From positions 2,944,001 to 3,008,000 of the forward strand of contig CBDCTJ010000007.1 of the NCBI GenBank assembly GCA_965222115.1: a DNA stretch of 64,000 nt, given 5' to 3'. Below, in pieces: positions 1 to 64,000 of this stretch. A program made the translations under genes and the position numbers. The stretch comes from Planctomycetota bacterium (GTDB lineage Bacteria; Planctomycetota; PLA2; JAEUHO01). The notes beneath the pieces were generated by a model. It ran no database searches. It was not told the origin of the DNA and saw only the letters and a program-made list of their open reading frames with translations. Position 1 is the first letter of the stretch. The number at the start of each line of letters is the position of its first letter.

Positions 1-510
1 ATCGACGCTTCGCAATATGCCGCGTTCCTCATAGTAGTCAATCAGGGGGGTTGTCTCGGCGTGGTAGACCTTGAGCCGATTTCGAATAACGTCTTCGGTA
101 TCGTCCTTGCGACCACGGGCGAGCAGGCGCTTCACAATCTCGTCGTCTTGAAGCCGCATATGCACGACAAGATCAACGCCCTCTCCCTCACCCAATACGC
201 GCTGCAGCGCCTCGGCTTGGGATGCATTTCGTGGGAATCCATCGAGCAGATAGCCAGCCGGCGCGTTCTCCGACGACAGACGCTCCTGCACCAATGCGAC
301 TACCAGCTCGTCGGGCACCAACTCACCACGATCCATGTAGTCCTTCGCTTTTTGACCCAACTCGGTCTCGGCCGCGACCGCCGCGCGCAAGAGATCGCCC
401 GTAGACACGTGATCCCATGCGTGGGTCGTGCAAATCTGCTCCGCTTGCGTTCCCTTTCCGGCGCCGGGCGGGCCAAGTAGGACGACGCGCAGGACGACGC
501 GCAGGGTCAC
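1..510 (-). CDS. adk: adenylate kinase, short-LID type (3' end runs off window)
   Basis: Not in the ORF track; read manually from GTG at 510 (GTGA overlap with secY stop): LLGPPGAGKGTQA..HVSTGDLLR..GELVPD..YLLDGFPR..RGRKDD; usual position after secY. Confidence 0.93.
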   Translation of the reverse strand, partial: MTLRVVLRVVLLGPPGAGKGTQAEQICTTHAWDHVSTGDLLRAAVAAETELGQKAKDYMDRGELVPDELVVALVQERLSSENAPAGYLLDGFPRNASQAEALQRVLGEGEGVDLVVHMRLQDDEIVKRLLARGRKDDTEDVIRNRLKVYHAETTPLIDYYEERGILRSVD

Positions 511-1904
511 GCCCGGCCCCCCTTCTTCTCGCCATCCCGGCCTCGGTCACGGCGGGATCGCCGCCCACCTTCGCCGTCGCGACCTCCGCCGCCACGTCCT
601 TTGCCCTTGCCACCGGGTCCGTCGCCATAGAACCCGCCGTAGTTACGAGTGAGGAGGGCACTGTTGAGCTTCTCGACGAGATCGAGCGCAACGCTCACCA
701 CAATCAGGATGGATGTGCCACCCAAGAAGTAGCGAATGTCGGGCGGTACCTTGGCTGAAATCCACGACGCCACTTGGTGGGGAACCGCGGCAATGATGGC
801 AAGGAACGCCGCACCGGCGAGCGTGATACGCGTCATGATGCGCTTGAGGAAATCGGCAGTGTGTTTGCCGGGTCGAATGCCGGGAACAAAGGAGCCGCCC
901 TCCTTCATGTTCTTGGCCATCTCGACCGGGTTGTACATCAAGCTGTTCCAGAAGAACGAGAAGAAGAAGATCAGCGCGATGTCGAAGACGGTGTACCACC
1001 ACGATCCCGGAACAATGGAGTTGGCCAGATCGGGCCACACGCCAGCCAACAGGCTCGGGAAGCTCAAGAGCGCGCTCGAGAAGATGACCGGCATAACGCC
1101 AGCCTGATTGACCTTGATCGGCAAGAAGTGGCGCTGGCCGCCGTAGACCTTGCGGCCGCGGGTGAGTTTGGCGTACTGCACCGGAATCTTGCGCGTGCCC
1201 TTGGTGATGTACACAACCACCACGACCACGATCAAGAAGAGAATCAGGAGGGCGAAGGGAATGAACGCGCCTTCTTCGCTTTGGATCAACTTCACTAAGG
1301 CGCTTGGCACCTGGGCGATAATGCCCGCCATAATCAGCAAGGAGATACCGTTGCCCACGCCGTACTCGGTGATCTGTTCACCGATCCACATGAGCATGAT
1401 GGTGCCCGCAACGAGCGCGAGCACGGCGATCAACGACAACCCGAAGCCCGGATCCAGCAACGAGCCGCTCATGCCATTCCCAATATCGACCGGTGAACGG
1501 TAGATATTGGCCACCAGAATAATTGCCTGCAGCAACGCGAGCGGGACAGTACCCCATCGTGTCCACTGATTGATCTTGCGTTGTCCGGCCGCACCTTCCT
1601 TAGCGATCGCTTCGAGCGTGGGCACCACTTTTGTCAGCAAGCTAAAGATAATGCTTGAGCTGATGTAGGGCATGACGCCGAGGCTAAACAGCGCACACGA
1701 GTAGAGTCCACCACCCGAGATGATGCTAAACAGCTGGCCAAATACGCCGCCCTGGCCCTGCGACATCTTGTCGACGACATCGAGGTTCACGCCGGGAATG
1801 GGAATGTTCCAGCCCACGCGGTAGAGCAGCAAGAATCCAACGGTCACCATGATCCGGTTGCGGATCTCGGGGATGCGGAATAGCTGGAGAAACTTCTCGA
1901 TCAC
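507..1904 (-). CDS. secY: preprotein translocase SecY
   Basis: About 10 TM segments, LFSLGVMPYISSSII, GVGNGISLLI, IKVNQAGVMPVIF, FVPGIRPG motifs. Confidence 0.98.
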   Translation of the reverse strand: MIEKFLQLFRIPEIRNRIMVTVGFLLLYRVGWNIPIPGVNLDVVDKMSQGQGGVFGQLFSIISGGGLYSCALFSLGVMPYISSSIIFSLLTKVVPTLEAIAKEGAAGQRKINQWTRWGTVPLALLQAIILVANIYRSPVDIGNGMSGSLLDPGFGLSLIAVLALVAGTIMLMWIGEQITEYGVGNGISLLIMAGIIAQVPSALVKLIQSEEGAFIPFALLILFLIVVVVVVYITKGTRKIPVQYAKLTRGRKVYGGQRHFLPIKVNQAGVMPVIFSSALLSFPSLLAGVWPDLANSIVPGSWWYTVFDIALIFFFSFFWNSLMYNPVEMAKNMKEGGSFVPGIRPGKHTADFLKRIMTRITLAGAAFLAIIAAVPHQVASWISAKVPPDIRYFLGGTSILIVVSVALDLVEKLNSALLTRNYGGFYGDGPGGKGKGRGGGGRDGEGGRRSRRDRGRDGEKKGGRA

Positions 1905-2455
1905 TACGCATCCTCACCGGAGGTGCTCTTGGCGGACGCGCCTCCCGCGGTTTTCTGTTTCCTGACAACTGTCTTTTTCACAAACTTGGGACGGTACTCG
2001 GTACGCGCGGGCAAGATCTCGATGGATCCGCCGCCGGCTTCGATCTTCTTGCGTGCACCGGCACTCACGCCGTGGGCGCGAATGGTCAATGACTTGGAGA
2101 GTTCGCCGTAGCCAAGAACCTTGAGAAACTCGGCGCGCTTCGGCGCAAGGCCTGCTTCTTTGAGGGCGTTGAGAGTGACTTCCGCGCCCGCGTCGAAGGT
2201 GCGATCGAGGGCACCAACATTGACTTCGTGCATCGTGACCTTGAAGCGCTTGTTGGTGAAGCCCTTCTTCGGCAAGCGACGGTAGAGCGGCATCTGACCA
2301 CCCTCAAATCTCAGGCGAAAACGTGTACCGGAACGCTGCCCGGCACCCTTGTGTCCGCGGCCCGACTGACGACCCCAACCGGACCCCGTACCGCGCCCTA
2401 CGCGATGGCGATTTTGGCGGGGGATCTTGATATTTCGTACGTCTTTGAGATCCAT
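1904..2455 (-). CDS. rplO: 50S ribosomal protein L15
   Basis: RVGRGTGSG..GRGHKG..FEGGQMPLYRRLPKKGF. Confidence 0.98.
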   Translation of the reverse strand: MDLKDVRNIKIPRQNRHRVGRGTGSGWGRQSGRGHKGAGQRSGTRFRLRFEGGQMPLYRRLPKKGFTNKRFKVTMHEVNVGALDRTFDAGAEVTLNALKEAGLAPKRAEFLKVLGYGELSKSLTIRAHGVSAGARKKIEAGGGSIEILPARTEYRPKFVKKTVVRKQKTAGGASAKSTSGEDA

Positions 2456-2952
2456 TAGATCTTCACTCCCCGTCGTTCCATGACCTCGCGGCGGGTCTTC
2501 ATGGTGCGGAGACCATGAAACGTTGCTTTGGCGAGATTCATTTGGTTCTTGCTGCCAAGCGCCTTGGTTAGAACGTCTTTCACGCCCGCGGCCTCAAGCA
2601 CAGCGCGCACAGCGGCGCCCGCAATAATGCCCGTGCCGGGCGCGGCGGGAATCAACTTCACGCGGCTGGATCGGTAGGAGGCCGTCATGGCGTGTGGAAT
2701 GGTGGTGCCCTTCAAGGGGACACGCACCAAATGCTTGCGTGCATCGGTGACGCCCTTTTCGACGGACGGTGGCACTTCGCGCGCCTTGCCAAAGCCGAGG
2801 CCAACGACGCCATCGCCATTGCCCACGACAACGAGGGCGCTAAAGCCAAAGCGACGGCCACCCTTTACGACCTTCGCCGAGCGGTTGATCTTGATGACCT
2901 GGTCATTGAGCTCAAGGCCTTCAGGATCGATGTAGTCAATGTCGCGGCGCAT
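2455..2952 (-). CDS. rpsE: 30S ribosomal protein S5
   Basis: [30 protein letters not shown]. Confidence 0.98.
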
Positions 2953-3065
2953 GGCGCCTCCTTCTGTGTAGTCGATTGCGTGGCGCTGCCCACGGCAAAC
3001 GATGTCGAAACTGTTGTGTTGTTCTTCCTAAACAGGTGCTGAATGGGTGTTGATCGACTGCCCGA

Positions 3066-3422
3066 CTAGAACTTGACGCCGCCTTCGCGAACGGCGTCGG
3101 CGAACGCCTTGACGCGTCCGTGGTAACGGAACGCGCCGCGGTCAAAGCCAACGCGTTCAATTTTGTTGTCCTTCAACAGGCCCGCCATGGCTTCGCCAAC
3201 TTCTTTCGCGGCTGCGGTGGTGCTGCCGCGACCGAGCTTGAGACGCTGGGATGACGTGGCACACAACGTGCGACCCGCAAGATCGTCGATGGCCTGTGCA
3301 TAGAAATGCTTGGTGGTGCGATGGATGGAAAGACGCGGCCGCTCGGCCGTGCCCTGCACTTTCTTGCGTACGCGGTAGGCGCGATTCTTCTTTCGCCGCG
3401 CCATTCTCTTGAGGCGATCCAT
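3066..3422 (-). CDS. rplR: 50S ribosomal protein L18
   Basis: GTAERPRLS..FDRGAFRYHGRVKAFADAVREGG. Confidence 0.98.
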   Translation of the reverse strand: MDRLKRMARRKKNRAYRVRKKVQGTAERPRLSIHRTTKHFYAQAIDDLAGRTLCATSSQRLKLGRGSTTAAAKEVGEAMAGLLKDNKIERVGFDRGAFRYHGRVKAFADAVREGGVKF

Positions 3423-3424
3423 GA

Positions 3425-3973
3425 TTACTTCTCCCCACCCACGAAGGACTTACCCGGCTTCAGGGTGATCTGTTCGCCGAGATAACGAACACCCTTGCCC
3501 TTGTAGGGCTCGGGGGGACGCACACGACGAACGCGGGCGGCAAACTCGCCCACCAACTGCTTATCCGTACCTTCCACAAGAATCTGTGTGGCGGACGGCG
3601 TTTCGACTTTGAGGCCCGAGGGAATCGCGACGTGAACGGGGTGACTAAAGCCAACCTGCAAACGCAGCTTGTTGCCCTCCACCGCAGCCTGGTAGCTCAC
3701 CCCTACAACCTCAAGACGCTTGCGAAAGCCCTTGGACACCCCCTCGGCCATGTTTGAACACAGGGCGCGATACAGTCCGTGGAGGGCCTTGGTCTGTGGC
3801 TCATCGTTGGGACGAGACAGCTTGAGGTGACCGTCTTCGACTTCCGCCGTAACGCCACCCGTGAGCTTGCGCGTGAGTTCGCCCAGCGCACCTTTCACCT
3901 TGACGGTATCGCCATTCACTTCCACCGTGACGCCATCCGGGATGCCGATGGGTATGTTTCCTACGCGGGACAT
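3425..3973 (-). CDS. rplF: 50S ribosomal protein L6
   Basis: MSRVGNIPI..RPPEPYKGKGVRY. Confidence 0.98.
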   Translation of the reverse strand: MSRVGNIPIGIPDGVTVEVNGDTVKVKGALGELTRKLTGGVTAEVEDGHLKLSRPNDEPQTKALHGLYRALCSNMAEGVSKGFRKRLEVVGVSYQAAVEGNKLRLQVGFSHPVHVAIPSGLKVETPSATQILVEGTDKQLVGEFAARVRRVRPPEPYKGKGVRYLGEQITLKPGKSFVGGEK

Positions 3974-4042
3974 CTTCTACTCCTGGATTCGAAAACACCG
4001 GATTCGAAAGCAATTGCCGATCCGAACAAGTAGCGCGATGCG

Positions 4043-4444
4043 CTACCACACCTCACAGAGCACTTCGCCACCAATGCCCACTTCGCGGGCCTCGCGATCG
4101 GAGAGCACACCCTTGGACGTACTAAGCACGGAGATGCCCAATCCATCGAGCACACGCGGCAACTCGCGAACACCGCGATAGATGCGGCGTCCAGGACGCG
4201 ATACACGACCTATACGGGAAATGACCGCTGCACCGTCGTCGTCATACTTGAGCTTCACGCGCAACAACGGATGCCCGGTGGAACTCGTGATGGCCGTAAC
4301 GCCCAGGATAAAGCCCTCGCGCTCCAACACGTCGGCCACGCGGCGATTGAGACGCGAGGCGATGACATCCACTTCATCGCGACGGACTTGCAGGCCGTTG
4401 CGAATGCGGGTGAGCATGTCCGAAACCGTATCGTTCATTGACAT
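4043..4444 (-). CDS. rpsH: 30S ribosomal protein S8
   Basis: DMLTRIRNG..SRPGRRIY..GLGISVLSTSKG..GGEVLCEVW. Confidence 0.98.
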   Translation of the reverse strand: MSMNDTVSDMLTRIRNGLQVRRDEVDVIASRLNRRVADVLEREGFILGVTAITSSTGHPLLRVKLKYDDDGAAVISRIGRVSRPGRRIYRGVRELPRVLDGLGISVLSTSKGVLSDREAREVGIGGEVLCEVW

Positions 4445-4447
4445 GGG

Positions 4448-5038
4448 TTACACATCCTCCTCAAGCGGCTTGAACGGGAAGCGGTAGGCTTCTAGCAGCG
4501 CCAAGCTGTGGGCGTCATTGCCCCCAGAAATCACGATGGCCACATTGAGCCCCTGCGGCGTCTCCAGGAGATCGCCACTGATTTCGGGAAACACCGACTG
4601 ATCGCCAATGCCCACGTTGTAGTTGCCACGTCCGTCGAACTTGCGCTTCAGACCGCGAAAGTCTCGAATACGTGGAACAACCACATTGATGAATCGATCC
4701 AAGAACTCATACATGCGGTTGCCCCGCAATGTGACGCAGCACCCCACCTGCATACCTTCGCGCAGACGGAACTGTGCGATGGAACGCTTGGCTCGCGTGA
4801 TAACGGGCTTCTGACCCGTGACGCGCTCCAAAATCTTAGTGGCGTTTTCCATGAACTTCTTGTTGTCCTTCGCGTCCCCCACACCGCACGACACCGTGAT
4901 TTTGCGAATCTCGGGTGCGGCATAGATGTTGGCAATCCCGAGCGACTTCATGAGCTCGGGGCGAATGGACTCTTGGTACTGCGTGCGTAGGCGTGCGTGG
5001 GGCACGGGCGCAGCACTCGCTTTGGCAGCGGCCATCAC
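4448..5038 (-). CDS. rplE: 50S ribosomal protein L5
   Basis: TGQKPVITRAK..VTLRGNRMYEFLDR..PRIRDFRG..FDGRGNY. Confidence 0.98.
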   Translation of the reverse strand: MMAAAKASAAPVPHARLRTQYQESIRPELMKSLGIANIYAAPEIRKITVSCGVGDAKDNKKFMENATKILERVTGQKPVITRAKRSIAQFRLREGMQVGCCVTLRGNRMYEFLDRFINVVVPRIRDFRGLKRKFDGRGNYNVGIGDQSVFPEISGDLLETPQGLNVAIVISGGNDAHSLALLEAYRFPFKPLEEDV

Positions 5039-5374
5039 CTACTCCTTTTTCGTCGTGGAGGTGCCCAGCGCGGCGCCGGATCGACGACCCACGCGTTCCA
5101 AACGACCGTCGTTCTCCTTGAACGACACCCGTGTGGGCTGACCACTCTCACCATCAATGGGCATTACATTGCTGAGATGAATCGGCACCTCGATGCGAAT
5201 GCGACCGCCATTGGGATATTGCTGACTTTTGCGCAGATGCTTGAAGCGCATATTGACGCCTTCCACCACCACGCGATTCTTGTCTTTGAGGATGCGAAGC
5301 ACTTTGCCGCGACGCCCCCGGTCATTGCCCGAGACCACCGCAACGATATCGCCCGTTCGAATGCGCGCCGGCAT
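5039..5374 (-). CDS. rplX: 50S ribosomal protein L24
   Basis: KOW motif GDIVAVVSGNDRG..VVVEGVN..PIHLSNV. Confidence 0.97.
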   Translation of the reverse strand: MPARIRTGDIVAVVSGNDRGRRGKVLRILKDKNRVVVEGVNMRFKHLRKSQQYPNGGRIRIEVPIHLSNVMPIDGESGQPTRVSFKENDGRLERVGRRSGAALGTSTTKKE

Positions 5375-5742
5375 TACACGACCTCCGATGCGAGGTTCAC
5401 GATCTTCGTGAACCCCTTCCCGCGCAGTTCTCGTGCCACGGCGCCAAAGACGCGGGTGCCTTTGGGGCTCTTGTCCTCATTGATGAGCACAATGGCGTTG
5501 GAGTCGAAGCGAACATAGGTGCCGTCGGGACGACGGTGGGCATTGCGGGTGCGAACCACCACGCCGCGCACCACCGAGCCGGGCTTGACCGGTGAACTCG
5601 GTATTGCCTTGCGAACCGAGGCCACCACCACGTCGCCGATTTCGGCGGTGGTCTTGTTGCCGCGCCCCACCACTTTGATGGCATGGCAGCGCTTGGCACC
5701 GGAGTTGTCGGCTACGTCGAGCCACGTGCGCAACTGAATCAT
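5374..5742 (-). CDS. rplN: 50S ribosomal protein L14
   Basis: [31 protein letters not shown]. Confidence 0.98.
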
Positions 5743-6158
5743 GACACCGCCTCTTCACTGGAGGACGCGTCGTTGACGCCCTCAGTGACTTCGACCGGCG
5801 TGCTTTCAGCAGCAACGCCGTCGGCGCCCGCAACTTCGGAAGCACCCGTGACGACTGCACCACTCAAGCGCGCACGACGAATAACTTTGATGAGCGACCA
5901 GCACTTGGTCTTGCTCTGCGGACGGGTGAAACGAATCTCGACGAGATCGCCTTCACCGGCCTCGTTCTTTTCGTCGTGGGCCTTGTAGGTTGAGGCGCGA
6001 CGAATGTACTTGCCATAGAGCGGATGCTTCACCATGCGTTCTTGACGCACGGTAATGGTCTTATTCATCTTGTCGCTAACGACAAATCCGGTAACGAGGC
6101 GTGGTTTGGCGCGCCCATCCGCCGTATCTGATGAATTTGTGCTGGATGACTCGTTCAT
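5739..6158 (-). CDS. rpsQ: 30S ribosomal protein S17 with acidic C-terminal extension
   Basis: [26 protein letters not shown]. Confidence 0.96.
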
Positions 6159-6412
6159 TAGTCACCACCCTTCTTGCCTTTGCCCGCGGTGCGCCTTGCT
6201 TCGGCCTCCAACTCGCTGTTGAGACCGAGCGTGCGCTCCCGAAGAATGGTTTGAATGCGTGCGATATCGCGGCGGTGCTTACCGACCATGCCGCGATCCA
6301 CAACCTCTTCGCTCTTGCCGCGAAAACGTTGCTCGAAAATTTCTTTGCGCAAACGCACAACCTCGCGTTCGAGGTCGGCGGAATCGCGCCGTCGTAAGTC
6401 GCGCGGTCTCAT
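6158..6412 (-). CDS. rpmC: 50S ribosomal protein L29
   Basis: RRDIARIQTILRER; position between rplP and rpsQ. Confidence 0.93.
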   Translation of the reverse strand: MRPRDLRRRDSADLEREVVRLRKEIFEQRFRGKSEEVVDRGMVGKHRRDIARIQTILRERTLGLNSELEAEARRTAGKGKKGGD

Positions 6413-6826
6413 CTAGTGACTCCTCTTGGTCACAAGGCGACAGCGAATCGGCATCTTGTGGGCAACCTTATTGAGTGCCTTCTTGGCGACTTCCTCGGGT
6501 ACGCCACCACCGATTTCAAACATCACCGTGCCGGGGCGCACGACGGCGGCCCAATAATCGGGCTCGCCCTTACCGGTACCCATTCGAGTTTCTTCCGGCG
6601 TGGAGCTAACCGACTTGTGCGGAAAGATGCGGATATAGACGCGGCCATCCGGGGCGCCACGCACTGCGGCCACACGACCGGCCTCGATCACATTGGATGG
6701 AATCCACCCGTGCTCCAAGGCCTGGAGTCCGTGGGTACCAAACTCGACCTTATTGCCACGGCTGGCGTTTCCCTTGAGGCGTCCGCGTTGCTGCTTACGC
6801 CACTTCACTCGCTTGGGCATCAACAT
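6413..6826 (-). CDS. rplP: 50S ribosomal protein L16
   Basis: MLMPKRVKWRKQQRGR..IRIFPHK..RMGTGKG. Confidence 0.98.
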   Translation of the reverse strand: MLMPKRVKWRKQQRGRLKGNASRGNKVEFGTHGLQALEHGWIPSNVIEAGRVAAVRGAPDGRVYIRIFPHKSVSSTPEETRMGTGKGEPDYWAAVVRPGTVMFEIGGGVPEEVAKKALNKVAHKMPIRCRLVTKRSH

Positions 6827-7485
6827 TAGTTGTTCTCCTCGCGGCGCTTGGGTTCGGCCTTTTCAAGGGTGCCGAGATAAATCCACACCTTCACACCGAT
6901 GATGCCGTAGGTGGTACGGGCTTCCGCGGTGCCGTAGTCGATGTTGGCGCGCAACGTGGACAGCGGAATGCTGCCTTTGGACTGTTTCTCTTGACGGGCG
7001 ATATCGGCGCCGCCCAAACGACCACCAATGATGACCTTCATGCCCAATGCGCCGCGGTCCATGGTGTTGGACACCGCGCGCTTGAGCGTGCGTCGATAGG
7101 CGGCGCGCTTCACCAACTGCTCGGCGATGTTTTGCGCGACCAATGTGGCATTGAGCTCGGGGCGGTTGATCTCTTTGATGTCGAGACCCACACGGCGACC
7201 GGTGAGTTTTTCAATGCGCTTTTGAAGCTCCTCGGCCTTGACGCCTTTGCGACCGATGAGCACACCGGGCTTGGCGGTGTGCACGATCACGCGCAGGGCG
7301 TCGGCCTTGCGCTCAATCTCGACCTTGGGAATGCCCGCACCGTAGAAGTCTTTGCGAATGAACTGGCGAATCTTGCGGTCTTCGCTGAGCAGACGGGCGA
7401 AGTCGCGCTTGGGTGCATACCAACGCGATTTCCAGTCCATGTAGATGCCGGTACGAAAGCCGACGGGGTGTGTCTTCTGTCCCAC
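6826..7485 (-). CDS. rpsC: 30S ribosomal protein S3
   Basis: MGQKTHPVGFR..GRLGGADIAR..PLSTLRANIDY. Confidence 0.98.
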   Translation of the reverse strand: MGQKTHPVGFRTGIYMDWKSRWYAPKRDFARLLSEDRKIRQFIRKDFYGAGIPKVEIERKADALRVIVHTAKPGVLIGRKGVKAEELQKRIEKLTGRRVGLDIKEINRPELNATLVAQNIAEQLVKRAAYRRTLKRAVSNTMDRGALGMKVIIGGRLGGADIARQEKQSKGSIPLSTLRANIDYGTAEARTTYGIIGVKVWIYLGTLEKAEPKRREENN

Positions 7486-7488
7486 GAA

Positions 7489-7866
7489 CTACTCCTCCGT
7501 ACCCGGTGCAAGCACCACGCTGATGTGGCTGGCTTCCTTGCGAATCGGAAAGGCGCGACCCATCGCGCGCGGCTGCCAACGCTGACGGCCGTTGAGCAGG
7601 CCCGCGCCGTCTACACGGGCATCGGCAACCACCAATGTCCGCAGATTGATATTGAGATCGGCCGATGCATTGGCGAGCGCCGACTGAATGACTTTTCGAA
7701 TCATGGGCGCGGCGCGGCGTGGCTCAAACTGAAGCACTTCAAGCGCCTCATCCACCGGTCGTCCACGCACGAGGTCGATGACCGGACGCGCCTTGGTGGC
7801 CGATATGCGCGCATAGCGATGCGACGCGCGATAGCCCTTGATGCCGCCCTTGGGAGTCTTACTCAT
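7489..7866 (-). CDS. rplV: 50S ribosomal protein L22
   Basis: RISATKARPVIDLVRG..SALANA..PRAMGRA..SHISVV. Confidence 0.97.
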   Translation of the reverse strand: MSKTPKGGIKGYRASHRYARISATKARPVIDLVRGRPVDEALEVLQFEPRRAAPMIRKVIQSALANASADLNINLRTLVVADARVDGAGLLNGRQRWQPRAMGRAFPIRKEASHISVVLAPGTEE

Positions 7867-7901
7867 ACCGTCCTCGTTTCTCGGGTGAACCGGTAGCTGC
7901 G

Positions 7902-8168
7902 CTACTTCTTGCCGCCGGAATGACCGCGGAACAAGCGCGTGGGCGAGAATTCGCCGAGCTTGTGGCCGACCATGTCTTCCGTGACGTAAACGCGTAAGAA
8001 GACCTTGCCGTTGTGCACCATGAAGGTGTGGCCCACAAACTCAGGCACGATGTCGCACCGACGAGCCCACGTCTTGATGGGATCTTTGCGGCCCTGGTCT
8101 TCCATTTTCATGACCTTTTCGTAGAGCTTCTCGTCTACGAACGGGCCTTTCTTCAAACTGCGGCTCAT
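7902..8168 (-). CDS. rpsS: 30S ribosomal protein S19
   Basis: [25 protein letters not shown]. Confidence 0.98.
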
Positions 8169-8215
8169 ATCAATCTACCTCTCGTGAACGCCCCTGGGAT
8201 TACGAGCGCACGGGC

Positions 8216-9064
8216 CTACTTACCAACCTGCTTGCCGCGCTTGCGACCACGAACAATGAAACGGTTGGATGCCTTGCCCTTCTTGCGCGTGTTGCCGCCC
8301 TTACTGAGCTGACCCCACTTCGAACGCGGATGCCGGCCACCGGCGCGACGCCCCTCACCACCGCCCATGGGGTGGGCGACGGGGTTCATGGCGCTACCTC
8401 GCACCTTGGGACGACGTCCCATGTGACGCCGGCGTCCGGCCTTGCCCCACTTCATGAGGCTGTAGTCAATGTTGCCCACTTGGCCTATGGTGGCGCGGCA
8501 GCGCATGTGAACGCGGCGCATTTCACCCGACGGCAACGTGAGCAAGGCGTACTTGCCTTCCTTGGCACTCAACACGCAGTGGGTCCCCGCGCTGCGTGCC
8601 ATCTGGGCACCGCGACCGGGAACAAGTTCAACCGCGTGCACCACAAGACCAACCGGAATGTTCTTTAGCTCCAGGTTGTTCCCCGGCTTGGGTTCGGCGG
8701 TCTCGCCAGCAAAGACCTTCTGGCCAATTTTGAGCCCGTGGGCCGCAAGAACGTACCGCTTCTCACCGTCGGCGTAGACCAGGAGGTGCAAGCGCGCATT
8801 GCGGTTGGGATCGTACTCAAGCGCCTTAATGGTGGCGGGAATGCCGTCCTTGTCGCTGCGCTTCCAGTCGATCTGACGATAGCGACGCTTGTGACCCCCA
8901 CCGCGACGACGCACGGTCATGCGCCCGAGGTTGTTCCGTCCGCCCGACTTGCGGAGTCCGCGCGTGAGACGCTTCTCCGGCGACTTGCGGGTGAGGTCAC
9001 TCGTGTCGATGTAGGACAGGCCTCGTTGACCATTGGTCATCGGCTTGACGCGACGGATGGGCAT
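8216..9064 (-). CDS. rplB: 50S ribosomal protein L2
   Basis: GGRNNLGR..EYDPNR..VRGSAMNPVAHPMGGGEG. Confidence 0.98.
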   Translation of the reverse strand: MPIRRVKPMTNGQRGLSYIDTSDLTRKSPEKRLTRGLRKSGGRNNLGRMTVRRRGGGHKRRYRQIDWKRSDKDGIPATIKALEYDPNRNARLHLLVYADGEKRYVLAAHGLKIGQKVFAGETAEPKPGNNLELKNIPVGLVVHAVELVPGRGAQMARSAGTHCVLSAKEGKYALLTLPSGEMRRVHMRCRATIGQVGNIDYSLMKWGKAGRRRHMGRRPKVRGSAMNPVAHPMGGGEGRRAGGRHPRSKWGQLSKGGNTRKKGKASNRFIVRGRKRGKQVGK

Positions 9065-9114
9065 GACTCTGATTTCCTAAACTAAAAAAACATTCTGCGG
9101 GCGATCACAACGAC

Positions 9115-9150
9115 GCAGCTCTTGCAGACAGCTACCCTGCGAAGAGCTGC
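9115..9150. promoter_or_regulatory. intergenic stem-loop between rplW and rplB
   Basis: gcagctctt-gcag..ctgc-g-aagagctgc inverted repeat directly after the rplW stop; function unknown. Confidence 0.45.
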
Positions 9151-9438
9151 CTAGTAGAAGTCGATCGTGTCTCCCTCTTTGACCGACACTACGGCTCGTT
9201 TCCATGTGGGCGTGGTACCGAAGTAGCGACCCATCCGGCGGCCCTTGCCGAGGTAGGTCGAGGTGCGAACACCTGTGACCTTCACCTTGAAGAGCTCTTC
9301 AATGGCATCGCGGATCTGTACTTTGTTGGCGGCCAACAACACCTGAAAGGTGTACGCGCGATCGCGCTCGGCCATGCGCAGCGTCTTCTCCGTAACGAGC
9401 GGACGCAAGACGATGTTCTCTGCCGGTGTGCGACTCAT
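9151..9438 (-). CDS. rplW: 50S ribosomal protein L23
   Basis: RPLVTEK..ANKVQIRDAIEELFKVKV..WKRAVV. Confidence 0.97.
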   Translation of the reverse strand: MSRTPAENIVLRPLVTEKTLRMAERDRAYTFQVLLAANKVQIRDAIEELFKVKVTGVRTSTYLGKGRRMGRYFGTTPTWKRAVVSVKEGDTIDFY

Positions 9439-10082
9439 GCCTCACCTCCGTCGTTCTTGGCGCCGACACGCTCAATGAGCACATCCAGGGCACCGTCTAG
9501 CAACACGAGATTGCGATGGGATACGACGTCGTAGGCCGTGATCTCACGTGCGGGCAAAAGCGATACGCGCGGCAAGTTGCGCACCGACAACAAAAGATTG
9601 CGATCCACGTCGCCGGCGGCAGCAATGAGTGCACCGCCTTCGGCCTCAAGCGCGCCAAGGGCCTTCTTGGCTTGCTTGGTGGACGGCTTGCTCATGGCGC
9701 CATCGCTTGCCCACTGGCAAATTTCGCCATCGCGGAGTTTGCCGGCCAATGCGATACGCAGCGCGCGCGTGAGTGCCTTACGAGGCAGCGAATAGCTGTA
9801 GTCGCGTGGGTGTGGGCCGTGCGCCACACCACCACCGCGAAACGACGGCGCTTTGCGGTCTCCGTGCCGTGCGCGGCCGGCGCCCTTTTGTGCCTGGAAT
9901 TTTTTGGTGGTGCCACTTACGAATCGACGGCTCAGCGTGTTGACCGTGCCGACGCGTTTGTTGGCTTCGTACATTTCGACGGCTTCGCGAAGCACGACGG
10001 GATTCATGCGAGTCCCGAACGTGTCGTCGGCCACGTCCACGGACGACACCGAGCCCCCGCTAAGATTTTTGATGGATGCCAT
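9435..10082 (-). CDS. rplD: 50S ribosomal protein L4
   Basis: QKGAGRARHG..FRGGGVAHGPHPRDY..LSVRNLP; ATG at 10082 preferred. Confidence 0.96.
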   Translation of the reverse strand: MASIKNLSGGSVSSVDVADDTFGTRMNPVVLREAVEMYEANKRVGTVNTLSRRFVSGTTKKFQAQKGAGRARHGDRKAPSFRGGGVAHGPHPRDYSYSLPRKALTRALRIALAGKLRDGEICQWASDGAMSKPSTKQAKKALGALEAEGGALIAAAGDVDRNLLLSVRNLPRVSLLPAREITAYDVVSHRNLVLLDGALDVLIERVGAKNDGGEA

Positions 10083-10147
10083 GACTGCTCCGTCACACAC
10101 GCGGAGCCGCCTGGCGACATCCGCTTGTGAAAAATGCGTGTCGCCTA

Positions 10148-10459
10148 CTAGACCTTGATTCGGATATCGACGCCGGCCGGGAGGTTCAATCGGGAGATGG
10201 AATCCACCGTCTTGGGGCCATAGTCCGAGATAAACATGATGCGCTTATGCGTTCGAATCTCGAACTGTTCGCGTGACTTCTTGTCGATGTGCGGGGAACG
10301 CAACACCGTGTAACGCTCAATGCGCGTGGGTAGCGGGACCGGACCCTGAACACGGGCGCCAGTGCGCTTGGCGGTATCCACAAGTTCCGCGGAACTCTTG
10401 TCGAGTGCTTCGTGATCGTAACTCTCAAGACGAATCTTAATGGTGCCGGCTGTGCTCAT
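10148..10459 (-). CDS. rpsJ: 30S ribosomal protein S10
   Basis: [35 protein letters not shown]; ATG at 10459. Confidence 0.98.
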
Positions 10460-10746
10460 GAGCGTCCGTTCTTCCAATTCACTTTCGTGCGTCGCGAGGA
10501 CTCACGAAACCGTGAGACCGCCTACGGACGCACCGCCATCGTGATTCATCGCTGAAACCGAACAGAGACGATGCGTTTTCATCGCTTCCCGTGCCGGACG
10601 CGCCTACCCGATCGAGGGGACAGGGCGTGCCGCGACTGCTTCCGAAGGTCTGTTTCGCGTGAGGAAACACGCAACGGAAAGGGAACGCGAAGGCGGCGAT
10701 GTTAGGCGCATTTGGAGAGGGACAAGAAGGAAAGTGGAGTCAAGAA

Positions 10747-10773
10747 CCGGGGATTTTAGCGCTAAATCCCCGG
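10747..10773. terminator. stem-loop downstream of fusA (probable terminator)
   Basis: ccggggattt-tagcgct-aaatccccgg, perfect 10-bp stem about 45 nt after the fusA stop. Confidence 0.55.
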
Positions 10774-10816
10774 CTTCGGAGTGCCTAACGCGAGAGAGGT
10801 GAGATCGGGGAGGCGG

Positions 10817-12907
10817 CTAGAATTCTTCCAGCATGAGACGCTTGCGGTCGGCCTCGGAGACGGGTGCAAATCCGCTGGGCGTCATCGTGTAGCTGGCGCG
10901 ACCCTGGCTGAGGGATCGTACAGTGGTGCTGTAGCCGAACATGGCAGAGAGGGCGACCGTTCCACGCAAGACACGGCGCGCACCGCGCATCTCCTCGCCG
11001 GCAAGCACCGCGCGACGACGAACGAGGTCGGAGCTGATGGGGCCCACGAACTCATCCGGCGTCGTAACCTCAAACGCCATAATGGGTTCCAATATTACGA
11101 CGCCCGCAGCATGACACGCCGCTTGGAAGGCCTCACCCGCGGCGACCTGAAAGGCCGTCTCGGTGCTGTCGGTCTCGTGAGCCTTCCCACCGGTGGCGTC
11201 GGCCACGACATCTAGCACCGGATAGCCCAGATCCAATCCGCCCTCGGCACCAAATTGAATGCCTTCACGCACCGCATCCCGAAACGCGGTCGGAATCGAG
11301 GCTTCGTCGGCGCTCACGTCTATGGCAATGCCGCTCCCGGATGCACCTGCGCGAACGGCGACGGTTACGGTGGCCACCTGTTCGCTGCCGGCGACCAGCC
11401 GCTCAAATGTGTGTGCGGCACTGCCAGAACCCGCAACCGTCTGGCGGTAGGACACGCGCGGCTTACCCACATTGGCGTCTACCCGGAAGTCACGAACCAT
11501 GCGGTTCTTTAGCACTTCCAAGTGCAGCTCCCCCATGCCGGCAATGATCAATTGACCGGTCTCGGCGTCTTGCTGAACCCGAAACGTTGGATCCTCGCGC
11601 GATAGACGCGCTAGTACCTCATCGAGCCGAGCGCGGTCCTTGGCCGACTTGGGCTCAATGGCCATGGAGATCACGGGCTCGGGAAACTCAATGTGTTCAA
11701 GGAGGATCGGCGCCGTCTTCTCACAGAGCGTGTCGCCCGTGGCCGTGAGTTTGAGGCCCACCAAGGCAACAATTTCGCCAGGGCCGGCGCGCTCCACCTG
11801 CTCGCGCTCGTTGGCGTGCATTTTGAGTAGGCGCATGGCGCGCTCATGGCGACCAAGTCGTGGATTGAATACGCCTTTGCCCTGCACAATCTCGCCGCTG
11901 TAAATGCGCGCGAACACCAAGTCGCCGTGAGAATCGGTAATGATCTTAAACGCTAACGCGCAAAGCGGTTCATCACGGCTTGGCGTAACGGAACGCTCAC
12001 GGCTCGTCTGGTTGGGATCGACGCCCTGAATGGCCCCCACATCGATGGGGCTCGGCAAGTAACGCACGACGGCGTCGAGCAATGGTTGCACACCGGCATT
12101 TCGAAGCGCGGCGCCCGCAAGAATTGGAAAAAACGACGCTGTGAGCACGGCCTTGCGCAACACGCGATGAATCTGTTCGGCGTCGAGCTCGCCGCCATCC
12201 AAGACAACTTCCATCAGTTCGTCGTCGTGGTCGGCCAAGGCCTCCAACAGTTCGCCGCGGCGCAGTTCCATCTCGTCGGCGAGATCCTCGGGAATCGCCT
12301 CCGTTACGACATCGCTTCCTTGTTCGCCCTCAAAGCGAAGAAACGTCATCGCAATGAGATCCACAACGCCCTTGAATGTGTCGCCAAAGCCAACGGGCAC
12401 CGTGAGCGGCGCGATTGTGGCACCGAGACGCTCCTTGATGGATGCACAAGAGGCATCGAAGTCGGCGCCGGCGCGGTCCATTTTGTTGATGAAGCAAAGT
12501 CGCGGCACGTTGTAGCGATCGGCTTGAAGCCAAACGGTTTCTGATTGCGCCTCCACACCGTGTACCCCATCGAAAACGACGACTGCGCCATCGAGTACGC
12601 GCAGGCTGCGCTCAACTTCAGCCGTGAAGTCTACGTGTCCCGGCGTGTCAATCAGATTGAGGGTGTGATCTCCCCACGCAATGGTCGTAGCCGCCGCGGT
12701 AATGGTGATGCCGCGCTCCTGCTCCTCTTCCATGTAGTCCATCTTGGCACTGCCGTCGTGGACCTCACCGATCGCGTGTTCCTTGCCGGTGTAATAGAGA
12801 ATGCGCTCGCTGACGGTCGTCTTGCCCGCGTCGATATGGGCACAGATGCCAAAGTTGCGCAGCCGTGCGAGCGCCTCTTGCTCTTTGGACGTCTTGCTAG
12901 AGGCCAT
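10817..12907 (-). CDS. fusA: elongation factor G, divergent str-operon copy (spdEFG2-like)
   Basis: [45 protein letters not shown]; domain IV tip loop not canonical; ATG at 12907. Confidence 0.95.
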
Positions 12908-13018
12908 GGCTACAACGCCCTCCGCAGGACGCACACCGAACATGCGGCAGCGGTGACGTAATAATGGCGATTGGCTCGATTGCGACTCGGGCCGAGGAGG
13001 TGAGCTACGGGCTTGCCC

Positions 13019-13324
13019 TTACCAACTCGCTTTCTTGAGACCCGGGATCTCACCGTTGCGGGCCATTTCACGAAGCATGATGCGGCTAATGCCAAACTTG
13101 CGATAGTTGCCGCGAGAACGACCGGTGAACTGACAGCGATTGCGAATGCGGTTGGGGTTGCTGTCGCGGGGGAGTGCGCGAAGCTTGCCCCACGCGATGT
13201 CTTTTTCTTCTTCGGACGCCGAAGATGAGCGAATCACGGCATACAGCTCTTTGCGTAGCGGCGCGTACTTCTTCACAAGCCGCTTGCGGCGCTCGTTCTT
13301 TTCAATACTGCTCTTCTTGGCCAT
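13019..13324 (-). CDS. rpsN: 30S ribosomal protein S14, long Zn-independent (C-) type
   Basis: 101 aa [43 protein letters not shown]; real start is ATG 13324 inside the longer track ORF. Confidence 0.96.
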
Positions 13325-13397
13325 GTTGTCGTTCTTCCTAGATACCCTAGCTACTGATACCAGTCGTACGTTTCCTGTTCGCGTTAGAAGGCTCGCA

Positions 13398-13874
13398 TTA
13401 GAAGGCAAAATGCGCGAAGGCTTTGTTTGCCTCGGCCTGCTTATGCGCATTTTCGCGACGCAGTACTGCGCCGCCTTCTTTGTTGTAGGCCGCGACCAAC
13501 TCATCGGCCAGGGCCACACGCATGGGACGACCCTTGCGACCGCGCGCGGCCTCCAACAACCAGCGAAACGCGAGGGCGCGTTGACGCTTGTTGTTGACTT
13601 CCACGGGCACCTGGTAGTTGGCACCACCCACACGCTTGCTGCGGACTTCCACCATGGGTTTGATATTGTCAATGGCCTGCTTGAACACGTCGAGCGGCTC
13701 GCGATCCTTAATTCGCTGAGAGATGATCTCCAAGGAATCATAAAAGATGCGTTCCGCCGTCGAGCGCTTGCCGTCGAGCATGAGGCACGAGATGAACTTG
13801 GCGATGTGAATGTCGCCGTAAACCGGATCGGGCTTGAGAAGGTGCTCAAAGCTACGGTAGTACTTGCCTGCCAC
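13398..13874 (-). CDS. rpsG: 30S ribosomal protein S7
   Basis: [35 protein letters not shown]. Confidence 0.98.
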
Positions 13875-13882
13875 GGGGACCC

Positions 13883-14254
13883 CTACTTGTTCTTCTTCTG
13901 ACCGTACTTGGAACGCTGCTGCTTGCGACCGTCCACACCCGAAGCATCGAGCGTGCCGCGAATGATGTGGTAGCGCACACCGGGAAGGTCGCGCACTCGA
14001 CCGCCACGGATCAGAACAATGCTGTGCTCCTGGAGGTTGTGACCTTCACCGCCGATGTAGGCCGTGACTTCACGACCGTTTGACAGGCGCACACGCGCGA
14101 TCTTACGAAGTGCCGAGTTGGGCTTCTTCGGCGTCTGGGTCTTTACCGACAGACACACGCCGCGCTTTTGAGGGCACGACTGAAGCACGGGGCTCTTGCT
14201 CTTCTTCTTGATCTGCTTGCGGCCCTTGCGGACCAACTGATTGATGGTGGGCAT
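13883..14254 (-). CDS. rpsL: 30S ribosomal protein S12
   Basis: [33 protein letters not shown]; ATG at 14254. Confidence 0.98.
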
Positions 14255-14456
14255 AAGCAATCCGGAAAACGGGAACTGTCTCGGCAAATCACCATGCGTC
14301 GATGCCGTCCGCCGTCCACAGGGACAGAACGCGGACAGAACGCTGCCTGAATTCACCGAACAAGCGGGGAAGCGTACCGTATGCGCCCCTGAGCGGAGGC
14401 CAATTTCGGGACGAAATCCTCCGTCACAATGGGCAAATCCGATTCTGCCGGGGCAA

Positions 14457-17400
14457 TTACTGGGCCTGTGCAGCCCCGTCCCCCGCTTCGTCGCTCTCCT
14501 CCGATGGCGGCATGGGTGGCGATGACGCATTGTTGGTGGCGTCGCCCGGGGCGTCGTCCAGCGCGTCCACCGATCCCAAGAGGTCCTTGAGCTCCTGGAG
14601 TGCTTCCAAGTCCTCAGGCACATCGACATAACCGGCAACCGACTCCTCGAGGGGGATGTTCTTCGAAACACGCGTATTCACGTACTCACGGAAACCCGTT
14701 CCGGCGGGAATCAAGTGACCGAGAATCACATTCTCCTTGAGCCCCACAAGGTGGTCCACGCGACCGGATAGCGCGGCCTGCGTCAACACCTTGGTGGTCT
14801 CCTGGAACGACGCCGCCGAGATGAACGACTCACTCTGGAGTGACGCCTTGGTGATCCCGAGGAGCAACGGCTCGGCGCGCGCGGGCTTACCACCCGCCTC
14901 AATGACGCGCTTGTTCTTGCGACGGAAGCGGAACTTGTCCACCACCGCGCCCGGCAAAAGATCGGTGTCACCCGGATCCTCAATGCGAACCTTACGGAGC
15001 ATCTGCGAGACAATGATCTCGTGGTGCTTGTCGTCAATCGTTACATTCTGCGCACGATATACGCTCTGCACTTCCTCAAGCAGATACTCGTGCAATGCTT
15101 CGAGACCCGAAATGCGCAAGATGTCGTGGGGAACAAGAGGACCATCGACGAGCGGGGAGCCGGCCTTCACACGGTCGCCCGAGTGCACGCGCAAGTGTTT
15201 GCCATGGGGCACCAAGTGCTCAATCGTCTGACCACCGTCGGACTTCACGAGAATCGTGCGCTTGCCGCGACGCTTGTCACCGAGTTCGACCAGACCGTCG
15301 ATCTCGGCAAGTGTGGCGGGCTCCTTCGGACGACGCGCTTCGTAGACTTCCGTAACGCGCGGAAGACCACCCACGATGTCCTGCGTACCGCCAATTTCGC
15401 GTGGCGTCTTGGCAAGCTGCGCGCCGGCCTCCACGCGATCGCCTTCGTTCACGTGCAGGTGGGCACGCTCGGGCACCGGATAGAGCGCGATGGGCGTGCC
15501 ATCGTCGTCTTCGATAATGATCTGCGGGTGCAAATCGCCCTTGTGTTCCATGATCACGCGATGGCTCACGCCAGAGGCAGCATCGATTTCTTCGCGCATG
15601 GTCTTGCCATCCACGATGTCATCGAAGCGAACCACGCCTTCACGCTCGGCGAGAATCTGAACGTTGAATGGGTCCCACGAGAAGAGAACGTCCTTCTCCT
15701 TCACCTGGCCACCATCTTCGACGCGCACCACGCCACCGAGAGGTACTACGAAGCGATCAAGCTCGCGCTCGCGCTTGTCGAGCAAAAGCAGCTCACCGTT
15801 GCGGCTAATGGCGACGGTTTCACCGCCACTGGGCGAGGCCACGTTCAAATTGTGATAACGAATCGTTCCGGATTGTGACGCCTTGATGTCGGACTCTTCC
15901 ACGCCCTTGGTGGCCGTACCACCAATGTGGAATGTGCGCATGGTGAGCTGCGTACCCGGCTCACCAATGGACTGTGCGGCAATGATGCCCACCGCAAGCC
16001 CCTTCTCAACGATGGCGCCGCGCGACAGATCCATGCCATAGCACTTCTGGCAAACACCCGTGGGCGATTCGCATGTGAGAGGCGAACGCACGCGCACCTT
16101 CTCGTAACCCATGCTCTCGATACGTCGCGCCGTCTCTTCGGTGATGACATCACCTTCACGCACAACCACTTCGTCGGTGACGACGTCGATGATGGTGTCT
16201 CGCGCCGTGCGACCACGAATGGCTTGTGCCAGCGACACTTCGAGCTTCTCGCCCTTGTAGATCTGCCCCTTGCTAACGCCATTGAGCGTTTCACAATCTT
16301 CGCGAGACACGACAACATTCTGCGCCACGTCACTGAGCTTGCGCGTGAGATACCCGGAGTCGGCCGTCTTGAGCGCCGTGTCGGCAAGACCCTTACGCGC
16401 GCCGTGTGTGGATGAGAAGTACTCAAGCACGTGCAGGCCCTCGCGGAAGTTGGAGCGAATGGGCGTCTCAATGATCTTGCCCGACGGCTTGGCCATGAGA
16501 CCGCGCATACCGGCAAGCTGACGAATCTGTTCCACCGAACCACGCGCACCGGACTCGGCCATCGCGAAAATGGGATTCAAGTACGGAATGCCGTCGCGGA
16601 CGTCGTTCTTGAGCGAGTCCATCATGACGCGCCCAACCTCTTCACGGGCACGGGTCCACGTGTCGATGATCTTCGAATAGCGCTCGCCGCGCGTGATCTC
16701 ACCGCGCTTCAAGTGGGCTTCGATCTCGGCAACCTCCTTCTCTGCGTCGCGAAGAATGGCTTCCTTTTCTTCCGGAACGCGCATGTCGTCTTTGGCGAAG
16801 GAAAGGCCCGCACGCGTGGCCGACTTGAAACCAATCGACTTAATGTCGTCGAGCAGCTTGAGCGTGGAGCCCTTGCCGAGCAGCTTGTGGCAATCGCCAA
16901 TCAATCCACCGACGCGCTTCTTGGTGAGGTTGTAGTTGTAAAACGGCATACCAAACGGAAGGATGTCGTTGAACAGCACCCGACCAACGGTGGTTTCAAC
17001 CATTGACATGGGTTCCCACTGGCCGGGGCCGGTGGCCACAATCGCACCTTCATCCAAACGAAGCTTTACGCGGTCGTGAATGCCAAACTTGCCTTCGCTG
17101 TAGCCGAGGAAGACCTCGTTGCTATGCGTGCATACCGGCACTTTCTGCTGCTGCGTGGGGAAGCCCACCGTGAGGTAGTAGATCCCAAGCACCATGTCCT
17201 GCGACGGGGCGATCAGCGGACGGCCATCGGCCGGCGAAAAAATGTTGTTGGTGGAGAGCACCAACGTGGTGGCCTCGACCTGCGCTTCGTAGGAGAGCGG
17301 AAGGTGAACAGCCATCTGGTCACCGTCGAAGTCGGCGTTGAAACCGGTGCAGACAAGCGGATGCAAACGAATCGCATTGCCTTCGATCAGCGTAGGCTCA

Positions 17401-18695
17401 AAGGCCTGAATGCCCATGCGGTGGAGCGTGGGCGCGCGGTTGAGCAACACAGGGTGCTCGCGTGTGACCTCGTCGAGGATGTCCCAGACTTCCTCTTCTT
17501 TACGTTCAAGCATCTTCTTCGCGGCCTTGATGGTCTCGGCATAACCGAGGTCCTTCAGCCGGCGAATGATGAACGGCTGGTAGAGCTCAAGTGCAATCTT
17601 CTTGGGCAAACCGCACTGGTGGAGCTTGAGTTCCGGGCCAACCACAATCACCGAACGCGCGCTGTAGTCCACGCGCTTGCCGAGCAGGTTCTCGCGGAAG
17701 CGCCCCTGCTTTCCCTTGATCATGTCGGTCAGTGACTTGAGCGGGCGGTTGCTTGAACCCAACACACTGCGTCGGCACCGCGCGTTGTCGAAGAGCGCGT
17801 CCACCGATTGCTGCAACATACGCTTTTCATTGCGAATGATGACTTCGGGTGCATTGAGGTCGAGCAGCTTCTTTAAGCGATTGTTGCGGTTGATCAAGCG
17901 GCGATAGAGGTCGTTCAAGTCGGAGGTGGCGAAGTTGCCCGAATCGAGCAATACCAAAGGACGTAGGTCAGGAGGAATGACGGGAATTACGTCGAGCACC
18001 AAGGTCTCGGTGCGGTTACCGGAGTCACGCAACGCCTCTACGGTGCGCAAGCGCTTGAGGTAGTCCTTCGTCTTCTGCTTGCTGCGCGTGGCCTCGAGGT
18101 CGGCGCGCAACTCCTGCGACAGCTTGTCCAAGTCAATGCGGCGGAGCATTTCCTTGATGGCTTCGGCGCCCATGCCCGCGCGGAAGGAGTCGCCATACTT
18201 CTGGCGAAGCTCGCGGTACTGATCCTCGGTGAGGAGTTCGGCTTCCTTCAGCGGCGTGTCGCCCGCGTCAATCACGACGTAGTCCTGAAAATAGACCACG
18301 CGCTCAAGACTGGACGTCTTCATATTGAGCAACGTGCCCAAGCGAGACGGCATGGCCTTGAAGAACCAAATGTGAACCACCGGCGCAGCCAGTGAAATAT
18401 GGCCCATGCGCTTACGACGAACGCGGCTATGGGTTACTTTCACCCCGCAGCGATCGCAAATGATGCCCTTGTGCTTGATGCCCTTGTACTTGCCGCAGAA
18501 GCATTCCCAGTCGCGCTCCGGTCCAAAGATCTTTTCGCAGAACAGACCATCCTTCTCCGACCGGTAGGTGCGGTAGTTGATGGTTTCGGGTTTCTTGACT
18601 TCGCCATAGGACCACGAACGAATCAGCTCGGGCGTTGCCAAGTTGATGCGGATGGCCGTGTAGTCATTGACGCGGTTGAACATGCTCTCGATCAT
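14457..18695 (-). CDS. rpoC: RNA polymerase beta' subunit
   Basis: NADFDGD catalytic motif, Zn-finger [22 protein letters not shown]. Confidence 0.99.
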
Positions 18696-18820
18696 TGTTC
18701 AGTTCCTCTCGTCTTTTCTATCTTCGATGGTGTTGTGATGGGCCGGCGTGCCGAGGCGATTTGTTGGCGTTGCGGGTGGACATGCCGAAGCACCCGCACG
18801 GGCCGTACGAGACGACCGTA

Positions 18821-21800
18821 CTAGAGACGGCTCTTTTCCAGTTCGATGTTGAGCCCGAGGCCTCGAATCTCATTGCAGAGCACCTCAAAGGAGACCGGCG
18901 TGCCGGCTTCCAAGACGTTTTCGCCCTTGACCATCGATTCGTAAATCTTCATGCGACCGTCCACGTCATCGGACTTGACGGTGAGCAACTCCTGCAAAAT
19001 GTTGGCGGCGCCATACGCTTCGAGCGCCCACACCTCCATCTCGCCAAAGCGCTGACCACCGAAGCGCGCCTTGCCGCCCAGGGGCTGCTGCGTAATGAGG
19101 CTGTAGGGCCCCGTGGCACGCGCGTGGATCTTTTCATCGACCAAGTGGTGCAGCTTGAGCATGTACATGTAGCCCACCGTGACATCCTGATCGAATCGAC
19201 TGCCCGTCCGACCGTCGTAGAGCGTGACCTTGCCGTCGGCCGGCAGCCCTGCTTCCACCAACATGTCTTCGACAGCCTGCTCGGTGGCACCATCAAAGAC
19301 TGCTGTGGCCACGCGTGTGTTGAGCAAGCGCGCTGCGTGGCCGAGGTGGGTTTCCATAATCTGGCCCACGTTCATACGGCTGGGAACACCCAACGGATTG
19401 AGGCAAATTTCAACCGGCGTCCCATCGGCTAAGAACGGCATATCTTCCATGGGAAGAATGCGGCTAATCACACCCTTGTTCCCGTGGCGACCCGCCATCT
19501 TATCGCCCACCGACAAGTTGCGACGCGTGGCGAGGTACACCTTGACGACCTCAAGAACGCCCGTGGCCAACTCATCGCCACGCGACAAGCGATTCACACG
19601 CTTGTTCTTGACGGCTTCTGCGTCGTCGATCTCACGCAGGCGCTGGCGTGCCTCCGCGTGGAAGGGATCATCCGGTCGCAATCCCGATCCGCGGATGGCC
19701 GTGGTGAGTCGATCACGGAACTCGCGGAGTTCGGCAGGCTTGGTAACGCCTTCGGCCGAAAACTGCTTGCGGGTAACCGGATCGATGAGTTTGCGCCCAA
19801 GACTCTCGCTCATGGATTCGAGCAGCGCATCGAGGCGCGTGACGAAGAGCTTATGGAATTCGGTTTCGATCTCTTTGATCTTCTGCTGATTCTCAAGACG
19901 CTCTTCTTCGCTCACGTTCACCTTACGTGTGAACTTCTTGGTGTTGATGACAATGCCCTCAACACCCGGCGAGACCGTTAGCGAATCGTTGCGCACGTCT
20001 TCACCCGCGCGACCAAAGATGGCATGAAGCAGCTTCTCTTCCGGCGAAAGCTCACTCTTGCTCTTGGGCGCGACCTTCCCCACGAGAATGTCGCCCGGTT
20101 TCACGCGCGTGCCCACGCGGACAATCCCCTCGTCGTCGAGATTGCGCAGCGCGCGCTCCGACACATTGGGAATGTCGTTGGTGAATTCTTCGCGGCCCAA
20201 CTTGGTTTCGCGAATCTCGATCTCATACATGTCGATGTGAATCGATGTGTAGGCGTCGTCGCGGACCAGCGCTTCACTGACGAGAATGGCATCCTCAAAG
20301 TTGTAGCCATCCCACGGCATGAACGCCACGAGGATGTTGCGACCGAGCGCGAGTTCACCCTTATGCGTTGCGGCGCCATCGGCAATGATCTGACCGGCTT
20401 TGACGGTGTCACCAACGTTCACGAGTGGCTTTTGGTTTTGGCAGGTGCGCTCATTGAGTCCTACGAACTTGCGGAATGTATAGGTGCGCGAACCTTCCTT
20501 TTCGTCAACCACGATCTTGAGTGCGTCTACGTAAGACACCGCGCCATCGCCTTTGGCGACCACCACCATGCTGGAGTTGGCCGCGACGATCGTTTCCATC
20601 CCCGTACCGACGATGGGCGGGTCGGTCCTGAGGAGCGGAACGGCCTGGCGCTGCATGTTGCTTCCCATGAGCGCGCGGTTTGCATCGTCGTGCTCAAGGA
20701 AGGGAATCAACGACGCCGAAACGCCCACCAGCTGCATGGGACTCACGTCCATGTAGGCCACATCCTTGGCCTTCACGATGAGGAAGTCGTCGTTGTAGCG
20801 ACCAAGAATATTGGTCTCGGCGATCTTGCCGCTGTCTTCGACCGGCGTGTCGGCCGGAGCCATGATCTGATCGAGCTCTTGATCGGCGCGTAGGAACACA
20901 ATCTCCTTGGTAACAACACCGTTCTTCACAACCTGGTAGGGCGTGATCAAGAACCCGTACTCATCCACGCCGCTGTAAATCGCTAGCGATGAGATAAGAC
21001 CGATATTCGTGCCTTCGGGCGTTTCAATCGGGCAAATGCGACCGTAGTGGCTGATATGCACGTCGCGCACTTCGAAGCCAGCGCGCTTACGGTTGAGACC
21101 ACCTGGCCCAAGCGCCGAGAGACCCCGCTCGTGCTTGAGCTGCGAAAGTGGGTTGGTTTGGTCAACCACCTGACTCAACTCGCCGCGACCAAAGAAGTAG
21201 TCGATGGCCGAGGAAATGGTCTTGGAGTTGATCACCGAACGCGGCGTGATGGAATCGGAGTCCTCAATGTTCATGCGCTCCTGCGCCGTGCGACGCAGCT
21301 TGAGGAATCCTTTACGCATCTCGTCGGCGGCGAGTTCGGCGATGGTGCGAATACGACGGTTACCGAGGTGATCGATATCGTCCACTTCACCTTGGCCGGC
21401 CCGCAACTTCATGAGGTAGCGAACCGCCTGCACGAGGTCGTCCTTGTGAAGCGTCTGCTGATTCTCGGGCACCGAGGTGTTGAACTTTCGATTGAGGCGG
21501 AAGCGCCCGACCTTGCCAAGGCGGTAACGGCCAGCGTCGAAGAACTTCTCACGGAAGAGATCTTTGGCTTTCTCAATCTGCGGCGGGTTGCCGGGACGCA
21601 GGCGCCCGTAGATCTTTTGCAACGCTTCTTCGTGGCTCTCGGTGGTGTCTTCAAGCAGTGTGTTGAGCACCAACGCGTCGTCGAGATCGGCGACGGTCTC
21701 CACCGACTCGAGTCCCGACTTCTTGAGACGTTCCGCGGCCTCTTCGCTGACCGGCTCAAGCGCTTCCACAATGATCTCGCCGGTGTCCGGATCGGCCTGC

Positions 21801-22612
21801 TGCTCGAGCACGTGGCGACCAATGATGTTCTTCTTGAAGGTGCGAGACTTCACCGAGAGCGATTTGGTCTTGTAGAACAGTCGCACGATATCGGCGTCGG
21901 TGCTGAACTCTTCGCTCACCGCACGCAACAAGGCCGTAGCCGGGAATTTACCCGACTGGTCAATGCGTACGGCCAAGACTTCCTTCTTGGTCACATTGAG
22001 TTCAATCCACGAGCCGCGCTCGGGAATCAGCCAGCAACTGTGAAGCTTTCGTTCCGAACCGTGCGTCTGTACAGAGAAGTCGACGCCCGGCGAGCGGTGC
22101 AACTGCGTGACAATGACACGCTCGGTGCCATTGATGAGGAACTCACCCCCTCCGATCATGATGGGGATCTCGCCGAGGTAGACATCTTCCTCGACGGGCG
22201 ACTCCTTCTGTAGCCGCACGCGGATCTTGAACGGACGTCCGTAGGTGAGCTTGAGCTCGCGGCACTCGTCCTGCGTGTAGCGCGGACTACCGAGTTCGTA
22301 GCCGAGGTACTGAAGTTCCATCGTGCCGTCGTAGGACGGAATGGGAAAGATCTCGCTCAGCACGCCATGAAGACCGCTGTGGACACGGTGCTCGGGCGTG
22401 ATGTCTTCCTGGAGGAATGACGAAAACGCATTCGTCTGAAGATGCACAAGGTTGGGCACGGGTTGTGACCGGCGCCCGCCGAACCGACGCTGTTCGAGAT
22501 CGCCGATGGGCGTGCCAATCACCTCGGCAAGCGTATTGTGACCCGCACTGCCCGAGAGACTGCCATTGCCATTGCTGCCGCCTTTGCTATTGCCATTCGT
22601 GTTGCTTGCCAC
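18821..22612 (-). CDS. rpoB: RNA polymerase beta subunit
   Basis: [49 protein letters not shown]. Confidence 0.99.
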
Positions 22613-23107
22613 GATTCACTGCCTCCTTGCACACACACGCGGAGACCTGGGCAACACGAACTAAGGTCAAGAGCACGCAGCCTGTTACACACAGCGTGGA
22701 TGTCACGCACTCTGTGGGCGCGACGTGCTGCCAAAACGTGTGTCCAAGGCGCATTTCTTGGCGAAGTACAACCACAAGGTGGTTGCGCTCACGTGAGAAA
22801 TGGTTGCGGCTCATAACCAGTTAATTCGCGCTTTGGTTCCCAAGGGTTTCCAAACGCGTACGACTTGCTTTCGAGTCGATTCGTTTCGATTCGAAACACG
22901 TGATAAGAAATGTGCACGTACACAACACATTGCGTGCGATTGGTATCGCGTGCAAATGGAGTCGTGTGCAAATGCAACCATCTCATCGCGGCCGCAACCC
23001 TGCAGCACCCAATCTGGAGGTTCCCTCGGCCAGAGGAACGCGCTGGCGGGTGAGTGCAGAGATATTCCTGGGCGCGTCCATGACGGACGCCACCCAGCAT
23101 CAGCATA

Positions 23108-23128
23108 GGCGGGCCTCTGAGGCCCGCC
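23108..23128. terminator. GC stem-loop after rplL (terminator/attenuator before rpoB)
   Basis: ggcgggcctctgaggcccgcc inverted repeat about 35 nt after the rplL stop. Confidence 0.5.
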
Positions 23129-23164
23129 CGCCGAAAAATTTATTCATTGACCCCAAGGATCGAG

Positions 23165-23572
23165 CTACTTGACCTCAACCTCAGCGCCGGCTTCTTCCAG
23201 CTGCTTCTTGAGGGTCTCGGCGTCGTCCTTGGACACGCCTTCTTTGACGGCCTTGGGTGCGCCGTCCACCATCGCCTTGGCTTCTTTGAGACCAAGTCCG
23301 GTGATAGCGCGGACGGCCTTGATCACCTGGATCTTCTGCTGGCCAGCGCTCTTCAAGATGACATCGAATGCCGTCTGCTCGGCTTCCGCATCGCCACCGC
23401 CGCCAGCAGCGGGCGCCGCCATGACTGCGGCGGGTGCCGAAGCCGACACACCCCAACGACCTTCCATGGCCTTGACCAATTTGGCGGCCTTGGCAATCGT
23501 CAGCGAGTCGAGAGAAGTGAAAATGGCCTCGAGGTCGCTGTCGAGCTCGATGGTTTCCTGTTCGTCGGACAT
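23165..23572 (-). CDS. rplL: 50S ribosomal protein L7/L12
   Basis: [31 protein letters not shown]; ATG at 23572. Confidence 0.98.
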
Positions 23573-23688
23573 GATTCCAACTCCTGAAATACGAAACTTG
23601 GTGCGCAAGGCGACGAAACGGCGCCCGACGCGAAACGAAAACTGTAAATGCCTTTGATTCTTGGACTGCGCGTGGGATTGCGCGGAGC

Positions 23689-24276
23689 CTATTCCGCGGC
23701 GACCGGCTCCCCGGCCTCGCCTTCTCCGTCCTCCGAAGACTTATCGATTCTTGCCTGCAGACAACGCGCGAGACCGCCATAGACGCCGCTAAGGCACGTG
23801 GCAATGCCGCGCGGACTGCCAATGATGGCGCTCAGCAACATGCCCTTGAGCTCAGTGAGCCCCGGCATGTCGGCCAGGGTGGCCGCGTCGGACGCGTCCA
23901 TCAACTCGCCATCCGCCACAGCGCCTTTCAGCGTGAGCGGCTTGAACTTCTTTCGCCAATCGCGGACGATCTTGGCGCACGGAATCGGACCGTCGCCGCC
24001 ATAGACCACGGCTGTGGGCCCCTTCAACATGGCCTCAAGATCTTCAACCGTGTCGGCGTCTTCGAAATAGCGACGCTTGAGGGCCAACTTGGCGGTGCGA
24101 TTGTGAATCACACGAAGTTTGGCGCCCCCCGCCTTTTCGCGCAGGTCCTTGCGAAACTCTTGGACGTTCTCGACCGTCATGGGACCGGGATCCAAAACCA
24201 ACAGCCCGGCGTCGGCATCGACCAACGCCGATTCCAACTGGGTGGCAAGGAGCCGCTTAAGTTCTTTTGCCATCAC
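23689..24276 (-). CDS. rplJ: 50S ribosomal protein L10
   Basis: [26 protein letters not shown]; position between rplA and rplL. Confidence 0.92.
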
Positions 24277-24287
24277 GGACTCCTTTC

Positions 24288-24977
24288 TTAGTTGAGGTCC
24301 AACCGAAGGCCAGGGGTCATCGACGCGGAGATTGCTACCCGCTTGATGTAGGTGCCCTTCACCGCCGCGGGCTTCATGTTTTTGATGAACTCGAAGAAGT
24401 GGCGAATGTTGGCTTCCAGATCTTCACGAGAAAAACTGCGCTTGCCGACCGGTACGTGCACATTGCCCGTCTTGTCCGCCTTGAACTCAACCTTACCCGC
24501 TTTGAACTCGGTGACGGCCTCGGCAACACGTGGTGTGACCGTACCCGACTTGGGGCTGGGCATCTTGCCTTGCGGTCCAAGAACGCGGCCGAGCTTGCCC
24601 ACGACACGCATCATGCTCGGATGCGCAATACACACATCGAAGTCCATCCAGCCTTCTTGGATGCGGCTCGCGAGGTCTTCGCCACCCACTTCATCCGCGC
24701 CCGCTTCGGTAGCGGCCTCCGCGTGCTCACCCTCCGCGAATACAATCACGGTGCGCGTCTTTCCAATGCCCTTGGGCAAGGAGACGCTGCCCCGCACTTG
24801 TTGATCGGCCTTGGTGGTATCAATGCCAAGACGCATCGCCATCTCGACGGTCTCGTCGAATTTGGCCTTGGGAAACTTGCCCAGCATCTCGAGCGCGTCG
24901 GACACGGTATAGCTCTTAAGCTTCTCGTAGCCCGGCGTGCCGGTGGCAGCCCGGTAGCGTTTCGTGGTTCGTGCCAT
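24288..24977 (-). CDS. rplA: 50S ribosomal protein L1
   Basis: AKFDETVE..DQQVRGSVSLPKG..LGRVLGPQGKMPSPKSGTVT. Confidence 0.98.
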   Translation of the reverse strand: MARTTKRYRAATGTPGYEKLKSYTVSDALEMLGKFPKAKFDETVEMAMRLGIDTTKADQQVRGSVSLPKGIGKTRTVIVFAEGEHAEAATEAGADEVGGEDLASRIQEGWMDFDVCIAHPSMMRVVGKLGRVLGPQGKMPSPKSGTVTPRVAEAVTEFKAGKVEFKADKTGNVHVPVGKRSFSREDLEANIRHFFEFIKNMKPAAVKGTYIKRVAISASMTPGLRLDLN

Positions 24978-25222
24978 CCGCGAATCTCCCTCTCCCGTCC
25001 TGTCGCGCGGTCGCCAGAGCGGTGCGAGTTATCGTGTGTCGTCCCGTCTCCGGAACGATCGAAGCGGCAGATGGTGCCTCAACCGCGGGCGGGAGACGAC
25101 AAATTCTTGAGGGCCCTCGCCCCTCCGGGTCGCAAAGGGCGACGGTATCGTGGGTGGTCCTGCATCTCCAAAGGAGCGCGGCGATCCAATCCACCTCGAA
25201 TCCAAAGCTGACCGCAGAGCGG

Positions 25223-26953
25223 GTGAGATACCTGGCGTCGCTCGTGGCGCTCCCCCTTGCGATTTTTCTGACAGGGCTGCCGCTTGGGGGCCCCGCCCTC
25301 GCCAAGGAGGACGACACGCTAACAGTTCGAGACCGCCTTGAGTTGTTCATGGATGCGTGCGCGGTCCATGGATTCGAGGGCGCCGTGATCGTCGTGCGCA
25401 ATGACGAGATCTTGTTGCGCTCGGGCTATGGATTCGCGTCGCGGGCGGAGGGAGTCGCCAATCGCCCGGACACGCTGTTCGATGCCGGTTCGGTCGCCAA
25501 GCAGTTCACCGCGGCCGCGGTGTTGCGCCTCAAGGAGCAAGGCGTCATCAAGCTGAGCGACCCGGTGGCCGAGCACCTCCCCACGCTCGGCGATCGCTGG
25601 AAGCCTGTCACGATTCACCAACTCCTCGCGCACGCGTCCGGGATTCCACGCGACGTCCATCCCGGCCTTGTTCGCGATCCAAGTCGAGCAGGATTTCTTC
25701 GCGCGGCAAAGCAGTTGGGTCCACACGCCACCGCCAACGACAAGGCGAGCTACAGCAATCTTGGCTACTCCGTTCTTGCAGCACTCATTGAAGTGGTGTC
25801 AAAGAAGTCATTCGAACACTATGTCCGCGAGCAAGTCTTTCACCGCGCGGGCATGACAAGAACACACTTTCCCCGTGAACGTAAAGCCACCCCGCGATGT
25901 GCGCGCGGTCTTGAGAAGGGCGTTGAACGCCTCCCGGCAAATCGAGAACGGTTTCCCTGGCGTTTCAAAGGCAGCGTGGGTGTGCTCACGACCGTCGAGG
26001 AACTGCGTGCATGGGATCGCGCGCTCCGAGCCGGTCAAGTGCTGAGCGTGGAATCACTCGCCGCCATGAACACACCGCATGCGGGACGTTTCGGCTATGG
26101 CGTACTCGTCCGCAAGCTCTCGCAACATAAACAGCACATTTCGCACTCCGGCGCGACCATGGGATTCGAGTCGGGGCTTCGCCGAATTCCACAAGACGGC
26201 CTGCTTGTCGCCGTACTCGCGAATCGGCGTGGCATTGGCTACATTGCGCGCGGGCTGGAACTCATTGCCCGCGAACAACCCGTTGTTATGCCCCCCGATG
26301 CTGTGCAACTGAATGCATCAACAAGCAATGCATGGCGCGGCGAGTACCAGAGCAAAAATCGCGCGATGATCCGCGTGGACCCCAGCGAACGAGGATTGAT
26401 TGTGACGCCACGATCGCAATCCGCACTCGCGCAGCTGTTCGGCCACACGTCGGGAGCGCGTCGCCCGGGCCGTTGGGGACGCTCGCACTGGAGTGGCTGG
26501 ACGTGGCGCAACGAACGGCTCACCAATCTCCTCAATGCGCTTGGCGAGGATGCAGTAGATGACGCCCTGGCATACGGGATGCCCAAAGCATTCTGCAAGG
26601 GGTGGGCGCTAGCGCGCGCCAAAGTAGGCGCACTCGAATCGTGGAGACATATTGGCAACGTAAGTACGCAAGTGATGCAGTACTCACTATTCGAACTTAC
26701 ATTTCAGCGGCGCCGGCGCTTGCTTGTCGCGCGCTGGGGCGGGCCCCATGTCGATGAGATGTCACTCTACCCCGTAGGCACAGTGTTTAGCAAACGCTTC
26801 GTGCATGTAGGAAAGAACCAATACGTCGCGTTTGACTTCGAGACATGGAAGGCCAAACCGCTCACCATCGCCGATGCGATCCTGCAACTACCCAATGGAA
26901 CGCGCTTTGAGCGCGTGGCGTCAAGCGAAGCACGAAACACGTCAGAGAAATGA
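25223..26953 (+). CDS. exported serine hydrolase (class C beta-lactamase/PBP4-like) with C-terminal extension
   Basis: SxxK (GSVAKQFTA), LLAHASG, YSNLGY, HSG motifs; signal peptide from GTG 25223 (track ORF start overlaps rplA and is too far upstream). Confidence 0.85.
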   Translation: MRYLASLVALPLAIFLTGLPLGGPALAKEDDTLTVRDRLELFMDACAVHGFEGAVIVVRNDEILLRSGYGFASRAEGVANRPDTLFDAGSVAKQFTAAAVLRLKEQGVIKLSDPVAEHLPTLGDRWKPVTIHQLLAHASGIPRDVHPGLVRDPSRAGFLRAAKQLGPHATANDKASYSNLGYSVLAALIEVVSKKSFEHYVREQVFHRAGMTRTHFPRERKATPRCARGLEKGVERLPANRERFPWRFKGSVGVLTTVEELRAWDRALRAGQVLSVESLAAMNTPHAGRFGYGVLVRKLSQHKQHISHSGATMGFESGLRRIPQDGLLVAVLANRRGIGYIARGLELIAREQPVVMPPDAVQLNASTSNAWRGEYQSKNRAMIRVDPSERGLIVTPRSQSALAQLFGHTSGARRPGRWGRSHWSGWTWRNERLTNLLNALGEDAVDDALAYGMPKAFCKGWALARAKVGALESWRHIGNVSTQVMQYSLFELTFQRRRRLLVARWGGPHVDEMSLYPVGTVFSKRFVHVGKNQYVAFDFETWKAKPLTIADAILQLPNGTRFERVASSEARNTSEK

Positions 26954-27579
26954 AACGCGCCTGCACCTACATTGTTTCCTTGATCACTGTAGGATGCATA
27001 ACGGCCTGTTCCTATGCACTACCGCCACCGTATCCCGGCCCGTTTGTTGCCAAGAAACAAAGCGACCGATGGGAGCGTGCAATCGAGAGGCATGCACAGC
27101 ACGGCGATTGGATCCTCATGCGCGGCTATACGCCGTTTCATACACTAGTCAGCGCCGCGGGAAATACGCCATGGTCCCATGTGGGGATCTACGACGCACA
27201 CGCACGATGCATAATCGATGCTGCGCCACTTGGCGTGCGCACCAAGCCGCTTCACACCTACCTGTGGCGAATGCACCACATGCAGGTTGTACGTCCTCAT
27301 CAGCAGTCACCGCAGCGCGCGGCAGCCGCTGTTCAATTCGCGCGATCACGCGTGGGCAGAGGATACGACATTGGTATTGCCGTTGGCAGGCCACACCCTG
27401 AACGATGGACCTGTGTGGAACTCATGCTGGATGCGTACTCGATTCGCGTTCATTCACAACCGGATCGACGCGCGCTGTTTCCCCACGTGTTGCATCGCTT
27501 CGGTTCGGTGGTCTATGACACGGGGCCACGTGTGAGAGCGCCCGCGTGCCGCCCTCGCTGTCGTTCATCCCCAAAGTAG
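26950..27579 (+). CDS. YiiX/YebB-like permuted NlpC/P60 papain-like lipoprotein
   Basis: Lipobox ITAC, GDWILMRG, WSHVGIY, GRGYD, WTCVELM (His before Cys = permuted order); ATGA overlap with upstream gene. Confidence 0.8.
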   Translation: MKRACTYIVSLITVGCITACSYALPPPYPGPFVAKKQSDRWERAIERHAQHGDWILMRGYTPFHTLVSAAGNTPWSHVGIYDAHARCIIDAAPLGVRTKPLHTYLWRMHHMQVVRPHQQSPQRAAAAVQFARSRVGRGYDIGIAVGRPHPERWTCVELMLDAYSIRVHSQPDRRALFPHVLHRFGSVVYDTGPRVRAPACRPRCRSSPK

Positions 27580-30500
27580 AAACGCAGCCCAGCAGGCGGG
27601 GCTTGCGTCAACATCCTTCGCGGCGATGGCCTCCAACTTGGCGGCGCGCAGGGCGTCCATGGGCGAAAGGCCTCGGCCCAGATGGGCGTCGTAGAAGCGC
27701 TCAAAGAAACGCGCGGTCGCCTTGTCTTCAACGCGCCACGCACTCGCGATGACACGACGCGCACCCGACCAAAGAAACGCGCGGCTAAGTCCCAGCAGGC
27801 CTTCGCCCCACGTAGGAACGCCACGCGCCGAGTTGCACGCCGAAAGCACAACCAGATCCGCATCCACCTTGGTGGTAGCGATAGCACTTGCACTCCACAC
27901 CGCATCATCGGCAAGCACCAGTCCCGACGCATCGGCGCGCTTGGCATTGAGTACGCCGTGGCATGCGAAGTGGGCCACACGCCATGGACGTGTGGCCTCC
28001 GCGTAGTCATTCGCTACGCGCGTCACTGTGGTTTCATCGCGGGTCAATACAGTTGTCGATTCGTCCTCGAAGTACTGCCTGATGTTTGCCACTTCGCTTT
28101 CGCTTGCGGGTAGCTCGGGAAACGTACCCGTCGATGGCGGATTGGCTACAGCGAAGAAGCCCTCACCGCGAGAGGCGCTCGTCCGTAGCGTCATGGCAGC
28201 GGTAACACTCGGAACGAATGACACGGCGTAAGACGAGAGTACTCGTTGACCATCAGCACGTATAAGGGCTTCGAAAGGTAGCGTTGCGAGAGATCCATCC
28301 GGCGAAATCAGCAAATGCGTCTTGCCTTTCAATGTCACTTCGAGTGGCTTAACCAGTCGCGTGTAAAGCTGAGTCGCAAGAGAGTCAGACTTTGCACCCG
28401 GCGTTGAGAGTCGACGACGATACGCCATAACGAGGTCAATGAGGCCATCGTTAGAGTCCAATCGGTGAAACGTTACGGATTCGCTGTCAATGATCATGAC
28501 CGAAATCGCGTCGGCAAAGGAGGTGTCATAGGCAACATACGCTGTGTGCTTATCCAGCGTGGTTTGAAACACGCTCAGTTCCGCGGGGCGAATACGCGAC
28601 ACCATGGCGCTGCGCCGTGAATGCTTGGCAATGGCCGATACGACGACGTTGCGCGCGGTCCATGCCGCCTCAAGATCCGAGGCAGCACCGGCTGCTTCGT
28701 CGCCGCCTCGCCTCAACCGCCGAAGCGAAACTACGCGACGTTGGGCACGTCGGAGTCGGGCACGACTCTCGCGATCCGCCTTGGCAAGCTCGTCGGGCAA
28801 TCGAACATGTGCCTTGAGTGTGTGCAGGGCCTGCGTGAGTTGCGTTGCGCGCCCAACTTCAAAGAGCCAATATCCATCCGCTTTGATCTGGGCAACATCG
28901 TCGCCTTTGGCACCGCGCAAAAGTGCATGCACGGCCTCGAGGCCCAATCGTGCAAGCCGCGATGTACGCCATTGGCGGTTCATCGCTGTGCCGGGCGGTA
29001 ATCCTTCGTAGCTTTCGATTTGAAACGTGGCGGCGGACTTTGCGGCTTCGAGACCCTCGCGAAACAACCCACTGGCAATGGCCGCCTGGGTAAACATTTC
29101 ATCGATGACACCAATCGAACCCTCAATCTCGGCAGGTTCATCGCGAAGGGCGCGCAACTGAGCAAGGGCCTCTTTCGGCTTTCCGCGGTGAACATCGAGC
29201 CCCGCACGGACAATACGTGCCGAGCGCAAATACGTCTTGGAGGGAAGGGGACGAAAACTCTCCATGGCTCGGTCATAGTGCGCTTCCGCAAGATCCCAGC
29301 GCTCTTGAATCTCTGCCAACTGACCGAGATGAATCAGACTCCGACCACGCAACTCGGTGACGTCGTCCGGCTTGAGCAACGCAAGGGCCTTGTTTGCCGC
29401 CGCCTCCGCTTGATCCATTTCCTTGAGATTGAAGTGAATTTGGGCGAGCTGTAGCTGCGTTTCCGCCACCTTCAACCGCCAGGCCTGCGATTCGGCAAGC
29501 GACTTCATCGCAAGCACAACGTCCTTCGCGCGCGCGTTCTCGCGCAGCACGCCGAGTAGCGTGGCCTGAAGAGAGAGAAGGTTGAAGCGCGTCTTCGGGT
29601 TGGGCTTTTTCAACTTGAGTGCAAGCGCTTTCTCAATGGACTCCATCGCCGGAGCGAACCGATTCATTGCAAAGCACACTTGCGCTCGCCGGTGGAGGCC
29701 CGATTGCAACTGCGCTACATGACCCCTCTTCGTCGCGTAGGCAATGTGCTCGTCTGCGACCCGTAGCTCGGGATCGTTTCCAGGCAGATCGCTTTCGAGG
29801 TTCCAGCGAAGTGTGAGCACGTTGTACATCTTGTGCGGATCACGCGCCTTGAGGGCCGCGGTGTAGGCACGATCCAATACCGCGGGAACGTCTTCGTACT
29901 GGCCGAGTTTGATTCGACGGCTCGCGATGTTCGATCCAATGCGCGCGATGGTATCGGCATCACCGCTCGCCAACACCGCATCCCACGCACGCTGCTCATC
30001 GACTCGTATGCCACCAATATCTTGGAGTTGCTGACTGTATGTCGCCGCGACCCGATACGCACGTGCAGCTTGAAGGAACCACGCATGGTCCATGGCCAGC
30101 TTGCCGGCCGCACGATTTATCGCTCGCGCTTCCTTCTGCATCCCAAGACGACCGTAGGCGATGCTTAGCCAGCGGTCATAGCGCCAGCCTAGAAAACTGG
30201 GTGGCAGTTTTGCACGCAGCCCATCGTGCAACTTCGCGACGCGCAACACGGTATGGGGCAGCCCAAGATTGAGGAGTCGTTCAAGTCGATGGCCGACACG
30301 ACACACGCGCAGCTCGACGGCCCACTGCTCTTCCGTCAGCGATGACCAACGCTTGACCTCTCCACGAAGCGCGGCCGAACCGGGCAGGTGCTTCGTATGC
30401 CCGGCGACCTTGTCCAACAACGCCAAGAACCTTGTTCGCTCCTCAGGGTCATCATTCTTTTCGGTCGCGTGGACATGGGCGCCCACAAGTGCAGCGCCTA

Positions 30501-30684
30501 GCTCCAAGACGTCGTGTGAATACGTAGCGAGTGTTGCCATGACTACCGCAGGCTTGCCTGCTTGATGTGCGGCATAGATCGCTTCCGCCGTTGGCGCAAT
30601 GCGTCCACCCGGATTGTCTTCCGCGGCATGCGCCGACAGCACCCCAAACATCAGGCAGCCACACAGGGTGAAGAAGCGACGCAT
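27565..30684 (-). CDS. TPR-CHAT caspase-like protease with N-terminal signal peptide
   Basis: LLISPDGSL, LPASESE, HFACHG, LVVLSACNS, GEGLLGLSRAF, SAWRVED, WAAF; long helical TPR-like region; MRRFFTLCGCLMFGVLSAHA N-terminus from ATG 30684. Confidence 0.9.
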   Translation of the reverse strand: MRRFFTLCGCLMFGVLSAHAAEDNPGGRIAPTAEAIYAAHQAGKPAVVMATLATYSHDVLELGAALVGAHVHATEKNDDPEERTRFLALLDKVAGHTKHLPGSAALRGEVKRWSSLTEEQWAVELRVCRVGHRLERLLNLGLPHTVLRVAKLHDGLRAKLPPSFLGWRYDRWLSIAYGRLGMQKEARAINRAAGKLAMDHAWFLQAARAYRVAATYSQQLQDIGGIRVDEQRAWDAVLASGDADTIARIGSNIASRRIKLGQYEDVPAVLDRAYTAALKARDPHKMYNVLTLRWNLESDLPGNDPELRVADEHIAYATKRGHVAQLQSGLHRRAQVCFAMNRFAPAMESIEKALALKLKKPNPKTRFNLLSLQATLLGVLRENARAKDVVLAMKSLAESQAWRLKVAETQLQLAQIHFNLKEMDQAEAAANKALALLKPDDVTELRGRSLIHLGQLAEIQERWDLAEAHYDRAMESFRPLPSKTYLRSARIVRAGLDVHRGKPKEALAQLRALRDEPAEIEGSIGVIDEMFTQAAIASGLFREGLEAAKSAATFQIESYEGLPPGTAMNRQWRTSRLARLGLEAVHALLRGAKGDDVAQIKADGYWLFEVGRATQLTQALHTLKAHVRLPDELAKADRESRARLRRAQRRVVSLRRLRRGGDEAAGAASDLEAAWTARNVVVSAIAKHSRRSAMVSRIRPAELSVFQTTLDKHTAYVAYDTSFADAISVMIIDSESVTFHRLDSNDGLIDLVMAYRRRLSTPGAKSDSLATQLYTRLVKPLEVTLKGKTHLLISPDGSLATLPFEALIRADGQRVLSSYAVSFVPSVTAAMTLRTSASRGEGFFAVANPPSTGTFPELPASESEVANIRQYFEDESTTVLTRDETTVTRVANDYAEATRPWRVAHFACHGVLNAKRADASGLVLADDAVWSASAIATTKVDADLVVLSACNSARGVPTWGEGLLGLSRAFLWSGARRVIASAWRVEDKATARFFERFYDAHLGRGLSPMDALRAAKLEAIAAKDVDASPACWAAFLLWG

Positions 30685-30900
30685 GCGTTCTACTTTAGCC
30701 GGAACCTGACGTGTTGGGTGAAGGTGAAGATGCCTTGTTCGTCGGGCGTGAGCCGTTTCGCGAGGAGGGAGAGAGGCGCAGAGGGGATGCGTCCCGTTGG
30801 CTGGTGGCCCAGAATCGGGAAGTGTCGGAACTCGATAATGTAGGATTCTTTGGGCGTGAAACGCCACAGTGGCGCTCGCCTTAGACACGGGCTCGCTCTA

Positions 30901-31015
30901 GTTCGGCCCTTCGATGCGCACGTCGTGGATCTTCGATCCACTTGTGCTTACTCAGGGTCTCCGACTACGTCGGGTCTTCGACCCTCGTTGTCTCCGACAC
31001 GCGTCTTGAGATGTC
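30901..31015 (-). ncRNA. unidentified structured element, copy A
   Basis: Ungapped 87/115 match to 36829-36943 with compensatory changes in stems; G-U pairs favour the minus strand. Confidence 0.65.
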
Positions 31016-31235
31016 TTGGCATCTTGTTGTCGAAGCAGAGTTCATCTTGACGTAGCCATCCTTCTGTGCGAAACGAGTCGCGTTCGACGGCGAACAGAGA
31101 AATCACACTCCATGACATGTGTGGATTTGGTCCTGATGCAGCCTTCAACGCGAGACAGGGAGAGCAGTGGGTCCATAAGCGAATTGTACGTTGGCTCGTG
31201 AATGCATGCCCGTTCGTAGGCTAAACTGGTTCACC

Positions 31236-31547
31236 ATGTTGGAGCAACGCCCCGATTCTGTACTCCTTACACGCGTCGGCATGAACTACGAAGCCACGCT
31301 CCTTGCGGGCCGACTCAAGGCACACAGCGTCGATGTCGTTATCGAAGAACTCATCGCCTATGACGACGCCGCGGGAAATTCGGGCATTCGCGTATGGGTG
31401 CCGGAAGCCCAACTTAAACAAGCTCAAGAAATCTTGGCGGAGCTAGAAGCTGCGCGAGACACCCTCACCGAGAGCGAACTCGAGCGCCAGGCGATGAAAG
31501 CGGGCGAAGTCGTCGAGACTAGAGAGACTCCCCGCGCTGAAGACTAA
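31236..31547 (+). CDS. DUF2007-like putative signal-transducing small protein
   Basis: EATLLAGRLKAHSV..IRVWVPEAQLKQAQEIL pattern typical of DUF2007; ATG at 31236. Confidence 0.7.
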   Translation: MLEQRPDSVLLTRVGMNYEATLLAGRLKAHSVDVVIEELIAYDDAAGNSGIRVWVPEAQLKQAQEILAELEAARDTLTESELERQAMKAGEVVETRETPRAED

Positions 31548-31722
31548 CGGTCGTGGTCACACTTTGTTGGTGATCCTTGCCAGGCGGTCGGCATCACGGA
31601 ACGTTAATCTCGCAAAATTTGCCCAACGTCAAGTACTTAGCTGCACCCATTTCGAACCATGCGCCAACGCCACATGTCGGTGCAGGACCTGCAGGCGACA
31701 TCAAAGACACGACACACCGGTT

Positions 31723-32145
31723 TCAGCCACGCGAACCTCGACTCGCGGCACTTGACTCAAGACGAAGAAGTACAGTCACAAGGATCAGTATCAATCCCTG
31801 GATGAACACTGTAACGCCCGTGGGCAATCGCGCACTGCCAAGACACCCACAACTGAAGTCGGATGGCGTCCAGGGAAGCAGCACTACGGAAGTTGCGGCT
31901 GCCCCGATGAATCCCCAATACAACGCGAGTGCGGTCGTATGCCGGTAGCGGGGAGTCACTAGTGTTGCTGCTACGACGAGTTCTATCAGCGTCACGATAA
32001 ACCGTGCAACTGAAGAAATGCTAAGCAGTTCGAAGGGCCAGAAATTTCTAGACAAAATCTTTGCTATCGCACTCGAAGTCAAGACAAGCGAGATAATCAG
32101 CGTGAGCACAAAACGCCAATTCGTAGCTCGAGTTTCACCGCGCAT
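31723..32145 (-). CDS. MauE/DoxX family membrane protein
   Basis: Four hydrophobic segments, AIAKI, IELVVA, SCGCLGS motif. Confidence 0.75.
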   Translation of the reverse strand: MRGETRATNWRFVLTLIISLVLTSSAIAKILSRNFWPFELLSISSVARFIVTLIELVVAATLVTPRYRHTTALALYWGFIGAAATSVVLLPWTPSDFSCGCLGSARLPTGVTVFIQGLILILVTVLLRLESSAASRGSRG

Positions 32146-32156
32146 GCTCTCTTTTC

Positions 32157-33980
32157 CTAGCGAACGAACTTCACGATCACTTGTGGTGTGGCCACCTCGC
32201 TGTCCTCAACTCGGAACTCATGGCTGACAAATTCGAGCCCTGGCCCGTCTACAAAGAGCGTGTGAATTCCGGGTTTAGTCGGCTGAAAACCAAACACATC
32301 CAACTCGATCGGATCGCGGCTAATAGACTGATGCACATACATCGTACGTCTTAGGCCGCCAAGAAGCGGCCAATCGGCACTGTTGTAACGCACCCGTGCG
32401 CCGATGACTCGCTCTCCGTCCTCATTAAGTAACCTCGGCGAAAATCCGCACAATACTGGCCACGTGAAACTCAATGAGACTACTGACTCGGAGTCCCCAG
32501 ACGTTTGACTGACAGGAACATAATTCGATCCGCCTAAGCCGTCGATAAGCTGTACTCGAAGTTCATCGAAGAGTGGCACCTGCGAAAACACCCAGTGCCC
32601 CTCCATATCCTGAGTGCCATATACGATCCCCCCTCCTACTCCTCCTCGCGCACTGTATGCGAGTTGCGGCACTGCAGATCGCCGTAGCTCGGGATACCCA
32701 GGCCTAGCTGACTTTGTGCGCACACCTACAAACCTCTGCCCAATTGCGACAGGAACCATTATTTCGAATGGCCGAATGCTCGTACCCAATTCGGTCAACT
32801 TCACTGTTGGCACGATCGCCCTCACGGGCATGTATCCGGGAATTCGCGATAGAACCACGACTTTCTCAGCTGGAAGATCACTCATCGGAACGACGAGCTC
32901 ATAGACCCCCTTGCGGATCCCGGCGTCCGAGGGCAAGCGCTGCCACGTATCGGCAGCCCAAACGACTCTTGAGTGGAATAGATTTCGAACTATCCCTGCT
33001 TGCGGCACATGAACTTCCACTTGTGTCGGACGGATCGTAATGGGGAGTCCACTGTCCGCGTTCAGAAATTGAATTCGGATGCCGACACTCGGCATGAGTA
33101 CGAGATCCACAGAAGAGTCGCTTGACCAATTCGCGTCGAGAGTTCGCTCGCGCAGGTTGGCTGCTTTGCCGGGTTCCTTCAAAACAAGTTCACTGAGCAC
33201 TTGAGAATCAGCCTGTGCGGCGCTCTCATGCCACGCAGTAACCTCTACTGTTCGTGAACTAGCACTGTATGGCAAAGGAGCGCGCCAGTTTCCACTCTCG
33301 TCTGATCGAGCTATCGACGTGCAACCTTCGGTAGACCCCAGAGCGTTTAGGCTCTTTGACCTCGCGACGCCAAGAGTCCGAATCAACACTTTCGCATCAC
33401 TAATTCCATCTCCCTTTGGTGTCCGAACTGTGCCTCGAATCCAATCGGCTCTCATCAACGCAAGTTCATTACGGTTGTCTTCTGAATTTAGCTCAAAAAC
33501 ATGCTGCGCAAAACCGCGTACGCGGACTGTCACTCGCCATCGGGCACGCTCAAGAGCGTCTCGTCGAATGCGCAACTCGCCAGTGCCTGGATCCACGTCG
33601 AAAGGTATTGTGGCTTCGCTCCGACTGTGCGGATCGGCGAAGACCGCCTGCTCGCCACTTACGTTTGAGCCGCTTTGGCTATCAAATAGGCGAAACTGTA
33701 CATGCGAATTCCCGGAGTCCTCGTTGGTACGCCGATCAGGTTTGCCGGAGTTTGGCGAGTGTGGCGCAACCAGCAAATACGGATCGATTCGCGGTCTCGG
33801 CCGAACGGTGGCTTGCACATATGGATCGGGCGGCAGTGAGACGATCAAGATGTCATAAAAAATGCAGAGCGTGAGCGATACGCCAAGACAAAACGCACAA
33901 ACCGCGAACCTACGGGATCCGCGGAACCCCGGAAACCTACGCGCTGTCTTGGACTCTACGTCCATGGGGAATGGGGACAA
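32157..33980 (-). CDS. membrane-anchored beta-sandwich (carboxypeptidase-regulatory-like) protein
   Basis: One N-terminal TM, then IRGTVRTPKGDGISDAKV / LLNEDGERVIGARV Ig-like repeats; start may be ATG 33965. Confidence 0.6.
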   Translation of the reverse strand: MSPFPMDVESKTARRFPGFRGSRRFAVCAFCLGVSLTLCIFYDILIVSLPPDPYVQATVRPRPRIDPYLLVAPHSPNSGKPDRRTNEDSGNSHVQFRLFDSQSGSNVSGEQAVFADPHSRSEATIPFDVDPGTGELRIRRDALERARWRVTVRVRGFAQHVFELNSEDNRNELALMRADWIRGTVRTPKGDGISDAKVLIRTLGVARSKSLNALGSTEGCTSIARSDESGNWRAPLPYSASSRTVEVTAWHESAAQADSQVLSELVLKEPGKAANLRERTLDANWSSDSSVDLVLMPSVGIRIQFLNADSGLPITIRPTQVEVHVPQAGIVRNLFHSRVVWAADTWQRLPSDAGIRKGVYELVVPMSDLPAEKVVVLSRIPGYMPVRAIVPTVKLTELGTSIRPFEIMVPVAIGQRFVGVRTKSARPGYPELRRSAVPQLAYSARGGVGGGIVYGTQDMEGHWVFSQVPLFDELRVQLIDGLGGSNYVPVSQTSGDSESVVSLSFTWPVLCGFSPRLLNEDGERVIGARVRYNSADWPLLGGLRRTMYVHQSISRDPIELDVFGFQPTKPGIHTLFVDGPGLEFVSHEFRVEDSEVATPQVIVKFVR

Positions 33981-33993
33981 ACGCGCTCGTCCC

Positions 33994-34488
33994 CTACTGG
34001 CATCTACAACTCGATAGCTTGTGTCCGTTCTCGTTAAAAAGAATCGACTCCGTGCAGTTCAAGCTCGCGGGTGAACAAAGCCCCGAGCATCCCTGAAAGG
34101 TAACAACGGATGGATTTTGAGAGTGATCAACGATTATGATCATGTCGCACGCTATCTGCGGCTTCAGTGGCCCCGGCCCATCCGGATCAATAGTATCAAA
34201 CTGAGTGCTGCTTCCCCCGCTGGGCAAATTTGTACACCCACACGTTGAGACTGCAGTTGCACCACTTTGACTTCTGACGACCAGTTGGCACTCGGCACCA
34301 ACGGGTAGAAGAAGGGGACAATCCCCGAAACAGTGAACCGTGGTCGGCACCGGATTGCCCTGCGAATCTGGTTCCCACTGCCCGGTACCGGTACAGGCGC
34401 CCCCGCCTCCTGCCGCTAGTGCGTGGGCTCCGCCTATCACGATTGCTAACGCAGCCACAACTGATGCTAAGAATGACTTGTTTTTCAT
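33994..34488 (-). CDS. secreted cysteine-rich protein with two 6-Cys repeats
   Basis: Signal peptide (..GAHALA), AAGGA RBS, 12 Cys in two matching spacing patterns. Confidence 0.8.
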   Translation of the reverse strand: MKNKSFLASVVAALAIVIGGAHALAAGGGGACTGTGQWEPDSQGNPVPTTVHCFGDCPLLLPVGAECQLVVRSQSGATAVSTCGCTNLPSGGSSTQFDTIDPDGPGPLKPQIACDMIIIVDHSQNPSVVTFQGCSGLCSPASLNCTESILFNENGHKLSSCRCQ

Positions 34489-34982
34489 GCTGTCATCCTT
34501 TCTCTGTGGGCTATCATGATATCATAGCATAGGGACTTGCCGATTCAACCTAAATACGCAGCCGCATATTTTGTTCGAGCATCCTGCTCTTCGTGTGGGT
34601 CACGGCTGTATCGGACTGGTTCCGACGCGGTCACTACACGCTAACAACATGAAGAATAGCGCCTTTGAACGGCTCAGTATCTGGGTTTGCACGACCCCAC
34701 TAGCTTGGACAGCCCAATCTAGCCAACATCATTATCTTATCTTACCGCCCGCACCATTTTAGGGGCGGCAGGACACTAAATCGCCAGATTCCGGCCCACA
34801 CAAGGAGCAGTAGAGCCGTAATTTTCCCACCAAGTAGGTGACTTGGGACTCTGACGTGCCCCCAATAGCGCTGTCAATGCAGAAACGGAAGCGCAACCTC
34901 GCCTGCGTAATTCATTAGTCAAGACGCTTGACTACGGACGCAGACGATTGCGCAGTTCCGCCGCCCATGGTATGGCCGCACG

Positions 34983-34988
34983 TGTCAA
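34983..34988 (-). promoter_or_regulatory. outward-facing -35 box (TTGACA) of the IS circle-junction promoter
   Basis: On circularisation TTGACA-17 nt-CAAGAT is formed across the junction, as expected for IS110/IS1111. Confidence 0.6.
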
Positions 34989-35043
34989 GTTGCGCGTGGA
35001 GTGGTTGGTTGAGTTCTCGGATCAGGGCGCTTTCGGGTTGGTC

Positions 35044-35211
35044 GAGAGGAAGGGAGGCTGAACGACGCTAGCCTGGTATTCGTGGATTGGGTACCACAGG
35101 GAAAGTGTTCGTCGGGAGATGCCTCGATCTACAGCCGTGGATTCAGATGCCGTGCATCCTGCCACATAAGGGCGACGAGGATGTTCTCCAGTCGCGCACT
35201 CCCTTCCTCTC
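35044..35211 (-). ncRNA. putative bridge RNA / seekRNA of the IS1111-type element
   Basis: Perfect 13-bp closing stem GAGAGGAAGGGAG/CTCCCTTCCTCTC enclosing two internal-loop hairpins with segments matching target and donor junctions. Confidence 0.75.
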
Positions 35212-35246
35212 AAAACTTCTTTGTCTTTTCTTTGGATCCTCTCGTG

Positions 35247-36359
35247 TTATGCGGTTCGCTTGTGACAGTAGCTCGTGTTGTCTTGCAGTACCGCCCACAT
35301 GAATCCCACGAGTTCGCGCGCTACCGCCGTCACTGCTTTCTGACTCGGCATTCGTGCGTGGAGCCGGTGAAAGCGTCTATTGAGACGATGTTGCGCACGC
35401 CACGCGTGCGCAACAACCAAGGGGTCCTGGCCGGCTTGCCGGCGTTTCAAGCCAACACCTACGGCAGGTCGATGTCGGTATTGCCAAGCAGCTTGAACCA
35501 AGATCCGCCGTACGGTTGAGTTTCCTGCCTTGGTTATGCCGCCTCGTCGGCGACGGGGCCCACTGGAATACTCCGATACCGACAGGCCGAGGTAGTCCAT
35601 CAGTGCTCTTGGGCTCGAGAATCGTTTCACATCGATCACTTCTACGAGAAATGTCATAGCCGTAAGTGTCTTTACGCCGCGGAAACACGTGAGCCGACCT
35701 ACGGCTTCTCGGTATCGATCACTCTCGGCAACTCGCTCGATCCTGTTTTCAATCTCACTGAACTGCGAGAATTTGATCTGAAGCAGCGCGATGTGGTTGT
35801 TCAAGACGAACTGATCGTGGTGTTCAAGCTCTATGCCACGAAGCCACATCCAGAATGCGGCAGTCCAGTTCCTTTTCAATCCATACTTGAGTCCATGCCG
35901 ATCGAGCAGCTTCAAAATCATCTGTTTGGACCGATGGATCTCCCGTCGAAATTGTTCACGACAACGAACCAGATTGCGGACACTTTCTTCTTCTTCGGTA
36001 GGAATGTGAATCGCCGTAAGGAGTCCCGCGCGGAGGTCAAATGCCAACCTTTCTGCATCTCGTCGATCGGTCTTCACTCGATCTCCGGGACGCTTCGGTG
36101 CAAGCGATGGCGCAATCACAACACATTGGTGGCCCCACGATTGCATGAGCCGATGCAGCACATATCCGGAACCACTAGCTTCGTAGCAGGAGATAATCGG
36201 ACCGCGTTTCGCAATCTGAGCAATAGCACGTCGCAATGGCGCGTGCTCATTGGGAACGCGGATGACGCCTTCACACGAACCCGAATCCTCCGGAAGAATC
36301 GCAATCACCGCCTCTCTCTTATGAAGGTCGATTCCTAAGAATTGAGTAGTCTGGCTCAT
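35247..36359 (-). CDS. IS110 family DEDD recombinase/transposase
   Basis: GIDLHK, YEASG, KTDRRDA (DEDD); C-terminal Tnp20 with YSSG serine, GITKAGN, AVARELV. Confidence 0.95.
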   Translation of the reverse strand: MSQTTQFLGIDLHKREAVIAILPEDSGSCEGVIRVPNEHAPLRRAIAQIAKRGPIISCYEASGSGYVLHRLMQSWGHQCVVIAPSLAPKRPGDRVKTDRRDAERLAFDLRAGLLTAIHIPTEEEESVRNLVRCREQFRREIHRSKQMILKLLDRHGLKYGLKRNWTAAFWMWLRGIELEHHDQFVLNNHIALLQIKFSQFSEIENRIERVAESDRYREAVGRLTCFRGVKTLTAMTFLVEVIDVKRFSSPRALMDYLGLSVSEYSSGPRRRRGGITKAGNSTVRRILVQAAWQYRHRPAVGVGLKRRQAGQDPLVVAHAWRAQHRLNRRFHRLHARMPSQKAVTAVARELVGFMWAVLQDNTSYCHKRTA

Positions 36360-36499
36360 GGCTGGGCTCCTGTTGACGGACAAGTTCGATACTTGTTTTC
36401 GGGATAGGGTTCGACAATTCTTGCCGAATCAACCCCAGATGCCAAGGAGCTCAGCCTTTACCTCTCCAGCTGCGCTACTAGGGCACGGCCATCTTGTCT

Positions 36500-36597
36500 A
36501 CAGGGCGGTTTCGAATCGTGGGGATCTATTCCTAGGGCTGCGCAGCGCTTCGCGCTGCTGACCCTAGGCTATTGGCCCATGGCTCCTAAGAGGCCGT
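36500..36597. repeat. REP-like palindromic element (IS target)
   Basis: cctaggg..cagcgc-ttc-gcgctg..ccctagg long hairpin plus short terminal palindromes; a degenerate relative lies at about 36987-37047. Confidence 0.55.
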
Positions 36598-36828
36598 TGA
36601 CGGTGTTGTGGAACGTGAACGGCGATGGCGTTGGCAAGTTGCCAATCTGGAATTCGCGCACGACCTACGTTAGCGTTCGAATGATTCATCTTCGTACTCA
36701 TACGCGAGCAGGAGAGTACCTCCTGAACTCTCGATTTGTTCGTTGAACAACCGCGGAACCGTTGGGTGCGGAAACCGTGTGGATGACCGGGGCACGATTT
36801 CGCCATTACCCGATCTACGCGTCTGTTG

Positions 36829-36943
36829 ATTTGGTCCTTCGATGCGCACGTCGCGAATCAGAGATTCGCTTATGCTTACTCAGGATCTGCGATTTCGTTG
36901 GGTCTTCTACCCAAGAAATCCCCGACACGCGCGTCGAGGTGTT
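36829..36943 (-). ncRNA. unidentified structured element, copy B
   Basis: Ungapped 87/115 match to 30901-31015 with covarying stems. Confidence 0.65.
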
Positions 36944-37133
36944 CACGAATAAGAAGTTCGGGTCCTCATGTCTGAATTTGTCACTTGCGCTCCTTCAGAG
37001 CGCTTCCATTGGGGACGCAAACTCTACCAGGGTTCGGAAGCCTCACTCATGAAGATTGGAAGCGAGCTATCATCGTTGGCACCTTCGGAGCCACGTCCTT
37101 TCGATTGTCTTTAGGAATGCGGCATCCAACTTT

Positions 37134-37472
37134 CAGGCCGCGCTTGGTGGTCTTGGCGCCCTTGGTGAGATCTCTTCTCCTCTCTCGGGCGGCGCACCGA
37201 AACCGATCGCACACACACCGCCTTGCCACGCGCCGCCTCGCTTGCGCTTCGTGACTAAGCTTCTTCGTGTGCCCATTCTTGAGACGACGTGCTTGCGACC
37301 CATTCCACATTTACACGACTCGCGTCCACCAACGCTTGCGCTCTGCAACTCTGCGCCTCTGCGCGCGGCTCTTCTTCTCATCCCGCCAATGGGTCCCACC
37401 GATGCCAGCAAATGTCGCGTCCTCAGGCTGCGCTTGGTGACCTTCGTGTCCTTGGTGAGAGCTTCTTCTTCC
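37134..37472. repeat. two direct copies (290 bp apart) of a ~45-bp unit with internal 9-bp periodicity
   Basis: caggccgcg-cttggtggt-cttggcgcc-cttggtgag at 37134 and caggctgcg-cttggtgac-cttcgtgtc-cttggtgag at 37424. Confidence 0.7.
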
Positions 37473-37482
37473 AGGAGGCGCC

Positions 37483-38457
37483 CTACGACCGAAGCGCTGC
37501 CAACGACTTCAAGAGACGACGACCCGTTGGCGTCTGAGCCATGGCTTTGGGCAGTTTTTCGATCCGGCGCTGCGCTTCGTCGATGAAACCGAGGTCGAGC
37601 ACAATCACAGCACCCAGCAACCGATCCGCGTCGTCACCTGATGAATCGAGCTTCGACAACAGAGCCGCCAAGCGTGCCTGCTCCTCGATCGAGGCCACTT
37701 CAAAGGCGGCACTCGCTTCTTGGACGGCGCCACCGGTGCGTGTTTCGAGATGCCACAGGTATCGATGCCCAGGCGTCAAACTAGGTGCGTCGTCGGGCCA
37801 CGCCCATGGGCTGGAAATCGAAGTGCCCTTGAAGATAAGTTTTGCCGACGCCTCGTCCTCGATCCGAATTGAGGTTTCGTCCGCATGGTCGGGAACATCG
37901 AAATGAAACGTAGGCCCGCTTGAGGCTAGGTAGCGTCCTTTGGGAGCACGCAGCACGAGCCCATCGCGGTACACGCCGTTTCCGGGGGTCGTGGGTGGCT
38001 CATCCGCCAAATGGGGCAACGCACCCAACCACACAGCGTCTTTGCGAAGCTCCGCTGCCCGCGCAACCAACTGAGTTCGCATGGATTCCTTCGTGGCACC
38101 GCCCGAGTCCCCTTGGATTTGCCAGAGTCCAAACGCAAGCAATGCCGCGGCGGCCATAGCGAGCATGGGCAGGAAAAACTTACGTCCCGTCTCGGGTTGA
38201 GGTTGCTCTTCGTTCACGCCGGTCGAGTGCAACGCGCCGCGTTCGGCGCGCACAGCATGCCAAACGTGTCGAAGATCTTCGTCGGTGGCCAGGCGTCGCT
38301 CAAATTCTTCACGCTGATCATTCGATAGCGTGCCCGCGACGTAGGCAGCCACCGTATCCGCCACCGCATGCGCGTCGTGAGGCCTACTTTCCACGTCGAC
38401 GGCCAGCGGCACGCCGCGAACAAGCGCGCTTACCAACGCTTCGTCTTCTCGATTCAC
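37483..38457 (-). CDS. putative membrane anti-sigma factor with DUF928-like extracytoplasmic domain
   Basis: zf-HC2-like N-terminus without Cys (VAAYVAGTLSNDQREEFERRLATD), single TM, C-terminal PTFHF..WPDDAPSLTPGHRYLWHL; GTGA overlap with sigma gene. Confidence 0.7.
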   Translation of the reverse strand: MNREDEALVSALVRGVPLAVDVESRPHDAHAVADTVAAYVAGTLSNDQREEFERRLATDEDLRHVWHAVRAERGALHSTGVNEEQPQPETGRKFFLPMLAMAAAALLAFGLWQIQGDSGGATKESMRTQLVARAAELRKDAVWLGALPHLADEPPTTPGNGVYRDGLVLRAPKGRYLASSGPTFHFDVPDHADETSIRIEDEASAKLIFKGTSISSPWAWPDDAPSLTPGHRYLWHLETRTGGAVQEASAAFEVASIEEQARLAALLSKLDSSGDDADRLLGAVIVLDLGFIDEAQRRIEKLPKAMAQTPTGRRLLKSLAALRS

Positions 38458-39353
38458 GACTCTCCCTCCACCCGCTGCTCTTCCAGCTCCGTTTTGACTG
38501 CGTCGCAGACCAAGGCCCACATCCCTGCGTCGTCTTCGGGACGCTCCTGCATGCGACGTCGAAGACCCTTGGCAAGTTTGCTGACCGCTTGCTCAAGGAG
38601 GCGGCTTACGCGCGGCGCCCCCACGTCCAAGATGGTGGCAATGTCTTTTTGAGCCACGCCATCCCGATACTTCAAGACGAGCGCAAAGTGTTCGCGACTC
38701 GTCAATGCTTCAAGTGATTCCGACAGCGCTTGCCGAATGCGTTCGGCGGTCTCTTTGCCCACCGCGGCTTCCAAGGGGCCGTGTGTCACAGTCTGCTCGC
38801 CAGGTCGCGCGCGGACACTTCGTTCGGCTCGTGCGTGTTCGCGGTGGTCGCGCCGAACATCGTCGATGCGTCGGCGCAGGACGAGCGTTAGCAAGTATAC
38901 GAACAGTGCGCCGCGGCCGGTGTAGCGCCCAATGCGAAGTCGATCGCCGTCGTAGTGAGACGGCATGCTCAGATCGGAGAACGTCTCATCCGTTGCGTCC
39001 GCCGCCTGCGCAGCGCTCATGCCCTTGCGCATGGCAACGTTCTTGAGTCGGGTACGAAATGCATCACGCAACTTCGTCCACGCCGACTCCCTGCCCGCGT
39101 CGCATGCGCTGGTGAGATAGAGATCGGCGCCTACGATCGCGGCCAACGTCGACAGCCATTCGTCTTGCGATCCATCAAACCAACGACGCGTTACACGGAT
39201 TGCACGTTGATTGAAGTCCTTGCGTGGGTAGGCGTGATCGCCATACGTCGTAACGCCTCGTTCGAAGTGCGCACGCAGAACAGACGACTCGGAGAAGGGA
39301 CGACGCAACGCGCCCCCACCGTTCTCAGAAGATGGAACTTGATAAGCCGCCAT
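38454..39353 (-). CDS. ECF sigma-70 family factor with N-terminal extension
   Basis: ADLYLTSAC N-terminal motif, region 2 (AADATDETF..YTGRGALFVYL), region 4 (LTSREHFALVLKYRDGVAQKDIATILDVGAPRVSRLL). Confidence 0.85.
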   Translation of the reverse strand: MAAYQVPSSENGGGALRRPFSESSVLRAHFERGVTTYGDHAYPRKDFNQRAIRVTRRWFDGSQDEWLSTLAAIVGADLYLTSACDAGRESAWTKLRDAFRTRLKNVAMRKGMSAAQAADATDETFSDLSMPSHYDGDRLRIGRYTGRGALFVYLLTLVLRRRIDDVRRDHREHARAERSVRARPGEQTVTHGPLEAAVGKETAERIRQALSESLEALTSREHFALVLKYRDGVAQKDIATILDVGAPRVSRLLEQAVSKLAKGLRRRMQERPEDDAGMWALVCDAVKTELEEQRVEGES

Positions 39354-39497
39354 ACCGCGAGCTTACCAGCGAAGCGATGCACGATCATCCGCGAGGTCTC
39401 CGCAAGTGCTTTCGGACGACCCTCGATTTTTAGTGGCAACTTTTCAAAATCAGCTACGACGAGCTCCTTCGCGCCGTTTGGACGCGGTTCGTCTCGT

Positions 39498-39923
39498 CTA
39501 TTCGTCGATCGTGATTCCCATAGAACGGGCGGTGCCCATGATGATGTTGGCGGCTGCGTCCTTGTTGAACGCATTGAGATCAGCCATCTTCTTCTCCGCG
39601 ATTTCATCGACTTGAGCGCGGGTGACCGAACCAACCTTCAGCGTGTTGGGGGTGGGGCTGCCCTTGTCGAGGCCGGCCGCCTTACGCAGAAGGACGGCAG
39701 CGGGCGGGCTCTTGAGCTCAAAGTCAAACGAACGGTCGGTGTAGACGGTGAGGATGACCGGGATGGTAGTGCCCATGTCTTGACGGGTGGCGTCGTTGAA
39801 GCGCTTGACGAATTCGCCAATGTTGACGCCGTGCTGACCCAGCGCAGGACCTACGGGTGGCGCGGGCGTCGCCTGGCCACCGGGACACTGAAGCTTGATC
39901 TTTGCCTTGAACTCTTTTGCCAT
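39498..39923 (-). CDS. rplK: 50S ribosomal protein L11
   Basis: [26 protein letters not shown]. Confidence 0.98.
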
Positions 39924-40001
39924 CGTTCGTCTCGTTTCTCTCTAGCGCCGCCTCGACGCGCAGGCACCGGCGATGGGCGCCCAACGATCGATTCGCGTCA
40001 A

Positions 40002-40541
40002 CTACATTTCGTCGACTTGCCAATACTCCAACTCGACGGGCGTGGCGCGACCGAAAATCGTCACGGTGACGCGAACAATGCCCTTCGCGGGAATGACTTC
40101 GTCTACTACGCCTTCGAAGGACTCAAGCGGCCCCTCTTTGATCTTCACTTTGTCGCCAACCTTGAGCTTGATCTTGACCTGCGGCGTCTTGTCCTCGGCC
40201 TTCTCCATCGACTTGAGCAGGCGTTCGACTTCTTCGGGCTCGATGGGCTGGAGACCTACGAAGTCCCCCACACCGGACGTTTCGCGCACCAAGAACCACA
40301 CCTCGCGTGGCACGCTGCCATCCTTGTTCTCTTCGATCTCAAGCAGCACGTAGCCGGGATAGAGCTTGGTTTTGCGTGTGCGCTTCTTGCCCGACTTAAG
40401 TTCGGTCACGACTTCCATCGGGACGAGCACGCGGGGCACAACGTTCTCAAGCCCCGCCAATTTGAGGCGACGGGTGAGCGACGTCTGAACCGTATTCTCA
40501 CGGCCACTCTGCACACGGACGACATACCAGCGCCTGGCCAA
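40002..40541 (-). CDS. nusG: transcription factor NusG
   Basis: WYVVRVQSGRE..YPGYVL..KOW GDKVKIKEGP..IFGRATPVELEY. Confidence 0.98.
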   Translation of the reverse strand: MARRWYVVRVQSGRENTVQTSLTRRLKLAGLENVVPRVLVPMEVVTELKSGKKRTRKTKLYPGYVLLEIEENKDGSVPREVWFLVRETSGVGDFVGLQPIEPEEVERLLKSMEKAEDKTPQVKIKLKVGDKVKIKEGPLESFEGVVDEVIPAKGIVRVTVTIFGRATPVELEYWQVDEM

Positions 40542-40595
40542 ATCTAGTCTCCAAGAACGAATCGACGCGCGCAGTGCGCGCGACGCATACGTTCC

Positions 40596-41009
40596 CTAGA
40601 AAATCAGTTTGAAGATTCGTTGTAGGACGATATCGAATCCGAAGAGCAATCCGGCCAACAAGAACGTTACGAGAATCACAACAAGGGTGGCGCTCCAGAC
40701 TTCCTTCTTGGAAGGCCAGGACACCTTTTTCATTTCCTGCTCGGTATCGATGAGCAGGTTGACCATATCTTCGCGGTTGAGCACGAGGTGCACGAGCAAC
40801 ATGCCAATCAGAAATGCACCCAGCGCAATGGCGTGGTACATCGTGATATTGCCGAGCAGGGGGACATCCTTGATCCAAATGTGCTTGCCCGGAACGTTGA
40901 AAAACGCGAAGAGCCGAATGGCCCCGAAAAGCACGAGCAACCCGCAGCAAACGTAGCCAACGCCACGCGCCCAAGTGCCTTGGCCCTTCTTGTAGATCTC
41001 AAGACCCAT
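40596..41009 (-). CDS. secE: preprotein translocase SecE (3-TM type)
   Basis: IYKKGQG..EMKKVSWPSKKE..VVILV; ATG at 41009. Confidence 0.93.
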   Translation of the reverse strand: MGLEIYKKGQGTWARGVGYVCCGLLVLFGAIRLFAFFNVPGKHIWIKDVPLLGNITMYHAIALGAFLIGMLLVHLVLNREDMVNLLIDTEQEMKKVSWPSKKEVWSATLVVILVTFLLAGLLFGFDIVLQRIFKLIF

Positions 41010-41118
41010 GTTGCCCTGTACCCCCATGTTGTCCTGTACCCATGGTGCTTTGTACTCTACTTTCCAAGGCAGGTCGAAGGCCGCGCTTCCGACCGCCACC
41101 CGGCGGATTCAATCAAGA

Positions 41119-41194
41119 TGGCACGGCAGGAAGGACTTGAACCCTCAACCTGCTGATTTGGAATCAGCTGCTCTGCCAATTGAGCTACTGCCGT
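41119..41194 (-). tRNA. tRNA-Trp(CCA)
   Basis: Cloverleaf: acceptor ACGGCAG/CTGCCGT, anticodon arm GCTGA-TTCCAAA-TCAGC, GGTTCAAGTCC, encoded CCA. Confidence 0.97.
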
Positions 41195-41214
41195 TTCCGA
41201 TAACTGCGATTCAC

Positions 41215-41388
41215 CTACTTCTTCTTCGATTCCTTATGAATCGTGTGTTTGCGAAGTCGAGGGCAATACTTCTTGAGCTCCAGTTTGTACGGATTGCCCT
41301 TGATGCGCTTTTGAACGCGATAGTTCAAATCGCCGGTTTCCGTACACTGAAGCCAGACATACCCGCGGGCGGCGTTGCTCTTTGCCAT
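41215..41388 (-). CDS. rpmG: 50S ribosomal protein L33
   Basis: [27 protein letters not shown]; ATG at 41388. Confidence 0.95.
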
Positions 41389-41520
41389 CGTTTCGGTCCT
41401 CGTGGTGTAGTTGACACGTGTAGTCAACGATTTGGGGCGAGCGGGCGCGACCACCCTCCCGCATCCCAAACGTACACGTTCCCGCGGCGTTCACCGCGGG
41501 CCGGTTTCATTGCGCGAGTT

Positions 41521-42729
41521 CTACTCCAGGATCTTCGTAATGGCGCCGGCACCCACCGTGCGGCCACCTTCGCGAATCGCAAAGCGCTGGCGCTCTTCGC
41601 AGGCCACAGGCTTATTGAGTTCGACCTGGATGGTGATGTTGTCACCGGGCATGCACATTTCGGCGCCGCCCTGGAGCATGATGGTGCCCGTGACGTCGGT
41701 CGTTCGCATATAGAACTGGGGACGATAGTTGTTGAAGAAGGGCGTGTGGCGTCCGCCTTCGTCCTTGCTCAACACATACACCTCAGCCTCGAACTTGGTG
41801 TGGGGATGAATCGAACCGGGCTTGCAGAGCACCATGCCGCGATCCAAAGCTTCCTTATCGACACCGCGAAGCAGCAGGCCCACGTTGTCGCCGGCTTGGC
41901 CGCTGTCGAGCGTCTTGTTGAACATTTCGACACCCGTGCAGGTCGTCTTCATGTTCTCTTCCATGAGTCCCACGATCTCGATCGGCTCACCGACCTTGAC
42001 CACGCCACGCTCGATACGACCGGTACCCACGGTGCCGCGACCCTTAATCGAGAACACGTCCTCGACAGGCATCAAGAAGGGCTTGTCGACGTCACGCTCG
42101 GGAATCGGGATGTAGCTGTCAACCGCTTCGAGCAGCTTGATGATAGAGCCAGCGCCCTGCTCATCGTCGTAGTCGCTGGGGTTGTTCATGGCCTTCAACG
42201 CCGAACCGCCAATGACAGGAATGTCGTCGCCGGGGAACTCGTACTCATTGAGCAACTCGCGCACTTCAAGCTCGACGAGTTCAAGCAACTCGGGGTCGTC
42301 CACGAGGTCAACCTTGTTGAGGAATACGACGATGGCCGGTACGCCCACCTGACGAGCAAGCAGGATGTGCTCTCGCGTCTGCGGCATGGGACCGTCGGCG
42401 GCGCTCACCACGAGAATCGCGCCGTCCATCTGGGCGGCACCCGTGATCATGTTCTTCACATAGTCGGCGTGACCGGGGCAGTCCACGTGAGCATAGTGAC
42501 GGTTTTCCGTCTCATATTCGACGTGTGCTGCTGCGATGGTCACCGTCTTAGAATCATCGCGAACCGTACCGCCCTTGGCGATGTCTTTGTAGGCCTTGGC
42601 CTTGGAGTGGCCCTTGGCTTCCATCACATACGTCAATGCCGCGGTAAGGGTTGTCTTGCCGTGGTCAACGTGACCGATGGTGCCGACGTTGACGTGCGGC
42701 TTGGTGCGTTCGAATACGTCCTTGGCCAT
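41521..42729 (-). CDS. tuf: elongation factor Tu
   Basis: [35 protein letters not shown]; ATG at 42729. Confidence 0.99.
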
Positions 42730-42941
42730 TTGAGGCACTCCTTGTTGGATCGCCGCCCGCACCCCATGTGCGACGGTGACCACCTATCAAAAAACTATTC
42801 AGAAGTCGAAACGACAACTGCATCGACGCCACTTGCGCAACCGCGCCAGAGACTCGAAAGTAACTCGTGACTCGAGGGTAACTCGTCCTTGGTGCCCACG
42901 ACTAGGTGCAGCCCAATGCTCACAGCAACTTTCCGTGGAGT

Positions 42942-43016
42942 TGGAGCTGGAGGCGGGGATTGAACCCGCGACCTCCTCCTTACCAAGGAGGTGCTCTACC
43001 ACTGAGCTACTCCAGC
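42942..43016 (-). tRNA. tRNA-Thr(GGT)
   Basis: Acceptor GCTGGAG/CTCCAGC, anticodon arm CCTCC-TTGGTAA-GGAGG, encoded CCA. Confidence 0.97.
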
Positions 43017-43081
43017 GCCGGTGATCCACGCTGCATACGCACCGTTCCCTGTACCGCACCGAGCAAACGGTGCTGAAACAA

Positions 43082-43155
43082 TGGAGCGGGCGATGGGAAT
43101 CGAACCCACGTCAGTAGCTTGGAAGGCTACAGCTCTACCATTGAGCTACGCCCGC
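43082..43155 (-). tRNA. tRNA-Gly(TCC)
   Basis: Acceptor GCGGGCG/CGCCCGC, anticodon arm GTAGC-CTTCCAA-GCTAC, encoded CCA. Confidence 0.97.
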
Positions 43156-43232
43156 GCACAGACATCGAGGCCCCGCCACCCATTGAGGGGGTTCCGACGC
43201 CTGAGCGCGAAAGCGCGAGCGCAAGGGGCGGA

Positions 43233-43260
43233 ATACTACGAAGGCAGGGCAGGGGGTCAA
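43233..43260 (-). promoter_or_regulatory. sigma70-type promoter of the tRNA-tuf operon
   Basis: TTGACC-16 nt-TAGTAT followed by a GC-rich discriminator. Confidence 0.65.
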
Positions 43261-43324
43261 CAATTCCTGCCCCGGACGCGCTAGATTCGACGCCGCGCCT
43301 TCAGCGATCCCGCAAGGGACGGCG

Positions 43325-43492
43325 CTACTGCAATTCGCGAATCAGCAGATAGCTCCCGACGCTCGCCGCCAAACTCAAAGCCAGATTAGGGATGGCACCG
43401 GCGCCGGGCAGCTTGGGGGCGCATCCCTGCAGCGGAGCCGCCAAAAAAACAACCATCAGGGCGGCCGCCAATCCCTTGCGTGTGCGCTTCAT
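43325..43492 (-). CDS. small putative lipoprotein (55 aa)
   Basis: GGGAG RBS, basic N-terminus, hydrophobic core, lipobox LQGC, C-terminal hydrophobic helix. Confidence 0.55.
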   Translation of the reverse strand: MKRTRKGLAAALMVVFLAAPLQGCAPKLPGAGAIPNLALSLAASVGSYLLIRELQ

Positions 43493-43699
43493 GCATCGGA
43501 CTCCCATGTGCCTTCCGACCCGTGAATACCTAACTTCCACCCCCGTGTCCAATGTTGTGCGCGCTTTCACGCGCTTCTTGGCCTCCTTGCCCGCCAATCC
43601 GACCGGTTTGTGGGCGTAGATCCCCGTCGAATCATGGGCTTGAGGCGGCGAGCCGCGCGAAATGCGGTGGCGGTCTCACGGTCGGTGCATAGTGCCAGC

Positions 43700-44413
43700 A
43701 TGAAGGACTACCAGAGCGCATTCATTGACTTCTTGTGGGACGCAGGTGCCCTCAAAATCGGCGAGTTTCAACTGAAGAGTGGCCGCATATCGCCGCTCTA
43801 TCTCAATACGGGCCTGCTCGACTCGGGCAAGAGCCTCATTCACCTTGGACGCGGCTATGCGGCCACACTTGCAGGTGAAGTGGGCGCCGACGCCTTTGAT
43901 GTGGTCTTTGGACCCGCATACAAAGGCATCCCGCTTGCCGTCGCAACCGCCATGGGCCTAGCCGAGCTCGATATGGATAAGGCGTTTCTTGCGGATCGAA
44001 AGGAAGCCAAGGTGCACGGCGCCGAAGCTGCGGGCGGAAGTGTGGGCAAGCGGCTTTTGGGACGGCCACCCAACGACGATGCCCGCTTTGTGCTTGTGGA
44101 CGACGTGCTCACAGACGGAGCGACGAAGCGAGAAGCGGTTGCGCTGCTGAAAGAAATCGCTCCCAAGTGCACGGTTGCCGCCCTGCTAATCGTACTGGAC
44201 CGACAGGAGACGCTTCCCGACGGCCGCAATGCCGTTTCTGACTTCGCCGAGAAAACCGGTGTGCGCGTGATTCCCGTCGTAACCACAGGACACGTCGTGG
44301 AGCACCTGCGCGCCACGGACCGCCTATCGGACGACGACCTGAAGCGCATACGGGCCTACTGGACCGAGTACGGCACCAGCATGGCAAAGACCTGGGTTTC
44401 GGCGATTTCGTGA
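43700..44413 (+). CDS. pyrE: orotate phosphoribosyltransferase
   Basis: GEFQLKSGRISP, FGPAYKGIPL, RKEAKVHG, PRPP motif VLVDDVLTDG. Confidence 0.95.
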   Translation: MKDYQSAFIDFLWDAGALKIGEFQLKSGRISPLYLNTGLLDSGKSLIHLGRGYAATLAGEVGADAFDVVFGPAYKGIPLAVATAMGLAELDMDKAFLADRKEAKVHGAEAAGGSVGKRLLGRPPNDDARFVLVDDVLTDGATKREAVALLKEIAPKCTVAALLIVLDRQETLPDGRNAVSDFAEKTGVRVIPVVTTGHVVEHLRATDRLSDDDLKRIRAYWTEYGTSMAKTWVSAIS

Positions 44414-44946
44414 ACAAACCAAGCAAGACGTTTGCCGGCTACGCGGCAGTTGAATTTCTACGCCGAATCTCCGAACGCGCCGGTTCCTACGTCGGCGAGG
44501 GCACCAATCACGAAGGGGACACGTTTCGTGGATCGATGGTGATTGAACCAACAGCAAGCCGCGTCGGTGTTCGATTGACCTACATCGCCAAGGGTACCGC
44601 CGGTGCGTACGAAGGCGTTGTCTTGCATGTGGAAGACGCGTTGCTCGCGCCCCAGGGAAGTGAATCGATGATGCTTTGCAGCGTGCATAGCAATGCGAAA
44701 TCGTTGATTGTGCATCCTGCCACTGTCGTCGAAGAACGCGACACGTCGTGGGTTGCCATCTTTGACTCCGGCCCACCGGATACGCCGGGAGGCCTGCACG
44801 AGCGGATTCATATCACTTTGTGGAGAAATGGCGACGTGAGCTACGACTACGAGTGGGCCGTGGGCGAAATGAACATGGCAATGCGTTCACATGTAAGGAT
44901 GCCTCCCGCGCACTCTCACCCACCCTTATCCGAAGCTGAATCTTAA
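44410..44946 (+). CDS. hypothetical beta-strand-rich protein
   Basis: GTGA overlap with pyrE, host-like codon use; no family recognised. Confidence 0.6.
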   Translation: MNKPSKTFAGYAAVEFLRRISERAGSYVGEGTNHEGDTFRGSMVIEPTASRVGVRLTYIAKGTAGAYEGVVLHVEDALLAPQGSESMMLCSVHSNAKSLIVHPATVVEERDTSWVAIFDSGPPDTPGGLHERIHITLWRNGDVSYDYEWAVGEMNMAMRSHVRMPPAHSHPPLSEAES

Positions 44947-45232
44947 TCCTTCGCCCAATCTGAATTCTTGACTCCGACTACATCCACTTGCATGCAGTGA
45001 CATCGGGGGTCGTCAAAAAACGCATTTGAGTACTCGACTTCGTTTCAGCGTGCGTTTGACCGCAAACACGATGCTTGAAGCCCATACAGCGCCCCGCGTC
45101 ATGCTCGCCCCCAACGGGTGCAGAGTTTTCAATTTCCTTGCGCCCAGGCCTCTCTAGACAAGGTGAATAAGAACAGGAACGGGTAGGGAGAAGGAAACAG
45201 ATTAAGATGCAGAAGAGGGATGTTGGCGAGGT

Positions 45233-46870
45233 CTATCGCCCGCCGGTGAATACGCGATCGTAGCGGTAGTACACCTCGAGACACATGGCCATAAGCGCGG
45301 TGGAGTACACACGACCACCATCCGCGCCCCACGGTCCAATCGGATCCCATGAACCCTTGTACTGACAATAGTCCGTATCTCTTCGCTGCGACTGAATCAT
45401 GGAAGCGTCCATTGCACGTGACCAATCCCGCCACACGTTGCCGTCGCATTGAAACGCTGCCAGTGTTCCGTAGTACCAATAGTACATGTCGATGGATCCG
45501 TCCTTGGGGTTCCACGTAGGCAAACACCTAGCCATGAGCTCTGCGCCCAAACGAATGGATTTGCTCTTCTTCGGGTCTTCGCCTGAAAAGATGCGCGCTA
45601 GCACGCCCACCGCCGTGGTGGACTCAGTTTTCTCCACCGGGAAGCGGTCTTGCATTTCGGGTGCGCGCGCCGAGCCGCCGCCGCGTGTAATGTAGCCCAC
45701 ACGACCGGTGTCCGGATCGGTCATCTTATCGAGCCACGCGGTAACCCCTTCAAACGACGACTCGTCAATGACGAGTGGTGCTGCCATGCCACGCTTAATT
45801 GCGGTCTTGTTTAGGATGCTGGCACTTTTGAGCGCCATCATCATCCAGCCGGTTACTGAGGTGTCGTTTTGACCCGAACGGATGCCGTAGCGCCACGCAA
45901 AGTATGGATTTCTCGTAAGCGCAATAAAGTCCAAAGCGCGCTGTGCAGCACTCTTGTAGATCGCGCTACCGGTCATGGCATACGCCTCGACAATCGCCAG
46001 TGACGCCGTGGCGTGGTTGTAGATGTAGTGCGACGAGCTGCGCGGTCCGAAACAACCCTCAGCATCTTGGACCTTCTTGAGCCAACGAAGTCCGCGGCCC
46101 ACGACGCGCGCGAATTTGGATTTACCTCGATGGGTGTAACCGGCACCAAGGAATGCGCATAGTGCTGTGCCGGTAACGCCAACGTCGTACATGGCCTTGC
46201 CCTTGCCACCGGGGCCGTTGTCTACGCGTTTTCCGTCGCACCAGTCACCAAACCCTGCAGCTTCCCAGCGACCATCAGGCGATTGATGTGCGGCCAACCA
46301 CTCAAGTGCGTCGTCTAGGGCATCATTGAATCGCTTGCGCTGCCCCCTTCCGCCACCGGCCTCACCGTCACCCCCACGGCCGCGTCGGCCGAGCGTCCCT
46401 GTACCTGCGCCAATACCAATGATGGCGCGATCGGCATTGGGATTGATGGCCTCGCCTTGCGTTGCCATAGCGTCGTCCACTTCACCGAATGTTTCATCAA
46501 ACGGTTCATCCACATCGGCTTCTGGCGGATTCTCATTTGGATTTTCGGCAATGATCGGATCTTCGCTCTTCACATCGTCCACGGGCAGATCAACCGGCTC
46601 ATCGTCTTGATTGTCTTCAGGTGTCACGTATTCGGGCGGCGTTTCGACATGAACGGTCTGCGATGCGGGTGGCGGTACATTGTCGCTCCCATTCGCACCA
46701 AGCAACATGAGCACAAAGAATGCGAGTACGTGCAATGCAATACTCACCATCCACCAGGGACTATTACGAAGTGCGAGGTAGAGTTGCTCATCAAAATTGG
46801 ATTCGCCAAACGGCGATGCCGCGCGAACTGAGGCGACGGCATAGGGGCGTGACCTACTTGGACCGGTCAT
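45233..46870 (-). CDS. membrane-anchored prenyltransferase/squalene-oxidase repeat protein
   Basis: AAGGAGG RBS, TM SIALH, acidic linker, QW-like repeats (ALEWLAAHQSPDGRW, GLRWLKKVQDAEG), DMYYWYYGT, GGRVYSTAL. Confidence 0.85.
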   Translation of the reverse strand: MTGPSRSRPYAVASVRAASPFGESNFDEQLYLALRNSPWWMVSIALHVLAFFVLMLLGANGSDNVPPPASQTVHVETPPEYVTPEDNQDDEPVDLPVDDVKSEDPIIAENPNENPPEADVDEPFDETFGEVDDAMATQGEAINPNADRAIIGIGAGTGTLGRRGRGGDGEAGGGRGQRKRFNDALDDALEWLAAHQSPDGRWEAAGFGDWCDGKRVDNGPGGKGKAMYDVGVTGTALCAFLGAGYTHRGKSKFARVVGRGLRWLKKVQDAEGCFGPRSSSHYIYNHATASLAIVEAYAMTGSAIYKSAAQRALDFIALTRNPYFAWRYGIRSGQNDTSVTGWMMMALKSASILNKTAIKRGMAAPLVIDESSFEGVTAWLDKMTDPDTGRVGYITRGGGSARAPEMQDRFPVEKTESTTAVGVLARIFSGEDPKKSKSIRLGAELMARCLPTWNPKDGSIDMYYWYYGTLAAFQCDGNVWRDWSRAMDASMIQSQRRDTDYCQYKGSWDPIGPWGADGGRVYSTALMAMCLEVYYRYDRVFTGGR

Positions 46871-47207
46871 GGTGTCCTCCTTATCGGCCCCCTTCGATCG
46901 TTCGTCGCCGATGAGAAATCGCCGACTGGACATCGCGAAGGGGCTCACATGGGGAGGGCCGGACGGTTCGATACGAGGACCCGGACGCCACGATGCGACG
47001 GCACCACAATGCAACGCCAACGAATCGCGACACCAACGAATCTCGATCGAAAGGGAACGGTCAAGGCCTCAGCGGCACAGTTGAGGGCCATTCGAAAGGC
47101 ATAAACGGACGGATTTTGAATCGGTTCACGCATGGCCTCGCGCCGCACCAGCGCGGGGCTACGATGTTCGCGCGCGCCGCCTTCCTCTCGGCACAGGAGC
47201 TCTCGTT

Positions 47208-50200
47208 ATGTTGGCAACCGTTCGCATGCTGCTGGGATTCGTCGTAGGCCTATGCGTCACGCTATCGATTGCGCCTTTGGAGGCATCCCCAAAGCAGTCC
47301 GATGCGTCGGCGCGAAATCCCGATCACGTCGCGCCCTGGGACGCCGTGACCTTTACGCCGAAGGGCATGGTGGTGCACGTAGGCGGCCGCTGGTATCACC
47401 TGGTTTCGCTCGAAGGCGTAGAGACAAAGCACCTCATTGCCGCGAGCCAACAACTTTATAAGACTGCATGGAAGGATGGGTTACGTGCCCGAATCGTGCC
47501 CGTGTTACGTCGGCTAGGGAAAGCGCCTCGCAAATGGGTGTCCATGCAAGGCATTCACATTCCCAGCAAGAAACTCACCCGTCTTCGAGGCGTCGCGCTC
47601 ACGCGCTTCAATTACGACGCGGTAAAACGCAGGGCCAATGCTGCTGCTGCTCCAACCAAACAACGGGCGCCCGCCGTAAATGAGCAGCCAGGTACGCCAG
47701 TCAAAGAACCCCCAGAGGTGGTTCCCCCCCGCGCCGACAATCAACCATCGACAAAGTCGGTGCCGAACGGGGCAAAGCCAGTAGCGCAACCGCTTCCAAG
47801 CGATCCGACCGATGTGCCAACGTCGAGTCCTACAAAGCCTACGCCATCGCTAAACTCAGCGGACGAACCGGGACTTGTGGCAGAAACGCCACCTCATCGC
47901 GTACCCGAGGCAGGACAAAGCGCACCCGACCATGCTCCGGGTAAGGCAAAAGATTCAGAATCGGCGTCCGGGCATGCGCCACGAGCGCCCTGGGAAGCGG
48001 TTTACTTCCCACCTGGCACACGTGAGATCCACGTAAAGCTGGGCGACAGTTGGTCACGATTGCTCAAGCTCAACAATGTGAAGGCGCTCCACCTTGTTAT
48101 GACGGCGCAAAATCATTTCGGCGCCGCCTGGCAAGAAAACATCGCAACAAACTTGGACGGCCTCCTTGAAACAATGAATCGCCGACCCGGGAACAGCGTG
48201 CGTCTTGAGCTTTCCCCGCTTGACACAACGGCAGGGGCCGGCGTTGATACGCGGACAGTTTCCATGAACACAGACCGCGGTGCGCACACAGCATCGGCAT
48301 GGCACACGCACGGAAACAAGGCGCCGGCCATCGCCCCGTCCGAAGCATCACCACCCGAGTCGGAATCATCGACGGTGGCAACGGACACGATGACAACAAA
48401 TACAACGACGAAGCAACGTGCGCCCTGGGATGCCGTTGTGTGGGATACACAGAAGGACGGAAGCGACCGGATGCGCGTCCGCATCTCTGACTCTTGGTTT
48501 CATGCCGATCGCATCGACGGCGTGAAACTTGTCAACATCATTGCCGAGGCCAAGTCGCGTCACGGAACCGCATGGAAGACCGCCGTGGAAGAACGCCTGG
48601 ATGAGTTGGTCGCCACCCTAGGCACACCACTCGGCGCAAGTGTGACCGTAGACGTGCGCGCATTTAGCTCAGGTTCTCCCTATTCCCTCGATGTACCGCA
48701 CACGGCCGAAAACGTTGCACGTGTTGTCGCCGCGCGAAACTCGGCGCCGCGCACCGACAACCCCAATTCGTCACCCCCTGAGTCTGAGCCGTCAAATAAG
48801 GTCGAGCCTTCACCACGTGGTTCCACCACCGAACAACCGGCACGCCTGGGCAGTGAATCGCCCACGCCCAATACTGCGAGCCGTGCGCCCGCCGCACCGG
48901 TCAATCAGGGCAACCAGGACGATCATCCGTCCCTAGACGATGTCCTGCCCACGTCAGCGCCCTCGGCAAAGAAACAAGACACGCTCTCCAGCAAACACTT
49001 GAAACAAGACATTCAAGCGCTCGTAGATTTGATTGAGTCAAACTACGTGGGCCATGCGCAACAGGCACAACAGGCCAAAGCATTGCTAATGGAGTTTTCC
49101 GATCGTATTCCGGCAGACGGCATGACCAAGTCGGAGCTCGCGGAGAGGATTCATCGTCATCTGGTGACGTCACTTCACGACGGAGTGAGTCACGTAGTGG
49201 ATATCGAACGCGAGTTGAGCGCGGCGGGCGACATCGACGTTCGCTTCTTGCGTGTCGGTAATGATGTCGCTGGCCTCATGGGGCGAGATGAAACGCCCCT
49301 GGGCCCCACCACCACGCCATTGATTCACGCCATAGACGGCGTACCCGTTTCGAAGTGGCTCAGCGCGTGCAACGCCCTTGCGCTAGGCGCAACCGATGCG
49401 GCGCGCATGTATCGTTCGGCAGGTTTGCTGAGACATATTGGTGCACTGCGCAAACGGGTCGTACCGTCAACTACGGAAAACCGCGTCACAATCTCGCTTC
49501 GCTCCGCCGATGGTCTTGAACGAAGCGAAGTCAAGTTGCCTCTACAATCAGGATCTTCACTTCGCTTCGGCGCCAACGCCGTGCGCGGCGCCCGTCTTAG
49601 CGGCGACATTGGGCACCTACGTATCGCCACCATGACCCAAGACGCACGTGACCGAGACGATTTGGAGCGCTGGCTAACGCGCCTAAAGGATGCACGCGGT
49701 CTCATTCTGGATCTCCGTGACACAACGGGCACGGGTCTTGCCTTTGTAGATCTGGTGATGGCTCGCGTTGCGGAGAAGAACGAGTCGTGGATTCCAATCG
49801 TCTCGCTTGCGGTGAGGCATTCGAGCGGCCAATCGGCCACGCCACTCGCCACAACGTTGCGCGCTTCCGGGTACCTCCCCGTTGGCGATGCATCCATGGC
49901 GCCATCGGATCGAAAGGCACTAGCGGCCTTAGTGGATCCCGTTGCAACGGAATCTTCGCTCGGGGAGCAGGCACGAAGTGCACGATTCGCGTATGTCTAT
50001 CGCGCGAACGCCAAAACCAAGCCAAACCGTTTTAACAAACCTATTGTGGTGCTAATCAACGCGGGCACGCAGGGAGCCGCCGAGGCATTGGTCGCGGCGC
50101 TTTCTAAGCGACCAAACGTAACCGTACTCGGTGAAGTCACCGCGGGGAGCTTCGCACTCACGACGCGCCATCGATTGCCCCACTCCGGCATCAAGGTCGA

Positions 50201-50354
50201 TCTGGCGGCTTCCATTGTGGTCGATGGTCAGGGTGTTCCGTTTGTTGGCAAGGGCCGTGTCCCCGACGTCGAGGCGCCCGCATCCTGGAAGGATGCACTG
50301 GATGAGGCCACCGACTCGCAGCTCTCGGCTGCCCGCGCACTCATCGTCAAATAG
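47208..50354 (+). CDS. exported S41-peptidase-like protein with three N-terminal repeats
   Basis: Signal peptide, APW[DE]AV repeats, IHAIDGVPV PDZ-like, IGHLRI, GLILDLRD, IVVLINAGTQGAAE, GEVTAG, GRVPDV. Confidence 0.8.
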   Translation: MLATVRMLLGFVVGLCVTLSIAPLEASPKQSDASARNPDHVAPWDAVTFTPKGMVVHVGGRWYHLVSLEGVETKHLIAASQQLYKTAWKDGLRARIVPVLRRLGKAPRKWVSMQGIHIPSKKLTRLRGVALTRFNYDAVKRRANAAAAPTKQRAPAVNEQPGTPVKEPPEVVPPRADNQPSTKSVPNGAKPVAQPLPSDPTDVPTSSPTKPTPSLNSADEPGLVAETPPHRVPEAGQSAPDHAPGKAKDSESASGHAPRAPWEAVYFPPGTREIHVKLGDSWSRLLKLNNVKALHLVMTAQNHFGAAWQENIATNLDGLLETMNRRPGNSVRLELSPLDTTAGAGVDTRTVSMNTDRGAHTASAWHTHGNKAPAIAPSEASPPESESSTVATDTMTTNTTTKQRAPWDAVVWDTQKDGSDRMRVRISDSWFHADRIDGVKLVNIIAEAKSRHGTAWKTAVEERLDELVATLGTPLGASVTVDVRAFSSGSPYSLDVPHTAENVARVVAARNSAPRTDNPNSSPPESEPSNKVEPSPRGSTTEQPARLGSESPTPNTASRAPAAPVNQGNQDDHPSLDDVLPTSAPSAKKQDTLSSKHLKQDIQALVDLIESNYVGHAQQAQQAKALLMEFSDRIPADGMTKSELAERIHRHLVTSLHDGVSHVVDIERELSAAGDIDVRFLRVGNDVAGLMGRDETPLGPTTTPLIHAIDGVPVSKWLSACNALALGATDAARMYRSAGLLRHIGALRKRVVPSTTENRVTISLRSADGLERSEVKLPLQSGSSLRFGANAVRGARLSGDIGHLRIATMTQDARDRDDLERWLTRLKDARGLILDLRDTTGTGLAFVDLVMARVAEKNESWIPIVSLAVRHSSGQSATPLATTLRASGYLPVGDASMAPSDRKALAALVDPVATESSLGEQARSARFAYVYRANAKTKPNRFNKPIVVLINAGTQGAAEALVAALSKRPNVTVLGEVTAGSFALTTRHRLPHSGIKVDLAASIVVDGQGVPFVGKGRVPDVEAPASWKDALDEATDSQLSAARALIVK

Positions 50355-50449
50355 TGCCACCTGCTGTCCAACTCCCACTTCACGCGATTTTTACATTCGG
50401 GCGTGACGTGCTGCTTGCGCGACCGTCAATCGAGCGAGATGCTACGCAC

Positions 50450-51187
50450 ATGAAACAACAGGCGGCCGCAATGGTTGATCGACCCTCCTCCTTAAATGCC
50501 GGCCGGATCCTTATCGTGGAAGACGAAGGTGATCTTCGCGAAATTGTGGCCTACAACCTCACGAAGGAACGCTTTCGTGTGTTTACGGCCGCCAACGGCA
50601 AGGAAGCCATTGATCAGCTAAGTCGATCGCGCCCGGATCTCATCCTGCTCGATCTCATGCTTCCCGATACGGATGGCTACGACCTCTGCCGTCGCATTCG
50701 TCAATCGGCCGATCAACACGACATTCCCATCATCATGGTTACGGCCCGCACGGAAGAATCCGACGTGCTCCTTGGTCTTGGATTGGGTGCCGACGACTAC
50801 ATCACCAAACCCTTTCGCGTTCGCGAGCTGGTGGCGCGCGTCAAGGCCGTTCTCCGACGCCATTCGACCAAAGGCGACGCCGACGACGCTAAGACGCTTC
50901 GGTTCGAGTCCTTGACCATTGACCCCTCCCAGCACGAAGTTCTTGTGCACGGTGAGCGAGCACACTTCACAGCCACCGAGTTTCGGCTCCTTCATTTTAT
51001 GGCCCGCAAACCGGGTCACGTGTGGACGCGCGACGAACTCCTGCGTTACGTACTTGGCGACGACTCGCTGCTCAGCGGACGCAATATCGACGTGCATGTG
51101 CGTGCCATCCGCAAGAAGCTTGGTACACTTCGAGGTGCCATCGAAACCGTTCGTGGGGTAGGCTATCGGTTCCGACCTCAATCGTAG
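50450..51187 (+). CDS. phoB: PhoB/OmpR family response regulator
   Basis: ILIVEDE, LILLDLMLP, GADDYITKPF, DVHVRAIRKKL, IETVRGVGY; pho context; start uncertain (50354/50450/50472). Confidence 0.88.
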   Translation: MKQQAAAMVDRPSSLNAGRILIVEDEGDLREIVAYNLTKERFRVFTAANGKEAIDQLSRSRPDLILLDLMLPDTDGYDLCRRIRQSADQHDIPIIMVTARTEESDVLLGLGLGADDYITKPFRVRELVARVKAVLRRHSTKGDADDAKTLRFESLTIDPSQHEVLVHGERAHFTATEFRLLHFMARKPGHVWTRDELLRYVLGDDSLLSGRNIDVHVRAIRKKLGTLRGAIETVRGVGYRFRPQS

Positions 51188-51214
51188 GGCTGGGCGTCGG
51201 CTCGAGGAACCGTC

Positions 51215-52603
51215 TTGCACTGGACACGACCGATCGCGATTGCGATTCTCGCCTTGGTCCTGTCGGCGTGTGTACTGATTGGATTGCATTCACCGTGGCC
51301 GTTGGCGGCGGGCGTGCTCATACTCCAGGGCTTTCTTACATGGCGCCTACTCGTCACCGCCATGCGGAAGCGATTCGACGACCTCAAGCAGCACGTTGAA
51401 CACATTCAGCAAGAACGATACGACATACGCCTATCGATGGGGACCGAGAGCTCCTACTCGTCGCTGGCGGAAGCCCTGAACCACTTGGGCGACGCCATGG
51501 AGTCTCGCGTCGCAGCCATGGGACAAGAACAGTCGGAGTTGGCGGCCATTTTGCGTGGTCTGCAAGATGGCGTCGTTGCGATCGACACCGACGAGCGCAT
51601 CCGACGATTCAATCGAGCAGGCGCCGTCATGCTTGCGTTTCCGGATGACCAGGCCAAGGGGCGATCCTTGTGGGAGTTCACACGTGCCCAACCGTTGATC
51701 GACTGTGCTCGAGATGTCCTTAGACATGCTGAACCTCGTGCGACCGCGGCGCGTGTCTTTCACGGCGACGACGAACGACTGATTCAAGCAACCGCGGCGC
51801 CTCTCATCGATCCCGATGGCACGCTGGAAGGCGCGGTGCTATTGCTCCGCGATACCACCGATCTCTCGAGGCTCGAGGGCGCGCGTCGCGAGTTTTTCGC
51901 CAACGCATCTCACGAGTTAAAGACGCCCATTGCGTCGATCTGCGCCGCGTCGGAAACCCTGCTCGACGGGGACGATATGGCACCGGACATTCGCGAGCGC
52001 TTCACCCGTTCCGTCATGGCCAATGGCAAGCGTCTTCAATCGCTTGTCGAGGAAATGATCGACCTCGCGCGCATCGAAAGTGCGACCACCCGTTCCGATG
52101 GGCCTGAACACTGCAACGTACACACGATGGTGGCGATGGCTATGGAGGGCGTCGAACCGCTTGCCCACGAGAAACACGTGCGCATTGCGTTTCACGAAGC
52201 ACCCGACGCCCCCCGTGTGGTCGCACCGCGGGAATCGGTATTTCGCATCGTTTCCAATCTCTTGAACAACGCGGTAAAATACTCGCCGAAGGGTGCGCGC
52301 ATTGATGCGGGTGTGAGCCATGACGCGGGCCGTGTGCAGTTTTATGTGAAAGATCGAGGCCCCGGCATTCCACCGTCGAAGCGACAACGGATCTTTGAAC
52401 GCTTCTATCGTCTCGATGCGGGACGAGGACGTGAACACGGTGGAACGGGGCTCGGACTTGCCATTGTCAAGCACCTCGCGCAGTCATGTGGCGCGGAGGT
52501 GACGGTCGACGAACACGAGGAACCCGGAAGCGTCTTTCAAGTCGCGTTTGTGGCAGCCCCCCACGGACCACGCGAACGCGCACACACCAATTACGAAAAT
52601 TGA
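51215..52603 (+). CDS. phoR: PhoR-like sensor histidine kinase (HAMP-PAS-HisKA-HATPase)
   Basis: FFANASHELKTP, NLLNNAVKY, DRGPGI, RIFERFYR, GGTGLGLAIVKH. Confidence 0.9.
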   Translation: MHWTRPIAIAILALVLSACVLIGLHSPWPLAAGVLILQGFLTWRLLVTAMRKRFDDLKQHVEHIQQERYDIRLSMGTESSYSSLAEALNHLGDAMESRVAAMGQEQSELAAILRGLQDGVVAIDTDERIRRFNRAGAVMLAFPDDQAKGRSLWEFTRAQPLIDCARDVLRHAEPRATAARVFHGDDERLIQATAAPLIDPDGTLEGAVLLLRDTTDLSRLEGARREFFANASHELKTPIASICAASETLLDGDDMAPDIRERFTRSVMANGKRLQSLVEEMIDLARIESATTRSDGPEHCNVHTMVAMAMEGVEPLAHEKHVRIAFHEAPDAPRVVAPRESVFRIVSNLLNNAVKYSPKGARIDAGVSHDAGRVQFYVKDRGPGIPPSKRQRIFERFYRLDAGRGREHGGTGLGLAIVKHLAQSCGAEVTVDEHEEPGSVFQVAFVAAPHGPRERAHTNYEN

Positions 52604-52730
52604 CGGGATTTGTTCCTTGGTATGCGTGTGGCCGCGGTAAACCGTCCCGCATAATTGCGCGCACGAGCGAACCAACCCAGCGCTCCGCAATTGCAGCGCA
52701 GACAGGGCCATAGCCCTGTAGGAGTACCGC

Positions 52731-53396
52731 ATGGGCATTCACCTTCATCGAGATCTGGAAGACCTCACGCGCAAGCTGTTTGAAGTGGGCACGATGGTCG
52801 AGCAGGCCACCAACGACGCGATTGAATCCATCATTGATCGCCGCGCGGACCTTGCCAATCATGTGCTTCAAGGGGATATGCGCATCGACCAACTCGAAGT
52901 CGAAGTGGAAAACGACGCGCTCAAGATTCTCGCCCTTCATCAACCCGTGGCCATCGACTTGCGATTCATCGTGGCAGTGCTCAAGATGAACAACGACTTG
53001 GAGCGAATGGGTGATTTGGCGGTCAATATTGCCGAACGCGCCAAGTACCTCGCCACACACCCCAAGCTCGATGTTCGGCTCCACTTCCGAGAAATGGGAT
53101 CGGTCGTGCGGCAAATGGTACGCGACTGCCTGGATGCACTCACGCAACGCGACCCCGCGCTGGCGCGCGCCGTGTGTGCACGCGACGACGAAGTGGATCG
53201 ATTCAATAGCGACATGTATCTCACGCTACGCAAACACATGTTGGACGACGGCGAGTCCATCAAGCGAGCCATTCATCTGCTGTCGGTTGCACGCCACTTG
53301 GAGAGGATCGCCGACCTCGCAACAAACATCGCGGAAGATGTCGTTTTCATGGTAGAGGGCGAAGTGATTCGGCATCAAGTGGAAGAGTACGACTAG
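52731..53396 (+). CDS. phoU: phosphate signalling protein PhoU
   Basis: QPVAIDLR, DLERMGDLA, LERIADLATNIAEDV. Confidence 0.96.
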   Translation: MGIHLHRDLEDLTRKLFEVGTMVEQATNDAIESIIDRRADLANHVLQGDMRIDQLEVEVENDALKILALHQPVAIDLRFIVAVLKMNNDLERMGDLAVNIAERAKYLATHPKLDVRLHFREMGSVVRQMVRDCLDALTQRDPALARAVCARDDEVDRFNSDMYLTLRKHMLDDGESIKRAIHLLSVARHLERIADLATNIAEDVVFMVEGEVIRHQVEEYD

Positions 53397-53584
53397 GTTC
53401 TGTTTGAAAAGGCTCGTAGCGAGTGATTCGAGGCCGACGCGAGAGGCGATGGGCCAAGAAATTGGCCCGCAGGCGTGGTCTGTTCACGCCGAGGATGACA
53501 ATTTCGAAGGGACGCGCCTCGCAGCGAGAGAATCGGATCACGTAGTAGAGGAGTTTTCAAACAGAGCCGAGCTCGATGTCCGTG

Positions 53585-55156
53585 TCAGTCCAGCCCCGCA
53601 ACACGCAGATCGATTTCGTGTTGGGCCTGGCGTTGGCATTCGGTATTGAGATCCGCGCACGTTAGCGGATGAGAATCGAGCCATCCCGATTCGAATTCAA
53701 GCTTGAGCTTGTGATCCTTGGCGCGAACACGCAATGGCACTACGGCAGGTGCGCGGCGACTTCGATTGAGAAGCACGGCAATACGTAGTAAGCACGTGAG
53801 ACGTAACACCGTTCGTGAAAGCCGACGGGGCACTCGACGGCCCGCCGTGCGAAAGCGGAACTTGCCGCGGTGGCACGCGACCATGGCGGCAAGTGCACTT
53901 TGCTCGGAACGTGTGAATCCCGGCAAGTTTGCGTGCTCAATCAGGTACGCGCCGTGGCGCTGGTATCCACTGTGGGCAACTGCGATGCCGATTTCGTGAA
54001 TGGCACTCGCCCATTCCAACAGCTTCTTGCTTTGTGCGCCGGGCAACCGCCAATCGGCATACACTTGCTCCAGGAGTGCAATCGCGGTGGTTCGTACGCG
54101 CGTCGCCTGGGCAACATCCACGGCGTAGCGGTGTTGTAGGGACGACACGGTGGCTTCCCGCACGTCTCGATCACCCAAGCGACCAATGAGATCCCAAAGC
54201 AAGCCTTCGCGGAGCGCACCGTCCGACACGGACAGGCGCTTTATGGGCAAGTCGTCAAAAATGGAGGCGAGTACGGCTACGCCACCTGCAAACACCGGTA
54301 ACCGATCTGAGCTAATGTGCCCCCCACGTACCTCGGACGTATTGCCTGCCTCGATGAGCGACTTGACCACAAGTTTCATGCTCTTTGCGTCAATGTCCCC
54401 TTGACGCCAACCATGACTCTGAATGAAGCCCGCAATGGCTCGTATGGTCCCGGAGGCACCCAGGCACTGCTGCCACGCACCGTCTTCAAAGTGGGCTCGA
54501 ATGGATTTGAGCCGAAGTCGCGCGGCGGTCTTTGCCTTCTGCATCGCCTTTTTCGTAACGCGACCGTGCGGAAAGAACTGCCGGGAAAAGGACACGCATC
54601 CCATCGACAAGCTACGGGCGTGTTCAATGCTTCCCCCGCGCCCCACGATGAGTTCCGTACTGCCCCCGCCGATATCGATGACGAGTGAACGGCTCTGGTG
54701 ATCGCCAATGGCGTGCAACACACCAAGATAGATGAGGCGCGCCTCTTCTTGTCCCGAGATAACTTCAATGGGATGCCCCAGGACGTCTTCGCACCGACGA
54801 ATGAACCGGTCCGCACCCACCGCAAGCCGGAGGGTATTCGTGCCTACGGCGCGTACATTGCTATCGGGAAACCCCGCCAACCGCTCGCCGAACCGTTCGA
54901 GAGCGTCCCACGCGCGTCGGCGCGCTTTCTTAGACAACTCGCGTTTGCGATTGAGCCCCATCGCCAAGCGCACAGGTTCACGCAAACGATCTTCGACTTC
55001 TAGGAGCCCATCTCGTTCGCGGGCCACAATCATGTGAAAGCTGTTGGATCCCAGATCGACTGCTGCCAATCGACGCGCGGCGGAGGACGCGTCGGCATCC
55101 GGCTGCGCCGTGACCTTGGCGCGCGCGAGCCGTTCGGTGTCCGTTGGGGGCGTCAA
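53585..55156 (-). CDS. ppx: exopolyphosphatase (Ppx/GppA family with HD domain)
   Basis: AAVDLGSNSFHM, ISGQEEARLIY, DIGGGSTE, GALREG, IHEIG. Confidence 0.92.
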   Translation of the reverse strand: MTPPTDTERLARAKVTAQPDADASSAARRLAAVDLGSNSFHMIVARERDGLLEVEDRLREPVRLAMGLNRKRELSKKARRRAWDALERFGERLAGFPDSNVRAVGTNTLRLAVGADRFIRRCEDVLGHPIEVISGQEEARLIYLGVLHAIGDHQSRSLVIDIGGGSTELIVGRGGSIEHARSLSMGCVSFSRQFFPHGRVTKKAMQKAKTAARLRLKSIRAHFEDGAWQQCLGASGTIRAIAGFIQSHGWRQGDIDAKSMKLVVKSLIEAGNTSEVRGGHISSDRLPVFAGGVAVLASIFDDLPIKRLSVSDGALREGLLWDLIGRLGDRDVREATVSSLQHRYAVDVAQATRVRTTAIALLEQVYADWRLPGAQSKKLLEWASAIHEIGIAVAHSGYQRHGAYLIEHANLPGFTRSEQSALAAMVACHRGKFRFRTAGRRVPRRLSRTVLRLTCLLRIAVLLNRSRRAPAVVPLRVRAKDHKLKLEFESGWLDSHPLTCADLNTECQRQAQHEIDLRVAGLD

Positions 55157-55263
55157 TCAAAATCCTCTACGAATCATTGCGCTAAGAGAGGTCACTCATT
55201 TGCACAGCGACGTGTAACGCTCTTCGTCGAAACTGCCAGTGCCGAACTAGCCGAACCGACAGG

Positions 55264-56307
55264 CTACCCGAATCGACCAGTAACATAGTCTTCCGTTTCC
55301 TTGAGCTTTGGCAAAACGAAGATGTCTTGCGTGGGCCCAAACTCGACCATGCGACCCAGATACATGAATGCAGTATAGTCGCTCGCACGTGAAGCTTGCT
55401 GCATATTGTGCGTCACCATGAGCAGCGTATACTGGCCTTTGAGTTCGCTGATCAAATCCTCGATCTTTCCGGTGGCGATCGGGTCGAGCGCGGAGCAGGG
55501 TTCGTCGAGCAGCAAAATGTCGGGCTCACCCGAGATAGCACGCGCAATGCACAGACGCTGTTGCTGACCGCCGCTGAGGCTCAAACCGCTCTCCGAGAGA
55601 CGGTCCTTTACTTCGCTCCACAGTCCTGCCCCTTTGAGGCTCTTCTCACACACTTCCTCAAGCAGGTTGCGATCGCGTACGCCGTCGATGCGTAGGGAGT
55701 ACACCACATTTTCAAAGATGCTCATTGGGAAGGGATTGGGCTTCTGAAAGACCATCCCAATCCGCTTTCGTAGCTGAATGACATCGATTCCGCGACCATA
55801 AATGATCTGGTCGCCCACACGCATCTCCCCCTCGATGCGCACCCCCTCCACGAGGTCGTTCATTCGATTGACCGATCGCAGTAGCGTTGACTTGCCGCAT
55901 CCTGAGGGTCCGATCAGTGCCGTCACCTTTCCGCGAGGAACGCGCATGGAGCACTGGTAGAGCGCCTGCTTTTGTCCGTACCAGAGGCTGAAGTCCTTGA
56001 TCGCAAGATCGCACACTTCCTTCTCAACCGCTTCGTGAACACAAGTAGTGAACGACTCGTCACGTTCGACGGCCTCAAACACGCCGCCCAGATAGGGCGT
56101 ATTTGGTGCAGAACCCGATCCGGGTCCACTCGACAAGCGTTCCCCCAGCGGGGCGCCGGAAGAGTCCCTCGCGGGCGGGTTCACGTCGGGCGGATTCACG
56201 GCTGACGATTCTGCATGGTCATGCTCCGCCTGCCGCGGTGCGGACTTTTGCGGTTGCTTGGGGTCGAACGAAGGTCGCGTCATGGGTGGGGTCTCTGCGT
56301 GATTCAT
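55264..56307 (-). CDS. pstB: phosphate ABC transporter ATPase with N-terminal disordered extension
   Basis: [50 protein letters not shown]. Confidence 0.95.
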
Positions 56308-56310
56308 ATG

Positions 56311-58344
56311 CTATCCGTGGGATTTTCGCAAGCGCGCTCGAATCCAGATGGCCGCGAGATTGAGCACCACCACCACGCCAATCAGGAGCATGGTCGAGGT
56401 GTACACCATGGGGCGCGCCGCTTCGCTGTTGGAACTTTGCAATCCAAGGTCGTAGATGTGAAACCCGAGGTGCATAAAGCTACGCTCGGGGTGAATAAAG
56501 GGCGCGGTGCCGTCAATGGGGAGATCCGGAGCCAACTTCACCGCTCCCACGAGCATGAGGGGCGCCACTTCGCCTGCGCCACGCGCGACCGAGAGAATCA
56601 TCCCCGTCATGATGCCCGGCAAGGCGCGCGGGAGAATGATGCGGCGGATGGTTTGCCATTTGCTTGCGCCGCAAGCAAACGAACCCTCGCGCATGCTGTT
56701 GGGCACGGCCGACAAGGCTTCCTCGGTTGCAACCACCACTACCGGAAGCGTGAGCAGCGCCAAGGTCAGCGACGCCCAGAGCAATCCGCCTTTGCCGTAG
56801 GTGGGGTTGTTGAGTTCCTTTAGTTCCAGTGAATAGAACATCTCGTCGATGCGACCCCCGACGATGTAGCAAAAGAACCCGAGACCGAATACGCCAAACA
56901 CAATGCTTGGCACACCAGCCAAGTTGTTGACGGCGATTCGGACCGCACTAACGAGCGCGCCCTGTTTGGCATATTCGCGTAGATAGAGCGCGGCAAGCAC
57001 GCCAAATGGAACGACCAACAACGACATGATGAGCGTCATCACGACGGTGCCAAAGATGGCGGGCCATACACCGCCCTCCGCATTGGCTTCGCGGGGATCG
57101 TCGGTAAGAAACTCCCACCACCGTGAGGCGTAGACGCCGAGTTTGTCGAGCCATCCAAGTTGATTGGCCGGGTAGGCGCGAACGATCTCGGCAAGCGGGA
57201 TGACCTTTTCCTGCCCACTCGCCGTTTCAAAGACGATGGCAGACTTCGCGTTCTCAAAATCCAGCGCCGCTACGCGATCCACGACTTCATCAATCGACCC
57301 ACGCACGCGCTTGATGGGGGCCTCCGCCTCCTTTGCATCGGGCTCCGGTGCGTCTGCAATGCCCAACGCGCGCTCGCGTAGTCCCGCGAAGCGATCAAAG
57401 GTTTCCTGCAACTCGCCGGATGCCGCACGTTGTGCCTGCCCTTGAAGAATGGCATCGAGCGCCGCCAACCGTTCGTACATGGGCTGATAGCCCTCACGCA
57501 CGTCCTCGCCCTCAATGCGGTGTCGCAGCGCCAAATAGGTAACCAACGCCGCTCGCCCCCTATCCGAGAGAACGCCGTGGTCACGTTCGGTGCGTCGCCG
57601 ATCTAAATCCGCCCTTTTGAGTTCATCGTTTAGGCTACCAATCTCGTCCTTCTCAATCTCTCGCGCCTCTTTCCATCGATCTCGGATGGTCTCGTGGAGT
57701 GCCTCAAACGCCTCCCATACGGCGGCCGGATCCCCTTCGTGCTTGCGCGTGAACGTCAATTGCGTCTCATCGTGACCCTGATAACCGTGGGCGGCACGTC
57801 CTTCGGAAAACGCTTTCGGCGTCCCATAAAACCGCCCCCACTCAAGACGCTCGACTGTGATCGCCCACTCGGGTTGCTGGGCCGTCTCCGTAGCCCCATC
57901 GACACCGGTGACCCAAGCGTAATGCGCACCGGTGAGTTCATAGTTGCCGATGCGAAGTTGCATCCGGTGAAGCTGCCCGTCGTTCTCGGCCATCTCGGCG
58001 CGCGCGCGGGCGGCCAGGTCTTTCGACTGCTCTTCCATGGAGGTGAGCAAGGATGCATCCGGCGTAAACCACTCTTCATTGGCAGGCTCGCCAAGCAGAG
58101 CCTTGCCCGCGCTTGTTTCCACGCGCGTGAGCTCTTTGGGCCAAAATGCTCGACCGCCCTGCCAGCCCACCAACACAATCAGCCCCACGGCCATCAATAG
58201 ACAGATGGCTAGGGCGCCACCGCACAACCACACCATGGGTTCGCCGCGCGCGAAGAGCGAACTGCGCCGACGTACCAAGGACGTGCCCGACGACGCCTTC
58301 TCGCTGGCGGGTGGCTCAGTCGGTGTTGGTGTGGGTTCGCCCAT
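56311..58344 (-). CDS. pstA: phosphate ABC permease PstA, long form
   Basis: PREANAEGGVWPAIFGT, NLAGVPSIVFG, ARGAGEVAPL; large N-terminal extracytoplasmic domain. Confidence 0.93.
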   Translation of the reverse strand: MGEPTPTPTEPPASEKASSGTSLVRRRSSLFARGEPMVWLCGGALAICLLMAVGLIVLVGWQGGRAFWPKELTRVETSAGKALLGEPANEEWFTPDASLLTSMEEQSKDLAARARAEMAENDGQLHRMQLRIGNYELTGAHYAWVTGVDGATETAQQPEWAITVERLEWGRFYGTPKAFSEGRAAHGYQGHDETQLTFTRKHEGDPAAVWEAFEALHETIRDRWKEAREIEKDEIGSLNDELKRADLDRRRTERDHGVLSDRGRAALVTYLALRHRIEGEDVREGYQPMYERLAALDAILQGQAQRAASGELQETFDRFAGLRERALGIADAPEPDAKEAEAPIKRVRGSIDEVVDRVAALDFENAKSAIVFETASGQEKVIPLAEIVRAYPANQLGWLDKLGVYASRWWEFLTDDPREANAEGGVWPAIFGTVVMTLIMSLLVVPFGVLAALYLREYAKQGALVSAVRIAVNNLAGVPSIVFGVFGLGFFCYIVGGRIDEMFYSLELKELNNPTYGKGGLLWASLTLALLTLPVVVVATEEALSAVPNSMREGSFACGASKWQTIRRIILPRALPGIMTGMILSVARGAGEVAPLMLVGAVKLAPDLPIDGTAPFIHPERSFMHLGFHIYDLGLQSSNSEAARPMVYTSTMLLIGVVVVLNLAAIWIRARLRKSHG

Positions 58345-58362
58345 ACGTACGTAGGTTCTCCG

Positions 58363-60993
58363 TTAGAGTTGCGCGAAGCGTTTGCGGAAACGTCGTCGCA
58401 CGACCTCGGCAATCGTGTTGATTACAAACGTCATGGCAAAGAGCACCAGCGCGGCCAAGAACAACGTGCGGTAGTGCGAACTGTCCTTGACGGCTTCGGG
58501 CAGTTCGACGGCAATATTGGCGGCCAACGTTCGAAACCCATTGAATGGATTGACGTCCATGATGGGTGAGTTGCCAACCGCCATCAGCACGATCATGGTC
58601 TCGCCTACCGCACGGCCGAGTCCCACCATCAAGGCGCTGAAGATCCCACTCATTGCCGCGGGCAGCATGACGCGCCACGTGGTTTGCCATCGCGTTGCGC
58701 CCGCACCCAGTGAGCCCTCTTTGAGCTGACGAGGCACGCTGGAGAGCGCGTCGTCTGCAATGGTGAAGATGATAGGAATCACCGCAAAGCCCATCACGAA
58801 GCCCACGATGAGCGCGTTCTTTTGGGTATAGCCACCGAATAGGGTGCTGCGCGGGTCGCCAAGCACAAGGTAGGCGAGCGTACCCAATACACCCGCACAC
58901 ACAATGGCGAGTACGGCACCGGCTAGGAACTTCAAGAGATCAGCGTTCGCGCTCTCGGCGCGGGTATAGCCGTGAGTCAAAGCCCGAAATCGCGGGCCGA
59001 CCACCGAAGACATGACGTAGACGGCCAACAGTGCCGCGACCGGCAGTAGGAAAAATGCCCACGTCAGAATGCCACCCCCGCGATCGCTCCGTCCAAGCCA
59101 TTCGACAAGGTCGCCATCGAAACACACGCGACTAAGCCAAGGCCCCAACAACGCGGCGAGCAGCACTCCCATGACGAGCGCAACGCCCATGAGGGCAAAG
59201 CGTGACCCGCCCTCTCGTTCGCGAGCGATTCGATCGGGCAGGAACTGCCAGAGCCGCGCACCGAGCAGCAGTGCGAAGGGAACCAAAACGAACGACAGCA
59301 TCGTGGCAGGCAAAACCGTTTGGATGTACGGAGCAATCGCGAGGCCCGCGATGAAGCCAAGCACGACACTGGGAAGTCCCGCCATGAGTTCAACGCACGT
59401 CTTGACGGGCGCCCGAGCGCCGAGGGAAAGAAACTGTGTCGTATAAATCGCGGCCAGAATCGCGAGCGGCGCCGCAAACAACATTGCATAGAGCGTTGCT
59501 TTGAGCGTGCCAAAGATCAGCGGCCACAGGCCGAGCTTGGGTTCAAAGCCGTCGCCGCCGCTAGACTGCCACACATTCGTAGGCTCGGCGTATCCCTCGT
59601 ACCACACGGGCGCGAAGAGTGACGCGAACGTTACCTCAGGATGGCGCGCATCGAATGGCCAGGTCATCGAACCGCGGTCGCTCAGTGCGATAACGGCGTC
59701 GTCTTTCGGAGCGGTCCTGGCCGCTAGAACTGCGACGCCATCCTCAAGTTTCGTCCGGACGATCTCATTTCCCGTCGTGGTGTGCACCACGCGCAGCGTG
59801 CCATCTTTGTGCGAGGCAACAACCAACCGCGTGCGCGCACTTGGGCTCAACTGTGTCACCGGAGATGACACGTTGTGATCTTCAATCGCACGACTGCTAA
59901 CCAATGCCTGGGCGTCGGACCCCATGGGCGGTAGGTCCGATACATCGGGATCGTCGCGCGTCAGAAACCACGTGCCAACGCCACCGCTGCTGTCGCCTAC
60001 CAGGAGCGTTGATTTTCCAATCAACCACGTCGCGGTTGTCACGCTCCCATCGACCAACACATCGCGCTGTTCGGCCAGGGCTAGATGTTCACGACGTGCA
60101 TCAAAGCGCAGAAGTCTGCCATCGCGCCAAAGTACCGAGAGCGTTGTCGAAGCACCATCGAGGAATACGCCCACCATGTCATCGAATCGACTCCCCGACG
60201 TGGCGGCAAAGGGTAGCTCAAAGCGATCGACGCTCGTGACCGTTTCGCCGGTCATCATGTCCATCTCTTCGTTGGTCTCATAGAGGGCGAGTACGCTGTC
60301 TTCGCTCAGCGCTGCGAAGACCGGTCCCCGTGTCGTCAACGAGATATCGGCGTGTGCAATCGGTGAACTGGAAATCTCAATCGGTTCGCCAATATCGATC
60401 TCGACGTACTGCAGGCGCATGTCGCCACGATGCGTAACGATGAGCGCGCCCTCGTCGTGCGGAAGGAGCGCGCCAAGCTCGCTTGGCGTTCCTTCTTGAG
60501 TAGCAAAGTGGCGTCGTTCGTCCCGGGAGAGAAATCGCGTAGCGAATCGAATGGTGCCCTGCCGCACCGTTCCATCTTCGAATCCAAAGGCGAAGATTGC
60601 CGTCCCCGGATCCTTGGCCATGCAGGTGGGCGCTATGCCGCCAAAGAGCGGCGCGGAGGAGACAAGGGAACCGTCCGCCCGGTGGACGTCCGCGGAGCCA
60701 TCCTTCCAGAGTGTCAGTCGAAGCGTCTTGAGTTCATCGGACGCGAAGTACAGGGGGCGCTCGTTGCCCGGTGATCGCTGATGCAGCGCCGTAGGTGTTG
60801 ACGCATTCCCTAGCGTGCCGGGAAGAAACAGTGGAATAACGACAAACAGCAAAAACACAAAGATGAGCAGCACCGCGGCAATGGTGCCGAAGCCACCTGC
60901 CGAAATGACGCCGCGCATAACGGTTTCGCTGGCCCGCGTACGCCACGGCGTAACGCGGGTTCGCTCGCGTCCTGTCCAACCCACGTCACTCAT
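58363..60993 (-). CDS. pstC: phosphate ABC permease PstC with beta-propeller-like domain
   Basis: VWYEGY..WQSSGG..PLIFGTLKA, GLPSVVLG, GRAVGETMIVLM, RTLAANIAVELPE. Confidence 0.92.
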   Translation of the reverse strand: MSDVGWTGRERTRVTPWRTRASETVMRGVISAGGFGTIAAVLLIFVFLLFVVIPLFLPGTLGNASTPTALHQRSPGNERPLYFASDELKTLRLTLWKDGSADVHRADGSLVSSAPLFGGIAPTCMAKDPGTAIFAFGFEDGTVRQGTIRFATRFLSRDERRHFATQEGTPSELGALLPHDEGALIVTHRGDMRLQYVEIDIGEPIEISSSPIAHADISLTTRGPVFAALSEDSVLALYETNEEMDMMTGETVTSVDRFELPFAATSGSRFDDMVGVFLDGASTTLSVLWRDGRLLRFDARREHLALAEQRDVLVDGSVTTATWLIGKSTLLVGDSSGGVGTWFLTRDDPDVSDLPPMGSDAQALVSSRAIEDHNVSSPVTQLSPSARTRLVVASHKDGTLRVVHTTTGNEIVRTKLEDGVAVLAARTAPKDDAVIALSDRGSMTWPFDARHPEVTFASLFAPVWYEGYAEPTNVWQSSGGDGFEPKLGLWPLIFGTLKATLYAMLFAAPLAILAAIYTTQFLSLGARAPVKTCVELMAGLPSVVLGFIAGLAIAPYIQTVLPATMLSFVLVPFALLLGARLWQFLPDRIAREREGGSRFALMGVALVMGVLLAALLGPWLSRVCFDGDLVEWLGRSDRGGGILTWAFFLLPVAALLAVYVMSSVVGPRFRALTHGYTRAESANADLLKFLAGAVLAIVCAGVLGTLAYLVLGDPRSTLFGGYTQKNALIVGFVMGFAVIPIIFTIADDALSSVPRQLKEGSLGAGATRWQTTWRVMLPAAMSGIFSALMVGLGRAVGETMIVLMAVGNSPIMDVNPFNGFRTLAANIAVELPEAVKDSSHYRTLFLAALVLFAMTFVINTIAEVVRRRFRKRFAQL

Positions 60994-61070
60994 GACGCGT
61001 CACTCATTGGGATCCCCAAAAGGAGAATCGAAATCCCTAACGGGGTCTCTTGTGCCCCCAAAAGGGAGGG

Positions 61071-61108
61071 CATCGGTGGGCCCGCCGACACGGGCGGACC
61101 CACGGATG
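61071..61108. promoter_or_regulatory. pstS-pstC intergenic stem-loop
   Basis: catc..gtggg..ccgcc / ggcgg..cccac..gatg inverted repeat after the pstS stop; likely mRNA stabiliser or partial terminator. Confidence 0.5.
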
Positions 61109-61118
61109 TGCTACGTCT

Positions 61119-62135
61119 CTACTTTGAAACGGTCGCAGGTGCACGTTTCGCCGTAGACGCCGCGAGCCCCACCGACGTCAGCTCGCGACTCGCAACGGCT
61201 GCCGTGACCGGCAAGTAGCCGTCCTTGAGTACGCTCTCCTGACCCTGCTTGCTAAAGACGAGCTTGATGAACTCGGCGCGCAGCGGATCCAACTTGCTGC
61301 CAGGCTTGTAGTTGACGGTGAGCAACAGGAAGCGCGCCAGGGGATAGCGATCCTTGCTGCGATAGACGCTCGCGGCCACGGCCGGTACATAGGGCTTGCC
61401 AGGGCGCTGGGCCAAGGGCAAGGCACGCACGTCGGACGTCTTGTAACCGATGCCGCTATAACCGATGCCGGTTACATCCTTGGCGATGCTGCTGATGACC
61501 GCGGAGCTTCCGGGCTGCTCCTTCACTGAATCCTTGTAGTCGCCCTTGAAGAGCGCATGCTTCTTGAAGTAGCTGTAGGTGCCGGATGCCGAATTACGAC
61601 CGTAGATCGTAATGGGTCGTGTGGCCCAGGCACCGGTGAGACCGAGATCGCCCCACGTCTTGATGTCGCTCGTGTGCCCACCCTTGCGGGACTTGCTAAA
61701 GATGGCATCCACCTGCTGCAACGTGAGGTGCTTGAGGGGATTGTCTTTGTGCACATACACGGCCAACATGTCGATGCCTACGCGCAGTTGCGTCGCCTTA
61801 TAGCCAAAGGCCTTTTCAAACGCATCTTGCTCTTTGGCCTTCATGGGACGACTCATGGGTCCAAAGGTGGCACTTCCGCTGATCATTGCGGGCGGGGCCG
61901 TTGAACTCCCCTTACCTTCAATGGCGCGCTTCGCGTTCGAATAGAACTTGTTGAAGTCGTCACTCCACAGTGCCATGAGATTGTTCATGGTGTCTGAGCC
62001 AACACTCTTGATAGTGCCCGACACGCCCGTTGTTGCCTTATAGGCGGGAAGGCCCGGATCGACCTTCGTGACTTCGGCCCACGCAAGAGTGCCCATGCAC
62101 GCCACAACGAGTGCTGCTGTACCTAACCGTTTCAT
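61119..62135 (-). CDS. pstS: phosphate-binding protein PstS
   Basis: Signal peptide, SVGSDTM, EGKGSSTAPP, GPMSR, YGRNSASGTY, YPLARFL. Confidence 0.95.
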   Translation of the reverse strand: MKRLGTAALVVACMGTLAWAEVTKVDPGLPAYKATTGVSGTIKSVGSDTMNNLMALWSDDFNKFYSNAKRAIEGKGSSTAPPAMISGSATFGPMSRPMKAKEQDAFEKAFGYKATQLRVGIDMLAVYVHKDNPLKHLTLQQVDAIFSKSRKGGHTSDIKTWGDLGLTGAWATRPITIYGRNSASGTYSYFKKHALFKGDYKDSVKEQPGSSAVISSIAKDVTGIGYSGIGYKTSDVRALPLAQRPGKPYVPAVAASVYRSKDRYPLARFLLLTVNYKPGSKLDPLRAEFIKLVFSKQGQESVLKDGYLPVTAAVASRELTSVGLAASTAKRAPATVSK

Positions 62136-62401
62136 CGTTCATGCTCCTGGATGCGACGTGAATACTCACGCCTTGTATGCGCAGGAGAGCACAGCTGTGA
62201 GAACGCCTCAGGGTCGTAGGGCGAATAAATTGTAAAGATGTAACCTATCTGCTGACAGCTATTTACGAGCGCCGCCAGTTTCCGAATGCAGACGCCTTCG
62301 CCTAGACACCTGGGCAAAACAAGACACGGGCCTCGCGGTCCGACTCTTGGCCAGACTCCAAGGCCCGATGGGTCCCAGTGCGCCGATTCTCTGAATCGGC
62401 T

Positions 62402-63700
62402 CTAGAAGCTGCCCTCAACCTGGATCACGGGGGCAAAGATGAACAACCAGCGCGAGTCCCCATCGTCGGCGGGGTTCTCGCGACCGACGTCGGTGTCCAT
62501 GGCATGGACGTTGACACCGGCGCGGAGGCGCCAGTTCTCGGAGAAATTGTAGCCAATGCCCAACTCGCCATAGATGCCGAAGCCACTGTCGTCGTTGATG
62601 TAATCCTCAGTCCAGAAATACTCCGGTCCAAGACCCGCCCAGTAGAAGAAGTTGGTGTTCCCCAACGAGTTCTGCCATGTGGCTTTTACGCCGAGGTGAT
62701 AGAAGTCACCGCCGTCACGACCAATGGTCCCATTCGGATTGAGGCGATCGAAGCGTCCGCTGTTGGTTCGGAAAAACCCGTCCACGCCCCAGCAGGAGCA
62801 GCAGAGGTTTCGTCCGACATCCAACCCCCAGTAGCCGCAGTCGTCGGCAGCATCGTCGCCGCTAAATAGTGCCGCGCCGAAGACACCGCGAACGTGCCAC
62901 TGGGTTTGATTGTTCTCGCAGGGAAGTCCTGGGCCACAAAGGTCTAGGTTCCAGTCCGGGCCGCAGGTCCTGCAGACATCGCGCGTCTTACATGCGACGC
63001 TGGGTTCGGGCTGAGGCGCAGCCTGGACTTCGGTTCGAGTGGCGACGGGCTGTGTGACAACAGGTTGAATAGCGACCGGCTGAGGTGCGACATAGGTGTG
63101 TGTCACAGCCGGGGCGCATGGCGTCGATACGGCCACGGCACCTCCACACGGATCCGCGCAGGGCCCGGTCATGGCGATAACCGGTTCCCCACTTGGGGCG
63201 GCGTATGAGATGCCCGGCACGCTCGCGTCAACGTAGGGCGCGGTGGACGCGGATCCCACGCCAGTATAGCCGCCGCTCGCCGTGGCACCCTCCGTGTGGG
63301 TTCCAGCCGCGTACGAACCGGTAGACACACCTTCGCTCCCATACAAAGGTGTTCCGTTGCTCACCGCGCCTGATGGGGTCGTGACGCCCCCAGAGGCCAA
63401 CCCAGGAGGGGAGGCCAACCCAGGAGGCGTTGCCGTGCTCAGATAGTCTGACGCCGATGCTACGGCCCCTTCAGTTGCGTTTGCCGGAGCCGCAGGGCTA
63501 ACTGGGGATGCGGCGCCGGCCGTGGATGAGTAGTAGCCCGAGTCGGTGGCCGGAATGCTGCCGTCGATAGTGTCGTCGGAATCACTTCCGAAGATACCGC
63601 CACTAGACGGCATGGCGGGTGATACGGCACAGCTAGCCATTGAAACGGCGATCACGGCGCAAAAAACTGCCCATCCACTGAACTTTGATTGCAAGGACAT
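62402..63700 (-). CDS. lipoprotein-signal protein with low-complexity linker and C-terminal outer-membrane beta-barrel
   Basis: GGAGG RBS before ATG 63700, lipobox MASC, S/A/G/T/P-rich linker, alternating beta-strands ending QVEGSF. Confidence 0.7.
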   Translation of the reverse strand: MSLQSKFSGWAVFCAVIAVSMASCAVSPAMPSSGGIFGSDSDDTIDGSIPATDSGYYSSTAGAASPVSPAAPANATEGAVASASDYLSTATPPGLASPPGLASGGVTTPSGAVSNGTPLYGSEGVSTGSYAAGTHTEGATASGGYTGVGSASTAPYVDASVPGISYAAPSGEPVIAMTGPCADPCGGAVAVSTPCAPAVTHTYVAPQPVAIQPVVTQPVATRTEVQAAPQPEPSVACKTRDVCRTCGPDWNLDLCGPGLPCENNQTQWHVRGVFGAALFSGDDAADDCGYWGLDVGRNLCCSCWGVDGFFRTNSGRFDRLNPNGTIGRDGGDFYHLGVKATWQNSLGNTNFFYWAGLGPEYFWTEDYINDDSGFGIYGELGIGYNFSENWRLRAGVNVHAMDTDVGRENPADDGDSRWLFIFAPVIQVEGSF

Positions 63701-64000
63701 ACTGGCTCCTCCCAAGTAAGACGACAAATCGTCGCCTCCTTAAGGCACGGCTTCCAAGACGTGCTACCTAGTTGACAGGCCGTGCCGAATGCGACTCGTG
63801 CCGTCCATGACGGCAGACTACTAACTGACTCGCCTCCCTCAAAGATCGGCAATTCGATTTGGTGAAATAAAGGTCATATCGCGAGCCTAAGTGGGCATTC
63901 TGCGGTCACCGGCTTGTCAGCGGCTGGAGCGGCCTCTTTGCGATGTGGGGACCGAGGAACTCCCTATCCACGTTTAGACGTAAGAAGGGGATGGTGGCTG

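What the first reader, a model, noticed from the sequence alone, without database searches (positions are those of the whole stretch)
30901..36943. Two copies of an unrecognised 115-nt structured element with five compensatory base pairs
Seen: 30901-31015 and 36829-36943 align without gaps at 87/115. Read on the minus strand they fold into three hairpins. Double compensatory changes occur at element positions 26/51 (C-G to U-A), 28/49 (A-U to U-A), 59/109 (C-G to U-A), 76/90 (U-A to C-G) and 78/88 (G-C to A-U), plus two C-G/U-G swaps (5/16, 72/95). The terminal loop varies freely while internal loops GAGUAA/GCAUCGA (tandem G.A capable) and AA/GAC are invariant. It matches no riboswitch, ribozyme, attC or tRNA consensus I recognise. 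The copies bracket the Cys-rich/MauE/IS block as direct repeats. Inference: a new ncRNA (riboswitch, ribozyme or protein-binding RNA) or an ssDNA recombination structure delimiting a gene cassette.
Basis: partly seen in the sequence, partly recalled or inferred. Interest (0 to 1): 0.85.

Follow-up and report, generated by a model that had tools for sequence, protein, structure and literature searches.

The report
Dispersed REP-like hairpin repeat family
The two look-alike 115-base elements are real and fold as described, but they are two members of a family of about 44 hairpin repeats scattered between genes, most like the REP repeats of other bacteria, and not a switch or the borders of a gene cassette.

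Summary
The two stretches share 87 of 115 bases, and all five double compensatory pairs are present. They are not a pair, though: the genome holds about 44 copies. 43 of the 44 are intergenic, and 29 lie in 0.7 Mb around the replication terminus. The family is modular. All copies share a 3' hairpin of about 57 nt with an invariant asymmetric internal loop. Covariation supports the core hairpin and the second hairpin. No Rfam family matches. The same outer helix and loop occur as multicopy repeats in MAGs labelled Bacteroidetes, Acidobacteria, Gemmatimonadaceae and others. The family was not found as a multicopy repeat in the 60 relatives or the 150 phylum genomes searched. Copies favour convergent gene ends and form head-to-head pairs. 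The loop shares a U-AA-G/C-GC-AUC mismatch module with E. coli REP. I found no Y1 transposase beside a copy, no integron integrase and no excision joint. Best reading: an untagged REP-like repeat family. Its mobilising or binding factor is unknown.

The parts
30901..31015 (-). Copy A of the 115-nt 'type I' element. The hairpins lie at about 30996-31015 (H1), 30963-30992 (H2) and 30907-30957 (H3, the family core). Conservation among type I copies runs on to about 30893-31023.
   Evidence: It lies in a divergent spacer between the start of the CHAT/TPR gene and a DUF2007 gene.
36829..36943 (-). Copy B of the type I element. The hairpins lie at about 36924-36943 (H1), 36891-36920 (H2) and 36835-36885 (H3, the core).
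   Evidence: It lies in a tandem spacer, 446 nt upstream of the IS110-type transposase ORF on the same strand.
30907..30957 (-). Core hairpin of copy A: outer helix yCCU/AGGr, internal loop GAGUAA/GCAUCGA, a 4-bp helix, a 7-bp helix and a 3-nt terminal loop. A covarying U-A pair inside the loop sits at window 30950/30915.
   Evidence: Alignment A3 of 34 cores is 95.7% paired, 10 of 15 pairs change on both sides, and 0 of 500 shuffles reach this. The loop pair reads 69 UA and 33 CG of 106 matches in other genomes.
36835..36885 (-). Core hairpin of copy B.
35247..36383 (-). IS110-family transposase ORF lying between the two copies. It is not part of the element.
   Evidence: Pfam DEDD_Tnp_IS110 and Transposase_20. 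Its similarity to the second genomic copy covers window 35550-36611 only.
36501..36633 (.). A different short repeat module that also lies near several other element copies (C1, C3, C5, C7).
   Evidence: blastn against the genome.
37133..37463 (.). Further repeat modules (CTTGGTG/CACCAAG-rich). On the minus strand they match the region upstream of the 'type IV' copies.
27565..30888 (-). CHAT-domain/TPR protein gene whose start abuts copy A. Listed as context only.
   Evidence: Pfam CHAT, E = 3e-62.

Best explanation
The two elements belong to a genome-wide family of structured intergenic repeats of the REP/BIME kind. What is shown: the unit common to all copies is a hairpin of about 57 nt. Its stems are kept by compensatory change. 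Its asymmetric internal loop is almost invariant: it can form tandem G.A pairs, and has one covarying U-A pair and an AA/GC mismatch. What is inferred: the strand that reads CCUGAGUAAG folds on its own, as single-stranded DNA, as RNA or as both. The invariant loop is the recognition site of a trans-acting protein, most plausibly an HUH/Y1-type single-strand nuclease like the RAYTs that act on REPs. That protein copied the unit to new intergenic sites. Copies persist mostly at convergent gene ends and around the terminus, where hairpins are tolerated or useful as RNA 3'-end structures. That two copies flank the MauE/IS block is incidental.
For: Copy number: 44 blastn matches, 44 after iterated nhmmer and 40 with covariance model R1. 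Structure: the core is 95.7% paired and 10 of 15 pairs change on both sides. In the 10 type I copies, 5 of the 11 pairs of H2 change on both sides. Modularity and decay: there are four 5' module types, plus internal deletions, tail duplications and half copies. Some pairs have sharp borders: two copies are 93.7% identical over 127 nt inside unrelated flanks. Lineage-specific expansion: 1 weak hit in 60 relatives, and 3 of 150 other genomes of the phylum with one hit each, against 30 in the own genome. Patchy spread elsewhere: 106 R1 matches at E<=1 in 47 of 61 GTDB loci, whose record titles name Bacteroidetes, Chitinophagaceae, Rikenellaceae, Acidobacteria, Gemmatimonadaceae, Bdellovibrionota and Planctomycetota MAGs. 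Five such genomes hold 4 to 37 copies each. There are nested copies, tandem arrays of about 90-nt units and tight head-to-head pairs. Folding strand: G.U outnumbers A.C 34 to 6 in other genomes. Position: 43 of 44 copies are intergenic. 18 of 43 lie in convergent spacers, which make up 17.5% of intergenic length (p=1.6e-4). 3 of 43 lie in divergent spacers, which make up 23% (p=0.005). 29 of 44 lie around the skew-inferred terminus. REP likeness: E. coli K-12 REPs, read here, carry the same U-AA-G...C-GC-AUC arrangement. Passages of PMC3733652 say that this AA/GC mismatch is needed for RAYT cleavage, that head-to-head dimers predominate and that G-T pairs are common.
Against: No transposase is tied to the family. 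R1 finds no copy within about 1.5 kb of any of 12 Y1_Tnp loci, 2 in the own genome and 10 in five other carrier genomes. The one Bacteroidetes RAYT-like gene I read is flanked by a different hairpin. The REP tag is missing: GTAG stands at the hairpin foot in only 3 of 34 cores. I found no terminal inverted repeats or target duplications. The core, at 55-62 nt, is longer than the 20-40 bp given for REPs. In the own genome the G.U excess rests on one column; it is 8 against 7 without it. The replication-strand bias is weak (29 of 44, p=0.049) and the copies are not independent. Five or six copies lie in a conserved region of about 1 kb upstream of paralogous HEAT-repeat genes, so they may have spread by segmental duplication. 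A loop conserved across phyla would fit an RNA motif equally well. No RNA data exist.
Confidence: 0.62

Rival explanations
1. The family is one of functional RNAs. The core hairpin is a protein-binding scaffold or 3'-end structure shared by small RNAs or untranslated regions with different 5' domains. Multicopy status would then reflect many genes using one RNA-binding protein.
For: The internal loop is invariant across phyla while the stems vary, and a pair inside the loop covaries. G.U greatly exceeds A.C on one strand. In three loci from two MAGs labelled Acidobacterium and Vicinamibacterales the units follow a tRNA gene on the same strand. In the own genome the core always lies at the 3' end of longer conserved units, and its 5' side is never closer than 130 nt to a gene. 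Several copies lie in a conserved region upstream of HEAT-repeat genes.
Against: No promoter-like site lies upstream of either window copy, and no U-tract follows the hairpin. Orientation relative to neighbouring genes is mixed, both here and in other genomes. Truncated, nested and internally deleted copies are common. The family was not found as a multicopy repeat in the relatives searched.
Confidence: 0.25
2. The elements are folded single-strand recombination sites, like integron attC, that delimit mobile gene cassettes. The MauE/Cys-rich/IS block would be one such cassette.
For: The two window copies are direct repeats 5.9 kb apart. Two small four-helix-bundle genes elsewhere are each flanked by two same-strand copies. 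The hairpins have conserved unpaired bases and a variable tip.
Against: No integron integrase was found; the best TIGR02249 score is 86 bits against a cut-off of 265. The R''/R' consensus is absent by reading. Copies lie on both strands and often head to head. No contig in four runs joins across the block. Nine neighbouring pairs on C7 are closer than this one.
Confidence: 0.03
3. The element is a riboswitch or a self-cleaving ribozyme.
For: Conserved loop nucleotides with variable stems and many copies recall small ribozymes. Copy A sits directly upstream of a gene start.
Against: There is no Rfam hit even at E<=10. There is no constant downstream gene or distance. In other phyla a single hairpin with a 6/7-nt loop is all that is conserved. 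The loop reads as a nearly continuous irregular helix.
Confidence: 0.05

Closest known systems
REP / BIME elements (enterobacterial GTAG-3 type; Di Nocera et al. 2013, PMC3733652, passages read)
   Same: Both are multicopy imperfect palindromes in intergenic DNA, frequent at gene 3' ends. Both form head-to-head dimers and clusters, keep their stems by complementary changes, carry G-T/G.U pairs and expand in particular lineages. The two helices are separated by the same U-AA-G / C-GC-AUC mismatch module, as read from E. coli K-12. The inner 'loop' is itself a variable palindrome.
   Different: There is no GTAG or CGTC tag: GTAG in 3 of 34 cores, GNAG in 19 of 34. The core is longer, 55-62 nt. 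It has an extra tandem-G.A segment (CUGAG/UCGAAG). It is joined to long 5' modules. No RAYT lies beside any copy.
'Atypical secondary structures' beside class 3 and subclass 2.6 TnpA-Y1 genes (Quentin et al. 2018, PMC6006769, passages read)
   Same: That paper reports high-copy hairpins without GTAG in Planctomycetes, Acidobacteria and Bacteroidetes. The class 3 structures have a 5' foot CnGA, and our core carries an invariant CUGA. The phyla overlap with those where I find the motif.
   Different: I could not see their sequences: figures are not held and the supplementary table is closed. The own genome has no ORF with the class 3 HuH...Y signature. Its Y1 proteins look like subclass 1.2 and class 2. 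No copy flanks them.
Integron attC sites
   Same: Both are folded single-strand hairpins with conserved unpaired bases and a variable tip, and they can sit between short genes.
   Different: There is no integrase and no R''/R' consensus. Copies lie in both orientations. The sequence is far more conserved than in attC sites.
Helix 13 of 23S rRNA (S-turn AGUA/GAA), found through the 11-mer CCUGAGUAAGC in PMC4227780
   Same: The 5' strand is identical to that of the T. thermophilus H13 construct, and the 3' strand has a GAA.
   Different: The register an S-turn needs conflicts with the covarying outermost pair of the outer helix (UA 50, CG 41, UG 8). The U of AGUA covaries as a Watson-Crick pair. 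The organism's own H13 differs.

Membership tests
REP (GTAG/CGTC superfamilies) | Unpaired GTAG (or CGTC) tetranucleotide at one foot of the palindrome | tested here: not met
   GTAG in 3 of 34 cores, GNAG in 19 of 34, NNAG in 30 of 34 (read). The other-phylum families have other feet.
REP (GTAG/CGTC superfamilies) | High-copy, mostly intergenic imperfect palindrome with complementary stem changes | tested here: met
   About 44 copies, 43 of them intergenic. 10 of 15 core pairs change on both sides.
REP (GTAG/CGTC superfamilies) | Head-to-head or tail-to-tail dimers and clusters | tested here: met
   Four head-to-head pairs in the own genome, with 5' ends 118-397 nt apart. Pairs about 10 nt apart in Bacteroidetes and Chitinophagaceae MAGs. 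Tandem arrays.
REP (GTAG/CGTC superfamilies) | A RAYT (TnpA-REP) gene flanked by the repeats (REPtron) | tested here: not met
   R1 gives 0 matches in 12 loci around Y1_Tnp genes of the own genome and five other carrier genomes.
REP (GTAG/CGTC superfamilies) | Size of 20-40 bp | tested here: not met
   The core is 55-62 nt and whole units are 115 to about 330 nt.
Integron attC / gene cassette array | An integron integrase in the genome | tested here: not met
   TIGR02249 scores at best 86 bits against a cut-off of 265. The assembly is 90% complete.
Integron attC / gene cassette array | Sites in one orientation, each closing a cassette, with an RYYYAAC...GTTRRRY frame | tested here: not met
   Both orientations and head-to-head pairs occur. 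The frame is absent by reading.
MITE | Terminal inverted repeats and target-site duplication | tested here: inconclusive
   I saw none at the sharp borders of the closest copies. No empty site was available for comparison.
Riboswitch / cis-regulatory leader | Constant position and strand upstream of a defined gene set, conserved in relatives | tested here: not met
   Contexts are mixed. Only 1 weak hit in 60 relatives.
Any Rfam 15 family | A covariance-model match | tested here: not met
   Only tRNAs at gathering score in the window. Nothing relevant at E<=10 around the copies, nor at E<=1 in 9 other own loci and 8 foreign loci.
Kink-turn | Tandem G.A next to a 3-nt bulge, with the C-stem following directly on the other strand | tested here: inconclusive
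   A tandem G.A is possible. But the covarying loop pair leaves one bulged U and a 2x2 AA/GC loop, not the standard layout. The 3D fold cannot be tested here.
Class 3 TnpA-Y1 'CnGA-foot' structures | Structures flank a class 3 HuH-Y1 gene | tested here: not met
   No ORF of 100 aa or more in the own genome carries the class 3 motif pair. The published structures themselves could not be seen because the supplements are closed.

The most novel reading that the evidence does not exclude
The invariant asymmetric loop (CUGAG-U-AA-G / C-GC-A-U-CGAAG) defines a third, untagged superfamily of REP-like elements spread by horizontal transfer across at least five phyla. On this reading it is recognised by a single-strand DNA or RNA processing enzyme not yet identified, which is neither a canonical RAYT nor an integrase. 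Alternatively it is a new protein-binding RNA motif that mobile repeats carry around.
Probability: 0.25. Interest if true: 0.7.

Novelty: new variant of a known kind. Interest (0 to 1): 0.45.

Why it matters
REP-type repeats shape transcript ends, genome rearrangement and insertion-sequence targeting, yet they are well described mainly for Proteobacteria. Here the same loop is kept across MAGs labelled Planctomycetota, Bacteroidetes, Acidobacteria, Gemmatimonadaceae and Bdellovibrionota while the stems drift, and no cognate transposase is in sight. That gives a concrete, sequence-defined bait for finding the enzyme or RNA-binding protein that recognises it. It also warns annotators that such elements can pass for novel riboswitches when only two copies are in view.

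Tried and rejected
- **S-turn like 23S helix 13** (lead): rejected, because its register conflicts with the covarying outer pair and with the Watson-Crick loop pair. The organism's own H13 differs.
- **Standard K-turn:** the layout does not fit the loop pair.
- **RAYT flanks:** none found.
- **Class 3 Y1 signature in the own genome:** none. My first regular expression was too strict and returned nothing informative.
- **Four-helix-bundle (23S-IVS-like) genes as partner:** they are linked to 'type II' copies here, but tblastn finds none in the 61 foreign loci. I therefore do not treat them as a general partner.
- **The type I 5' module in JGI metagenomes:** one hit, a chance match inside coding sequence.
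- **Sigma-70-like promoters upstream of either copy:** none.
- **RNA evidence:** no RNA holder listed among 5 runs.
- **Excision test:** contigs of 4 runs (2 samples, 1 study) show no joint between the copies. The joints listed there belong to other repeats.
- **IS110 as carrier:** copy B lies outside the similarity shared with the IS's second copy.
- **Reverse transcriptases:** 7 genes, none tied to the copies.
- **Coding reading:** two of three sense frames are closed by UGA/UAA, and the variable-length inner stems argue against coding (by reading).
- **Technical notes:** One pair was mis-indexed by me (column 99/136); the intended loop pair was counted instead.
Full report
**1. The observation**

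- The two stretches (window 30901-31015 and 36829-36943) are 87 of 115 identical without gaps. Random pairs of 115-nt windows gave mean 29.7 and maximum 52.
- They are the only long direct repeat of this kind in the window.
RNAalifold reports 27 pairs. Five have both sides changed, at exactly the positions named (26/51, 28/49, 59/109, 76/90, 78/88). Pair 72/95 changes from C-G to U-G.
- Each copy folds better than its shuffles, with z = -3.45 and -4.01 on the minus strand.
- Rfam gives only three tRNAs in the window at gathering score. Around the copies it gives nothing relevant even at E<=10.

**2. It is a family, not a pair**

- blastn of copy A against the organism's own assembly gives 44 matches. 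The assembly has 7 contigs, 4.55 Mb and 90% completeness.
- Iterated nhmmer gives 44 matches. A covariance model of the core (R1) gives 40.
- The copies share a 3' hairpin of about 57 nt. It reads: outer helix yCCU/AGGr, internal loop GAGUAA/GCAUCGA, a 4-bp helix, a small variable loop, a 7-bp helix and a 3-nt tip.
- In front of the core stand at least four different 5' modules.
  - Type II has about 20 copies. It has a different 5' hairpin and sits at the end of (GTGGAC)n tracts.
  - Type III is a short form with a third hairpin.
  - Type IV has four copies of about 330 nt that keep only part of the core.
- Decayed copies exist too: an internal deletion, tail duplications and half copies.

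**3. Structure support**

- On 34 full cores, 95.7% of cells pair and 10 of 15 pairs show changes on both sides. No shuffle out of 500 reaches this, and slid registers fall to 24-53% paired.
- On the 10 type I copies, hairpin 2 (11 pairs) has 5 pairs with double changes and is 91.7% paired.
- Hairpin 1 is 80% paired with no double change, so it rests on conservation only. In that call I mis-indexed one loop pair.
- The intended loop pair is the U of GAGUAA with the A of GCAUCGA. It covaries: 69 U-A and 33 C-G of 106 matches in other genomes. In the own genome it reads 29 U-A, 1 C-G, 1 U-G, 1 C-A and 2 U-U of 34.
- With that pair the 'loop' reads as an irregular helix: tandem G.A, a G-C pair, one bulged U, U-A, then a 2x2 AA/GC mismatch. 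This last step is inference.

**4. Which strand folds**

- In the other genomes, G.U pairs outnumber A.C 34 to 6 on the CCUGAGUAAG strand.
- In the own genome the count is 20 to 8, but 12 of the 20 sit in one column. Without that column it is 8 to 7.
The counts do not say whether it folds as DNA or as RNA.

**5. Where the copies lie**

- I used my own codon-score ORF calls, which give 85% coding. By these, 43 of 44 copies are intergenic.
- 18 of 43 lie in convergent spacers, which make up 17.5% of intergenic length (p=1.6e-4).
- Only 3 of 43 lie in divergent spacers, which make up 23% (p=0.005). Copy A is one of these three.
- 14 lie in tandem spacers in sense and 8 in antisense.
- The 3' side of the element faces a gene's stop in 26 cases, within 75 nt in 17. 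The 5' side is never closer than 130 nt to a gene. That fits the core being the 3' end of longer units.
- GC skew puts the origin near 0.58 Mb and the terminus near 2.76 Mb of contig C7. 29 of 44 copies lie between 2.27 and 2.98 Mb (p about 1e-13).
- In 29 of 44 copies the folding strand has the leading-strand sequence, so it lies on the lagging-strand template. For type II the figure is 16 of 20. This is weak support (p=0.049 and 0.012), and the copies are not independent.
- Four head-to-head pairs occur, with 5' ends 118-397 nt apart.

**6. The cassette idea**

- Nine neighbouring pairs on C7 are closer together than the 5,928 nt between copies A and B.
- The genes in between are a DUF2007 protein, a MauE-like protein, two proteins without clear families and an IS110-family transposase. 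The IS's similarity to its second copy ends at 36611, so copy B is at least 218 nt outside it.
- Contigs from four runs (two samples, one study) show no joint from one copy to the other. No RNA run is listed.
- No integron integrase reaches its cut-off.

**7. Distribution**

- R1 finds one weak match (29 bits) in 60 relatives: 28 of the same family, 11 of the same order and 21 of the same phylum.
- A broader model, R2, finds single matches in 3 of 150 other genomes of the phylum, against 30 in the own genome. It finds 1-2 matches in 4 of 150 other genomes of the phylum of an Acidobacterium-labelled carrier MAG. These searches score only 37 candidates per genome, so weak copies may be missed.
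- A degenerate pattern of the loop found 61 stretches among GTDB genomes. By my rough estimate, tens of these could be chance matches.
- R1 then gave 106 matches at E<=1 in 47 of those 61 loci (44 loci at E<=0.01), many with several copies each.
- By their record titles the carriers are MAGs labelled Bacteroidetes, Chitinophagaceae, Rikenellaceae, Bacteroidales, Acidobacteria/Vicinamibacterales, Gemmatimonadaceae, Bdellovibrionota, Balneolaceae, Peribacteraceae and Planctomycetota. Five carrier genomes hold 4, 9, 11, 15 and 37 matches.
- Across these, only the outer helix and the loop are conserved. The inner stem is free.
- There are nested copies (L105, L109), tandem arrays of about 90-nt units and head-to-head pairs about 10 nt apart. 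In three loci from two MAGs labelled Acidobacterium and Vicinamibacterales, units lie just downstream of a tRNA gene on the same strand. None of these loci hits an Rfam family other than tRNA.
- The type I 5' module was not found elsewhere. The one metagenome match is a chance hit inside coding sequence.

**8. Comparison with what is known**

- A full-text search for the loop's 11-mer turned up helix 13 of T. thermophilus 23S rRNA, an S-turn. The register that motif needs conflicts with the covariation, so I reject it.
- The closest known kind is REP.
  - Passages of Di Nocera et al. 2013 (PMC3733652) describe GTAG- or CGTC-tagged palindromes, predominant head-to-head dimers, G-T pairs, and an AA/GC mismatch whose pairing abolishes RAYT cleavage.
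  - Reading E. coli K-12 directly, its REPs have GAU-AA-GGCG...CGCC-GC-AUC. Our core has GU-AA-GCAC...GUGC-GC-AUC, which is the same module in the same place.
- Three differences are clear.
  - GTAG stands at the foot in only 3 of 34 cores.
  - The unit is longer and has an extra tandem-G.A segment.
  - No Y1 transposase gene in this genome or in five other carrier genomes has a copy within about 1.5 kb. One Bacteroidetes RAYT-like gene has its own, different hairpins.
- Passages of Quentin et al. 2018 (PMC6006769) report 'atypical' high-copy hairpins beside class 3 Y1 genes in Planctomycetes and Acidobacteria, with a foot CnGA, and beside subclass 2.6 genes in Bacteroidetes.
  - The overlap in phyla and our invariant CUGA make this a lead.
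  - The sequences are in a figure and a supplement that I could not see.
  - The own genome has no ORF with the class 3 signature. Its Y1 proteins look like subclass 1.2 and class 2.

**9. Verdict**

- The element is real, structured and absent from Rfam. It is best read as one form of an untagged REP-like repeat family, not as a riboswitch, a ribozyme or a cassette border.
- Shown: copy number, modularity, covariation, the folding strand in other genomes, positional bias, patchy distribution, and the lack of a neighbouring transposase or integrase.
- Inferred: recognition of the loop by a trans-acting single-strand enzyme, spread by that enzyme, and any role as an RNA hairpin at gene ends.
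- Some copies, those upstream of HEAT-repeat genes, may have spread by segmental duplication instead.

Noticed in passing
own genome C7:2.27-2.85 Mb (outside the window), e.g. C7:2351107-2351478, 2669016-2669402: Eighteen small four-helix-bundle genes that, from recall and without a family scan, look like 23S rRNA intervening-sequence/Avd-type proteins. There are two subtypes about 42% identical, often in divergent pairs, all near the terminus. They are flanked by (GTGGAC)n tracts (27 tracts of 3-33 units in the genome) and CCCGTNA-like heptamer repeats. Four of the ten A-type genes have a type II element at the end of the hexamer tract.
   Followed up: partly
own genome C7:2146135-2149887 (L168): The 23S rRNA gene spans 3753 nt against a 2925-position model. 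It holds a 138-aa ORF that, from recall, looks like a LAGLIDADG homing endonuclease, so an intron or intervening sequence is likely.
   Followed up: no
own genome C7:2557132-2558568 and four other places: A 1.43-kb insertion sequence, ISL3-like from recall of the protein's look, in five copies at least 99.8% identical. Two uninterrupted paralogous sites (C5 about 77860, C3 about 462083) overlap by 8 bp, as expected for an 8-bp target duplication.
   Followed up: partly
window 34582-34851: Another short repeat family with more than ten copies at about 80% identity across contigs C1, C3, C4 and C7. It is unrelated to the element.
   Followed up: no
window 27565-30888 and 37483-38520: A CHAT-domain/TPR protein gene, with a weak DUF928 match 6.6 kb away on the same strand. 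From recall, these two families often travel together.
   Followed up: no
own genome contig C6 (48 kb): G+C is 39.7% against 55-59% for the other six contigs. It may be a foreign replicon or a binning contaminant.
   Followed up: no
own genome C5:78029-79264, C7:2093111-2094343 and paralogues: A multicopy HEAT-repeat gene family whose 5' 460 nt and about 1 kb of upstream sequence are repeated together at five or six sites. This upstream sequence includes a type Ia/IV element and a second 100-nt module.
   Followed up: partly
own genome, 7 loci (e.g. C3:81659-82351, C7:2631845-2632531): Seven reverse-transcriptase genes in two near-identical sets (ORFs of 515 and 445 aa) plus one of 998 aa. They are probably group II introns and are not linked to the element.
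   Followed up: no
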